Source of the DNA: Botryllus schlosseri
Taxonomy: Eukaryota
Assembly (NCBI GenBank): GCA_051294905.1
Contig: CM119372.1
Span: 9,674,001 to 9,738,000, forward strand
DNA: 64,000 nucleotides
Direction of reading: 5' to 3'
Shown here one piece after another: positions 1-64,000 of the stretch; position 1 is the first letter of the stretch, and each line of letters opens with the position of its first letter. The position numbers and the translations under genes were made by a program. The notes under the pieces are model-generated. The model did no database searches, was not told where the DNA came from, and worked only from the letters and a program-made list of their open reading frames with translations.

Positions 1-894
1 TGCATCGGTTCTAGGAAAGTCGATCCCTATTGACATGTGACATTCTGTGACCTACACCAAATACCACGTGTTCTACGCTGGAACAGAGCCACAGAGATTA
101 GCATTGGATAATTTCGAGGCTTTTATTTAGTGTTTTGCATGATTAAACACCAGTTTTAAATACAAAAAGCTTCACATTTTGGGTGGTTTCTGATTTGCTG
201 TAATATTTTACTACGAACCGGAGTCCGAAGTGATCAGCGTTGCTACTCAAATAGCACAAGTAACGCCTTACATTTCTACTCAATTAGAAGCAGAAGTAGT
301 CCTTTCTAAGGCATGTCAAAACTACTTCAAGTAGAAGATGAAATGAAAGGTCTGAGAATTACTAAAAGTCATTAAATGTCTAAGTAGGCTTGGTCGGGGG
401 GAGGGTGGTCACATACTTTAAACAGTTTGTCGGAGGTGGCTACTTACGAAATCGTAAGATGTACCGCCGCATATAGCGCAAAATGACTATAATGACACTA
501 CCCAAGGGTAAAATCCTCGAAAAAGATATACTCAGTTACCGTGATTCAGAGGCTATTTTACGCGTTTCTTATGGCAATTTAACTCATGATAGTGGTGCAA
601 TATTATCCCTGAACTACTTTCTACTTTACAAAAACCCAATTGCAAAAGTAATTAGTTCATCCAGAATACTGTTCAGGTAGATGTTGAAGTAGTTGTAAAA
701 CATTGCCATATTAGTAAGTACTGCAAGTAGCCAAAATCTACTCGAGTACTTCGAGAAAGTAGAAATATTCCACATATATAATATCTCAAAAACGTGACGT
801 GATGGAGTAAAAATAACGTCAGATTCGTATTCAGCGCCCCCAAATCAGGTATAATTGACTCAAAGAAGTCCTGGTGCAAAAATCGTGTAGACCA

Positions 895-1690
895 GTGTAA
901 TCTAATTCTAATCTAATTTTTGAGTTATGTTTTTATGCTCTAATTTCAATTCTAATCTAATCTAATTCAGGAAATGTTTTTATGCACTAATTTTTATTCG
1001 AAAATAATTTGTGAAATATTTTTATGTTATAATTTTAATTCTAATCTAATTTATGGATTTCATGAAGACTACAGGAGAACAGCATACTGCGAAACGAGCC
1101 AAGATTGGTGTACATGAGGGGCGGGCAACTTCTCCAGTCGGTGAGCCAGATATAGGAAAATTAAGCACTTGGCGGGCTGGATTCCCAAATTGATCTATTC
1201 ATTGATACATTGATACACCCTCACCCTATATAAGGAATAAGTCGTATCGGGGCCAACGGTCTACAGCCCCCGGCGTATATAATGTGAATTTGAAAACACG
1301 ACGCCCAAAACAGTATTTAATGAATTTGTTAACTGAATATACTTCAATAGCTGTCAAAGTCAATGAGATCTGTATTCTGTGGTCAATCAAAGTTGTCAGG
1401 CCGCTTAAAACCCCTTTGCGGGCTGTTTCCGGCCCATCGCCCCTGGTTTACAGAATACAGAGAAAGACATTTGTCCCATGCTTATAAGAATCAACTCTTA
1501 TCTGATGTAAACCGAACTCAACTCAATTCAGAAGTTTACCGAATTCAGTAATTCTAATTCTAGTCAAATTTGGAAATAACTTTGAGGATTATAGCTATAA
1601 TAATGCTAATTCTAGTCTAATTTCAAAAAGTATGTGTGTATTGTCGGGACTCGGGAGTCACTATAATTCTAATTTGGAAAAGCTGGGAAT
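895..1690. repeat. Degenerate element with (TAATTCTAATC)-type subterminal arrays at ~895-1055 and ~1540-1690, interrupted by a hAT-like fragment
   Basis: Repeated CTAATT/TCTAATCTAATT motifs in two blocks. The segment at ~1116-1240 matches the left end of the element at 20034. Confidence 0.5.
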
Positions 1691-3401
1691 TTTATAGTTG
1701 TCCAACTAGTAAATTGACTACCACCATAGAAGTTTCATATATGAAATTCACTGTCACGGATATGAATTTTCAGTAGAGTTAGGAGATGTATCGATGCTTC
1801 CCATGGCAGTGAGTTTGTGTCTACAATGCGTATAATAATTCTTTCAATTCTTGGCAGAAGAGTGGTAATTAGCAATGAGACCCATGACATGATATAATAT
1901 AGAACACAATTCCTTCACTGACCGTGCAGCTGTAGAAAAGGTGAAAATTTAAGAGGGTGCTCCAAAATATACCTCAGGATGTTACGCTAAATTTAAGAAA
2001 CATTCATGAACACATTAAGCTCAACCTATCATAGATTTCCGTTTCACATACCGATTGATTCTTCCCGGAAAGGTGTCTTCTGACACGGTTTTGGCAACAC
2101 AGGTTTCCCGAAGTATCTGTCTCGTATTCCTCGAAACACGTCGACCACACTTCGGCTATTGATATTCCATATTGAATCACTATGTGCGGTGGAAGGAGAT
2201 TGAGACATTGAAGGGCTTCCATGAGTTATGTTGTCTTCTCGGTGGACAAGATTGTTCTGATGTAATCCCATAGATCCAACACATACACCATTTTGGTGAG
2301 AGCTCATGCTTCGCCAACCTTATTAAATACATATCAAAATTGGTTAGTAATCCAGATTATCAATGACTACAAAGTTAGTTGTCACCAATAATTATTAGTG
2401 ACAACAAAAACACCTTTCTTTCAGCATCGATCTATCAATCATTCTTAAATGAGCTTTTCATTATTTCAACACATCACAATATTGTGTCACAATCACAGAA
2501 TGAGAAGATAAGGTTAGTGCTGAACCAAATTTGTCAAGTCTATACCGGCAATTTGAGCAAGACTATTTCATACAATCCAGGATCACCATTAATATATGCG
2601 AGGCATCGATTTTCAAGGAGCTATTTCTGAAGTAGGCCAAAAAAACGTAACCAATTGTTATGGATTTATAAGGCAAAGAATATTTCAGATGTTAAGAGAT
2701 TCTAAAGACAATATTTTTTCTCAAAATAATACAGTCAGCAACATCATGTGATTCATGTCTATATGAAATCAAAATCACACTTTTACAGTGTAATACAAAA
2801 TCGACATATATTTTGGTAACTCTGGCTAATACTTCTAGAATCTTTCAACGAGAAACGGAGAAAGTCAACACTGCAGCTGAGCTCAATCCAGGTAAAATTG
2901 GGTCGAAAATGGTAATTTGCTCAAATTACCGAAAACTTCAGTAATATCGAATAGATATTACTTGAAGCTACGAATCGAAGTTAAATATTCTATCGATTAC
3001 ACACTTACGAAACAACATACTGCACAGTGCACACGTATTATCACTGTCGATGATATTCCCGTTTTGCGCTCTCTCGACCATGAACCGCAAGGCTCAAAAT
3101 TAAACAGGAATCACGCTGCCATATGACGTCATGCTATAAATCAGAGGCGTCAAACTATAGATATAACTAACCTCCGTAGGTTAGTTATCTATAGTCAAGT
3201 CAAACACCGCCGCCCATATTCGCATATTGCTGCCGGACAAGATATCACATATGTGTGACTTGATGTTACGGGAGACTAATATGGCAGTAATAAAGCAATA
3301 TATATCATCTCTAGGAGCATTAGTGACCTGATAGACTCTCGCTCCCTGTCTACGCCTATGGATAATATCCATTGGATATATAAACGAGATATTCGCGTAT
3401 G

Positions 3402-3745
3402 TAGGATTACCATATGTCCTCCTTCAGGAGGACTTTTCCTCCTTTTTGAGTTTTTTTTAAATGTCCTCCGAGGACGCCTAAATGTCCCCCTTTTTGGCAA
3501 TTCGTCCTCCTTCACAGCTTTTAGATCTAAGATAATGGGTAGATTCGAGTGAAAATGGGCATAAATGACGTTAAATAGGAAATTCGTGGTTCGAACGAAT
3601 ATGTCGACCTTTTTTTATTTTAGTTAACCAACGTCCACGAAGTGGGAAAAATTTACCATTTTCTCTGGATTTTCCTCCGGTATTCTAAGTTTGAAAATTT
3701 TGAAAAAGTGTCTTCCTTTCCCGATTCCAAAATATGGTAACCCTA
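3402..3745. mobile_element. Non-autonomous hAT-type element, TIR TAGGGTTACCATA family
   Basis: TIRs TAGGATTACCATA...TATGGTAACCCTA; flanks CGCGTATG/CGCTTATG (7/8 TSD). Related copies at 36975, 56176 and ~42235. Confidence 0.8.
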
Positions 3746-5614
3746 CGCTTATGTCTTGTGCCACACCGGAGGTAGCGGTGATACGATTTCAGGTTAGCCC
3801 TAGAACATTTTGCAGCGTATGAGACATCCGGTGAGGTTTTTGAGCACTGTGAAAGTATCGAATGTAAACATTCGATAATGAAAGCGTACAATTATGAAGA
3901 TTTTCTGGCGGGGTACACAACCCCTGCGAGACAAATTCGTCATACCATCCACGTAAAATAGGTAGGTGGAAAAGTGGGATACTTGATAAAATAAGTATGG
4001 GGTCATATCTGATGGAATGATGGGACTTTGACGCCGTCCAGCTCTATATTGTCGTCGATTAAAACTCCATAGGATTGCGATAGAACGAAAAGATCGAAAG
4101 GGATTTTGGAAAAGTTAAAATTAACCATCCATCTTGACCTATAGATATCACAATTGAAGAATGCGTCGATGCGAGGCATCCAACGTAAATGAAGGGACAA
4201 TTTTCATCAAAGCGGCGGAATTCGATATATTAAAAACTCGATTCGGAAGGCCCTAATCTAAAATTAGTCTTGATTCATTACAAACATCTTCATTTTCACT
4301 TGAAGGTAGAAAATAGACCAAAAACTCGAGGACGCTAGGATACAGACAAAATATTACAACTCGCAGTGTCGCGGTACGGAGGGACAGTAACCAATCCGAC
4401 TATTTTTATATATGGTGTGTACTGGTCAAATCGTTCGATCCTGTCATATGATCGATTGATGTGACCCTTAGGTTTGTATGTCTAGGTTGCGAGCTTGCGA
4501 CTGCCCAATTTTGAACCTGGGTATTTCAAGGCCAACTGCATGCTGATAAAATTGAAAAATATAGTTTTTGTCACGCCACATTCTTGATCATAAAATCCAT
4601 CGCCTGACACTTAGTAGAATGACCTGGCGGGCAATATGTAGCCCGCAGGCCACGAGTATAGGCTTTCTTAATATATTTTTGTGCCTAATACGAAAACAGT
4701 TGTTCCACGTTCAGTGTTGCGTTCGAGATACGGATCTGTAGAGTCAGAGATATCGGTAGAGTTTTAGATGCCACGGAGATCATATCATTGATACCGCGAT
4801 TCTGCCAACCAATCATTGGCGTTATGACCAATGACCAATGACCATAAACAAACATATGCAAAATCACCCATCCAATTATAATATCGCAATAATAATAATA
4901 CGATAATAGACGAGGCGTGTCTTATCCGATATTTTCGGTTAAAACGCATCCTGAACCTATACCAGCCGATCAGCGAATTGATCTATGTCGCTACCTTCAC
5001 GGTGAGTCAATACATTACGGGAACAGAAAATGTATTTGCGTACAAATACCGATTCTACAAGACCATGGTATAATACCCCCGACAAGCCCAATAAGGACCA
5101 AGCGTCTTTTACCAATGATATATTCATAATGACTCTTCCCGATGGAGTCTGGTTTGAAGGGTTAGGGACATTCGGCAGTGTCTCGAATTTGCTACTCAAT
5201 TCTGCCGAATAAAGTCTGTTGGTAACACGTATGGGATCAACGAGAGATTAAAATTAGCCTACGACCACGAAAGCAACCATAAGCCTTCCCCAATTCATTT
5301 AGAACAACCGATAGTTCAATGGGAGGGAGTATTATTCTTTCTTTTCTATCCAAAGCAATTCGGATGTTGAGAGTGATTTCATGTTAGTTACGTTATGCAA
5401 TTTCGGCGTCGCCTGTTTGCGCTACCGTGTGAACGATGAACAACTGGCGGGTGGGATTGTTATATTTCAGGCAACCGATTGAAGACATGCTATAATATTC
5501 CAATTAGAAGTAGCTCCGAAAAACATCGTGTCGTATGGATTACGGCGGAAATTAATTTTCAGTATATACGTCATGAATGATGAATAGATTCTACTTACAA
5601 GGTGCGTTCAAAAC

Positions 5615-6592
5615 TAGAGATGGTGTGAACGTGAGGTTCACGTTCGCGTTCTGTGTGTGAACCTCAGAAATTTAAAGGTTCGCGTTCACAACAGAGCCTT
5701 GGTGGGTTCTGCACTGTGAACCTTTGGTAAATTGCAATTTTCACTCCATTATAAGATTTTTGGCTCAAATTTATTGCATTTCAACTGCGTGCCACTCCAT
5801 GAATGGTGCTGGCAGCATAAAAAATTAACACTAAACGAGCATGCACCATGCACCTCGAAACCTTAAAAGTTTTACTTGCTTTGTTGCAAAAATTTTCTCG
5901 GATAATCCAGCTTTCCGTTTGTGAATATTTAGTGACTCTCTGCTGTGAGCCTGACCCGCAATCGATATACGTAGTCAGCGAATGATGCTTAGTCAACCAA
6001 TCAATGACATTGATATCGTCTTCTGGTGTAAAAAATCGAACGGTCGTACTGGGTCAATCTTGACTTCATATCTTTACTGTATCATTAAAACCAAATCCGT
6101 GCGATTAAGGTGCGTGCTACTGCTGCATAACTTGTTGTTTGTGGTATCGGTAGCGAGTATAGAAACCCGTTGTACACTCTGCTCAATATCAATGTAGCAA
6201 TACTCAGACTCCGAACACATTGTCCGGTCTGGCTAAGACCGTTAAGGCGTAAGCTTATATTCCTTGGTAAGTCCTCGTCGAAATTGTTGGCAAAGCGACG
6301 GAATGCACTGATTTTATGCAATTATTATATCCTTTGATTACCGCGGTTGATACATTTAGCGACGTTTAAAACGCCGATATGTACTTCAGCATTGTGGCAT
6401 TATGTGGGCCGAATCTTCGCTAGGTATCGTGTACAACATTAATATAGGGCATAGGCTTTGAAAGAAAGGGTTGGAATTAGCAATATGACGTCACGTGACG
6501 TCACGAGGTTCACGTTCGTGTTCACACAGAACCTTTCAAAAAGGTTCGCGTTCACACGAACCTGAACCTTTCAGAGGTTCACACCATCCCTA
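5615..6592. mobile_element. ~1 kb non-autonomous hAT element, TIR TAGGGATGGTGTGAAC family (copy 1)
   Basis: TIRs TAGAGATGGTGTGAAC...GTTCACACCATCCCTA; perfect 8-bp TSD TTCAAAAC (5607-5614, 6593-6600); subterminal GTTCAC/GTGAAC repeats; highly similar inverted copy at 59714-60716. Confidence 0.92.
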
Positions 6593-8299
6593 TTCAAAAC
6601 ACTTATCCCCTGCGAAACGATACTGCTATTATACAATTTACTGTGATTTCAGTGGAAATTTAATCAGATGCAACCACCATGGGCCACCGTTAACAGAAGA
6701 ATTGTGATTTGGGATTTCGCCCAAAACTTGACATGGTATTTGTTTTGGTTCCAGCTGGATGGATGACTTTCTGTAATTATGCCACGCATCACTATCATCA
6801 TCATTGCATCGTGTATCTTGTATATCGCATTGTACATTGTGTGTGTGTATGAGTAAATGAAAATATAATCATTCGATTGATTGATTGATCATGTTGACTG
6901 CACTATGCGGTGACAAATGGGAGTTTATCCACACATACCGCGATCATGAAAAGGCTCAGAACCACTGCTATGTAGTATATATACCTATAAATACATATAC
7001 ATTTATAGGGTACGATAATACTATCCGGAGATATGTAATGTTACTGAGTCCTGGTAGTCAAGTGACAAAAGAGTTCAAATCAAGACTGTACCGGCGAATT
7101 GTGTGAGCTATTCATTTAGATAAGATGTCGGTAGATAGTGACAACAAAACAAATATTATATCGATTCGCGACACCGCGCGCGGGTTCAAATCTGGCACGG
7201 TTGCTATGGTTGCATATATAGCCACAGCCTCGTTACCTCCGAGCTTAACCTATTTTGATATAACTTCAAAATCCTGTCTACTCGTACCTTTGGTTGTTTC
7301 TACACTTATCTCACCACATAACTCACTTTTCCCACTCCAGTCCAGCGATTTCACAATACTTGCGCAAGAATACGTATCAGTATCGTTTTGGTTTTCACGG
7401 AGGACGGACGCTTCTCGGTGTGCTGTCGCCTTTGCTGAGCTTTCAGACGAATTGGCGTACATTTCGCAGGATAAAATCCTGCACAGGCGAAAAACGTATT
7501 TCTACATTCCCAAACAACCTCGCAAGAACCGAAGCCGACGAAATTACGAAGAAAACAGCGCTAAATCGCGAGCAAATCGTTTCCGACAGCGGTAAGTGGT
7601 AAGTACGATTTGCATTCGCCCGTAGCGAGATTTCGCCAATGGCGTGGTTTGATTATTCAGATATCAGTAACAATTTCTGGGCTGAGACATTCACCCGGCA
7701 CCATTTCATTTCCGTTTGACTACCCGTTAGAGACACAGGAGTCAGGTAAGAGTCGTGTAGTTTCTGCGCTGTCATAAATAAGTGAATGAGTTTCCGGTGA
7801 AATTACCGTTCTCATAACGGATAATGGTACCGCCAACTGGTCCGGTCCGGATACGGAATATTAATCAACTTTAACCACCAATGCTTGTGGTCTTCGAGTA
7901 ATCAAATTAAACAATGTTCTAAAGTCAATTACTTAAGCGGGTCGCGGAATTCAATGTATTTTCGATAGGATACACTGTTGCATTTTGCGTATCGTGATTA
8001 ATATCGGATTCGAGGACTAATATCACGGTTGTATAATCCAAGCCGGGTCCGGATTTACATGCCAGACATTCTTATCGCATTTCAATGGCTGTTCTATTCT
8101 TGTACGAGAGAAATCAAACTGGCAATCATGCCGGCGTCGACCTGATTCAACTTGTTTGGCCGTGTTTACGCTACCACGCGCCAGTTCTTTTGACCTTACA
8201 TACGTCATCTCGGCACGACCCGCCAGGACCTGGGATATTATGTAGGCGTGCCAATCGAATACGACACTGGCGAGCTTGGGGCTTATATGAAACAGTTTG

Positions 8300-8500
8300 C
8301 TCACGTTTGAATTGAACAATATTCGGTCAACATCTGAACATTTCTTGAATAGCCTCGTAATATATATGGAACAGTATGAACAATATTCAGTCAACATCTG
8401 CATACTTTTAATTGTCTCAAAATAGATACGAAACAATTTCCTTATATTTGAATTGAGCAGTATTGCGTCAACACCCGAATACTTCTTTAATGGCCCCAAC
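8300..8500. repeat. Degenerate ~70 bp tandem repeat, about 3 units
   Basis: GAACAATATTCGGTCAACATCTGAACA / GAACAATATTCAGTCAACATCTGCATA / GAGCAGTATTGCGTCAACACCCGAATA recur at ~70 bp spacing. Confidence 0.6.
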
Positions 8501-8660
8501 ATGTATATTAACATAAAAGAAACGATATATTGAATGAGCTGACTCTAAAACGGCAAATAATTATATATGAACTAAGAATATTTGTCTGATACATAAATTT
8601 GGAGTTGAACTTGTAGGGTCGTGATTACCTCAATGGAAAATTACCCGACTGTAAGGCTCG

Positions 8661-8811
8661 TGACATCATTTGGCTGGTGACATCACGGAAAGTTACTGCA
8701 GTCGTTTCGTAATGTTGCATCAGCGCCTTGAACCAATCAGGACGCAGCGCTACTGATGACGTGAATAATACGTCACGTAACCCGCGGCAACGCTTTTCTT
8801 ACTTTACGTAA
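8661..8811. promoter_or_regulatory. Cluster of bZIP-type motifs plus CCAAT box (candidate promoter/enhancer of the bZIP gene)
   Basis: TGACATCA x2 (8661, 8678); TTTCGTAA (8705); GTTGCATCA = TGATGCAAC C/EBP-ATF element (8714-8722); CCAAT (8733); TGACGTGA (8757); ACGTCACGTAA (8770); TTACGTAA (8804). All within 150 bp. Confidence 0.5.
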
Positions 8812-10098
8812 CGGCTGGCATCTCTCGAAAAGCATAAGCCGCCTACGCCGGTACTAGGGCATTTGCAGTCTGCTGTAGTGCGAGCCGGTTAACTTTGTAT
8901 TGTAGTCTCATTGCGGACTGAGTTGATATAATAGCAATAGCACTCAGTAATGCAGACTTGTCTTGGTGTCAGAATTAATGATGTTGTATTTTCTCTTCAG
9001 TTGTAAGCGTTCTAGTTGTGGGTGAAAATAATTCCAAGCTAGCACATTTAGTTTTGCGACTGAATGTGGAATTGTATGATATCTGAGAGTATTTGTTTGA
9101 ATTTTAACGCCGAAAGCACGATGCATTTTCGTCGCCGATAAGGCGATGGGGTTTCAAAGAACCCCCTTCCGCAGTGAGGGTGAAAATGGGTTGCAACCCT
9201 AAGCATAAACGCAGGTAAAACTTTACTAATTCAAGTAATTATTGGTAATTAAACAGTAATACTTCCAGCATATTACGATTCGTGATAACGTGTGCCGTTC
9301 CCTGACTGTGCATACTGCGATTACGCAATCCTAGGATTAATCGCGCAATGACGAAGCGTTTTTCAGTCTCTCGCCTTTTTGGTAACGCCTCCGTAAACGA
9401 TTGGCTCTCGAACTTATTTCCACTCCAAATACACGGATATACGCACATTTAACCGAATCACCAAATGCAGGCGGTATGATTTGCAGCGATCGCCTGAAAA
9501 CGCGAATTTGTACGCGTGTATTAATGTATCCTTTTGTAGTTCTTTATGTTCATTATGAAGCAATTACATACATCTTTCGGCGAATTATTTGGCTCTGAAA
9601 TGGTACCTACGCTTGTCACGTGATTTATACAAAATTTTCATCAGTGCGCGGTACTTGTGACAAGCATCGCGACAGATATTTCTCGAAGCGCGAATATTAG
9701 CACCGTTTTCATTGCAGTAATCGCTATCGCTACGAGGGGTTTCCCCTGGTACAGCGTGCGGTTTTGTTCAGTATTTATGAGGCGCGTGACTCTGATGTCA
9801 ATTGCTCCTGCGTGGAGCTTTGGGCGAGTTTTGTTTCTTTTAAAGCGCGAAATTTGGTTCTCTTCGGTAAACAATGTGGGCAGGTCCTTACTTGCCTGGC
9901 GATTCGAGATAAATTCTTTGTTATTGTAACTTCGAGAAAAAAGAGCATATCTCTCGCACGCGCCATATAATATATCCCCGCGTTTGATTCCGAATTCATA
10001 ACAAACCAGACAGTGTGCGAGTGAACAGCGAATATAACAGCTCCGTGTAAAAGCATATGGGAATTGATTACGCGATTGGCAGAGCCGAGCAAGCGATA

Positions 10099-11537
10099 AT
10101 GTTAGACCCAAGATCAAAATCATTTTCAAATAGCAATCCTAGTAAGTCGAAGAAACCTTAGACATGATATAGTATGTTCCTTTACTAAATTTCGTGATCT
10201 ACTTGCAGGATGGTTGTTAAACGAAGCACCAGAACAGCAATATATCATGATGAATTCAGTCAACGCTTTCGACGATCGGGGGTCGCCCCTGGGTGTCACC
10301 CCTGTAGATGCGATGTTCGGCAACTACAGCGAAAGCCACCCTCTTAGCCCTACATTTTCAACAGGTAAGATATTGTAGAAGAAATGTGGCTGATTATGAT
10401 GCTGATGTTTTGCTTGCAATTTTTCAGACGCCTTCAGCGATCCACACGGACCGATATTGGATAATGGCAATGGAACATGTCAATCCCCTGGGTTGGAATC
10501 GGTGTATTCTAGCCGAACAAACATGGGAACCCCGAACAGTTATGTAGCGGACTTCCAATTTGGCAGCCCCCGCGAACGTCTACTGAGCACCAGTAGTTCG
10601 ACATACGCATATTCCCCGTACAATACCTACGAAGAGCGGGCTTCAACTCCCTGTATTCAAAGACAGGCTTCATTAGAGATGGTGGAGCAGTATTTCAACA
10701 ACTCGCCGTGCGGCGGCAGCTGTGCAGAAGACACCGAAATACTGGACACCTCGTCGCAGGGCTTCAATGCTCACTTTTTTGCGAGTACCGAACTTGCACA
10801 ACAAAATGCAGTTGATCCGACTGCCCAGAATGCGGATTACCTTATCAATATTATGAATGACTGTGCGATCCCAGGAATTGTAGTGACTGCCGGTTCGCCT
10901 CGAGGTAAGTCGCTCACTTGTAACGGTATAGTTTCCGTGATCTAACATTATCTTGTCATCCTTAGGTTCTTCGCAAACATCAAGCAGCAATAACGACAGC
11001 AGCAACACAACTACTGCAACAAACAACTCACCATCTCAAGTATTCGTCACCACAACTCCACAAAATACCGTCACCCCGTGCCCAAACGCACAACTTCAGT
11101 TACCGAGGCAATTATCAAGCCTGAGTGACATCATTTCAGAGACAATTCCAACCAGCAGTCAAGACGCGCCGATGGTTGAAGACCGTGTTAATTCTTTCAT
11201 GCAAAATACGTCGTTCGGCACTTTGGACACTACGGTGCTGGAAATTTGCGAAAATCCGTACCCGTCCGACGAAAATTGTCAGAATATTACTACGAACAAT
11301 ACCCCGCGTAACGCGCAACCCGAGGAAGACATTGTCGCGGCTAGACGCGAGAGGAATAACGCGGCGTGCCGTGCGTCTCGTAAGCGACGAAAAGACAAAA
11401 AAACCGAGATGGAACAATCTATAGGCGCGTATGAGAGTGACAATAAAAGTCTTCGGCTTCAAATTGAAAATTTGGAAGTCGAATGCAAGCGCATGAAGCA
11501 GGAAATTTTTGCTCGTATGGGTACCGTCGCCCGTTAG
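10099..11537 (+). CDS. bZIP transcription factor, C/EBP/PAR-like basic region, with long S/T/P/N-rich N-terminal region
   Basis: Exons 10099-10141, 10209-10364, 10428-10904, 10966-11537, joined by GT-AG introns of 61-67 nt with consistent phase 1. C-terminal RRERNNAACRASRKRRK followed by heptad zipper (..DNKSLRLQIENLEVECKRMKQEIF). The first exon/start is less certain; an alternative ATG lies at 10247. Confidence 0.88.
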
Positions 11538-12194
11538 TTTTTGGGAGAAGATCGCAATTCTCCTGTGCGGTATGGAGAAATTGTACTCGACCCCCCCTTG
11601 AATCCCAATCATTCTGAAAAAAACTGTGTTGCGTGCGGTATGACTAGTGGTATAGCTGGGCGGGTTATCTGCTCGAATTTGTTGCCAAATTTTTGTGATA
11701 CGTTAAGTTATTATGATGATGATATCTATTTTTTAAACGATGGTTCCCTTTTCTACTTGACTTTCCAAAAACCCCAGTTTCATTTCTTCTGGTCCATTGT
11801 TATTCGGTGCTTTGTTTCCACTCCGAACGACTCATTTCTGTACAATGTAGCTAGCGGCGTCATTTTGAAAATCGAAAAAAAGACACAAAATTAAAAAATG
11901 CTCAAAAAAGTTTAAATGTTTGAAAACCTTTTAAAAAAAATTTCTGATATACTTTTAGAGCATTTCTTTGTGCGACTTGTTTTTCATTTTCTTTTGCGCA
12001 CTAGCGCTTGTAACCTCGGCTTACTTTGTATAAGCTTTGAATAGGTATTGCACATATACATTGTGGCAGCGGGATTTGTGAAAATCGATACAATGATTGC
12101 AAAGTTAGTGAATGCTTGAAAATGTATTGAAGTGTTTCTCCGTTGTGTATCTGATTTATCATTTTTGCCGCGATCGTGCATATGAATTTTGGCT

Positions 12195-12783
12195 ATGTTG
12201 GTTGACAATGAAATAATGAAGGAATCTGAAACAATGTTTTGTGTACGGTTTTGTAACACCGCGGTCATCAGGCGATTAGTCTCAGTGCTGAGCTGCTTGA
12301 CCTCGATCACCCGGGTAAGCACCGACGAATGTATTGGTGTCTGGCCTCGGTATTCGATTGATTGTTTAGTCAGTCAGGGTAAACAGGACTACGCTGGATC
12401 GTACCGCCGTGGCAAATCTGATCCAGAACAACTTGGCAGAAGTAGGGATTAGTTTCGGGAATCGCTTAACGCGTATGATACTTCGATTCGTCCCAGTGAG
12501 CTGTTTGTATGATGTTCCGCTACCCATGTATCACAAGACACGGTACGGTCAAAACATGCCCAGATGACTTGGTGAGGACGCATACGCAATTACGCATATA
12601 TGCGTGGTTCATCAAAATTTCAGACGAGGTATGGATTGGAGTGGATCTGAGAATCGTTCGTACACAGCGCGGCAAAATTCTGGTGCAATGGACAGCAGTC
12701 GAAGTTGTCGAAGAACCTTGTATAGTTGTAGTCTACACTCAAACACCCATCTTGAGATTCACGACTGGATACTGGGAATATAA
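12195..12783 (+). CDS. Candidate 3-exon gene, ~150 aa, no recognised family
   Basis: Exons 12195-12314, 12370-12542, 12624-12783 splice in frame through GT-AG introns of 55 and 81 nt (donors GTAAGC, GTACGG). Confidence 0.35.
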
Positions 12784-14705
12784 AATTCCCTACGCGGCGT
12801 ATTGTGGCTGTAACTATTCATTCATGTGTTGTTTCGCATATTTGTTCCCATTTCATAATACATTGTCGTCAGTCCCATATCGGAGCTAATGTGACCTCAA
12901 AAACTAAAAGTATAGTAGCGAACTGCTTGTCAATATATATTGTGTACTTATACATACGAAAAACAGAATTTTATTGACGATGAATAATCGTAGACAAATT
13001 AATCTTTCTCGACCTGTGTGGCCCGAATGTTTATCGAATTCGCGATCATGCACATCGTGATCGTACATAATATATACATTGTACCACGTGTGGGTCTCTA
13101 GGCAGAGTGAAAGTTTGAGAGAGCCAGTTGAAAATGATGTTGGACGAAATAATTTATGATTTGACGTCACGGATCCATTGTGTCACATACTATAACCATT
13201 AATCAACTATAGTACTATACTATTATTTTATCCGGTCAAGACACAAACAATGTACAAGAGATGAACAGTGACATTCAGAGAGTCCATGATATCTGGTCTG
13301 TGATTTGACACCTTCAGGTATAATCTGTTTTTTTTTGTGAAAACGCTGTAAAAATTGCGGCGCTAGCTAGGAGGAGCTCAGATATGACTCTTGGACAAGG
13401 GTTAGCCGAGACTCGAGCCCTCATCTATTGGACACTGGAGAGCCAGCCGCCACATATGTCAAAAACATCAAAGACGTAAGTAAGCTCAACGGCGACACTA
13501 TTTAGCGAGACACATATACGTTTGAAACAAAGCTGGACAACAAATTAGATTACAATTAAAAGGGCATAGCAACATTTCGCAAATTGGATTAGAAGCTGAT
13601 TACCGCCACTACGCCATAATTTGTCTACACAACTAGCTGTCCAAGTTCGGTTGCAACATCTGGGTTCGTTTTGAGTAAAATTGTTGTGACGTAGCGACAT
13701 CTAACGGTTTCCATTTGCCTTCGAATATTCGAGTAGATGAGATGCCAACATGAACATTTGAACAAAAATTCCAAAAATGTATACTTTTGTATCATGGCCA
13801 CAGAAATACCAGTACTCAATGCGTGTTTCATTATCTTTATGCAGGTTTTGATAAAGCAATATATGCAACAGGAAACTTATCCACGACCTATATCGATAAA
13901 AAACGAGTTTGGCCTTTAGGAATATAGCCTGTCCCAGACCGATTATCTCGTTTTGCAAAAAATACGGGATAAAGTATACCTATTTTAGATTTAGGAGACA
14001 AGGTGAAGAGCTTTGTTTCAAGAAGCTCACATGATATTCCCGAAAGGCAATTATATTTTATAAGGTCCTGCATGTAACAGTTGATTACAGACGTGAGAGG
14101 TATAACCGAATATATTGTTAACGCCTTTTTAAGATTTGATCAATGAGGACTGAGGAGTCTTGTCAACAATGCTTAATTCCATGAAGTGAAAATCCCGATA
14201 AGAACATTTGTGCTATACCTGGTAATCTATATGCCGTGTGAAGTAGAGATAAGCTGTAATAAATGATACGATGTTTTGTGCATATATTCTCTCGTAGCTA
14301 TGATATATATATACGAATGTGATACAGCGTATATACATACATTCTATTCAATTTATGATCGGAAAGATATTACGTCGTCGTACGTTAATTTAATAAATTT
14401 ACAAGTCGTGGAGACAGAAAAAAAACATTCGTCCGTGTGATCTTCGAATACGTGTGCAATAGACAGGCTTCGTGGTACGTCAGCCAACGAGCCAATCCAC
14501 GGCGTGGGACGCCGGTCAGTCGAACGGAAAGAAACACGCAACAAATGGTAAACGTAACCTTCTGAAGTAAGATTACACAACTATAACATCTGCAAACATT
14601 CGCTCTGCGTTAAAAGAGGCTTATTTATCTAGGATCCTCGTCATCTGATCTGCTTAAGCGGTGTTTTAAAAAAGTCTGGAAGTAGACCGTGCTCCAGTTC
14701 CGTTC

Positions 14706-15025
14706 CGTTTATTAGCAATTTCTTATCAGTTCAATACACCACAAAAATGCGATACAATGAAAAGATAGGAAGGTATCGAAACGACTTGGAGTAATCTTTG
14801 GAATCAGACACCCACCTTGGCCTAGGCCAGGCGACGTACAGAGGAGGCATGCACATTGCACAAGCACATATGCACACTGAATGAAAAAAGTAAAAGAAGA
14901 TGCAGTATGATAAAAAGCAATCGACAAAAAAATGGGGTGGACAGGTAATCTTGAGGGCGGACTAGTATTTATTTAGTAGAAATTGCTTATATTTCGAGTT
15001 GAATGTGGACAATGGACAATGCTAG
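14706..15025 (-). mobile_element. 3' fragment of a CR1/L2-like LINE
   Basis: Similar to 38980-39345. Minus strand encodes a decayed ORF2 C-terminus followed by 3'UTR and AATAAA. A further partial copy lies at ~35035-35112. Confidence 0.7.
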
Positions 15026-15382
15026 TGCGGAGCACTGGCTACCTCTCTCTCATATCTGTTATGGTACAATGCCACATCACGTGACTTATTGCTGATATAT
15101 AATATAGCGCATATAGTATATTGACTCAGATGAGACTCATGTACGCCATAACTTACTGCTTAAATTACCCGAATAACAAACCATCCGAACAATATATCTG
15201 GAAAAGGCAATTGTTGTCGTCTATTGAACTACCAGATGCGGAATCATGATATAGAACACCGGTCTGGTGCAAATGACCATTGTAGTAGACAAACACCATG
15301 AATACCACAAACAACAACAGACGAGAAAGCGCGTATCCAATCAGCAATTCGTCTATTACGTTGAATACAAAGGGGTTATGAG

Positions 15383-15904
15383 TAGGGCTGGGCAAAATCG
15401 AGTACCTGAGTGATTCGATTCTGAATCACGTAATATGCTTCGAGTCGAGTAATCGAGTATAACTCCTTATGACGTCATAACAGAATGTAATACGTCAAAG
15501 ATCAGATATGTACCGTTTATGCCACAATAATATTATTGCCTGTTATATTATGCCTGTTATCCAACTCATAAAACATACTTTGCTATCTTTTCGACCGTAC
15601 CGATTTCATTCCACTTGGTGATAATGTTGTGGGATAATCATGACTTCGGAAATGTGCTGCGTCCAGTAACCTTCGTAGCTTTGTAATAATGTTTCGTATG
15701 CTACGATACCGCCAATCAAGGTTTCAACGCTTCAACTGTGAAAATTCGTATCGAAACTATAATTCTCGTTGATAAATTAATTGTCAGTGGTGAGAAGCGT
15801 GTAATTTCAGTACTCGAAAAAATCGTCTTTTACTACTCGACTCGAATCATTAAAATAAATACTCGATTCAGATTCGAGTACTCGAATCATTGTGCCCAGC
15901 CCTA
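15383..15904. mobile_element. Non-autonomous hAT element, TIR TAGGGCTGGGCA family (copy 1)
   Basis: TIRs TAGGGCTGGGCA...TGCCCAGCCCTA; perfect TSD GTTATGAG; subterminal TCGAGTA/GATTCGA repeats; inverted copy at 62483-63258. Confidence 0.92.
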
Positions 15905-17269
15905 GTTATGAGTAGCTTGCGTTCGGCAATTGTTTGCTGATTATAACGACAAATCGGACTGGATTGCTGCATTTCCCGATCAACATTAGCAAAGCCTTTG
16001 GCGGAAAGAATGAATTTCAATCTCACGCATACACAGTACACAGTACACACGCACTGTCGGATTTCAAGCTCCAATCAATATGAGAATATGACTCTGACGA
16101 AAATCTGGCTAACGAATTATTGTGAGCGCGGCAACGTGGCGTGTGATGGCGCTTATGGGCGCAAAACAATTTAATTTGGAGGACGAGAATGTGCATTTAC
16201 TCCTCTAATCTTGAGAATATAAAGTGTTTGGAATATTTGGTAAATTGAATACGAATGTGTGACATTTAAAACGTCTTTGCGACCCACCTGAATTAGCTTC
16301 GCGACCCACCGGTCGGGAAGGGCTGCCTTACCTGGACGCAAATTCCTGATGTAAAAGTTTGGTCTTTATATCGCGATGAGACTTAAATGGATGGGAAAAT
16401 CCCTTTAAAGCATTGGGTGAAGACAGTGGCGGATCGTGACAATATATCAGGTGATGGGGCGCGCAATGGGGGTACGCGATTTTAATTGTCTAAATGACGG
16501 CACAATAGTGCATTCCGACGTGAAAATGTGACTTCGTGGTGGTCACACGCAGTTTGTATGGGGTATAGAGTATACACAATAGGCATGGTACAGTAGTTCA
16601 TACCTGCATATTCAAACGTTTGTATCAGTAAGCCTATTGCGCGCCGCGTGATTCCATAGTTGCAAAATGTTCAATGACGAGCTCGTTGAAATCTGGAATG
16701 CCCAGGAGAGAGTTGAGAATGGTGAGCATGAGCACATCTCACGCATCGAGCCTAATTACTGCAGCAAAGCTGATAGAATGCGATTTTTCAACTATAGGAA
16801 TTTTAAAAGTTCACTAGTGTTTACTATTTCGGAAAAAGATGTATTGGAATATTATCAAGTCAACTCGAGCCGATCAATGTCGACCATCGGGTAATATGGA
16901 GACACCGTTTGCAGTAGACCACATGTTTCAGATCAAGCCGTCCCTATCCTCGCTTATACGTCAGCCTTTCATTTTTATCGAAATACGTTGGGGAAAAGGT
17001 GCAAAGTGCACTTTCCTCCCGCGTGCGATTAGATCAATGGACAATTTCCTGCAGGCTGGTAAATGCCGAGCCTTGCGTAAAATAAATCGAGGAATTGGCT
17101 GATCAAGTGATCAGCTGTTAGCCGTCATCGAAAATGAACTAGCTATCGCGCTAGACATCGGGTTGTAAGCAAATGGCTTGAAGGCCACAATTTCACGGTG
17201 AAATTGACATTGGAGAATATAAAATAAAGTAAACATTTGAATGGAAACCGAGAATCTTAGTAAACTGTT

Positions 17270-17930
17270 TCATGAGATCATCATCTCATCACCTATCTCA
17301 GTATAGAACACACAGACCAACACCGGTTTTTGCGTGAAATCCGCAATGCGGTAGTAAGGCCTATGTGTCAGATCAGCGTACATCTCTACCATACTCACCT
17401 CGATAACGAAATTACTGCCCTAATCATCGAGTGTCAACCTCGGGACTTGGCACAGCGTTCGATACTGAAATCAAGACATACCGTCCCAAAGCTCATGACC
17501 GATCTAGGTATGGAGCATCGTTAAAAAAATCAATAGAGACCAATAACGGTTTTGCGTAAAATCTGTTAGCGATAAATGGCGAGTCAGCTCTCACTTGACT
17601 TAGGAAATTACCATCCACATAGTTCAGTGATAAACTTAAAACTTGGTACAGCGATCGATATTAATATTAAGACTTACTATGCCAAATGTTATGAACGATC
17701 TCGGTATGGGACATCGTCAAAATCAATGGAGGTCAATGCCCGCTTTTGAGTAAAATCTGTTTGCGATACATGACGGATCAGCACACAGTCAACTTAGGAA
17801 ACGAAACTACTACCCTAAAACCCTGAAACTCGGAGCAGTGTTAAATACCACCATCACGACATAACATACCAAGTTTCCAGAATTATCATGTAGCGAAACA
17901 CCGTCAAAGTCGACTTATACCAGCAAAGGT
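17270..17930. repeat. Degenerate tandem repeat, ~200-220 bp unit, about 3 copies
   Basis: Motifs CGGTTTTGCGT(G/A)AAATC, ACTTGG(C/T)ACAGCG.TCGATA and CGATCT.GGTATGG..CATCGT recur near 17325, 17547 and 17742. Confidence 0.65.
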
Positions 17931-19372
17931 CGACTAAACGCGTAGGACGGCATGAGTTCAGGTATGTATACCATTGTTACATCACACTGGCAGGGCTACT
18001 CGCCAAGTTGCCCCGGTTGCTCGGTAATTTGATGAAAAAGGGAGAGTAGTTCAGTTTCTTTATTGTGAGCGGCTATGCCCCGGCTAGGCATTTACAAAGC
18101 GAAAACAGAAGATAATCCGAATTTCGTAGAGACTTCGCTATATATGGGCATTGGGCATTTACAAGCGAAAGCACAAAATGAATGCCATTTTCGGTACATA
18201 TCGATTGAGCGTCTATGCATGGTAAATCATTGTTATTGAACAGAATTTTAGGTGGGGCAATGAATGACCCAGTTGCCCTATAGGACGAGCCGTCACTGGG
18301 TGAAGATAGGGTTCACCGTGCTGATCAAGGATATCCCTGGTGTTGATGAGGAATTGTACTTGTCCAAACAGCACTTCGGACGTGACGTCGGCAGCTACGG
18401 AATCAAAATATACGAATATCGGCCTGGTGTATAAGGACCATTGCAGTAGAAACGCCATGAATATCAAAAACGACAACAACACCTCTGCCCGTGTCACTTG
18501 AATGTCATGAAACGCCATTGCTTGAATGATACGGAAGAGTCCTACGAAAAAGCAATTGTCGATTTTCGAAACCAGGTATGGAAGTGCAAGTGCTATATGG
18601 CCACTGGTTACTCTTTCCTGTTTTACTAAAAGCCTGGAGTAACTATACACCAAATCATGTGGATGTTTTAAAGTAGTTTCAAAGGTCTCTTGAAACATGG
18701 ATTCGTTCAGTGATGAAGTACAAGACAGGTACACGACCTTGTGCCATGTCTTTGATGATCATATGCAGTCGAACCGCTGGCGGTACATCATTGAATTGTT
18801 TTCTCGTATATTGGAGATAAACTTCTGCCTGTGAACATCGATGCCCCGCAACAAGTAGAATAATTTCAAGTATAAAACTTAGCGTAAGTAATACGACAAC
18901 TATACTTCACCTAGAAAACCATTCGTTTTCAACAGCGTCTCAATACTTTAGACAGGACTGATAAGTTCCAGTCTGGCTCCGGCTTTGATAAAGCCAAACT
19001 GTCCAGAGACTACAATGACACCACTCACAAAACAATGCAATTGTATCCGGAGATTGTTTTTACTGCAATGCACATGGCTTGAAACGAATAACTAGGAGTC
19101 GAAAAGAATTCCACGATAATACCCTTTTAGTAAACGAACCAAGGGTTATCACTTGTATATGTAATAAATTTACCCAGAAAAGCTCATTCAATCCGACATT
19201 ACATGATGAACCCGAAAAACAAACAATAAAATAGATAGGCAGAGGGGTTGCCGTGAATTTGCGGCGGTTGAGGCCCTTTAATGCTTGGCTAAAGTATGTT
19301 TCTAACGAATACATCTGCACGTATTCGCAGACACGTAAGGGTGACCTAAATTTAATTGAAGATGGTCTGGAA

Positions 19373-19994
19373 CAGTGGTTCTCAACCGCCGGTCCGTGGC
19401 AAGTTTCCTGCCGGTTCGATAAATATGTTCGAATTTTCTACCTTAATCCCAAAATGTAAGAGGATGGTTGTCGACTAATTCGAAAAATAAAACATCAAAT
19501 TTGAATTGTATTTAGAAGTCACGAACGAATTTTCAGCATAATGTCGTAGATTGTGTATTTTGGGCGTTCGCCACAATGGTGCACGTGTTGTAGGCTACGA
19601 CATTATTTAAAAGTAGCAGCTCGTTTCGGGCAAGTTATACGTGAAAGCAACGGAGACTTTTAATCTAAGTTTCCGACAGTGCAATTAAGCGTCACTTGGG
19701 ATTATAATAGAGCCTATAGCAAACAACAAAGTCGCATTTCTTTCAAACGATACCGAATATTCACAATCAAGTCCGTGGTATTCAACATGACTTCGCGAGC
19801 TTCGCCATGCAAAAACTTCAATATAACCACATCTAAATATCGAAAAGACTGTATAAGATGCAGTTTCCAATATTACATCGAGTTGCGGTGTAAATAAATT
19901 TAGGGTTCGTTTCGATTTTCGAAGGTTCACCGGTCCGCAACATTTGCTTTGAAGTTTTACCATTCCACGAGGTCAATAAGGTTGAGAACCACTG
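19373..19994. mobile_element. Charlie-type hAT non-autonomous element
   Basis: TIRs CAGTGGTTCTCAACC...GGTTGAGAACCACTG; flanks GTCTGGAA/GTTTAGAA resembling the NTCTAGAN target. Confidence 0.85.
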
Positions 19995-20033
19995 GTTTAG
20001 AAAATCATTTGTAAAAGGGAATATCATGTACAG

Positions 20034-20901
20034 CAGGGGCGGGCAACTTCTCCAGTTGGCGGGCCGGATATAGGAAAATTATGTACTTGGCGGGCCGGAT
20101 TGTTGAATCGATACATTATTCGTCTATTTATTCACATATACAAGGAATAAATCGTATTTAATGAATGCATTTTAACGACAGCAACGTAACTTCGAAGCCA
20201 TTTCTTGTCAATAATGACGAAGACATTGTGGATTTGAGAACAGCATCATCATACAGGCGCCGCCATGTCTGCTTCTCTCTGATCAATCAACACACGGTGC
20301 AATCCTTAATTAAGATTTCAAGGCGTTCGATAAGCCCGGTACCCCGAACTTACCAAGATATCAATTCATTAGGGTTTTTAGTAGGTTACGAGATAGCGTG
20401 GTTGTTCAACTGTGTGGCCTGTTCTATCTCGACATTGAATTCATGCGGCCTCCACGAAATTTGAAAGTGGCCCGCGACCCGATTTGAGTTGGCGACCCCT
20501 GGCATAAGTGGTGTCTTACAAAAACCTAGCAGTGTGCCGTGCTACCAGTCGACGGTTACGGAATCAAAAATAAGAAATATATCAGCCTGGTGTAAATGGC
20601 CATTGTAGTCGACAAACACCATGATTACCACAAATGACATTAGGGTTGACTACATCGTAAATGCCGATAATGCAAGTCTTCACGCTTCGACGAACTTACG
20701 CGTAAGCTCTACCCTCGCTCGCTGCGTATTGCGCATACATGTATTATGTATATAACATAGAGTCACTAAAATTTGACGTATATGTAAGCAGTTAGTGGGG
20801 AGTGGCCACATTATCATGTAAAACGGAAAACTGTCCGCGGGCCGGACAAAACCCCTTCGCGGGCCGGATCCGGCCCGCGGGCCGTATGTTGCCCACCCCT
20901 G
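20034..20901. mobile_element. hAT non-autonomous element (CAGGGGCGGGCAAC TIR, GGCCCGCGGGCC subterminal motifs)
   Basis: TIRs CAGGGGCGGGCAAC...GTTGCCCACCCCTG; perfect TSD ATGTACAG (20026-20033, 20902-20909). Confidence 0.9.
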
Positions 20902-21190
20902 ATGTACAGAAACAAGCCAGAATTACATTCGTGAGCCGAGGAGCTTTTGAACAAGTGGACGTACTTCGTTACCAACCATTACCGCCGGTAGCTATACCGA
21001 CGGCTGTAGATAGAGTGAAGATATTCCGCTAGTTAACCGCGCAACTCAAAACCACATAATTTGAAGTATAAGGAATATTTCCAGTAGCATAACACGAGAA
21101 TATGATTTCTATTGCTTTTCAAAGAAACTGCTTGTCACCGACGATTGGCATCGCTGGCTACCGGCATTTTACAGACGGCCGAGTACAACG

Positions 21191-24100
21191 TCACTGTTCC
21201 TTTGCTTTTCTTGCAGGCTTGACAACAAAGGACACGGCCAACACGACGGCACACAATATGTGACCGATGAAATAAACCGATTTCCACCATCTGCAGACAC
21301 AAATCGAAAATACAGTACATACGTTCGCCCAGATGCTAGAATCAAAAGCGACTGACCTGTACGTATCGTGCCAGGTGAGAAGAGCAAACGCCATGTACAT
21401 GTATTCGAAACTTCTCATCTTGAAAAACCAATTCACCCTGCGGAAAAAGTTCCGGTTTTGAAAAATACCGGTTACCAGTTGGAGCAGCGTCTGACGTACC
21501 AGTCGTACACGTCGTGGAAATCCGCCGGCAAATTTCCCTTCGCCTTTTTCAACATGGCGTCTTCCGCAGCCATGATGAAGGGCATCGTCAGGAAGGCGCC
21601 GAAATAGCCGGGCGCGATGCCGTGCCAGTACGCGCTACACCCTAGCACAGCTGCCGTTCTACACGCAAAGATATTACCGTAATAATAATAATAGCGGGTG
21701 ATACGGTTGTTGATATACAGTGTGCGAACTAATTTCAATGATACAACGCTACCTGAATTGCTTCAAATGAGCCGGCCATCGCTTGTGAACGTAATTAGCG
21801 AGCCACCACTGCACGGTCATGTTCCAGCTGCGCATGCCGTCTCTCACGGTGCTGCTCCAATCGCTTCCCGCTGGATTGATATTTCTCACCGTGTCGAAGC
21901 TAAACTCCACGTTTTCAAATTCCTTTTCACTACAGAAGGAAAATGCCTCGCAATCGAAAACCGATTATTCGATGCGACAGACAGACAGACAGACAGAAGT
22001 TTATTTTCATGTGTAAGAAAGTAATGCTGTGAAATGGTGGCCAGCGATACGACCTTCAGGCCTTCAAGTCAGCTGGTCACCTCATACATTAAACAGACAG
22101 TCATATATAGGTCAACATGCAATACCAATTACATATAACCCATATATGTATATCTATAGTCAATGATTTGGCATATCACTGCTGTCAATCTAGCTATATA
22201 ATGACAAGTAACTAAACAGTTGGTAAAATAACAAGTAAACAATACAAACGGTACCAAACTCTCAATGGTATGAGAATGAAGAAACTAAACAGTAGCCATA
22301 AGGTTATGATTGTAAGAGCTGCTTTTTATAATGATATTTAAATTCGTTAAAAGACATATTTTTCAATTCAGTTGGAATCTCACCCCATAGTTTTGGTCCT
22401 AAAAAGACAATGGATCTTTGAGCCATTGAAGACACACGTGGAATAAAATAGTTGTTAGAAGAAGCAGATCTGGTATTATAATTATGGACGTCTTTTTGGA
22501 GAAGAAATAGGCCTAGCAATGCATCGGAAATATTGCCATTATGGTATCTATGCATCAACTTTGCAATTTCTAGAGAGCACATTTTAGGAACTGTTAATAT
22601 GTTGAGGGATCTGTATGCTTGCTGAACACTGTCCCGTGGCCCTAGACGGCATATTGAGCGGATAGCTCTATTTTGTTGAACAGATAAGGCTTGCAAGTAC
22701 GTTTTGAAAGTTGTGCCCCAAAAAATAATACCATATAACAGATGAGGATGAATTATGGAAAGGTATAGAGTTCTTAGAACTGATCTGGGAAGTAAACGAG
22801 ATACCCGTGACAGCACACCACAAGCGCGAGAAACTTTTGACACTAGCAACTCGATATGGGATCTCCAAGACATATCATTGTCAATGTGTATCCCTAGATA
22901 TTTCACAGTGGAGGTTGGTTTCACAGTGACGCCAAGTATTGTTATTGCAAAATGGGGTGTGTGAGTGGGCAGTGCCTTGTTGTTGCTAATCAACAGCTGA
23001 GTTTTGGCAGGGTTTATTACTAGTTTGTTGACATTCATCCAAGTGATAATGTTTTCCATTTCAGAGTTGACTGTATGCTGGAGAGAAGCTAGGTCAGAAT
23101 CTCGAGCAAATAAGCACGTATCGTCTGCAAAGAGAGTAGTGTGGAACTTTGATGCGTTTGGCAGATCATTAATGTACATTATGAAAAGAATTGGACCTAA
23201 AGTTGAGCCTTGGGGAACACCGGTCTCGATTTTCCCATAGTGAAAGGGAGATGTCATGTGATGGTCAATGTACTGTAAGCGGTTTGAAAGATAGGAACGA
23301 AATAATTCCAGAGATTTACCTCTAATACCGTAACGCTGTAATTTTTCAAGCAATAAAGAATGGTTGATCGTGTCAAAAGCTTTTTTCAAATCTAAAAATA
23401 TACTGCAGCAAACATCGTTAGAGCCTAGAGTTGAATAATGTTTAGTAATTAGATCAGTGATGGCTTGATTTGTGTCGGTGTTGTGTCGAAAGCCAAATTG
23501 GCTACTCGATATCAGGGAATTTCGTTCGAAGAATGTCACCATTCTTTTATAGATGAGTTTCTCAAATAATATAGCAATACACGGTAGGACTGAGATAGGC
23601 CTGTAATTATTCATGTCAGTTTTATCTCCGGATTTGTGAACAGGAGTAATTTTAGCTATTTTCAAAGCTGCTGGGAAAATGGCCAATTCTACGCATTGGT
23701 TGAAGTAATACGCTAACGTGGGCCCAATGGCAGGAATGAGAGTTTTTAGTAGGTCTGTAGAAATTCCATCATGACCCTCTGCCTTTCCAGTTTTCATATC
23801 TCTAACTATTTCAAAGATCTCTTCCTCACTTGTGTCAGTTATGAAAAACGAATCTAAGCTTGACCTGCAGTAAGCCACTGGGGATATATCAGCGCAATTG
23901 GCACAAGAAGAGGCCAACTTGTCACCTATGGAAACGAAATGTTCATTGAGTGATTGTGAGATACTGCAAGGGTCAGTAATCTTGGTGCCATCGTCTTTGA
24001 TGATATTGAGTGGAAAATTTGCATTAGTACGTTTTACATTTATCAACTGTTTGATCAAACGCCAAGTTTGCCTTTGATCTCCATAATGATTGCTGAAGCA

Positions 24101-27100
24101 ATTCATATAATATGACTCCTTTGCTTTTGATTTGATGTGATTTAATTTATTGGCATATGACTTATATTTTTTTCTATCACCCTCAGTTCCACTCAGGGAC
24201 CATGTTTTATGCAGGAGATTTCTCTTTCTAATAGAGCGAACGATGCCAGGAGTAATCCATGGTTTGAGTTGCAGCTTTCGCTGCCTTCGTGACAATTTTT
24301 GAAGAGGAATATGCTCATTTATCAAACGCAATATATTGGCAATAAAATGATTAAAGTTCTCATTGAAGTTGTGTCTTGAGAGGGGGGTAAGGTTATCATT
24401 ATCAAATTTGTCAAATGCATCGTGCAGCAGTGAGTCTCGCGATTCAGGTGTTGGGAATCTTCTATACACCTTGGTGGCAGTAGGTGCAGGCGATTTAACT
24501 AGAACTTCAGCAACAAGTGGGTAATGATCAGTGAGGTCATTTTCCATAACATAAGGAAATATTGTATATGAATCGAGATTAGTGTAAATATGATCTATAA
24601 GAGTGGCTGAATGGTGAGTTACACGAGTGGGATGCGTAATAATAGGAACAGTGCCTAAAGAGTTGAGCATGAATAAATAGTCTTTTTCAAAAGCAGATAG
24701 GGATAGAATGTTGATATTTATATCCCCAAGGATGAAAAATGTTTTCTTATTAGCGCATAACTTCCTGATAGATTGATCAAGAGCCGTGACAAAGTCTGTC
24801 CTAGATGACTTGGGATGTCGATAGATAACTGCTACTATGATGCTGTGGCCACTGGTTATAGCAGAGTCAATTTCGACCCATACTTGGTCAGTGTCAGAAA
24901 TATTCAGTTTATAAGAATCCACTATATAGGAACGTAAAACGCCTTACGTAAGCTTTTGCGGTTCAACGGTCGGCCCGTGTCCGGGTCGCGGCTTGCATTG
25001 CTTCGGATACGCTCCGAACGCCGCCGTGATGAACGAGCATTCTGCCGCGAGCCACGCGGAGTAAAATCTCATTCGCCCGATGAAGAATATGGGCACCATG
25101 TAAAATAAACTGAACCAAAAAGGCTTGTGTCAATAACCTACGACGAACGAAGCTGCGGCATATAGGATTTTTTATTGCGACTGCGATGATCTGGGATTTA
25201 CATTAATAGACCCTATCATTTATAATTGATTATACGGTTGCGTGACATTAAAAACCTTCATAAAGTACGCTCATGACTAGAAAGTAGTATTGATTACTCG
25301 CCAATCGCCACGCTGACCTCAATCTAAGTCACATTTATATTCGATCAACAAGCACTTTATTATCAACAGATTGATACCACATGAACAAACCGGAAATTTT
25401 CTCAGTCTATAATTTTGACATGTACAACGTACAGCAAATGCTGAGCCTCCATGACATCGCAGAGTTGGAAAAGCGCGTCACATAGCATCAACAACTCCGC
25501 AAGATATGCCGTCGCGCCCGCAAATGAGACACACATCGGGTATGGCGCGAAATCTCAGCCTAACCACCTTTGAATTCCCACCGTCACATAATTCTAATGA
25601 TTGTGATGGGTTGTGCCGAGTGAAACAAAAAAAAGTTGAATATTCCAGTCCTTTGTATCAGGCGCATCTCTCCGATGCCATGAAATCTACCGGTGTGTTA
25701 AGCTATAATCTGAGTAGAAGCCAGCGAAATAAATGCTGAAATAGATTAAACCATAAAACCATGTTCTGGCGTCACAATTTCATAAATAAATGATTTAGCA
25801 TGTAATAAGATCTTCGTCGTTACAACATTAATTCTTCGAAGCCTGACGGCTACATATATTATTAGGTTCTAAATTCAAGTTAGACCACGAATCATCTCTG
25901 TAAATGATTAACTTTGCCAGTTTCAAAATTTCCGAGCACGCCATAATCAATTGCCTTGACCAGTATCCTGCATGCACTCACCGGAAGAAGAACCCGCGTT
26001 CATAGAACTCATCAGACTTCACGTAATCGATGCTGAAGAAGTACGAGGCGATCAGGTAGAGCGTCACGAATGCGCAGATCTGTTTCACCCGGTGCGTAAC
26101 TCCCTCCTTCCATGGAATTTTTGAAGAGTCGTCCGACGTTTGGTGAAGGAAATCGCTGTAAGTGCGGTATTTGAAAAACGGGCCTGAAACGGAAGCGATT
26201 GCAATGACATCCGTGATGTGGTCACGGGGAAGTTGCACTTGAACTATCTTCTTTGATAGATTTCCGGTACGTGCAGTACTCAACTAAAATGTTTTACACT
26301 TTGGATATTGAAAAGGAAAAAGTAGTTTTGGGACATGTTTGCATCACTTTCATGAGCTAAAACCGCGTGGAATGTATGTTCATTGATAGCACTTATTTGT
26401 AATCCCATTAGTCATCTCGCGTCAGTCACGATGATACATCTTGCGATTTCGAAAGCTGCCGCCTTCGATCAACTGCTAAAAGTAAGTGCTTTTCTGGTCT
26501 TTCATTTTCTTCCACTAGAAGTAGTTTTGACAGGTCTTGGAAACCGCTACTTGCACGTGCGTAGAAATTTAAGGAATTAATCGCACTTCGACCCGTGTTG
26601 CAAGGCTGACTACTTTGACTAGCTGTGTAGTCACTAAATGCTATAATAAGCCAATACTTCAATTCAAACAAAATTCGCGATTACTCCAGACCGTCTTTAA
26701 AATCAACGATGTAATTTAGTAAAAATGAAATGTACTAACCTGTAAACAAGCCCACGTAGCAATACGAGTAACAGAATACATCGAGAGAGGAAGGCTCCGA
26801 TTTTAAATAAAGTTGAAACTTTACAGGAACTTGATCGTCCTTTTCGTTGGCGGCTTTCTTTTGCCGGATTCGCAGGTCGTGAATTTCAATGGCAACACTG
26901 ATAAGCTACAAAAAGATAGCAACGCTCACAACCCTTAACATTGTAAGCCAATTTAGGCGATCACCTTTAGCGTCAGCATCAACTGCACGGCGTTGCCAAC
27001 GGCCGACGTGCGCGGCAACCCAAGGAATGCGGAGCAACGAAAAATGAGGAGGAAAGAAAATACGAAAGAGAAGGCAATCAGCGGAGTTTGCCTGTCAAAT

Positions 27101-27423
27101 GAAGTGATATATCAACAACAACAAAAAATACAATCGCCAATGCGAGGTACCTGTGGCCCAACTTAATGATACATAGTGTACCGCAGACAGAAATCAATGA
27201 GTAGACCGTTTCTTGACCGCAAAGACTGTAAATTGTTGTCAACCCGAGAAGTGTGGACAAAGCCTAGATATCAACACACGGGTCATTGTCGTTATCATAT
27301 GCCCGAGATCTTATCGACACATACCTGTTTCTGCAGTGGATCTCTGCCGCCTCGGATCAGAAATCCGACAGCCACGGAAGTGAGCAGCACGCCTGTGTAG
27401 ACTATTTCATCTTTGATTGTCAT
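21191..27423 (-). CDS. MBOAT7: Lysophospholipid acyltransferase 7 (LPIAT1), MBOAT family, 483 aa
   Basis: Nine exons: 27325-27423, 27151-27263, 26965-27091, 26740-26905, 25982-26183, 24948-25109, 21753-21929, 21500-21658, 21191-21437 (1452 nt, in frame, all GT-AG). Motifs NAVQLMLTLKL, YSYCYVGLFTGPFFKYRTY, RMRFYSAWLAAEC, RDGMRSWNMTVQWWLA, SAYWHG (catalytic His) and WFFKMR match MBOAT7. Confidence 0.96.
21976..24922 (-). mobile_element. 5'-truncated CR1/L2-group LINE in MBOAT7 intron 6
   Basis: Uninterrupted ORF2, ~330 nt 3'UTR, AATAAA (22000-22005) and (TCTG)n microsatellite tail (21976-21997). No clear TSD. Confidence 0.93.
22304..24922 (-). CDS. LINE ORF2 (partial APE endonuclease + reverse transcriptase), 872 aa
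   Basis: Endonuclease motifs IYRHP, LGDINI, TLIDHI and TDHYP; RT motifs NYRPIS, QFGFR, FLDLKKAFDTI, GVPQGS, FADDT and KYLGI. The frame begins mid-endonuclease. Confidence 0.95.
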   Translation of the reverse strand: MDSYKLNISDTDQVWVEIDSAITSGHSIIVAVIYRHPKSSRTDFVTALDQSIRKLCANKKTFFILGDININILSLSAFEKDYLFMLNSLGTVPIITHPTRVTHHSATLIDHIYTNLDSYTIFPYVMENDLTDHYPLVAEVLVKSPAPTATKVYRRFPTPESRDSLLHDAFDKFDNDNLTPLSRHNFNENFNHFIANILRLINEHIPLQKLSRRQRKLQLKPWITPGIVRSIRKRNLLHKTWSLSGTEGDRKKYKSYANKLNHIKSKAKESYYMNCFSNHYGDQRQTWRLIKQLINVKRTNANFPLNIIKDDGTKITDPCSISQSLNEHFVSIGDKLASSCANCADISPVAYCRSSLDSFFITDTSEEEIFEIVRDMKTGKAEGHDGISTDLLKTLIPAIGPTLAYYFNQCVELAIFPAALKIAKITPVHKSGDKTDMNNYRPISVLPCIAILFEKLIYKRMVTFFERNSLISSSQFGFRHNTDTNQAITDLITKHYSTLGSNDVCCSIFLDLKKAFDTINHSLLLEKLQRYGIRGKSLELFRSYLSNRLQYIDHHMTSPFHYGKIETGVPQGSTLGPILFIMYINDLPNASKFHTTLFADDTCLFARDSDLASLQHTVNSEMENIITWMNVNKLVINPAKTQLLISNNKALPTHTPHFAITILGVTVKPTSTVKYLGIHIDNDMSWRSHIELLVSKVSRACGVLSRVSRLLPRSVLRTLYLSIIHPHLLYGIIFWGTTFKTYLQALSVQQNRAIRSICRLGPRDSVQQAYRSLNILTVPKMCSLEIAKLMHRYHNGNISDALLGLFLLQKDVHNYNTRSASSNNYFIPRVSSMAQRSIVFLGPKLWGEIPTELKNMSFNEFKYHYKKQLLQS

Positions 27424-28309
27424 TTTAAATAGGTTTACCGTTCTGCACAAATAAATGTTTGATTGCATAGAGGCATTGTTCTGTTAAAAAGTTACTCTAA
27501 AGAAGGCGAGATTATATAAATCATCCTAGTTCACATATAAAGGTAGCAGAGTAGGTAATAATATTGTCACGCTATTAGACTGTAAACGAAAATTATGTAT
27601 GTTATTACTCCGGGCTTCCACTATAGTACAATATCTTACTTTTATATACATTCAATCGGATAAAACGAGAAAATACTCCAATCCTTGCTATTTTTTATTA
27701 ATATCGGTTCGGCCATTAGAGGTAAAATGATTTTGGCAATTTTCGTGACGTCTGTACTCCACGGTATTAGGGTATCAGAGAAATATAATCTGTGACTGCC
27801 ATACTGGGAATATGGATCTATTTGTTACAGCATACATGTGTCCAGATGCAGTCTTTTTAGTTTAAAATCCAACAGCGATGGTTGTGGAAATGCGCCTTTA
27901 AGCTACACGCCACACCTTCTGAATGAAAGCAGAATATAGGCTATCGGAGTTATCGGTGAATATGAAAATTATTGGATCCCCTCATAATCATATATCGATC
28001 TTCTTTAATCATTATAGAGATCTATCACAGGAGTTGAGTACGTTATGTCTTCACGCACCACCAGAAGATGGTGCAAAATGGTGGTACAGCTAAACCCACT
28101 ACACCTCGTGAATATACAATACATACATCTCCATAAGGATCGTTGTTGGCCTATTTGATTCGTTTTCACAAATTGAAACGAGTGAAAAGCATGAATTTTG
28201 TACTAAAACAACCTGATGTTTGATTCCAACTGTGGCGTAAATGAGGTCAATACATCATTTTCTGTGGATGTATTCACAGTGTCGGAACGGTACCATCGGT
28301 AGCATTAGG

Positions 28310-29326
28310 TCATTGATTGCCTTTGCGTACTGCCGGAATCAGACCTTCTTTGTGAAGATTGATTATCGAATTGGCTACCGTCTCTGCAGCGATCTTCGTG
28401 AACCCACCAGACAGCAGCATGGCGATAGGGATGGCTCTGGCACGCACCGCTCGGAACACGACGGCGTCTCTTTTTATGACTCCTTCCGGGCTCACCCTCA
28501 ACAAACCGAGTGGATCGCCTTTCAGAATATCCACTCCGGCATTATACACGACAAAGTCTGGATGAAATTCGTCGAGTATGCTTTCGATATTGTCAGAAAC
28601 ATGGGTTAGGTATTCTTCGTCCGCGACTCCGGTTTTTATCTCGACTTTCCTGCGCACGGACACTTTGGCGTCTTCGTCTTGCGGAAATATTTCCGAATTG
28701 TACACATCGAAAATGAAGACACTGTCATCATCGATAAAATCTCTCGCATAGCCGTTACCTTGATGGGCGTCTAGGTCGACGATCAAAGCTTTGCTCATGC
28801 CGGGTATATTTTTTTGCATGTACCTTACAGCCATCGTGATATCGGCATACATGGAGAAGCCTCCAGGCGTGGCTCGATCGTGACTGCAATGGTGCTGGCC
28901 TCCGCCTAAATTTATAGCCCATCCGTGGTCCACTGATAATTTTACAGCCATTACGGTGCCGCCAGCTTGCAACCGAAATGGAGCTACGATCTTGTCTGAA
29001 ATGAACGATGCTGGCATCATTTTCAAGGCAGCGATGCCTGTAATACTCGCGATATTGGCCTTCGCCTTGAGACTGTCAAGATATTCTTTAGTGTGGATCT
29101 CCTCAAGTTCCGAATCCGTGGGAAGAGTCGGAATAGAAAACGAGCCTCCTGCTAAGAAATCTTTAACAAGTCTTCGACTGATATTTTCCGATTTACGAGT
29201 ATCAAATTTTGATAATTTCTCAAAGCCCATCATTCTCAAGTCATAGTTGCGTTCGTACACTATCGGCCAGGATCCCGGAGCCGCTGTCGTGTCTTGATCC
29301 GATTCTTTACTTGCTGACTGTCCCAT
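28310..29326 (-). CDS. HDAC11: Divergent HDAC11 paralog (class IV), intronless, catalytic Tyr replaced by Phe
   Basis: Motifs WPIVY, GWAINLGGGQHHCS, VDLDAHQGNG, YNAGVDILKGDPLG and MLLSGGF. ATG at 29324-29326 (MGQSASK); the frame is open further upstream to an acceptor-like site at 29386-29387. Confidence 0.9.
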   Translation of the reverse strand: MGQSASKESDQDTTAAPGSWPIVYERNYDLRMMGFEKLSKFDTRKSENISRRLVKDFLAGGSFSIPTLPTDSELEEIHTKEYLDSLKAKANIASITGIAALKMMPASFISDKIVAPFRLQAGGTVMAVKLSVDHGWAINLGGGQHHCSHDRATPGGFSMYADITMAVRYMQKNIPGMSKALIVDLDAHQGNGYARDFIDDDSVFIFDVYNSEIFPQDEDAKVSVRRKVEIKTGVADEEYLTHVSDNIESILDEFHPDFVVYNAGVDILKGDPLGLLRVSPEGVIKRDAVVFRAVRARAIPIAMLLSGGFTKIAAETVANSIINLHKEGLIPAVRKGNQ

Positions 29327-30240
29327 GATGTATACATTAAAGTAGAGTCTGGCCTTAGTTTTCAAATTCCGATACAGTACAGAGGCTGGAAATAAAAAAT
29401 TTCAATTAAGGTGTCACTTGCATATATAGAGATCATTATACAGAGATACTCATTGTGTTTCAAAATACGGTGGAAATTCGATCAAGGATTTCAATAATCT
29501 AAATCAGCACCGGTATGTGGATTAGAAGATGACCTTGGACCTGTAGAATTGATAGTGATAGTGGCTCATAGTGAGGTGAAAGAAAATATGAAAATATAAG
29601 TAGGATAGTAGTATCATGGTACATGGATCTAGTACATAAATAAAAAGACACATCAATGTTTCCATAGGCTATGTGTAGAAGTTCAATGGGCAGGATGACT
29701 TTGTTGCAAGAACAACTTCAGCAATCGGCAGAATTGAACAAGTGAATAAACGAAAATATATCGTGCTGAGCTTTTAGGACACAGCCCAGCAATGTCAAAT
29801 CGGAACATATGAAAATGAGAAGTTCAGCAAATTGATCTACAACCAAAATTACATTCTCATTTGGATGTAGGCATACTATTTATAAATTAGGATAACAGAT
29901 TAATTGCGCAAACGCAACTGCAAATAAATTCAGCAAAATTAGACAGAAACAAATCTGGATTGATGGAAATTAGCGCACGGTGAACAATTCATCAAAATGG
30001 ACATACATGATAGGTCACTTCAGTAATAACAAACCATGGACCTGTTGTGGTACAGTACTGACATATATATAAACAGAGGCGATCAGAGAAGTCAACATTA
30101 GTACTCTCATAGAATTAGAAGCAGCGATTTTAAAGACACGTTGAAATTACTTTGAATGGAAGTCAAAAAAAATATGGTGTGAAAGGTAGGCCTACTTTAA
30201 AACTTCCAGCAACCAGAGTCCACAACCAGACACCTAAGAG

Positions 30241-31299
30241 TCATTGAATTACATTTTTAGGACCATTCACAATGTTTTTAGAGTGTAAATTTGATATAGA
30301 GTCTGCAATAACCCTCGCAGTTGACCTTTGATATCCTCCCGAGGTGAGCATGGTGATAGGTACCCCCCTTTTTCTCGCGGCACAAAAAACGATTTCATCA
30401 CGCTCAATAATGCCGTTCGGAGAAACATCAAGGCAACCAAGAGGGTCTCCTTGCAATATATCGGTTCCGGCATTGTACACGATGTACTGAGGCGTAAAGT
30501 CCTCAAAAACTTGTTCAAGATTCTTTCGCACCACATTCAAATAATACGTATCCTTGGCACCGTGTCGAAGTTCAACCTTACGTGAAATTGCGGCTTTGGC
30601 CTCATTGTCGTTCGGATATATCATACCATTGTAGACATCAAATATATATACACGACTGTCGCCCATAAAGTCTCGGGCATACCCGTTGCCTTGATGTGCG
30701 TCGAGATCGACTACCAATACATTTTTTATGTCAGGGTAATTTTTCCATAGATATTGAATGTTCAATGTTATATCTGCATAGGCACAAAATCCACCCCCAC
30801 GGTCTGACGAGCAATGATGAAACCCTCCTCCGATATTGATTGCCCAACCTCTTTCGATAGCAAGCTTTCCAGCTAATACAGTCCCGCCTGTTTGCAGCCT
30901 GAACCTTCTCAATACTGATTTCTGAACGAAGTAGTTCGGCATAAGAGCAAGCGGTGGTATCTCCGCTATTTTTGCCACGTTAGCACTCCATTTGAGACTG
31001 TTCAAATATTCCAGAGTGTGAACCATAAGAAGCTCGTCCTCGGATACTTCCAATGGTTCCACAAATTCGTCGGAAGATAAAAGTTTCCGTTCAATCAACA
31101 GGGCGTGAATTTTACCCCATTTTCCGGCGTCAAACGGATGGAGTTTCTCCATTCCTCCGAAACTGATGTCGTATTCGGAACTATAAACCAAAGGCCAGGA
31201 AGTGTCGGGGATATCAACATAAAGTCGTGCACGCGTCACCCTACCTGCCTCATCAACTCCTGCTGCACTGTGACCATGCTTCGAAACTACTTTACCCAT
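30241..31299 (-). CDS. HDAC11: Histone deacetylase 11 / lysine fatty-deacylase, intronless, 352 aa
   Basis: Motifs EKLHPFDAGKWGK, GWAINIGGGFHHCSSDRGGGFCAYADI, DLDAHQGNG, YNAGTDILQGDPLG and TSGGYQ are all canonical for HDAC11. Confidence 0.97.
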   Translation of the reverse strand: MGKVVSKHGHSAAGVDEAGRVTRARLYVDIPDTSWPLVYSSEYDISFGGMEKLHPFDAGKWGKIHALLIERKLLSSDEFVEPLEVSEDELLMVHTLEYLNSLKWSANVAKIAEIPPLALMPNYFVQKSVLRRFRLQTGGTVLAGKLAIERGWAINIGGGFHHCSSDRGGGFCAYADITLNIQYLWKNYPDIKNVLVVDLDAHQGNGYARDFMGDSRVYIFDVYNGMIYPNDNEAKAAISRKVELRHGAKDTYYLNVVRKNLEQVFEDFTPQYIVYNAGTDILQGDPLGCLDVSPNGIIERDEIVFCAARKRGVPITMLTSGGYQRSTARVIADSISNLHSKNIVNGPKNVIQ

Positions 31300-31781
31300 T
31301 GCTTATGTTCGACGAATAATATTAGTCATCAGCTACTCGTAACACCATTCCCATTAACAATGGTGCAAAGTGCCAAGTGCCACCAGTCGCACTGGATCCT
31401 GAAGAGATACCTCAAATTTTTAACTACTCATGCAATAAAGCGCGAGACAATTAGCAAGTTTCTGATGCTACAATTATTATTAATGAATCGTAAAAATCAG
31501 AAGCTGGATTTGAAAATATACAAATGCAGGGCCATGAACAATTGAATTCTTCTTTTCACAATTTTGTTCGATATCTCAATATTGTGGATCTTTGAACTTA
31601 TAACAATATTAAATATAGTGTGCATCTACTTTACAAATGTTCGGTACTTTGCGAGTACTGACATTTGCTGCACAAAGTCACTCTGCTGCAGAAGTCATCT
31701 TGTTTGCGGCAACGTTTATATAGCGGCACGGTGTACTGTGCCGGCGTTTGCGTATGATCCAGAAGTCTGCTCGCATTCCGC
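31300..31781. promoter_or_regulatory. Putative bidirectional promoter (HDAC11 / ATPSCKMT)
   Basis: Start codons diverge with only 482 bp between them. Confidence 0.55.
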
Positions 31782-34700
31782 ATGACGAGCGAATCCATAT
31801 TTGATGATAACGCTGAAATTGTTGGTAATGCCAGCGATAATCGAAAGCGGAGTATATTTGGCTTGACTGTATTGGGTGTTACCTCGGGCGCAGTAGTAGC
31901 ATTGGTGGCAGCATGTGCGCCATTTGTCGCGCCGGCACTTCGTAGGGTACGTATATTCTAACCTCCCAAACGGTACGGCCACAGTATTGAATACGTCTTA
32001 TTTCTAATAGTACTGCCTTCCATTTGTTCCTGCAACCGGAGAGCAAGTTAAAAACGTTCTATCGGTTCTGCCTAAGACTGGTCGACTGGCTGATATTGGA
32101 AGTGGCGATGGCAGGATAGTAAGTACACGTAATGCAGATATGCCAGGGTTCACTTATTAATATTTTGATCAGTTCAAAACACAACAAGATTACGTTGGAA
32201 TGAGGAGTTTGGAACAAGTAAAACGACTTGGAATATATATTTCAATTGATCCCCCTGAGGCTAATTAATTGGATGATTGCATATCCTTGGTCGCTAGTTG
32301 AATAATCCTAATTTAAAACTGTTTCAAAATACTTTCTACTGTACACATACATACAACTTATAGTAATGAATCAACTCCTTGATGCAGATGGCGTCACCGG
32401 GTCAGTAATGGACCAGAGTAGAATTGGTGGCAATGTCACGCAGGATTTTCTGTTTAATAATTTAATTATACTATGCAGAAAAGCTCTCATCACGCAGGAT
32501 TTATTTCAAAAAGCAAACCGAGATTCCATAGGGGGTAATGGACAGTCTCAAATGGTTCAAAATATGCTTCTGGAGGTACTAACCTTCAATACTGCAACAA
32601 AAATATGTTAATATTGCGAAGTTTATTCCACTTGAAGCTTTTTGACGAGCGAACTTCGGTAAATGGGATTACCGAAATTCTTTCTTTTTCCTACGTTTGC
32701 TCCTGGTGAGAGTCAGTGGGAAAACATTGGGTTGAATATTTGTCAATATGAACATCCAATGTTACGGTTCTATGGTTAAAGGCGGTACCAAAGTATGGTA
32801 CATCTGCTTATGATTTTATTTCGAACCTGCAGCACGCGACTCGGTGTAGGGTAAGTTCATATCAGATCAACCAAAAAATGAATTTGGTCACCACCATAGT
32901 TTCAGATTTTGCTGAAATTTAGCTCAAAGCATCATAAAGTATATCTGATTAAATCACAATTGATTTGAAATGAATTACTTGTGTCGTTTTCAAGTTATGG
33001 CATTATGAGAAACAAGGTTTTTCTGCTCACTCAACCGTGAAATTGGTGAGATTTTTTCAGCCAGATTTGAAATGGCTGTAAATGAGCTTTTTTGACCTTG
33101 AGAAGTTATTCCTCTTGATATGTGATTGATATTGATCTATTCTATTATGCAAGTGACAAGTGGTATAATGGTATTGCCCATTCTGGATTTGGTCCTTTCG
33201 GGATTAGAAAATTGTTACTCATTTCTAGGTCCTTGCTGCCGCAGAGCGAGGCTTGACGGCCACGGGTTATGAGCTTAACCCATGGCTTATATTGTATAGC
33301 AAGGTATGTATACTAGCTGTGCTTTTATGGGGTGAATTAGATGTTTACTTTCAATTTTTAATGTCTATCTCCAGTTCAAATCGTACCGAATGGGATTGGG
33401 ATCCAGGGCGACTTTTGTCAAAAGAGATCTTTGGAAAACCGACTTCAAGCAGTACAACAACGTTGTAATCTTCGGAGTAACGCAAATGGTGAGGTCAAAT
33501 ATTTTAATTTGAATTGGAAATTCAGTGCTATTGTTATTTGATTCACTAATCAGAAATGTACAAGATTGTAACCGTCGAATAAGAGGAATATAATTTGAGA
33601 GAATAGGCTGGGACGTTTTCTGACTAGCAATACAGTCACCTGATTCTGTCAATCGTCAATGGTATTTTTGTAAACCATCTTTTCAAGAAACTGAACGGGC
33701 CATATGAAAACAATACATGCAGTAATAGGCCATAAACTGCTGACCCACTGTGTGTTTCATTGAAGGCATGGCCAGGATGATGATTTAGGGGAGTGTACCT
33801 CTACTTTTTTGGAGCACTCAAGTACTTATTTGAAAAATACTTTTAGAATTTCAAATATACCACTAGAACGTATGTTTTTGACTACTTCCACTTCTGAGCA
33901 GTTTTTGAAGCAAAACCGCTACTTGTCAGGACAACCAACCGAAATGGTCCTGTATCACGGTTAATTTTTGTACTCTTCTTGTATAATCCACGGTGATGTA
34001 CCTTTGAAATTTGAAAGTGGCTAGCTGGCCATGACTGATTGACTGGTAAACGTACGGAACACCTCGACCAAATCAACTTTTTGACAATACCTGAGAACTT
34101 TTCAGCCCTTTCACTTTCTACCTATACTTAAAAGTAGTTTAGACCTATCTTGGGAATCGCTACTTCTACATGTAATTTAGTGGAATTTCATGGTTACTTT
34201 ACTTGAGTAGCTATGCTGATTACTTTGACTACGTCTAGCTTCGGTGGGGGACTGGATAAACTTTTTAACAGTGAGGTGACGTCACAGATCCAAGGGGGCA
34301 CAGTGAGCAGGTGTGACGTCACAGCGTCATGTTCGGAAGGCGCAATTCAGCTGCTGGTCACGCCACGAAATTTGTGTGTTCAATCTACTGTGTGATGTCT
34401 TTGCCGTTGACCTTGACTCTACGTGTTGCTCGGATACGGCCATATGATGGCGGAAGAGAGTATGAAGAACAGATTTACGTTTGGTGTGGGGAGTTCGCCG
34501 TTTCGAGATTACAAATGAATTACGTAGATGGTAAAAATGCAATTATCTGCAATGCAATATACAGATAAGCAAAATATAAACGGGAGGCTCGATGCATTAT
34601 ATAGGATGATGTGTGATATATGATATACATATTGTTTTACAGTACCGGCAATAACTTCAATCCAATGACCTCTTCTTTTCAGATGCCGCGTTTGGAAGAG

Positions 34701-34841
34701 AAGTTATCTAAGGAGCTGCAAGCGGACTGTCAGATCATAGCATGCCGATTTCCTTTCCCCACATGGCAGCCTGTGAAAACCGTCGGCAGTGGGATCGACA
34801 CAGTTTGGTTGTATAAAATGCCAGCGTCGTTCTCCGTGTGA
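31782..34841 (+). CDS. ATPSCKMT: ATP synthase subunit c lysine N-methyltransferase (FAM173B family), 206 aa
   Basis: Exons 31782-31946, 32011-32118, 33229-33303, 33375-33488, 34683-34841, all phase 0. N-terminal TM segment, then [56 protein letters not shown] and GIDTVW. Confidence 0.94.
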
Positions 34842-35308
34842 GATTTCTCTGCCCGCTCGATGGCGGTGACGAGTTCTTACGAGTTAGTGCACGCTGCGGC
34901 GTTACCTGGGATTCGAGATTGCATCACCTAATCACCTCGCTACTTGAATATGATTGTTTGATATGGTGGTTAGAGTGGTTCTAGCTTCTAGTCCTTGTGC
35001 CGAGGTTGGGAATAACTGGTTCAATTTAGTTACTTAGGAATTTTCATCAATTCTAAACACTACCAAGACTGCGATACAGTGAAAAGATAGGAAGGCGTCG
35101 AAACGACTTGGTTTGTGACTATACTGAGGGAGTCACTACTTCGAAATGTGCGTACTAGTTATATATATCGTCTTACTTTTATAACAACTCTTTTCGAGTG
35201 CATTTGCGCCCAACAAACGAATTGCGTGTGTCCTGTATGTTTATCTGAAAGGCTCTTTGAGGCCGAGTTGATTGGGGTTAGTCGTTAGAGGCTCCGTCGG
35301 GAAAATAG

Positions 35309-36271
35309 CAGTGTTGGGATGACTCGAGTCATGACTTGACTCGAGTCACCTTTTTCGTATGACTTGACTTGACTCGAGTCACTTAGCTAAAATGACTTGA
35401 CTTGACTTGACTCGGCGTATCAGAAATGTGGATTGACTCGTGACTCGGAGCAAAATGAACGAGTCAATTTCAAGTCATCAACTAATCGGTGTCGATAAAC
35501 ATCTCTCTCTTTTGCATATGGTCAGATTGTTCGCAAAACGCTGGTGTAGCCCGTGAGAGCGACCAATCATTCAATGATCGTGCGTTTTACTGAGCCTCCA
35601 TTGTTCTCTCACAAATAAATTTACCGCTAACGAAGTTATTGAAGCTTAAAGCTTATGTTGTCGTAAACTAGTATGGTGAAGTAATTTAATAGCAAAATGT
35701 CTGTTTCTGTTCTCTGTGATTACCTTAGCCAAACCTCTTGTCTTATTGAAATTGAATTCGAATTTAGTTTATGTAGTCCTCAACCATTGGCGTAGGCTCG
35801 AATTGTATCATATCAATTCCTAAATAGGTAGTGTATTGCATCTTATCAATTCGTTCTCAACTCTCTATTTTGGCTGGGAACTATAAACTGAGGCTATGCA
35901 ATTAGTTACGTAGTTTTATAGTTCTACGCATTTGTCAGCGATACAGCGCCTTCTTGTGTGTATATTTACCTCTATATCCGTTCATCGGTTCAGAATCAAT
36001 GACCACTCAATCTGTATTTCAGACAGCTAGTAAAATGCAATGACGTAATCATGCCTCATACATTGAAAGGGCAACTTGACTTGAATTGTGACTTGACTCG
36101 TGACTTGACTTGACTTGACTCGACTTGACTCGAGTCACCTCCAAAAATCGAGCGACTTGACTTGACTCGAGTCACCTTCGAAAATCGATTGACTTGACTT
36201 GACTCGAGTCAAAATGTGCAATGACTCGAAATGACTCGTGACTCGAAGGTAGTGACTTGATTCCAACACTG
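35309..36271. mobile_element. Non-autonomous hAT element with (GACTT)n/GACTCGAGTC subterminal arrays
   Basis: TIRs CAGTGTTGG...CCAACACTG; perfect TSD GAAAATAG (35301-35308, 36272-36279). Confidence 0.92.
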
Positions 36272-36974
36272 GAAAATAGCCTCCCATTATAGTACTATTA
36301 CCGAGTTGTGATGGCTTAATTGTTGATCGGCGAAGAGACAATTCGAACACAACGGAATATTGTCTGACGAATCGCATTAGCGTCGGTGCATGCACTCTGT
36401 CCAGCTTGCCTGTTCCGAGCGTGTAGGTTACTAGCTTATAAGATTACTATGCTTGAAAATGCACAGCACAGCTCCTGACAGAGATTATGCCACTTGTATC
36501 GAAGTATTTCCACAAGTTTCTACTCAACACCGATATCGATGCGAGACCGTGTTTCGGGCCGACAGTACCGCGAGTCGAAGTCTCGGGGGTTATCTAGGCT
36601 GCTCCGATGAGTCTTTATAAACAAAACCCAGAGGACGCCGGGTGAAGTACGTATACAAGGTAGCGAGGTGAAATAGCAAGGGCGGCGTATAAAAACACGA
36701 AAAATCAAGATCGATAGATTATATCGTGTATTAGGCCGAGGTGAATGTTAGACTGAAAGACCGTGCTTCGTCGTTGCGATATCCGTGTTTGTGTTATTCA
36801 TGGACTCATGGTGTTTGTCGACTACCATATGATCATGATCACTTACACCATGCCGATTGCTTTTATTTTGATACCATATCTGCCTACTTGTAGGAGTTGT
36901 AGCAAGACCCGCTTCAAGACTTTTTAGATACCGCATGCGCGGATTAGGTGGCGAAGAGAAGACTATAGATAAAC

Positions 36975-37423
36975 TAGGCTTACCATATTTTGGAAATGTA
37001 AAAAGAGGACACTTTTTCAGAAATTTCAGACATGCAAAACTGGAGAAGAATTATTCTCAAAAACCGGTAAATTTCTCCCACTTCGTGATCGGTTGACTAA
37101 AAAAAAAAAAGGTCATCACTTCCGCTCAGTGCCCAAAATAACGTTTTTCTCTCCACATTGCCAGGTGGATGACTAAAAAAAAAAAAAAAAAGGTCTTGTC
37201 GCTCAGAGCTAAATTCACTGCTTTTCCCTCCGAAATGCCCGCCGGAGCTTCACTTCTGCGCTAATTTGCGGCATATCACTCGCAATTTCTTCTAAATCCG
37301 ACCTAAATTTTCAAAAAAGAGGACAAAATCTCAAAAAAGAGGACAAAAGGGCGTCCTCGGACACTTTCAAAAAAGTCAAAAAAGAGGACAAATCCTCTTA
37401 AAAGAGGACGTATGGTAAGCCTA
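36975..37423. mobile_element. hAT non-autonomous element, TAGG(G/C)TTACCATA family
   Basis: TIRs TAGGCTTACCATA...TATGGTAAGCCTA; perfect TSD AGATAAAC; AAAGAGGACA repeats. Confidence 0.9.
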
Positions 37424-37824
37424 AGATAAACCTCCAACAGTTCGGTAGGCATGCTGGACTGGATTCGACCGCGCTCGGACTCGAACCCGCAATCCACTGA
37501 TGTTGCAGCCGTGGATCATACCCGAGGTGGTCAGTAACGAAGTTGTTTTCCGCTACTTTGGTACTTACTCAAGTTTATCGAATTTCCTGTTACTTCTACT
37601 TCGTAATATTTAGTGATCTACTAACTAGGGATGGTGGAACGTGAGGTCACGTTCGCGTTGTGAGTGTGAGCCTCAGAAATTTAGAGGTTCGCGTTCACAG
37701 ACTAAGCGCGGTAGGTTCTGCACTGTGAACCTTTTATATATTACAATTTTCCACCTCATTAGAACATCTTTGGGTACAATTCATTGCATTTCAACTGCAG
37801 GCCGCTCTATGCATAGCGCTAGCA

Positions 37825-38946
37825 CAGTGGTGGGCAAACTACGGCCCGCGGGCCGCATGCGGCCCGCAACACCGTTCTGTGCGGCCCGCGAGAGTCTAAA
37901 GAAACTTTTTTAAATATTGATAAAATGCGTACTAAAAATCGAATTAATGCAGGGACTTGATTAACTTTTTCTTAGTATATTTCACCATGATAATTCTAAG
38001 ACGTTGGTTCTCAACCTGGTGGGCGCCCCTCCCCCTTGGGGGCGTGAAATCATCTGAAGGGTGCGCGAAGCTGAGCTCAACTGAAAAGTTTTTTTGCGCT
38101 CCGCGCGATTTACATCCAACTCATGGTTATTGCTCTGTATTTAGTCTGAATTACATATTTCAAAGTCTCTCATCCACCGTCGCAACCTTCCATGCCATCA
38201 AACTACCCGTTAGGTTTGCTAGCACCCTGGTGGCGTTTTGTGATATGACGTTAAGGGGGCGCGAAATCATTCACCCTCATAAGGGGGGGGGGGGGCGTGT
38301 CGTAAAAAGTTTGAGTACCACTTATCTGAGGCAAATACTAATTATCACAGCGGGATATCTACAACGAGATTGATATAATTTAGATCACCAGTGGGATTTC
38401 AGATTGGCCACTCCATTTTTAATTATTTCAGGGATGTACTTATAAAAACGATTCGGGCGTGTCTTAGGTAGATTCGTTGTCTGTATGCGTAGAATGAGGG
38501 TATTTATATTTTATCTACATATAATAGAAGCGTTTTGAAGCTAACATGGCTATGATGCTGTCAGCATTGTGTGTCCTGGAACTGAACCTAAAGGGGGATT
38601 AGTAAATCTAGGAACAGATCGCTGCTCACAGATTTAAATTTTAATCCTGTTCTAAGAATCGGGCCAACCGACTTTCATCTCTATAGTTTTGACGAATTGG
38701 TTATTGAGGTAGGTCCGCCAGCCTATGAAATATCGCCACTATATGTTTCTGACGCGTGTACGATATCATCGAAGCAATGTTTGGCTTGTTTTAAATAAGC
38801 ACATATATTATCTCCATATGTCCTCACTATATAATCAAATTTCAATATTGCATTTTGGTTTATAATCCCAGTTTTATGTGGTGCGGCCCGCGAATGGATT
38901 CAGATATTGAATGCGGCCCGCGAGCTCAAAAGTTTGCCCACCCCTG
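37825..38946. mobile_element. Nested hAT element (CAGTGGTGGGCAAACT TIR) containing a degenerate Charlie-type element at 38002-38323
   Basis: TIRs CAGTGGTGGGCAAACT...AGTTTGCCCACCCCTG; perfect TSD CGCTAGCA. Confidence 0.9.
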
Positions 38947-38979
38947 CGCTAGCAGCATAAAAAAAAATCCCAACTCATC

Positions 38980-39345
38980 AACATCATCATCATCATTGGT
39001 TTATTAGCAATTCTATCAGTTCAATACACCACAAAAAATGCGATACAATGAAAAGAAAGGAAGATGTCGAAGCGACTAGGAGTTGTCTATGGAGTCAGAC
39101 ACCCACCTTGGCCTAGGCGTTGTAAAGAGGAGGCATGCACACTGAATGAAAGTAAGAAAGGTAGTATAGAAAAAGGAAGCGACAAGAAATAGGGCGGCAT
39201 GTCATGGGAAGCGAGATCGATAGGTCAGTCGTGGTCCGGTAATCTTGAGGATGGACTGTATTTATTTAGTAGTAATTGCTTGTATTTCGACTTGAATGTG
39301 GACACTGGACATGCTCGTCGACTGCCGGATGGCCGGCGGGATACT
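38980..39345 (-). mobile_element. 3' fragment of a CR1/L2-like LINE with (ATG)n tail
   Basis: Minus strand reads IPPAIRQSTS..STFKSKYKQLLLNKY (resembles the ORF2 C-terminus at 22304), then UTR, AATAAA and (TGA)n tail. Confidence 0.78.
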
Positions 39346-41413
39346 AAGCGAGCATGCACCTTGATAATCTCAAAAATTTTACTTGTTTTGCTACGAAAGT
39401 TTGCTCGAAATATCCAGTTTTCAGTTTGTAAATATTTATTGACTCTCTGCTGTGAGCTTGACCCGTAATCACACAATATCAAGACCGAAATACGATACAT
39501 GTAGGTAGTCAGCGAATGATGCTTATTCAACCAATTAATGAAAATCATATAAAGAATAGTTTTCGAATGTAAAAAATCTAGCAGGCGTACGGGCGGGCAC
39601 CATCTTGATTTGTTATGTTTATTGTAGGCCTATCATACAAAAACAAATCCGTATTATTGGGGTGTTGGCTACTCCTGCATAACTTGTAAATGGGATAATA
39701 TCGGTAGCAAGTATAGAAACCCTTTTGACACTATGCTCAGTATCAATACATCAATACTCAGACGCCGAATACATATTCAGGTCTGGTCTAGACCGTTAAG
39801 GTGTAAGCTTTGTATTCCCTTGTAAGTCTTCATCGAAATTGTTGGCAAAGAGACGGAAGATATTGATTTTATGGGATTATTATATCATTTGATTGCTCCA
39901 GTTGATATATTTGGCGACGTTTAAAAAGTCAGTATGTACTTCAGCATTGTGACATAATGTGGCCCTAGTCGTCTGTATAGGTAGCGTGTTTCACATTGAT
40001 ACATAACTTCACTGAAATATAGGGTTGGAAGTAACAATATGACATCACGTGACGTCATGATTTTCACGTTCGCGTTCACACAGAACCTTTCGAAAAGGTT
40101 CGCGTTCACACGAACATGAATCTTTCAGAGGTTCACACCATCCCCCTCTACTACTTACTTACTTTTCGCTATTTTCAGTTTGTCAAGTAGAAGTAGTTTA
40201 ATCCTGCAATCAGAAAGATAGCCTGAGGAATTCCGAGATGTTTTCACGGAGTATCAACATTTAATTTGCATAAACGTTGAGTAAAGGCCAGAATTTTCGT
40301 CGCGCTTCGCGCACAATGGATATGAAGTTGCCAATGTGATTCCACGAAAGTATCGTTGAATATAATGTAGGAAGCTGGTTGAGTGGTTCCGTTCACGCCA
40401 CATTGTCGCCCATATGAAATAATTCATCACAGTATATATGGCCCATCATAGCGTTTGAAACTGACACTTAGCAATCTAGCATTTAGTTATCATATCGTAA
40501 TCTAGCGGTCCCTGGCGTGTCCTAACCTTTGCTACTTTCTGAACTGTAGACATGAAATACATATTCCGCTTTTAGAAGTAGTATTTATATTTATCTTGCA
40601 ATTCCCAGTATGCTTATGCTGTCAAAAATTGGATACCTCCTGGCATGCATCAATATGAATCAAGCTCTGCATCTTTCGCATAGCTCAATTTGCAGCTTTT
40701 GACAATCCATGCGAACGAATTACGATCGTTTTCACAACTACTTACTTACTCAAATAGATTAAAAGTCAGTCACTTCTACTTCTACTTCAAGTAGTTTTAG
40801 GTTGCTTATGGAAGAAGTACTTTTACTCGTACTGGAGTAGATTTTTTCGTCGCTACTTCTACTTCTACTTGACTAGCTTTCTTGACTACTTTGACCACCT
40901 CTGATCATACCACTACGTTTACGCTATCTCGCCACTTCCGACATCCTTCTGTCTGCTCATGCTGATATTGAATTGCGTCATGTGTGTGCGATTGCAAATT
41001 TATGTGTCTTACCCGGATGTAGATAGAAACGGCTGATCATTACGACCTAGTACACGGGGACACCTGGCAGTTTCTCAGTAACACGTGTATTCATCTCAAA
41101 ATATATATCGTAGCGCTACGTATATGAACTGTATGGTATTCTAGAATGGTAATTTATTTGTTCGTTATAATTCAAGTCAGCAGCTGTGCCAGCAAGACCT
41201 GGGAATATTTTCCGATTTCGCCTTATCATATTTGTAGCTACTCTACTCGCTCAGAGAGCAAGACTATTGAAGCGAGCGAAGTAGGGTGATGGTTATAGAC
41301 GTTCAACTGTGCACAGACAAATTCATCACGGCATATTCAATACGCACGGCCGCAAGTCAAGAGTCAATCGTAACTTGAATAAGCGCCATTGAATGTAACT
41401 AATAGTCTCGTTC

Positions 41414-44400
41414 TCATTTTTTGAAGAGTTGCATGAGACCGCTCGTGCTGCACCGACGCTTTTTGTTTGCTGGAAGCTGAAGATAGCCAGCTGCCGGGCA
41501 CCCTGAAACGGATTGACGTCTGTCCCCTAATTGCTTTTCACTTTTTCCAAGACTCAAACCATGGAATACATCGCCCAAACTCTTCTTGCGTCGGTTTGAT
41601 GCTAAAGGTAACTCTAATCCACAGGCACCTCCATCCGAGAGGGAGCGATTCCTCTGTAACCTGTTTTTAGGACTGATATCGTCATTGGATTGACAGGTGT
41701 CCACTGCTTCGATAACAATTGATATGTCTGATTTGTAGTCGTCAGCTAGTGCGTCAACGTCACTCGATTCCACACAATCGGAAAACTCATTGTCGCTCGC
41801 GGGTTTCCATTCGCAATGGGTCTCTGTGGTGGTTTTGCCATCGGCATCCGTCATTATACAAATGAACTCTTCGTAACTGATTTTCCCATCCCCATCGAGA
41901 TCTGCTGCTTTTATCATTTCCTGTTGACGGAAAATGGTGCGGTGTTTTTACGAGTCCAAATTCGAACAACTGGCTGATTCACTCGTACGATTAGCATAAA
42001 ATACAGGCACATGGATTGTAGTAGGCTACATGGTCCTAACTGGGCGTGGACAAACTGGACACAGAACAAACACGAGACAAGTTTAGACCGTTCCTATATA
42101 GTCTTCGGCAGGGATATCCATGGTCTTTGGTAGCGGATTAGTGAGGGAGTCTCCAGCAACATTGACCCTACAGAAGCTGACTTCACGGTTCTATTACAGC
42201 GATCTTGGATATTGGTTGAAAATCGCTATATGGTATGGTTACCATACATCCTCCTGTGATTTTGAAAAAGTGTCCCCCCTTTCCCGATTCTAAAATATGG
42301 TAACTCTACTATGGTATTGTCAGTTTTTGATTGTTTTTTCGTGATCCGACATAGTCATTTACAGCTGGCAAGTTTCGTTTCCATAGCTAAATTATGTCTT
42401 GCACCTATTCTCAATTTCGCTCCACGATTTTGCTGAACACTGTCTACGCCAAGGGTCGCCAACCCGAGGCTCACCCTCCAAATTTTTCACCTTCTGTCGC
42501 CCGTAATGTAAAAAGGATATTCGGGGGAGGTTCATTGAACTTGAATATTTTTCCTCGTTCTGCTAGGGATAATTTTGGGTATATCAATAATTAAGAAACG
42601 AATCGTATTGGCGCTCGCTGGCAACCTCCGTAAAGATTTCAATAAATGTGAGAAACAGAACCCCGCAGTCGTGTGATAAACTTATGTTAAGATTTACATT
42701 TCTTCCTTTTTTCATTTACTCGTGATACGCTGTGCGTCGTGAGTTAGCGTCGACATCATCAGCCACACTGTAAGCTGTGATCGCGCAAGTTTGAAAGTTG
42801 TTTTGCCTTTGTACCCTGGTTGCCACGGTTTTCACCGGTAAGTTGTCGGATCGCTACGAGATGTTGATTATCACTGATCTAGTCCGTGATTTCGCATGCA
42901 CGTTGGCGTGAGTAAACTGAAACTGTGGGGTAATCGCCAATATAGGGATCAAAGAGAGCGTACAGCTCACGCTTGGTTTTATGTGATCGGAAAGGGGTTG
43001 AAATGGCTCTTTGTGAGCTGAAGGTTGCCGACCCCTGGTCTACGCAATCCTACGCAACCCATATATATATATATATATAGAATTGTTAATCTCCCACCCA
43101 CACTTCCCGGAGACAACAGTTGATACGAGACCGCGATTGATTCATTTCGTTAATTATTGTATCTGCACCGCAAAATTAGGCTTCAATAACTTTGCCCAAC
43201 TATTTATAAAATTACTGAATTCACGAGAGCCCTAGGCGGGAACTTCATAAACGTCAAACACACGTCACGACAGAGCAGTCAATGATAAAGCAGAATACGT
43301 TGACTTTAGGGTAGCGTGATCTACACGAATCGTGCGAGTGGACGCCGTTAAAACCCTTTCATGTCAAAAACGCACAATCGACGCGTGATGTCGCTCCAAA
43401 TCACAGCCGGATATTGGAATTCTTCATGTCGTAAATTCTTACTCACCGACAGCTCTTTTTCGGTGATATCATCTCCCATGCGATGAAGCAACTCTCCCAG
43501 CTCTTCCGGTGAAATGAAACCATCACCGTCGAGATCGAACCGACGAAACACCATCCTCATTTCATCTTCTAGTATACATTCCTGGAAATAATTTTCTAGT
43601 TTCTTTGCGAAATGCCCACGAGTTCAAAAAGCGAGTGGCACAGAGGCGAGGCATTCATAATTGCCGAGCTAACCTTACCGCTAACCATCGCACAAGCTAG
43701 CCTGAAACTTAACCACAACCATAATTAACGTACACTAACCCTAACCATAGCACCGGCTAACCATTCTTGGAAGTGTTCTTGAAAGGCACACGCGTCAATT
43801 ATGTTCAATGGAAAGGAATTCACTGCAATGTACACTTGTACAGTCATGAGACGAGTGAGGTTATTCGGCAATGGGAAAGCATGGTGGTTTTCAGCCTAAA
43901 AACGCTGCACTTGGTAACCTTCAACTTTTTTTCTCATTCGTCACATAGATGTTTAAAATTCCAGAAACATGGGGTGTCCTAGTTTGAGAACCCTTGATAT
44001 AGTCTGTGATGCCCTTCCGATTTTGAAATACCAGAGAAGTGACGATGAGTATCTAGCATTGTTAAAGACCACTGTGTAAGTCTAATTTGTTTCCGACGTA
44101 TGGTGAATCCCGATACCGAAAGGAATGCAAATATACCAGCCAACCGCTGCGTACTTTCGATCCCCGTCTGGAAACCTATTTGATCACCACAAACATACGG
44201 TATCGGTATCTACCAAGGTGTGTTTATACGAGAAAACTAATTCTTCGAAACCCGTAATCTTCCCCGTGATAATCTATTGAAATGACGTCATGAAGTCCAA
44301 CTAACCGTCACCAGAACTGATACTACTGATAAATACTCCTTGAAATCCACAAAATCCGTGTTGTATTGTGCGGCTTGTTGGCCAATCAGGTAATCCAAAA

Positions 44401-45279
44401 GAAGTTTGATTTGGTTGGGCGACACTTGTCGACCGAGACTCTCTAAAATGGACGAGACGTGCTGCGAATGCAAAATAACGATACGTAAATATTATATACT
44501 ATGATCAGTGGTGGCTTTTGGGGTGGGCGAGGTGGGCGGTCGCCCGTGGCCCCCCTGAAGTTACGGTTAGGTACTTATAGGGGGCCCCCAGTAAGTCTTG
44601 CCCGGGCCCCCCGTCTGTACGGCCAACACTGACTATAGTTTCCAGTAATTTCGTCAACAAATATCGATATCACTGCAGAGCTTCTTGGAGGTACAGAACT
44701 TCGATATACAGCGGAACAGTATATTCATATTGAAATGAATATATTATTCAATTGTACGATATCACTATACCCAAAGTCATGGTTATACGTGAGATCCTTC
44801 ATCAGTTCTCGCACTATATATTGCGGCCATGATATGATTATAACCAACAGGCATTTGAGAATATTTAAATTATTGATACATTGAATCATGTACAGGAGTG
44901 GTTATATGCTTGACACGGTATTACGAACATATTTAGATCAACCAAAATACTGACATCATGTTCTATCTGCAGTTTGTGTTCACCAATCTTCACTGACTGC
45001 GTATATTTCGGATATGACCAGAAGAACCCGATTCAAATCCTTTCAGCTAAGAATTTGTGTTTCCCGCATCTCGCTTCGACTGGCGTTGAGCCACAAAGTC
45101 CCAACAGACAGAGCATGCCAATAAGTTCTTACCTCCGTTTTAATAACTCCCGAACCTTTGGGGTCAAAGGTGCGGAAATAACAGCGGAATTCATCGATCA
45201 ATCTCCCTGGAATATACTCCTGTGCCACTTGCCACGTTTGAAAACCGTCTCGCGCGCCTTGATTCCCACCGTCCCTCAT
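41414..45279 (-). CDS. Calmodulin-like EF-hand protein A with C-terminal RRxS-rich tail, 314 aa
   Basis: Exons 45133-45279, 44306-44461, 43447-43581, 41414-41920, all phase 0 and GT-AG. Loops DPKGSGVIKTEH, DLDGDGFISPEE and DLDGDGKISYEE. Confidence 0.87.
42450..43037. mobile_element. hAT non-autonomous element (intronic)
   Basis: TIRs CAAGGGTCGCCAACC...GGTTGCCGACCCCTG; perfect TSD GTCTACGC. Confidence 0.87.
44506..44631. mobile_element. Short GC-rich hAT-type MITE (intronic)
   Basis: Ends CAGTGGTGGC...GCCAACACTG; flanks ACTATGAT/ACTATAGT; GGGCCCCC motifs. Confidence 0.7.
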
Positions 45280-47332
45280 GCCGACTTCGTATCACAAAGT
45301 TTAGAAACGAAAATGACGTACAGACTTCAGAGATTCCAATCTGTGAAACGTCTCGCCTGGCGATGGATATAATTAACTCCGTACGGTACTAATTAGAGAC
45401 TCGACCGACTGTCACAGGTATCAATCTATACTCCATTAATAATAGGCACAGGTTATTGACGTTCGCAATGGGAAAAGACACCTGTTGCTATTTTCAATCA
45501 TCGACGTTTCCTATTCCTATGCCTATTCCTATTCCTGTGTAACCATGCATGAGTAATATGGGACCTCTAATAGGCGCAAATACAATTATACAGATATATT
45601 GTATTACGCAAATACAGTATAAATGGGCTCGGAAACCGTACTGCATCCGGATTTGCGTTTGGATTAGACCAATATATTTGAAGTTTTGAAGTTTACAGAA
45701 AAATTATCTTTGAATTTGTACTGACTTATATATAACCTATATAACCTTGGCATACAAAGTGAAAAATAATTGTCGATCATCATGCACCTGTTCTATATGC
45801 TATGGCAATCGTTAGACACGAATTTGTGTAGTAGTATTCGTGACTTGCCTGTATTGAGATATAATACACCGTAAAACCAACAACACCATATCGTGGTAAT
45901 AATAAATATATGTAGAGGATGTACATTGTACAAGTGCAACCGCACAGCGACATTATAATCTTACGATTGACCTCTAAAAACCTAATTTTGACCTAACGTA
46001 TGCAAATTAAGTGTTTTCCCAGACAATCATTGAATTGTATTACTTATCTTCATTTCTGGTTCAAACTGTCTGTCCTTACGAAGTAGTTCGGCCTTAAAAA
46101 CATTTTTGACTCAAAAACTGACAAACTTTTTCATGAAAAAAACGTGATTTCAACGAATCTGGCCCTATGAAGAATTCCAGTCGTTAGGCTACATCATGTA
46201 TTACGGTAGAAAAATTGAAATCTGTTGTAGTACAACGAAAGATACTGTCTGCATTCTCGGGTAGAAAGTGTCTGTCCTTACTAAGTAGCTTGCCAAGAAT
46301 GGAGGAAGAACGTTCAACAGTATAGCAGTTGTTGGCTGACAACACTGAAGTTGTGCGTGCGTACACTGCTTGTGACACACCGTGTTGCTTCATTCTGACA
46401 ATGATGTCTACGTCACAATTTTTCATAATGCGCTTCTTGATATAAGAACCATGCAATGCCCACGCAGTCTTGCTTCAGTTAGGATATTGCGGTACGTTGA
46501 GCATAACACCTATTTGTTTTATTTGAATGCTTATGATTCACAATGAGCAGACAACGTGCCGTCTACAACGGTAGGCCTATAAAGTAGGCTACAAGCTGTA
46601 AAATGTCAAATGATAAGTTCCTCGACAGTGCAAAATCTACAATACAAACGAAATGTAGGTTGTAAAAAAATGAATTTGTTTACAATTTTGACATTTTTTG
46701 ACCTAACTTTTACTTTTTTTGACACGTCAAAAAACAAATTGCGTTAATGATGAGATTTCAGGTTTGGTTCATTTTTTCCGACGGGCGTTACCGTAACGGC
46801 GTAACCGATCTTGGGCCACCTCATATTTTTGAAATTATAACATTGTTAACGTCACTTGTTATTCGATATTCCGACTAAATTGTGGTGCAATATGACGCAA
46901 TGCAATTCGGAAAAATGGGTTGGAGTTGGAGCGAATATCTAACGTCGTGAATTTCCACTTAACTAAAAGTAGACGGACGTATCGATGTCCAACTAAGTAT
47001 ATTTGTGGCCTATTGTTTTGCCTGATAGTCTGAAAACTTTTTAATGAAAGTGGACAAATTAAAAAATCATAACCACTTGAGTAAGTAGGAAAAACCTAAT
47101 TGAGCACTCCGGCAAAGTAGAAAGGTTACGTTACTGACAATATCTGGAACCTGGTCGTACATAACTATGTATACAAATAGGTTTATTTGGATGAATGTGT
47201 AAGCCCACATACACAGTATTGTAAGGCAAAGTGCAGGCTGCGAAGTAATCACGCATTTCATAGTGGACGTATCTGTACAAATACAATAGTCTGTACGCTA
47301 AGGCAAGCGGCGGTCTAACAACGAAATAGAAC

Positions 47333-50300
47333 TCATTTCTTCTTCAACAAATCCTTAAGAAAGTTGGGAGTTGACCCAAAACTTCCTCGCTTGCGCACGG
47401 CCTTTGCGGCGTCGCTATACTCGCTTAGCGCCGTCAGATTACCGCAGCTGCTTCTACTTCTAGGCCGTCTTTGGAAGTACGACGGATACTTGTCGTCACT
47501 CTGCGTGCCGAAAAGAAAACAAGACATCCTCCTTTTGGCGCCGGACGCGAACGACGGCCTCCGGAAGCCGGGGTCCTTCTCCGATGCGCTATCCGGTAAC
47601 ATGAGCTGAGAATCCGACGCGAGCTCGTCGAATCCGGATGATTCTTCGAAGGAGTTTTGCTTCGTTGATTTCGGCGTTGGTGAAGGGGGAGTCACGCTCT
47701 TCAGCTCTTGAACGGACATGACTTTGAGGAAATCTTCGTAACTGACTTTCCCGTCGCCGTCATTGTCGGCTTCTTCTATCATGTCCTGCGAAAATAGATT
47801 GTCGAAGTTCATTGTTAGGTGCGCGTCTGCGAGATTTTTTAATAGTTCGATCTCTTTTCGCGATTGCAGACGTAATAATTTAGCTGTCGTCTGTGGGAAT
47901 TGAATTGATTGAATTCGGGCTCCGTAAACATTTGTACAATATGTAATCGGAAATCAGCAGAGATGGTCAAATTAGTCAGCGTTGGTACTCAAAGTATTGT
48001 AATGTCGTAAATTATACTCAATTACAAGTAGAAGTATAGAGATTTCAAGACATATCATAACTAGGCCTACTGCAAATGGAAGTAAAAAATAAAAGTATGA
48101 AAATTCTCGAATAATTGTTGAAAGAAGTAAATTTGGCGGAGGGTTCGCATCTTCGCATACTCTTGATAGTTTCGTCTGGGTAACTTGTAAATGGTATAGT
48201 GCATCTTCACGAAATTAGTAATGACACTACAAATATAGGAGTAATTTCCGAAAATATATATCAGTTGCCGTGATACGCGGAATATTTCGCCCTGTTTACA
48301 TGATAACCTCACTCAGGAAGGTGATGCAAACATACCCCAAATTCCTTTTAATTTGCGAAATTGGGAAAAAGATACTTGAGAACCTCGAAAAACTAGAAGT
48401 AGGCCCGTAGTTCGATGCTGATCAATTCTGGAAATCAGTGGACTAAATGTGTAAATGAGTAGGTTTTTCTACAATGTGACGGGTTCAATGATCAACCGTT
48501 ACCGAACAGCAAATTGCGTATCTAATGCCTGAAAAGAGCTGGCTCCCCATCACCAAATGATCACAAATTATCACCCAAACAGCATTAACTCCAAAGTATT
48601 GAATCGAATTACTCACATTTACGAACAGTTCGAAATATCTCTAAACATGACCAGGGCCGTAACAGCACTTCGTCAGGCCCCCCCAAAACTTTGGTCTTGG
48701 GCCCCCCATAGGGTTATAGACCGAACTTCGCCCCCCAGACCCCTCTCCGACGATTCACTGTTTACCGCTATTCATCATATTCATTGGGAGTTTGTTTAGT
48801 GATTCAGCTTTTGTCGCCTAAGCGCGCGAAGCGCGGAAAAATTCGATAATTTATGATAAAATCGGTCAATCAGATCGCCGATTGCATATATATTATGCTA
48901 TCAATTTATTGACCTCTCTACTCACGTAATTAGATTTACCGGTAGAGCTGAGTGAAATGTCTTGAAAACGGGAGGGCCCGTAAATAATGATTAAATATCT
49001 TCGGGCGGGCGGACCCGTTGATAAGACTTCGTTACATGATGTTATTTCGTGACTTCCGGTCTGTTATATCAAAAAATATAGAATCGTCCAAACGTAGGCT
49101 TCTAAACTAAGAGACGCACACGATTTCAAATTGGTATTTCTTGACTGGCATAAAATGTTTCCCAGCAGGATGGTATTTGTCATGTGAGGTTCAGATTGCA
49201 AAGACAGGAACATTCGGCGCCAGTCATTTAGGCGCCTATGGACAATTAAACCTATATGTATTTTGTATAGCCTATATAACGAAGTCTTCGGTCTGCATAA
49301 GGGCATATAGACCTTTTCGGCCAAGCTTTTCTCGCTGCCGATCGTTCTGGCACACTTCTTGGAGTCGCATGTTATATGGCCTAAAACTTGATTGTATGTC
49401 TTGGTGGGTCGTGGTGCGGTAATGGGCCAATACCCAATAATATAGATAAATGGCTGCTTGAATTCGCGCGCAGCGCGCAAAAATTTTGAAAAAATTGCAC
49501 AAATTTTCAAAAAATACTCTCTGATTTATGCCAATTCACGAAATAATTTTGGTCCCCCTTCGAGCTCGGGCCCCCCCAATTGGGGGGTTTGGAGTGCGGC
49601 AGTTACGGTGCTGAACATGACGCATGTTCAGTGAACATTGTTCACAGGCCATCGAAATTATCGTGACTATGATACGACCTTATCTATAGCATACGCCTAC
49701 CATAATCGTTTTACCGACACATCCTTCTCTGACATATTGTTTCCCATGCTAACAAGAAAATCCCGCAGGTCATCGGAGCAAATGAAACCATCTCCGTCTC
49801 GATCCAGATGTTGGAACACCATCGCGATTTCATCGCTTTCCACGATCTCCTATTTTAGAGCAAAACGAATGTAAAAACGTAATAGAGCCGGTAGCAAATC
49901 CGATCAAACCATTTTCAGCTCTGCCATCAGATATACAAATTCTTCAAACACGATACTTTGGGTGTCCTGGGCTCTCGTGACTTTTGACAAAGTTGCTTGG
50001 ATCTCGCCCATAGATACATTGTTACCCATATTATGAAGTGTCGATGAAAGATCCTTGTGTAGCAGTAACATTATTGAAGGAGTACATTGAAGAAGAGCGA
50101 AGGAAAATGTTAATGACTATATTCTATCCTACTAAAATTGATATTACCACTTTACTCTAAATGGTTCATTACAGTTCTATTTAGAAAAAAGCTATATTTG
50201 GAACACATTAAATGTTAGAACTGACATGATTAATTTTAAACAGGTTGTTTTTATCATACTTATATTATCATGGAAAGTTACATTGAAAATTGAGAGTTAC

Positions 50301-50427
50301 AAAGGATAATGTAATAGCATGCTCTTACTTCAACTTTTACTAGGCCTGATCGATTCTGATCCAAACCCAAGAAAATTTTCCGATATTTCAAATGACTGTC
50401 ATGCTTCTCCATTTGCCCATTATTCAT
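47333..50427 (-). CDS. Calmodulin-like EF-hand protein B with C-terminal RRxS-rich tail, 276 aa
   Basis: Exons 50329-50427, 49910-50053, 49715-49849, 47333-47785, all phase 0, with the same intron positions as gene A. Loops DQNRSGLVKVED, DRDGDGFICSDD and DNDGDGKVSYED. Confidence 0.86.
48652..49613. mobile_element. hAT non-autonomous element (intronic)
   Basis: TIRs CAGGGCCGTAAC...GTTACGGTGCTG; perfect TSD AACATGAC. Confidence 0.87.
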
Positions 50428-53400
50428 TATCGTCTCTGGAAAACATACAGGATCAGTGATCAGTGATCAACCACTCATTCGTATGGATTGACTGATTTCA
50501 GCGTAAAGGGGATACAATTTCCACATCAGTGGTTCCCGTTAAAAATACCAAGTTTGCGGACACCTCATGTTTAAAACTCACCCTAAAAATAATTATGAGA
50601 GCCGTGCATAGAGATTTCCGCACCGGGCTATTATTAGATTCCGCCATTTCGGCGTTGGCTGTTTTCAGCGCCTGGCAAATCAGCGCAAGAACGTTATTTA
50701 GTCTACAAGCTGTAGTCAATTTTGAGGTATTTATAGGGTCGTTCTTCGAAGCGAATGTTCGTCTGGCAGCGCATTTCGTGGCGTCGTATGTTGTGCTGGA
50801 CTTGACATGTCATGGTAGTGTTGCAGTCTCTGGATTTAATAATACTTGCGTACACTAAATACGAAAAGAGAAGGTTCTACAAGCAGGGCAGTAGCAAAAA
50901 TGTGACCGTCCCCAAAATGTTGTTCTTGGGCCCCCATCTAACATTTGACCTCCTCTTCCGGCTTCAGCCCTCAATTGTGGGATCCGGGGTCAAGCAGCCA
51001 CGGCCCTGTACACAGGTTATGGCTTCTTAATGTTACCATGCTATCTTACTAATCTCCAAAGGGTTGGGAATCACTGTACAACTTCCGCCATGAACTCATC
51101 ACCACCTACATATAGCCATGGGCTCTCTTGCCCTCAAAATTCTCGACTAGGACATAGTGACGTCGCATAACTTCCCCATGTCACAATTGCTTCATGACGT
51201 CAGCACTTCTTTCATAAAAATACTTCCCTAAATGCTCGAGATAAAATCAAATTGTGGGTAACTCTTATAGTTCGTTTTGGATGCGGATCTCCCACGCATA
51301 ATACATATACTGAATTAAGAAACGCGTTTGGCGTCCCCATAAGCACCGTATATGGATCTTTTCAAAAGCACGGCTGTCGTTAACCGGAGATATCATATAG
51401 CGAACACACAAGGTATGCGATTGTTGCACAGCATGTAAAGAGCATATAGACAATCAAAGATTATACCCACACGTTGGATATGCAATTCACTAATACCCTT
51501 CAGCTATAACTCCATTTGCAGCGTTATGGGAAGCAACACAGCTGAAATCGAACTATTTATAGATTCTGACACGGATATTGGGGCTGCTGGCGAAGTCACC
51601 GCTCGAACCTCGCTTCTTTCCGGTGTCAAGTACAGTTTATGTTCAGAATCGCCTCTGTCGAGGGCCATCGAAAGTCTTATGCGCAACATAACCGCCACAA
51701 CAAAGAATAACTAAAGCCTTTGATTGTGATATATTTCTAATAGATTTGATCACGCCAAAGGGGTCTGCTTTGAATTCATTCAATAAATTCCCACCGCTGA
51801 GTTTTCGCGTAGGCTGTATATTACGGTTCGGTGCGGAAACAACAAACAACTCATAAAACAAGTGCTGTAAGTCTGATACGGAAAGGAAATTATAAATATA
51901 CCGCATGCCACGAATGATGAGTAGGTGATGTGTTTTGAACAACAGAGGGCCTATTGTGATTTTCGCTTTGCTTAATCTATTTGGAAGCAAACTTACTTGA
52001 TAAACGTCACTTCATAGAGATTCGCCCAGAATCAGTTAGATGCTCGTCAACTCAATTTTACCGAGGCACGGAAGTAGCGAAAACGCGGTACCAAAATGAT
52101 TAGTAGATCGATACCGATATAATTTTGATATCTGCACTCTGCAGCAGTTATATTGTCTCACATGAGTTTCTATGAAGCCTATATTCTATAGCAGTAGGGA
52201 TATATGGATATACAGTATATACCCACATAGTATATAGTATATACCCACTTCGTGGAATCCTGCAAGGGATAAAAAAATAGCAATCTACGATAAACATATA
52301 GAGTATGATGTCAGCTGATTCTACACGAATCATGATTTCTACGCAATCGCTTAAAACACTAATTACGTCTTCTATACGTTGCATATAATAAGTCGGAAAT
52401 ACGTCATGACGTTATCCAACCAAACAAATATTTACAATCGAACGGAACAAGGTGTTAACGATGAAAAGGTGTCTTTTGCGGACGAGAAAAATATATTGTC
52501 ACACAGGGTCGGGTATACATGCTTTGTGACGCCTTATTTCCAGTATGTTCTCTTTATCTTGCGGGCCTTGTACAAATCAGCATCTATACGTTGGATGTAA
52601 TATTTGTGTCGTAAGGTAAAAACAGAATTGTTGGAAAGTGTGATGAGATAGGATCTAAATTCTAAAAGACAAAGAAGTCCACAGCATATAGGTAATAGGA
52701 AATATACACCAACCGAATCTTTTGACGTACGGACAAGGGAAACAACTCAGTATTCGACGCGATGTCATCCAGCGTGCTTCGTCAACACAGTTCCATCAAT
52801 AAATATAGGTGTGGTCATTAGTGGCCAACCATCTAAATATGTAGGAGTTGTTTATATTTTCAGGTGCATCCTTCTAGGTACATCCCGTCATAATGTCTCC
52901 TAACGGAAAAGCACCAGGCGTTTCACACAGTATGAAAGAAATTCCGTAAACGACCAGAACATGATATCATTGGGCGAAAATGTCAATCGGCAGATGGTTA
53001 GGTTTATTTGTTTGGATTCAGGAGAACACCGCCTCCTATGGTTACAAGCCCTCTGTCGTTATATAACTTGCTATATCATCAATCTCGGAACTGCGAAATG
53101 CAAATAAGGACCAATCTGCTACCTAACGGCCATGCTCGTGGATACATATATGTACGAAAATTTACCTCCGGATCACTACGGCAGTAAGGCGTGAAAAGCG
53201 TCACGCTGAATTTACAGCAGTAATTCACTAGAGTTTTTAGCAAAAGAAATGAGTTTCATAAAATGCAACGGTGATGGACAGGTCCACCATAAGCTTATTT
53301 TGAAAGGTAATTTTTTGGTACTTCATTATTGCTGTCATGCTACCATGAATTTACTTTTGAAAGCAAAGGATAATGTTTACGATCGCGGCTACATTGTGAA

Positions 53401-53867
53401 ATCACTTGCAATACTGAATAAGTCTAATATATATTGAACCGGACGCAAGATTTTGTATATTCGCATTAATTACAAAGCATTTAAAGATAACCAACAACAA
53501 ACTTTTGTGGAATAGACCTATTTTTAGTGGCGGATTGATATTATCACGTATTGCTGAGCGACATTATCTTTTACGTAAAACTTAACTGGGAATTCGTGGA
53601 TGTCAGTGGACGCCGGATTACATGCTCAAGATACCAAACGATTTATACTCAAAATGACGAATTTACATTCGGTGAGTATATGAAACATCGCATGATATCG
53701 GTTAATAGCATATGTCTCACCAAAACGTTCTACGGATTGTGCCATAATTGGCACATGATCCCTGTTCGAAGGTAGTTAGTCTTCAATTATGTAAATAACT
53801 TATAGGCATAAAAGATGTATAACGTACAGCGAAGACACAGCTCGGAAGTTGCTGCATTTTCAATCGA

Positions 53868-54080
53868 TAAGATAGCGTAATGGAGGAGTGTCCGGCTTCT
53901 TGATCGGTAGGTCCTGGGTTCAGTCCCTGGCCGGGTCAGACCGACATCCTGATTAATAACACTGTTATTCATGCCTTCCCCGATGGGCGCTCAGTATTAA
54001 CGGAATGATATGGATGGGGTTGTGCAAGACTTAGAAAGCTTTACAAGGCTGTGGCTTCCTTGTCCAGCGATGTACAATGT
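53868..54080 (+). mobile_element. tRNA-derived SINE
   Basis: A box TAGCGTAATGG, B-box-like GGTTCAGTCCC; head and GGCGCTCAG core shared with the copies at 61203 and 62760; different 3' part. Confidence 0.75.
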
Positions 54081-54451
54081 ACAATTGTGCACTCATGGTA
54101 TGCATGCTGTGCACTGCAGATCGTGTGTATGATATATCAATATCATGAGTCGGCGTAAATGCCGAAAAAACATAGGACAAATATATACTATATGACCTAT
54201 TTCCAATCCATTCCTATATTGCGTATTGGAAATGCGCACACAACAGATGTATTTAACAGTGGGCCAATATACGACCAAGCACAAAGTCCCCTCTATCGCG
54301 TCTTAGGTTTCGGGGCTTCTCATTATTGATCAATTAGTACCCAAAAATGGCCACGAATGACGTTATACTTCGTTAAAATATTTAATATATAAATGGTTTA
54401 TAAAATCATGATTCCTATTACGCCGCAACAACAAATGTGGTGTCTCCACAG

Positions 54452-55069
54452 GTTCGCGATACGGAGAATGAAATCACTTTAATTTTTCGGCTCTTCGATG
54501 TTGACGGCGACGGATATATCTCAGAGGACGAATTACGAGCCATGCTGGAACGATTAGGTCACGAGATATCTGACAAGGATCTCGCTGGCATGATGAAAGT
54601 GGCGGATGTGGACGGAGATGGAAGAGTGAGTTACGAAGAGTTCGTCGCTCTACTATCAGGATTTGCTCTCGACGAATTGGAGCGACTGATATTAGGCTTA
54701 CATTTAACTAAACACCCCGAAGAACCAGCCCGCGAGCCTGAAAAGGGTACGCCGGCCTCAAACGAACCGGCTGAACACTCTGAACAGACAGCCGGCGAGC
54801 CTGTTGAAGAAAATCAAGAGTTCACAAATCGTCCTACCAAACAGCGTAGAAGATCAGTTGTGTCGTTCTTCTCGCGTGTGCGAAAAATTTCCGTGTCTGA
54901 GAAGAAGCCACTGCAGTCCCGATGTAGCTGTCCCGATATAACGCTCCCGGCATCATCAGAACTCAAAGGACGCGCGGTGAATAGTCCCGATAACACAAAC
55001 CTTGCGAAATCGTCTCCGCAGCGTGTTCGGACCAGAAAGAGGTCCATTCTGAGGCCATTTGTAGAATGA
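54452..55069 (+). CDS. Calmodulin-like EF-hand protein C, terminal exon (EF3+EF4 + RRxS-rich tail); upstream exons unresolved
   Basis: Acceptor TCTCCACAG at 54451; loops DVDGDGYISEDE and DVDGDGRVSYEE. Possible upstream exons end at 52996 (MISLGENVNRQM) and 53671. Confidence 0.85.
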   Translation, partial: VRDTENEITLIFRLFDVDGDGYISEDELRAMLERLGHEISDKDLAGMMKVADVDGDGRVSYEEFVALLSGFALDELERLILGLHLTKHPEEPAREPEKGTPASNEPAEHSEQTAGEPVEENQEFTNRPTKQRRRSVVSFFSRVRKISVSEKKPLQSRCSCPDITLPASSELKGRAVNSPDNTNLAKSSPQRVRTRKRSILRPFVE

Positions 55070-56175
55070 ACAAATGCCTCCACCACGTTAGGCCACTCTT
55101 GCGCCGCTGGGTCCATAATTTATGTTTCGAACACGAGTTGATATTATTTACCTATATACCGCTGCATATTTTAACATCCAATGATTGCCATTCCTTATAT
55201 TTATATATAAAGCACGACAGGAAATGGCATTTCTGAAATTCAAAGTTTCATGACGCCCTCGGTAAAAAGAGAGTATGAAGCAGAAATGACAGTGACAAGG
55301 AACGTAATTTCAATGCTCGATGAATAGATGAGCTGTCGCTTGAATACTCCTAGCATTGTGCCCAACCCACAAGTTCATATGCATGTATCCATCATTGTAT
55401 AGATATCACAGTATTCCCCATACTTTTAGTATCGTTCTATCATTACTTCTTTTCATGAAAAATATATGGTACTGAATTAACCAATTTCTTTGAGGTTTTT
55501 ATTCGACGTTAGCCTCCAATACCAAATGGATTAGGGGATTATTGGAATAGCAACGATCCTATCTCTATGATATTTCCCATTAACAATTAGTACAGACTAT
55601 GGAAATCGAATACTAATCGACTGTGTGGTGAACTGACTGTATCGTCTTCGTAGCCTCTGCTCCAAACATATGGCGTATGGTGAAATTTAGGACGTGATTC
55701 CTATGGAAATCGTTTATTACTACTTCGGTTTTAACAATTCCCTCGTTATTGCTGTTAAGATACACAGAAACGTTATTGTCTGCCAGCTGTAATCGCTTTT
55801 AGGTATTGGGAGCAAATATCTTTATCATGGTTTCGAAGGCCATGCCACCCGACAAATAAATTTACAGTATAGGACTGCAGCAGCTATATCAGTGTTGAAT
55901 GAAGAAGAAAAATAACGGTTTCATTGAATTCGCCAGATGTTGAAGACACAGTTCCTATATAGTGTGACATGTCTACCTTTCTTCGCGTCTGGAAACAAAT
56001 TCATGAAAATTGACATCTTATCTTGCCTTGCTATGCAGCATTTCAGTATATCGCCATTCGCCATGTGTGATAGGCCTACTATACGGCTACGCAACATATC
56101 CTTTGAGAGTTCGTAATCATAGCATCGGCTATATTATTCTCATCCGAGGACCAAGTGATGTTAATTGCCATAAAC

Positions 56176-56437
56176 TAGGGTTACCATATTTTCGAATCGG
56201 GAAAGGAGGAAACTTTTTTCAAAATTTTCAAACTTAGAATATTGGAGTAAAACCCGGAAGAAATGGTAAATTGTTCTCGACATTGTGGTCGGTTAACTAA
56301 AAAAAGGTCAACTTTCCGGCTCAACTTGAGAAATACAGTTTTTCTTTCACACTTTACGTTGGTTGACTAAGGAAAAAAGGTTGTCACTTTCATTCGAACC
56401 ACGAATTTCCTATTTAACGTCATGTATGGTAACCCTA
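56176..56437. mobile_element. TAGGGTTACCATA family copy
   Basis: TIRs TAGGGTTACCATA...TATGGTAACCCTA; internal similarity to 3402-3745. Confidence 0.8.
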
Positions 56438-56548
56438 CATAGCACTAAGCAGTCGATTCAATTTGACGTCCATGAACTCAGTTGGGTGGCATCAAACTTC
56501 GAGGTTGTGGCCAAAGCTGCTTATTATAAGAGTTTCATTGATCCAAAG

Positions 56549-58984
56549 CAAGGCTTTGGAGCCGGATCAATGTGTTTCCAAGGGTGGCGGAGCTGATGGA
56601 GCCGGAGCCGGAGATGGTTGTTTGAAATGTAGCTCCGGCTCCGATGTATTTTTTATAAGATACTATATGCTAACACTTTTGGCTGAATTAACAAAATTTT
56701 ACGGTAACGTTCAAAGGAGTAATAACTTTCACCTCGTTGGCGCCACCTTTTTTAAACTAAGCATGTTCGTTCATATTGTTCATATATAACGTGCTAAACC
56801 TGGGTATGCCGTGCATTACTATATTCTGGGACATGGTTTCTCGTCATACCCGCAATTTCGTCATCAGCGCAACACTGATGGCAAATAGAGCGGTTCGAAA
56901 AATATTGATCACCATGTATTTCACAAAATCGGACTGGTGCGTATGTGAGCTGCGAGCAAATTAACTGATGAGTAAATAGCCAGTGGTTCTCAAAGTGTGG
57001 TAAGCTAACCACGGTGGTACACCAGATCTTCTAAGGTGGTACGCGAAGAGTGCTCTGCGTAGGCTAATGTCGTACCTCAGATTGGCGAGCTTCTGCATAA
57101 GAAACAGTTGCAATTATCTCGTTACATTGTGCTTTCTTGCTATCCGTTGGTGCTGCGATACAGTACTAACAGGAGTAACCAACAAACACCGATACATTCA
57201 AATAAAATAAGTAATTCAAGTGGTACGACCTGTAGTGAAAAACAAGTTAGTGGTACGCCGTGTGGTAAAAAAACAAATTAGTGGCACGCGATGGGAAAAT
57301 TAAATGAAGCGACGCCAGAGGTATAACGTGACCTTGTTGCGCACTTCGCACATGTCGGTTTGGAGTCGCGCACGCAGAGATAACGTTTGCCGTTTACTCT
57401 ATGAATTAGACAAGCAAATGCCCGTTCTTTGGTGATAGTTTTTTAATCATACGGCGAAATTCAACAGTGTGTTATTTTGTGCGCCTGCGAATCGGAATTC
57501 AATCCTGCGCATGATTCATCATGTGTGATCTCCAGAAAAAAAGAACTGAAACTAAATAGAACTTATAGCATGATACTGGGAATTGAAAGAGAAATACCAA
57601 TACTATTTCCAAAAATCGGAAAATATATTTTATGTCTTTTGTCCAGAAAGTTTCAACGGTGTTCTGCAACAACAGGTCTAACGCACAAAAAAGTCAGAGT
57701 CCATACTTTTCCAGATTAGGGCACACGCCATGGGCTGCTAGATTACGATTGACAGGTAATTAATAGATTTGCGAAACGGTAGTTTCTAACGTATCGGCCA
57801 TATTTACTGTGACGAAAGATTTCATATGGGCGACAATGTGGCGTGAACGGAACCACACAACTCGCTACCTAAAGTATATTGACCCATACTTTCGTGAACA
57901 TATATTTGGCACGCCACATATATGTACCGTGCGCGAAGAAAATTCTGGTCTTTACTTAACTTTTATGAAAATTAAATGTTGGTACTCCGCGAAAACAGGC
58001 CCAAAATTCGTCAGGCGATCTTTCTGATTGGAGGACTTCATTACTTCTACTTGGCAAACTGAAAATAGCGAGAAGTAAGTAGATCAAAATTTTACGAAGT
58101 AGAAATAGCGGAAATCATATTTAATTGAGTAAGTACCGCAAGTAGCGGAAAACTACTTGAGTACTTCGAAAAAGTAAAATACTTCGTTACAGACCACCTC
58201 TGGAACTACGTCATAGTCCGCGAACAATTTTCGTGTTGCGAGCTAGTCAATTCGATGCCCGAATCTCCTAACCCCATGGTGTTGGATAAAATAGAGAGGA
58301 ATTAGTGATTCAATGCGCGCTTTCCCGTATGTAATCATCTGTTTGTGAATTTATTCTTGCCTGCTTGAAACAGTCGTATTCCTGAATTGTCACGCAATGA
58401 GCGTGTATAGTTAATTCGTTACTGACACGGTGCACTGCAAACCAGATTCTCAGTGGCACTTTTTCTGCATTTATTCGGTTCTTTTGAAGGAAAACTTTCT
58501 ATATTTCAGTAAACCTGATCGACACCGGACGGACTGGTACCGAGAGCATCAACATCGAATTTCAACCCATTGGGTATTTGGTAGAAAGCGAAATTCCGGT
58601 CGCGGTATGCGCGCATGCAGCAGTTACACTTGAACAATCCCTCAATTTCAAGATTACAGTCAACTGTATATCTTGATATGATCAAGTGCGGTGCCGGTAT
58701 TTAAACGTCGCATTCACGTTTTGATGCGGTACGCAGCAATGACGTGGAGTTCTCATGCGACTATGACGTTTTCGACAGTCGACACAGGCAATTATGACGC
58801 GTTACATGACCGTGCATACCCCCACAAAAAAGGGTTCGGCGCGGCGGCCCCCGGCGCAACGGTAGTTATTGACTACCACATGAATGAACCATTCGCGATA
58901 GTTTACGGAGCCGGAGCTAATTCATCATACAAGTGAGCTCCGGTGCCGGAGCAGTTTAAAATTTGTGCCAGCTCCAAAGCCCTG
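56549..58984. mobile_element. hAT non-autonomous element with GGAGCC arrays, containing nested TE fragments
   Basis: TIRs CAAGGCTTTGGAGC...GCTCCAAAGCCCTG; flanks ATCCAAAG/ATCCAACG; internal CAGTGGTTCTCAAA end at 56981 and GACCACCTCTG end at 58202. Confidence 0.75.
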
Positions 58985-59713
58985 ATCCAACGTCTACGGT
59001 AGTGGCAGACACCATGGTAGTTGATAACTTTGTCCCTCTAGCGGCCGCACATATTAAGGGCTCTCCTGAAGACGATGGGGCAGGGTCCACGCTGGGTCCG
59101 GATTTGAAGTATGAAAAGATTTCTGAGACTGACGATACGGTGAGGTTGCATTGGGTTCTGTTTTGTTGCTTTGTGGATTGGCAAGTTGACTGTCAATGTG
59201 GTATAGGCCAGTGGTGGCCAACATGCGGCCGTCAACACACATAGTTAAAGTAGTGTGTCTTTGCTGCTGCCAACGCGTATTATGAATTAATAAATTGAAT
59301 CGAAAACTTTTCAAAGGTTTTAATTCGACTAAAGAATTTTCTTCGCGCGATTCAGGGCGACTTGGTTTTCGTTTTTAATATACGTCAGTAGTAGCCTAGT
59401 GTCACACCATAAATATGCGATCCTCTGAGGAAAATGATGGGCGACCAAGAATCAATTGAAAAGTGTATGTGTCTCGCGAATGAAGGCTTGTCCGATACGT
59501 TTGTGTAATTCCAAGTTTCCAACATATATTTGAACTATCCCTCACTATATCGACAATCCTCATGGGAGGTCAAGAAATAAGGGCCAGCAACATACAGTGC
59601 TTAAAAGTAGCAATCCAGCCGCATCATCATTAATTTTATACCTAAAATGTTTAATGGCACCCTCTGAATCAGCTGTCAGCAAATCTGATCACTTGGACCG
59701 ACCAAGTGTAAAT

Positions 59714-60716
59714 AAGGGATGGTGTGAACCTCTGAAAGGTTCAGGTTCGTGTGAACGCGAACCTTTTTGAAAGGTTCTGTGTGAACACGAACGTGAACCC
59801 CGTGACGTCACGCGACGTCATATTGCTAATTCCAACCCTATCGTCCAATGAAGTGATAGCCTATATTAATGTACACGATACCTAGCGAAGACTCGGTCCA
59901 CATAATGCCACAATTCTGAAATACATATCGGCGTTTTAAACGTCGCTTAATGTATCAACAGCGGTAATCAAAGGATATAATAATTGCGTAAAATCAGTAC
60001 ATTCCGTCGCTTTGCCAACAATTTCGACGAGGACTTACCAAGGAATATAAGCTTACGCCTTAACGGTCTTAGCCAGACCGGACAATGTGTTCGGAGTTCG
60101 GAGTTCAGAGTATTGCTACATTGATATTGAGCAGAGTGTACAACGGGTTTCAATACTCGCTACGGATACCACAAACAACAAGTTATGCAGCAGTAGCAAG
60201 CACCTTAATCGCACGGATTTGGTTTTAATGATACAGTAAAGATATGAAGTCAAGATTGACCCAGTACGCCCGTTCGATTTTTTACATCAGAAGACGATAT
60301 CAATGTCATTGATTGGTTGAATAAGCATCATTCGCTGACTACGTATATCGCTCGTGATGTTGTGTGATTGCGGGTCAAGCTCACAGCAGATAGTCACTAA
60401 ATATTCACAAACGGAAAGCTGGTTATTCCGAGAAACTTTTTGCAACGAAGCAACTAAAACTTTTAAGGTTGTCAAGGTGCATGGTGCATGCTCGTTAAGC
60501 GTTGATTTTTTATGCTGCCAGCACCATGCATGGAGTGGCCCGCAGTTGAAATGCAATAAATTTGAGCCAAATATCTTACAATGGAGTGAAAATTACAATT
60601 TACCAAAAGGTTCACAGTGCAGAACCTACCAAGGTTCTGTTGTGAACACGAACCTCTAAATTTCCGAGGTTCACACACGGAACGCGAACGTGAACCTCAC
60701 GTTCACACCATCCCTA
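59714..60716. mobile_element. TAGGGATGGTGTGAAC family copy 2 (inverted relative to 5615-6592)
   Basis: Highly similar reverse complement of copy 1; GTAAATAA on both flanks. Confidence 0.92.
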
Positions 60717-61202
60717 GTAAATAATTGATCGTAATATGCCAACTAATAATATTATCGCCGGAATTCATTGACGGAGTTGAAAAATTGTTCGCCTTCCGCA
60801 CGAATCCATAGCTTTTCATAACATGAATGCTCGCAATTTTGGTGCGTATAGAAAGCCTGCGAGGGCGTTCTGCTTCTACAATTAGGAACAGTTATGCGCA
60901 AGGTATTTTAGATATAGTGATGAGACAGAACGCCACAATGACTGTCCGCGGTGCGAAGTCCTCCAATATCCAAGTTAACACTGATATCTGGCGTCCAGGC
61001 GGGCCATTACGCCTGTTCGCTGAAATGGGTCGTACGCTATGTATATAATCGAAATGTGACCGTGAAATAGTTGAACGTTGAAATTTATTTCGGAAAAATT
61101 GTGGTAGTACTGTACCCAGTGGCGTAGCAGCCACTTGTCGGTTTTGGTTCTGCGCCAGGGGCGGCAGGCTCCAAGGGGGCGGCAAAATGAGGCTGCACAG
61201 TG

Positions 61203-61447
61203 AGAGAGAGAGGGAGAGATACGGTATTCTTTTTCGGCTGCACCATCGTGATGCTTTGACGACGGAGATGCGATACGGACTTCATAGTAAGGCCATCTAG
61301 TGTGCACCACCGTTTTTTCTCCTCCATGATTGCTGAACGGCTAGTGGGATATCAGTTTTCGAGTATTCAGTCTGACCCGGCCTGGGATCGAACCCACGAC
61401 CTACCGATCAAGAAGTCGGACGCATCACCATTACACTATCTCGCTCG
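61203..61447 (-). mobile_element. tRNA-derived SINE with (TC)n tail
   Basis: A box TAGTGTAATGG, B box GGTTCGATCCC; TSD GCACAGTG (61195-61202, 61448-61455). Confidence 0.88.
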
Positions 61448-62482
61448 GCACAGTGTACACAGCCGGCTAAAAGAAGCGTAATTGGTAGTCCAATAGCTGG
61501 CGTCCCGTGAGCTAAAATTTAATCAAACAGGTCTCAATCGAAAGCTAGTGTCGCGCTGATTCCGAAAACACGAATTAATATGTTAACATGGTGATGGAAC
61601 CAATCCGAAATAGCCGTCAAGGCCGATTGTTCGGAGAGTTCGCTGAAAAAGGAGAATGCCTGGCGGACAATCAGAAGATGCTGGCCTCAGTGTTGTTGAA
61701 GAAGTTAGACGATGCATGTTTCAAGCTTTGGATAGATTTAAACTTGAAGCTGAAACTAGGTTTAAAGGCATACATCACTTAAATGATATGTTTGGATTCT
61801 TGAACTCCCACGCGCTGCTGCAAAGCGAAAGTCACAATTTATTCACCAGCGCTTTTAGAAGCTCTTACGACGACGAGGTGGACTATTTGGAGACCTGCGA
61901 AAATTGTCATGCCTTGTACCTTCGAATTAAGGGTCATATAAATCAGAAGATTGCTAGCTTTTCGTACAAACCAATATGAGGCCTCTAGGACAGACTTGTA
62001 CAAACTAAACATTTAGTTAGTTGACTGTCAACTAACTAACAGTTTTTTGAGTAGTTCTAGTTCTAGTTCTAGTTGCGGATTTTGAAAATTGCGTAGTTCT
62101 AGTTCTAGTTCTAGTTGCGGATTTTGAAAATTTCGTAGTTCTAGTTCTAGTTGTAGTTGCAGATTTTGAAAATTCAGTAGTTCTAGTTCTAGTTTTAGTT
62201 GCGCATTTCAAAAAAATATTAGTTGCTGAACAACTAGAAACACTCGTGTGTCCTGCGTGATGAGAACTCTCCTCGCGTGACAAGTGAGGTTACTGAGGGT
62301 TAGTTAATACATTGATAATATATAGGTAATACATTGATTATGCCGAGTTCACTGATAACTCGGCTCAGTTACAACAATCGACAGTGCGCAGGGACACGAG
62401 ATCTCCCGCTGAGGTTGTTTACTAATTGGAATGTGAACTAGTGATCTCCTGCTGTGCGCTGGCGAGTATTATCTCGGAACTA

Positions 62483-63258
62483 TAGGGCTGGGCACAATGA
62501 ATCGAGTACTCGAATCAGAATCGAGTATTAATTTCGATGATTCGAGTCGAGTAGTAAACGGCGATTTTTTCGAGTACTGAAATTATACGCTCCTCGCCAC
62601 TTCAAGTTAATTTACCAACAAGAATTATAGTTTTGATACTATTTTCCACAGAGGAAGCCTTGAAACCTTGATCGACTGTGTCGCAGCATACGAGACATAG
62701 TACAAAGCTACGAACGTTACTGGAAATAACACATTTCCGAAGTCATGATCATCCCACAAGAGAGAGAGAGAGAGAGAGAGATGATATTCTTTTTCGCCTG
62801 CACCATCGAGATGCTTTGACGACGGAGTTGCGATACGGCCCAATGAGGTCATCTAGTCTGCGCCCCCGTTTTTTTTCTCCTCCATGCTATCCGTGATTGC
62901 TGAGCGCCTAGCAGGATAGCTGCGGGTACCAATTTTCGAGTCTTTGGTATGACCCGACCGGGAATAGAACCCACGACCTACCGCTCGAGAAGCCGGACGC
63001 ATAACCATTACGCTATCCCACAACATTGTCAAGATGTGCAAGGAAATCGGTATGGTCGAAAAAATACCAAAGTACCTTTGTAACGGATAACAGGCATTAT
63101 GTTCTTTGTGGTGGCATAAAAGGCACATATTCGAACATTGCCATATCGCATTCCGTTGTGACATCATAATGAGTGATACTCGAATACTCGACTCGACTCG
63201 AAGCGTAATACGTGATTCAGAATCGAATCACTCAGGTACTCGATTTTGCCCAACCCTA
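62483..63258. mobile_element. TAGGGCTGGGCA family copy 2 (nested), carrying a SINE
   Basis: Reverse complement of 15383-15904; CTCGGAACTA on both flanks. Confidence 0.9.
62760..63015 (-). mobile_element. tRNA-derived SINE with (TC)n tail
   Basis: Similar to 61203-61447; TSD ATCCCACAA, which occurs once at the equivalent position of the empty copy at 15383-15904. Confidence 0.88.
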
Positions 63259-64000
63259 CTCGGAACTAAGAGGGCTTTCTCGGATGCTGGGATTTTGTAT
63301 TCCCCAAAGAGGGCAAAACTCAACGAAAAAACATTTTCGCTGTTGATTCGCTGCAATCAGCAACAGCTGCAGAAAATGGTTTAGTTTATCCTGTACTGAT
63401 TACAGATAGTTCTGTCTGTCTGATTTTTCAGTAATTTCGTTGTACCGACGTTCGTGTGGAAGGCTGGAACGCCGAATTCGAATAAAATAAAAATGAATGA
63501 CTTTATTGTGAATTAAATTTAGTTAGTTGTGTTTTAGTTAGTTAGTTGCCGATAATTAAATTTCATTAGTTCTAGTTCTAGTTCTAGTTGCGAGTTTTGA
63601 AAATTGAGTAGTTCTAGTTCTAGTTATAGTTGCGGAATTTGAAAATTGGGTAGTTCTAGTTATAGTTGCGAGTCTTAAAAATTGAATAGTTCTAGTTATA
63701 GTTCTAGTTGCGCTTTTTGAAAATTCAGTAGTTTGTACAAGTCTGCTCTAGGACGAACACAAATTAAGATATGATCGTATGAAGTTGTTCAACTCGAGAT
63801 TTTAAAAGGGTTAAGAGGCTGGTGCGGAGCAGCGAAACCACGTTTGATCGTAGTGCAACAGCGTTTGATGTTTTACAGTGGTTAGTTAATGCAAAGCTAC
63901 TTGATTCGACAACATATCTATGCTCGTGTCTGAAACTTTATCTGACCATTGGTGTTTCAATTGCGAGCTGTGTGAGGAGCTTCTCAAAGCTCAAACTGAT

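Follow-up and report, generated by a model that had tools for sequence, protein, structure and literature searches.

A tandem HDAC11 paralog of Botryllus schlosseri with Phe in place of the catalytic Tyr: a candidate class IV pseudo-deacylase with a remodelled pocket

HDAC11 is the least understood of the classical histone deacetylases; what it acts on physiologically, and whether it is a fatty-acid sensor, are still unsettled. A 64,000-nucleotide stretch of the Botryllus schlosseri genome, referred to here as the window, contains two HDAC11-type genes on one strand, and one of these encodes a protein with Phe at the position of the catalytic Tyr. The locus raises the question of what an HDAC11 protein of this kind can still do, and whether its altered pocket is the product of decay, of a change in substrate or of a shift from cleaving a ligand to binding one.

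The altered gene, termed gene A, is a single-exon coding sequence of 338 amino acids on the minus strand (28310..29326, with the stop codon at 28310-28312). It occupies an open reading frame at 28310..29365 (minus) that is free of interruptions in a program-made list of frames, in agreement with a preliminary description of this locus that had reported the frame as unbroken. We place the start at the ATG at 29324-29326, which gives a protein beginning MGQSAS, and this choice is supported by an MGQ..S N-terminus that the alignment finds in all five members of the variant clade described below. The canonical paralog, gene B, is also a single-exon coding sequence on the minus strand (30241..31299, 352 amino acids) and sits 914 nucleotides upstream of gene A in a head to tail arrangement. 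The two proteins are 50% identical, both match the Pfam family PF00850 (3.5e-49 for gene A and 2.2e-55 for gene B) and they represent the only two HDAC11-type genes in the whole genome. In human HDAC11 numbering, gene B retains HPFD, E94, F141, C153, Y209 and Y304. A search of the whole window against Rfam gave no match at the gathering score.

The preliminary description had set an SGGF motif in gene A against SGGY in gene B, and inspection of the codons bears this out. Phe309, which replaces Tyr304 of the human enzyme, is encoded by TTC (28400..28402, minus), while the catalytic Tyr of gene B is encoded by TAT (30331-30333, minus). Our main alignment holds 122 sequences, composed of five variants and 117 other matches, and its Y304 column reads Tyr in 114 rows and Phe in 8, the latter consisting of the five variants, two Ranitomeya paralogs and one alignment artefact. 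Phe is thus present in 5/5 variants and Tyr in 114/117 of the other matches; the Tyr is additionally present in all 80 further HDAC11 matches and, among 149 other class IV sequences recovered by a profile search of representative proteins, in 135. Judged against these alignments, the difference between genes A and B at the catalytic Tyr is far in excess of chance.

Both the His-His dyad and the zinc ligands had been described as intact, and this stands for all of them with one reassignment. Asp186-Ala-His188 of the DLDAHQ motif (28763..28771, minus) corresponds to the ligands D181 and H183 of human HDAC11 and is invariant in 122/122 aligned sequences, as is the His pair. The third ligand had been placed in GDPLG, which does not hold. 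In bioRxiv 10.1101/211706 the D261A primer alters the Asp within a YNAGTD stretch, and the paper on the Leptospira interrogans HDAC11 structure (PMC13325672) has Asp237 at the same NAG(T/V)D motif. Because both point to that motif, we assign the third ligand to its Asp, which in gene A is Asp266 of NAGVD (28529..28531, minus; human D261) and is also intact. The D261 column is invariant in two alignments (A1 and A3) and reads Asp in 263 of 271 rows of a larger set, and D266 is invariant across the variant clade together with D186, H188, H145 and H146 (5/5 members in each case). Zinc binding by the gene A product is predicted from these conserved ligands. An intact His dyad and set of zinc ligands would be equally expected of a still-active enzyme.

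Gene A belongs to a small clade of variants that includes P0001-P0003, which may derive from fewer than three species, and P0004 from Styela clava; all five reading frames are intact. Seven residues (K40, G97, Q144, P154, S158, F214 and F309) are shared by 5/5 variants and are absent or nearly absent from the 117 other matches, and the same seven changes are absent from the 80 further HDAC11 matches. Conservation of the Phe in orthologs had been proposed as a check on the locus, and the residue indeed recurs in every member including that of Styela clava, which is a RefSeq record produced independently of the window sequence. Y304F in all five members represents the conserved loss of a catalytic residue by which pseudoenzymes are recognized.

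The remodelling extends around the pocket. Written in human numbering, gene A carries H35S, P36K, E94G, F141Q, C153S, A154M, Y209F and Y304F plus an insert in loop L3. In loop L1 the residues S39-K40-F41-D42-T43-R44-K45-S46 (29189..29212, minus) stand where other HDAC11 proteins have HPFD(A/S)xKW (human 35-42), so that the HPFD motif reads SKFD in gene A and GKFD in the S. clava variant. K40 is found in 5/5 variants versus Pro (human P36) in 106/117 others, S39 in 4/5 (Gly in S. clava) versus His in 112/117, and S46 in 4/5 versus Trp, Gly or Tyr in the others. In loop L2, Gly97 (29036..29038, minus) replaces the peptide-backbone anchor E94, with Gly in 5/5 variants as compared to Glu in 115/117 others; this position was mapped by offset from the human numbering, and when gene A is aligned to the L. 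interrogans chain, gaps fall within loop L2. The foot-pocket gatekeeper F141 has become Gln144, directly before the retained His145-His146 (28889..28897, minus), and is Gln in 5/5 variants while the 117 others have Phe (100) or Tyr (17). Loop L3 (28850..28870, minus) contains an inserted Thr153-Pro154, then G-G-F157, Ser158 for C153 and Met159 for A154. The two-residue insert occurs in 5/5 variants and 0/117 others, Ser158 occurs in 5/5 versus Cys in 116/117, and the Phe of the loop (human F152) and its Gly-Gly are retained. Lastly, Phe214 (28685..28687, minus) replaces the tunnel-wall Tyr209 and is Phe in 5/5 variants versus Tyr in 116/117 others. The changes named in the preliminary description (GGGFHH to GGGQHH, RGGGFCAY to RATPGGFSMY and LHPFDAGKW to LSKFDTRKS) are all present in the sequence; E94G, Y209F and a parallel with clade A enzymes, taken up below, were missing from it.

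The residues that have changed are ones to which functions have been assigned. A 2026 structural study (PMC13325672) names the catalytic and "selectivity filter" residues of class IV enzymes. It describes E94 as the peptide-backbone anchor, HPFD as the loop L1 motif or gate of clade B, Y209 as tunnel wall and L. interrogans Cys134, the equivalent of C153, as lining the proximal foot pocket, with fatty-acid carboxylates sitting on the zinc and hydrogen-bonding to His and Tyr. In that study F141T reduces four clade B enzymes to background activity, E94G or E84G lowers activity by up to 35-fold, and Y357F in a Chlamydomonas clade A enzyme leads to loss of the bound hydrolysis product. Human HDAC11 Y304H is inactive (bioRxiv 10.1101/211706). 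Since F141T, E94G and Tyr-to-Phe have each been made in class IV enzymes with these effects, gene A has likely lost lysine defatty-acylase activity. Six of the eight fixed substitutions of the clade fall within 25 sites that PMC13325672 had named beforehand (hypergeometric P = 2e-6). Within the clade, 22/25 of these named pocket sites are invariant compared to 110/313 other sites (Fisher P = 2e-7).

The origin of the variants was addressed with a maximum-likelihood tree, in which they form a clade with support 100/100. This clade is nested within a larger one (99/95) that also contains gene B, P0008, S. clava P0007 and P0005, with Ciona and Clavelina falling outside. Gene B groups with P0007, an HDAC11-like protein of Styela clava. 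As the variant clade lies inside the group formed by gene B and its closest relatives, we conclude that it arose by a lineage-specific ascidian duplication, and this placement agrees with the tandem arrangement of genes A and B and with the absence of any third HDAC11-type gene from the genome. The path from gene A to S. clava P0004 measures 1.37 as compared to 0.60 from gene B to P0007, and the corresponding identities are 53% and 68%. The variant lineage thus evolves at about 2.3 times the canonical rate, which means that constraint has indeed been relaxed to some degree.

This higher rate, along with the weak RNA evidence described below, is what can be said for gene A being a decaying or functionless duplicate, or for the Phe being a sequencing or assembly error, and we regard this explanation as scarcely credible. 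Against it are the intact reading frame and the same seven pocket changes in 5/5 variants. Comparison of genes A and B gives a pS of 0.87 versus a pN of 0.37, with synonymous sites saturated such that this pair yields no dN/dS. Between the window and run X1, 6 of the 8 differences listed within gene A are synonymous and the remaining two are conservative (I to V and V to A). Taken with the reading frame and the conservation of individual sites, the paralog comparison suggests that gene A is faster-evolving yet still constrained. An error or private variant at the catalytic codon is ruled out by recurrence of the same Phe in independently produced records, among them the Styela clava RefSeq entry. 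The proposal that the paralog has been retained and its pocket remodelled is upheld by the seven shared changes, the intact frames, the pS and pN values and the conservation of the pocket.

Transcript data contribute little. In the bulk RNA run X17 depth over gene A is at most about 2 and 157 of the 163 placed reads match over part of their length only; no read of run X20 or X21 falls on gene A, and bulk RNA depth is very low over both genes. Expression of gene A is weakly supported. About 60 nucleotides upstream of its ATG, a polypyrimidine tract followed by AG (29386..29387, minus) forms a possible splice or trans-splice acceptor. One contig from run X1, which is only guessed to be RNA, matches 29113-29387 and then continues with 5 non-matching letters, evidence that for an acceptor is suggestive only. 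A 30-letter consensus of loose ends (from 29797) had 0 matches when sought across the window, thereby revealing no local splice partner.

Structure prediction had also been proposed, and it returned a confident arginase/deacetylase fold. The AlphaFold2 model of gene A has a mean pLDDT of 93.8 and a pTM of 0.92, with pLDDT reaching 96 in the L3 region (151-160) and a lower 83 in the block at 31-40 (L1). Foldseek lists HDAC11, HdaH and HDAC6 structures as top matches, each with probability 1.00, and the best PDB match is 9gz5, the HDAC11 of L. interrogans (E 1.6e-23, TM 0.77/0.86). A profile built from the variant clade likewise scores higher against this clade B chain (140.5 bits) than against the class IV-like chain 9rje (112.4 bits).

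How far this clade extends was examined with profile searches. Among 5.8 billion proteins the four known members score 600-685 bits and the next match scores 437, while a clade profile run against 1.84 billion representative proteins found no further protein with the variant signature. In that set of representatives, the canonical S. clava protein apparently stands in for the variant clade. Searches of the literature and within papers found no description of a variant HDAC11 clade; the supplementary tree of PMC13325672 includes one HDAC11-like accession from S. clava, which could be either paralog.

Comparison with known systems helps to define what kind of protein gene A may be. It shares PF00850, fold, tree position, zinc ligands and His dyad with clade B HDAC11 as represented by the human and L. 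interrogans (9gz5) proteins, and is 44-50% identical to metazoan HDAC11s. It differs from them in Y304F, F141Q, E94G, SKFD, C153S, Y209F and the two-residue L3 insert, and at the Y304, F141 and E94 positions mutagenesis cripples or lowers defatty-acylase activity according to the published work. With clade A enzymes such as Chlamydomonas chrHDAC11-1/A, gene A has in common a basic residue at position 36, Gly94 and a polar gatekeeper. PMC13325672 attributes the clade A signatures P36R, E94G and F141T/S to non-peptide substrates and reports no peptide deacylase activity for these enzymes in vitro. The match is not exact, for clade A has Arg36 and a Thr/Ser gatekeeper whereas gene A has Lys and Gln (Arg at position 36 occurs in 0/120 nearest matches), and clade A retains the catalytic Tyr, its pocket being shut by an Arg-Glu salt bridge, whereas gene A has Phe309 and, where the Arg-Glu pair would stand, Pro116 and Gln120. 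Membership of gene A in clade A is excluded by the tree, which places it in clade B, and by these pocket-end residues. Given this placement and the higher profile score to 9gz5, the likeness to clade A is convergent.

Other instances of Tyr loss are known. Class IIa enzymes (HDAC4, 5, 7 and 9) have a natural Tyr-to-His change, keep the zinc site and are seen as weak enzymes, readers or scaffolds. As in gene A, the oxyanion-stabilising Tyr has been lost naturally and the loss is conserved while the zinc site persists, but they belong to another class, have His instead of Phe, carry large regulatory N-terminal domains and occur across vertebrates, whereas the gene A product is a compact protein of class IV that only a few ascidians have. 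The same Tyr-to-Phe change was engineered in the traps HDAC6 Y745F, Y363F and HDAC8 Y306F, which are folded, contain zinc and hold substrate uncleaved; judging by entry titles, Tyr-to-Phe HDAC6 mutants have been crystallised with substrate peptide or inhibitors (5efk, 6uo4 and 6uo5, all three of them among the structural matches to gene A). These are laboratory mutants with pockets that are otherwise wild-type, while in gene A the Phe is natural and accompanied by six further pocket changes. The Ranitomeya proteins annotated as 'HDAC11-like isoform X2' (P0014 and P0016) also read SGGF at the catalytic Tyr. However, this pair keeps HP(S)FD, E94, a Tyr gatekeeper, C153 and Y209, has no L3 insert and sits on very short branches beside Bufo HDAC11, indicating that its Phe arose separately and far more recently.

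The reading that we favor, with a probability of roughly 0.55, is that gene A encodes a conserved ascidian pseudo-deacylase that has a working ligand pocket and has lost lysine defatty-acylase activity. A clade B class IV HDAC11 would have been tandem-duplicated in the ascidian lineage, with the gene A copy kept by selection although it can no longer strip fatty-acyl groups off peptide lysines. Its zinc and His dyad would still take up a ligand, with turnover that is very slow or nil. The preliminary description had proposed an acyl-lysine reader, but loss of the peptide-backbone anchor Glu94 argues against a peptide, and a small compound, either a carboxylate or an acyl compound, would be the likelier ligand. 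Binding, sensing or trapping this ligand would then be the role of the protein, which may be membrane-anchored given that MGQSAS fits the N-myristoylation consensus. N-myristoylation, ligand binding and loss of activity are, like zinc binding, inferred. More tentatively, gene A may be a natural class IV substrate trap. A small group of ascidians would in that case have converted a duplicate of the fatty-acid deacylase HDAC11 into a zinc-dependent protein, possibly N-myristoylated, that senses or carries a carboxylate or acyl ligand without catalysis, independently re-inventing three pocket signatures of the ancient clade A and discarding the catalytic Tyr.

The main competitor to a pseudo-deacylase, which we consider less likely, is that gene A is still a hydrolase but acts on something other than a peptide, for example a small-molecule amide, ester or thioester or a polar short acyl compound. 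The polar pocket entrance formed by Gln144 and Ser158 and loss of the anchor would here redirect specificity, with the Tyr being dispensable or compensated by another group. Such an enzyme would account for the invariance of the zinc ligands, the His dyad and 22/25 named pocket sites in the clade, and P36K, E94G and the polar gatekeeper do parallel the clade A signatures that PMC13325672 ties to non-peptide substrates. Those clade A enzymes nevertheless keep the Tyr, and in the Chlamydomonas enzyme of that study Tyr-to-Phe abolished the bound hydrolysis product. The Tyr is also present in 114/117, 80/80 and 135/149 of the other class IV sequences, and literature searches found no active member of this fold that is without it.

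A weak protein lysine deacylase with physiologically relevant residual activity, comparable to class IIa HDACs, would be in keeping with the intact metal site and His dyad and with the low activity that class IIa enzymes keep despite Tyr-to-His. We judge it improbable as Y304, F141, E94 and HPFD, four activity determinants of clade B, were lost together. Pseudoenzymes often regulate active paralogs, and the adjacency of genes A and B would suit a scaffold or regulator that makes no use of its pocket, for example as a surface partner of canonical HDAC11 or of other proteins. Within the clade, pocket residues, derived ones included, are conserved above all others (22/25 versus 110/313 sites), which would not be expected of an unused pocket, and this role is hardly probable.

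The known range of the variant clade comprises B. schlosseri, Styela clava and three further database proteins. Gene A corrects the published view (bioRxiv 10.1101/433854) of only one class IV gene per ascidian genome. Gene A swaps exactly those residues that have been called catalytic or "selectivity filters", and so provides an independent evolutionary test of these assignments, and it is a case of a clade B protein converging on features of clade A. As a candidate HDAC that binds a ligand and does not cleave it, the gene A product could serve as a natural trap for class IV ligands. If the substrate-trap reading is true, gene A would be the first pseudo-HDAC11 to have been described. It would then be to class IV what the reader HDACs are to class IIa, and would offer a natural experiment on the residues that set HDAC11 specificity.

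The window carries two full-length HDAC11-type ORFs arranged head to tail on the minus strand, in a eukaryote-like setting of sparse ORFs and a GC content near 0.41. Gene A (28310-29326) encodes 338 amino acids counted from a conserved ATG, with its mechanical ORF extending further to a TTG at 29365, and is separated by 914 nt from gene B (30241-31299), which encodes 352 amino acids. Both coding regions (window 28310-31299) are uninterrupted and single-exon, both match Pfam PF00850, and the products share 50% identity across 313 residues. Their N-termini, MGQSAS in A and MGKVVS in B, both match the N-myristoylation consensus. A six-frame search of the 495 Mb assembly (219 contigs) returned genes A and B as the only HDAC11-type genes in the whole genome, with the remaining two matches being partial and 33% and 23% identical.

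All of the motifs quoted for this pair in the preliminary description are found in the sequence, including the altered catalytic codon, which reads TTC (Phe309) at 28400-28402 of gene A and TAT at 30331-30333 of gene B. The third Zn ligand had been wrongly assigned to the Asp of GDPLG (28514-28516) and is instead the Asp of NAGVD (D266; 28529-28531, minus strand), five residues upstream. In Cao et al. (10.1101/211706), the primer for D261A alters the Asp within YNAGTD, and Asp237 of the published numbering maps to the same NAG(T/V)D motif upon pairwise alignment to the L. interrogans chain 9gz5 (chain index = paper numbering + 3). Both Asp residues are conserved and, since the true ligand is invariant, the statement that the metal site of gene A is intact holds despite the misassignment.

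The four best matches to gene A among 5.8 billion proteins are database proteins P0001-P0003 (64-65% identity) and P0004 (52%) from Styela clava, the source of the nearest named homologs; the latter sequence is already present in RefSeq as 'HDAC11-like'. All four share SGGF, GGGQHH, a 2-residue insert and an altered loop L1. Thus, the Tyr-less HDAC11 copy is a conserved clade and not a private variant, the latter being a concern that had been raised for the Phe. A profile built from the five sequences scored P0001-P0004 at 600-685 bits versus 437 for the next protein, a canonical HDAC11, and recovered no further clade members from the 5.8-billion-protein collection; the variant signature was also absent among 149 representatives from a 1.84-billion-protein library. 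Nine alignment columns show one residue in all five clade members and a different, shared residue in at least 80% of the remaining 117 aligned hits. In human numbering these are P36K, E94G, F141Q, an inserted Pro in loop L3, C153S, Y209F and Y304F, together with conservative Val-to-Ile and Ile-to-Val replacements at positions 92 and 317 of A, respectively. H35S and W42S occur in four of the five members, while Glu94, Phe141 and Tyr304 are present in all 80 of 80 further HDAC11s matched by profile search. Human residue numbers were set by motif and by offset from residues named in papers; the E94 assignment relies on an ungapped alignment to vertebrate HDAC11s, as loop L2 contains gaps when the Leptospira chain is aligned directly.

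A maximum-likelihood tree (LG+C20+F+G4) was built from 41 rows picked from 122: every tunicate-like hit, a range of named metazoans and four rows from outside the Metazoa, of which three formed the outgroup in the final tree. The variant clade (support 100/100) is nested in a 99/95 clade with gene B, P0008, P0005 and the canonical S. clava protein P0007; Ciona savignyi and Clavelina proteins fall outside. Branching is parallel in the variant and canonical halves, with S. clava first and then the window species. Taken with the tandem layout of the two genes, this topology points to a duplication that took place locally, within an ascidian sublineage, and predates the split of the window species from S. 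clava. The duplication is old, as synonymous sites between A and B are saturated (pS 0.87). The variant side has evolved faster, with a stem of 0.47 and a path from window A to S. clava of 1.37 versus 0.60 for the canonical pair, and identity between these species is 53% for the variant pair versus 68% for the canonical pair.

Analysis of class IV enzymes in PMC13325672 splits them into clades A and B, with a clade B rim 'filter' composed of the HPFD motif and Glu94. Glu94 is equivalent to the HDAC8 Asp that grips the peptide backbone, and activity falls by as much as 35-fold in E94G or E84G mutants (PMC13325672). The same study describes Phe141 as the foot-pocket gatekeeper, with F141T dropping four clade B enzymes to background, and places the L. 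interrogans equivalents of G151, F152 and C153 and the Gly-Gly-Tyr loop in the proximal pocket walls. Human Y304H is inactive according to Cao et al. (10.1101/211706). Given these published roles, the ascidian variant lacks four determinants at once, each important to the defatty-acylase activity of clade B. In clade A, position 36 is Arg, 94 is Gly and 141 is Thr or Ser, and the enzymes show no peptide deacylase activity (PMC13325672). The ascidian variant, from within clade B, converges on three clade A signatures but, unlike clade A, also loses the catalytic Tyr.

The fast variant branch speaks for decay or error, yet we consider this reading very improbable. The ORF is full length in all five clade members, and a copy drifting neutrally for the time taken to saturate synonymous sites would no longer share 50% identity with B (pN 0.37). 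Comparison of the window with run X1 contigs listed 8 differences in gene A, 6 synonymous and 2 conservative, and 25 in gene B, 15 and 10 in the same order; 29 more on the compared stretch lie outside that list. AlphaFold2 modeling of the gene A protein (79-row alignment) gave a mean pLDDT of 93.8 and a pTM of 0.92, with disorder confined to residues 1-11 and L1 somewhat less confident (83 for block 31-40). A scaffold making no use of its pocket is also improbable, as 22 of 25 catalytic, rim, tunnel and foot-pocket positions named in PMC13325672 are invariant in the clade versus 110 of 313 elsewhere. Six of the eight fixed substitutions fall within those 25 (P about 2e-6), N-terminal and distal pocket residues being mapped partly by motif offset. 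The pocket, in its derived state, thus appears to be the most constrained part of the variant protein.

Peptide defatty-acylase competence has probably been lost, and a residual lysine deacylase, for which the intact metal site speaks and the missing determinants do not, is unlikely. The main rival, a tentative possibility, is a genuine enzyme that has acquired a different, non-peptide substrate. It is in keeping with the clade A signatures, but in a Chlamydomonas clade A enzyme the Tyr-to-Phe change abolished the co-purifying hexanoate product (PMC13325672). We favor, at a probability of roughly 55%, a predicted zinc-dependent pseudo-deacylase, in which the pocket would take ligand with minimal turnover. 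For this pseudo-deacylase, a small acyl or carboxylate compound is a likelier ligand than a peptide, because the peptide anchor is gone and class IV pockets hold fatty-acid carboxylates on Zn (PMC13325672). Among PDB entries, the gene A model matches best to 9gz5, the L. interrogans HDAC11 structure containing cis-5-dodecenoic acid, and to Vibrio HdaH containing decanoic acid.

Sequencing runs give a weak indication that gene A is expressed. No RNA run is recorded as containing this stretch. Contigs of run X1, which is presumed to be RNA, span both ORFs with comparable coverage (depth 8-16 for A and 11-35 for B), and one ends a few letters past a polypyrimidine-AG some 60 nt 5' of the gene A ATG. 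In 6% of bulk RNA run X17, depth is at most about 2 over each gene and most reads are partial fits; run X20 has reads on gene B only and run X21 has none on either gene. Six X17 reads stop at 29777 with loose end letters that resemble a template-switch oligo, and five at 29797 carry a different 30-mer with no match in the window. A cDNA 5' end lying between A and B could account for this, or the reads may come from a repeat located elsewhere. Upstream of gene B, 31644-32548 has the highest coverage in X17, X21 and X1, mostly from partially fitting reads, with 65 nt skipped or replaced at 31945-32011 and 2 nt deleted at 31740. This region has no Rfam match and is probably a repeat or another transcript.

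Tyr loss is also seen elsewhere in class IV. Two 'HDAC11-like isoform X2' proteins of the poison frog Ranitomeya (P0014, P0016) have SGGF at the catalytic Tyr, retain E94, C153 and Y209, have Tyr as gatekeeper without the L3 insert, and sit on very short branches beside Bufo HDAC11; this is an independent, recent event. Two HDAC11-like proteins from the representative library (P0144, P0183) have Phe at 304, have lost His142 and carry Asp181 to Ser and His183 to Gln, and appear to be fully dead homologs.

We found no literature description of a Tyr-less class IV paralog. According to a 2018 preprint (bioRxiv 10.1101/433854), Botrylloides leachii has just one class IV HDAC11, as do other ascidian genomes, against two genes each in the window genome and Styela clava. 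The text of PMC13325672 makes no mention of tunicates, its supplement tree includes one S. clava accession that may be either paralog, and Ledent and Vervoort (2006) contains no discussion of a duplicate in ascidians, the sole occurrence of 'ascidian' being in the reference list. The variant clade is phylogenetically narrow. Its gene A product may be the class IV analog of the class IIa 'reader' HDACs, and the clade constitutes a natural experiment on HDAC11 specificity.
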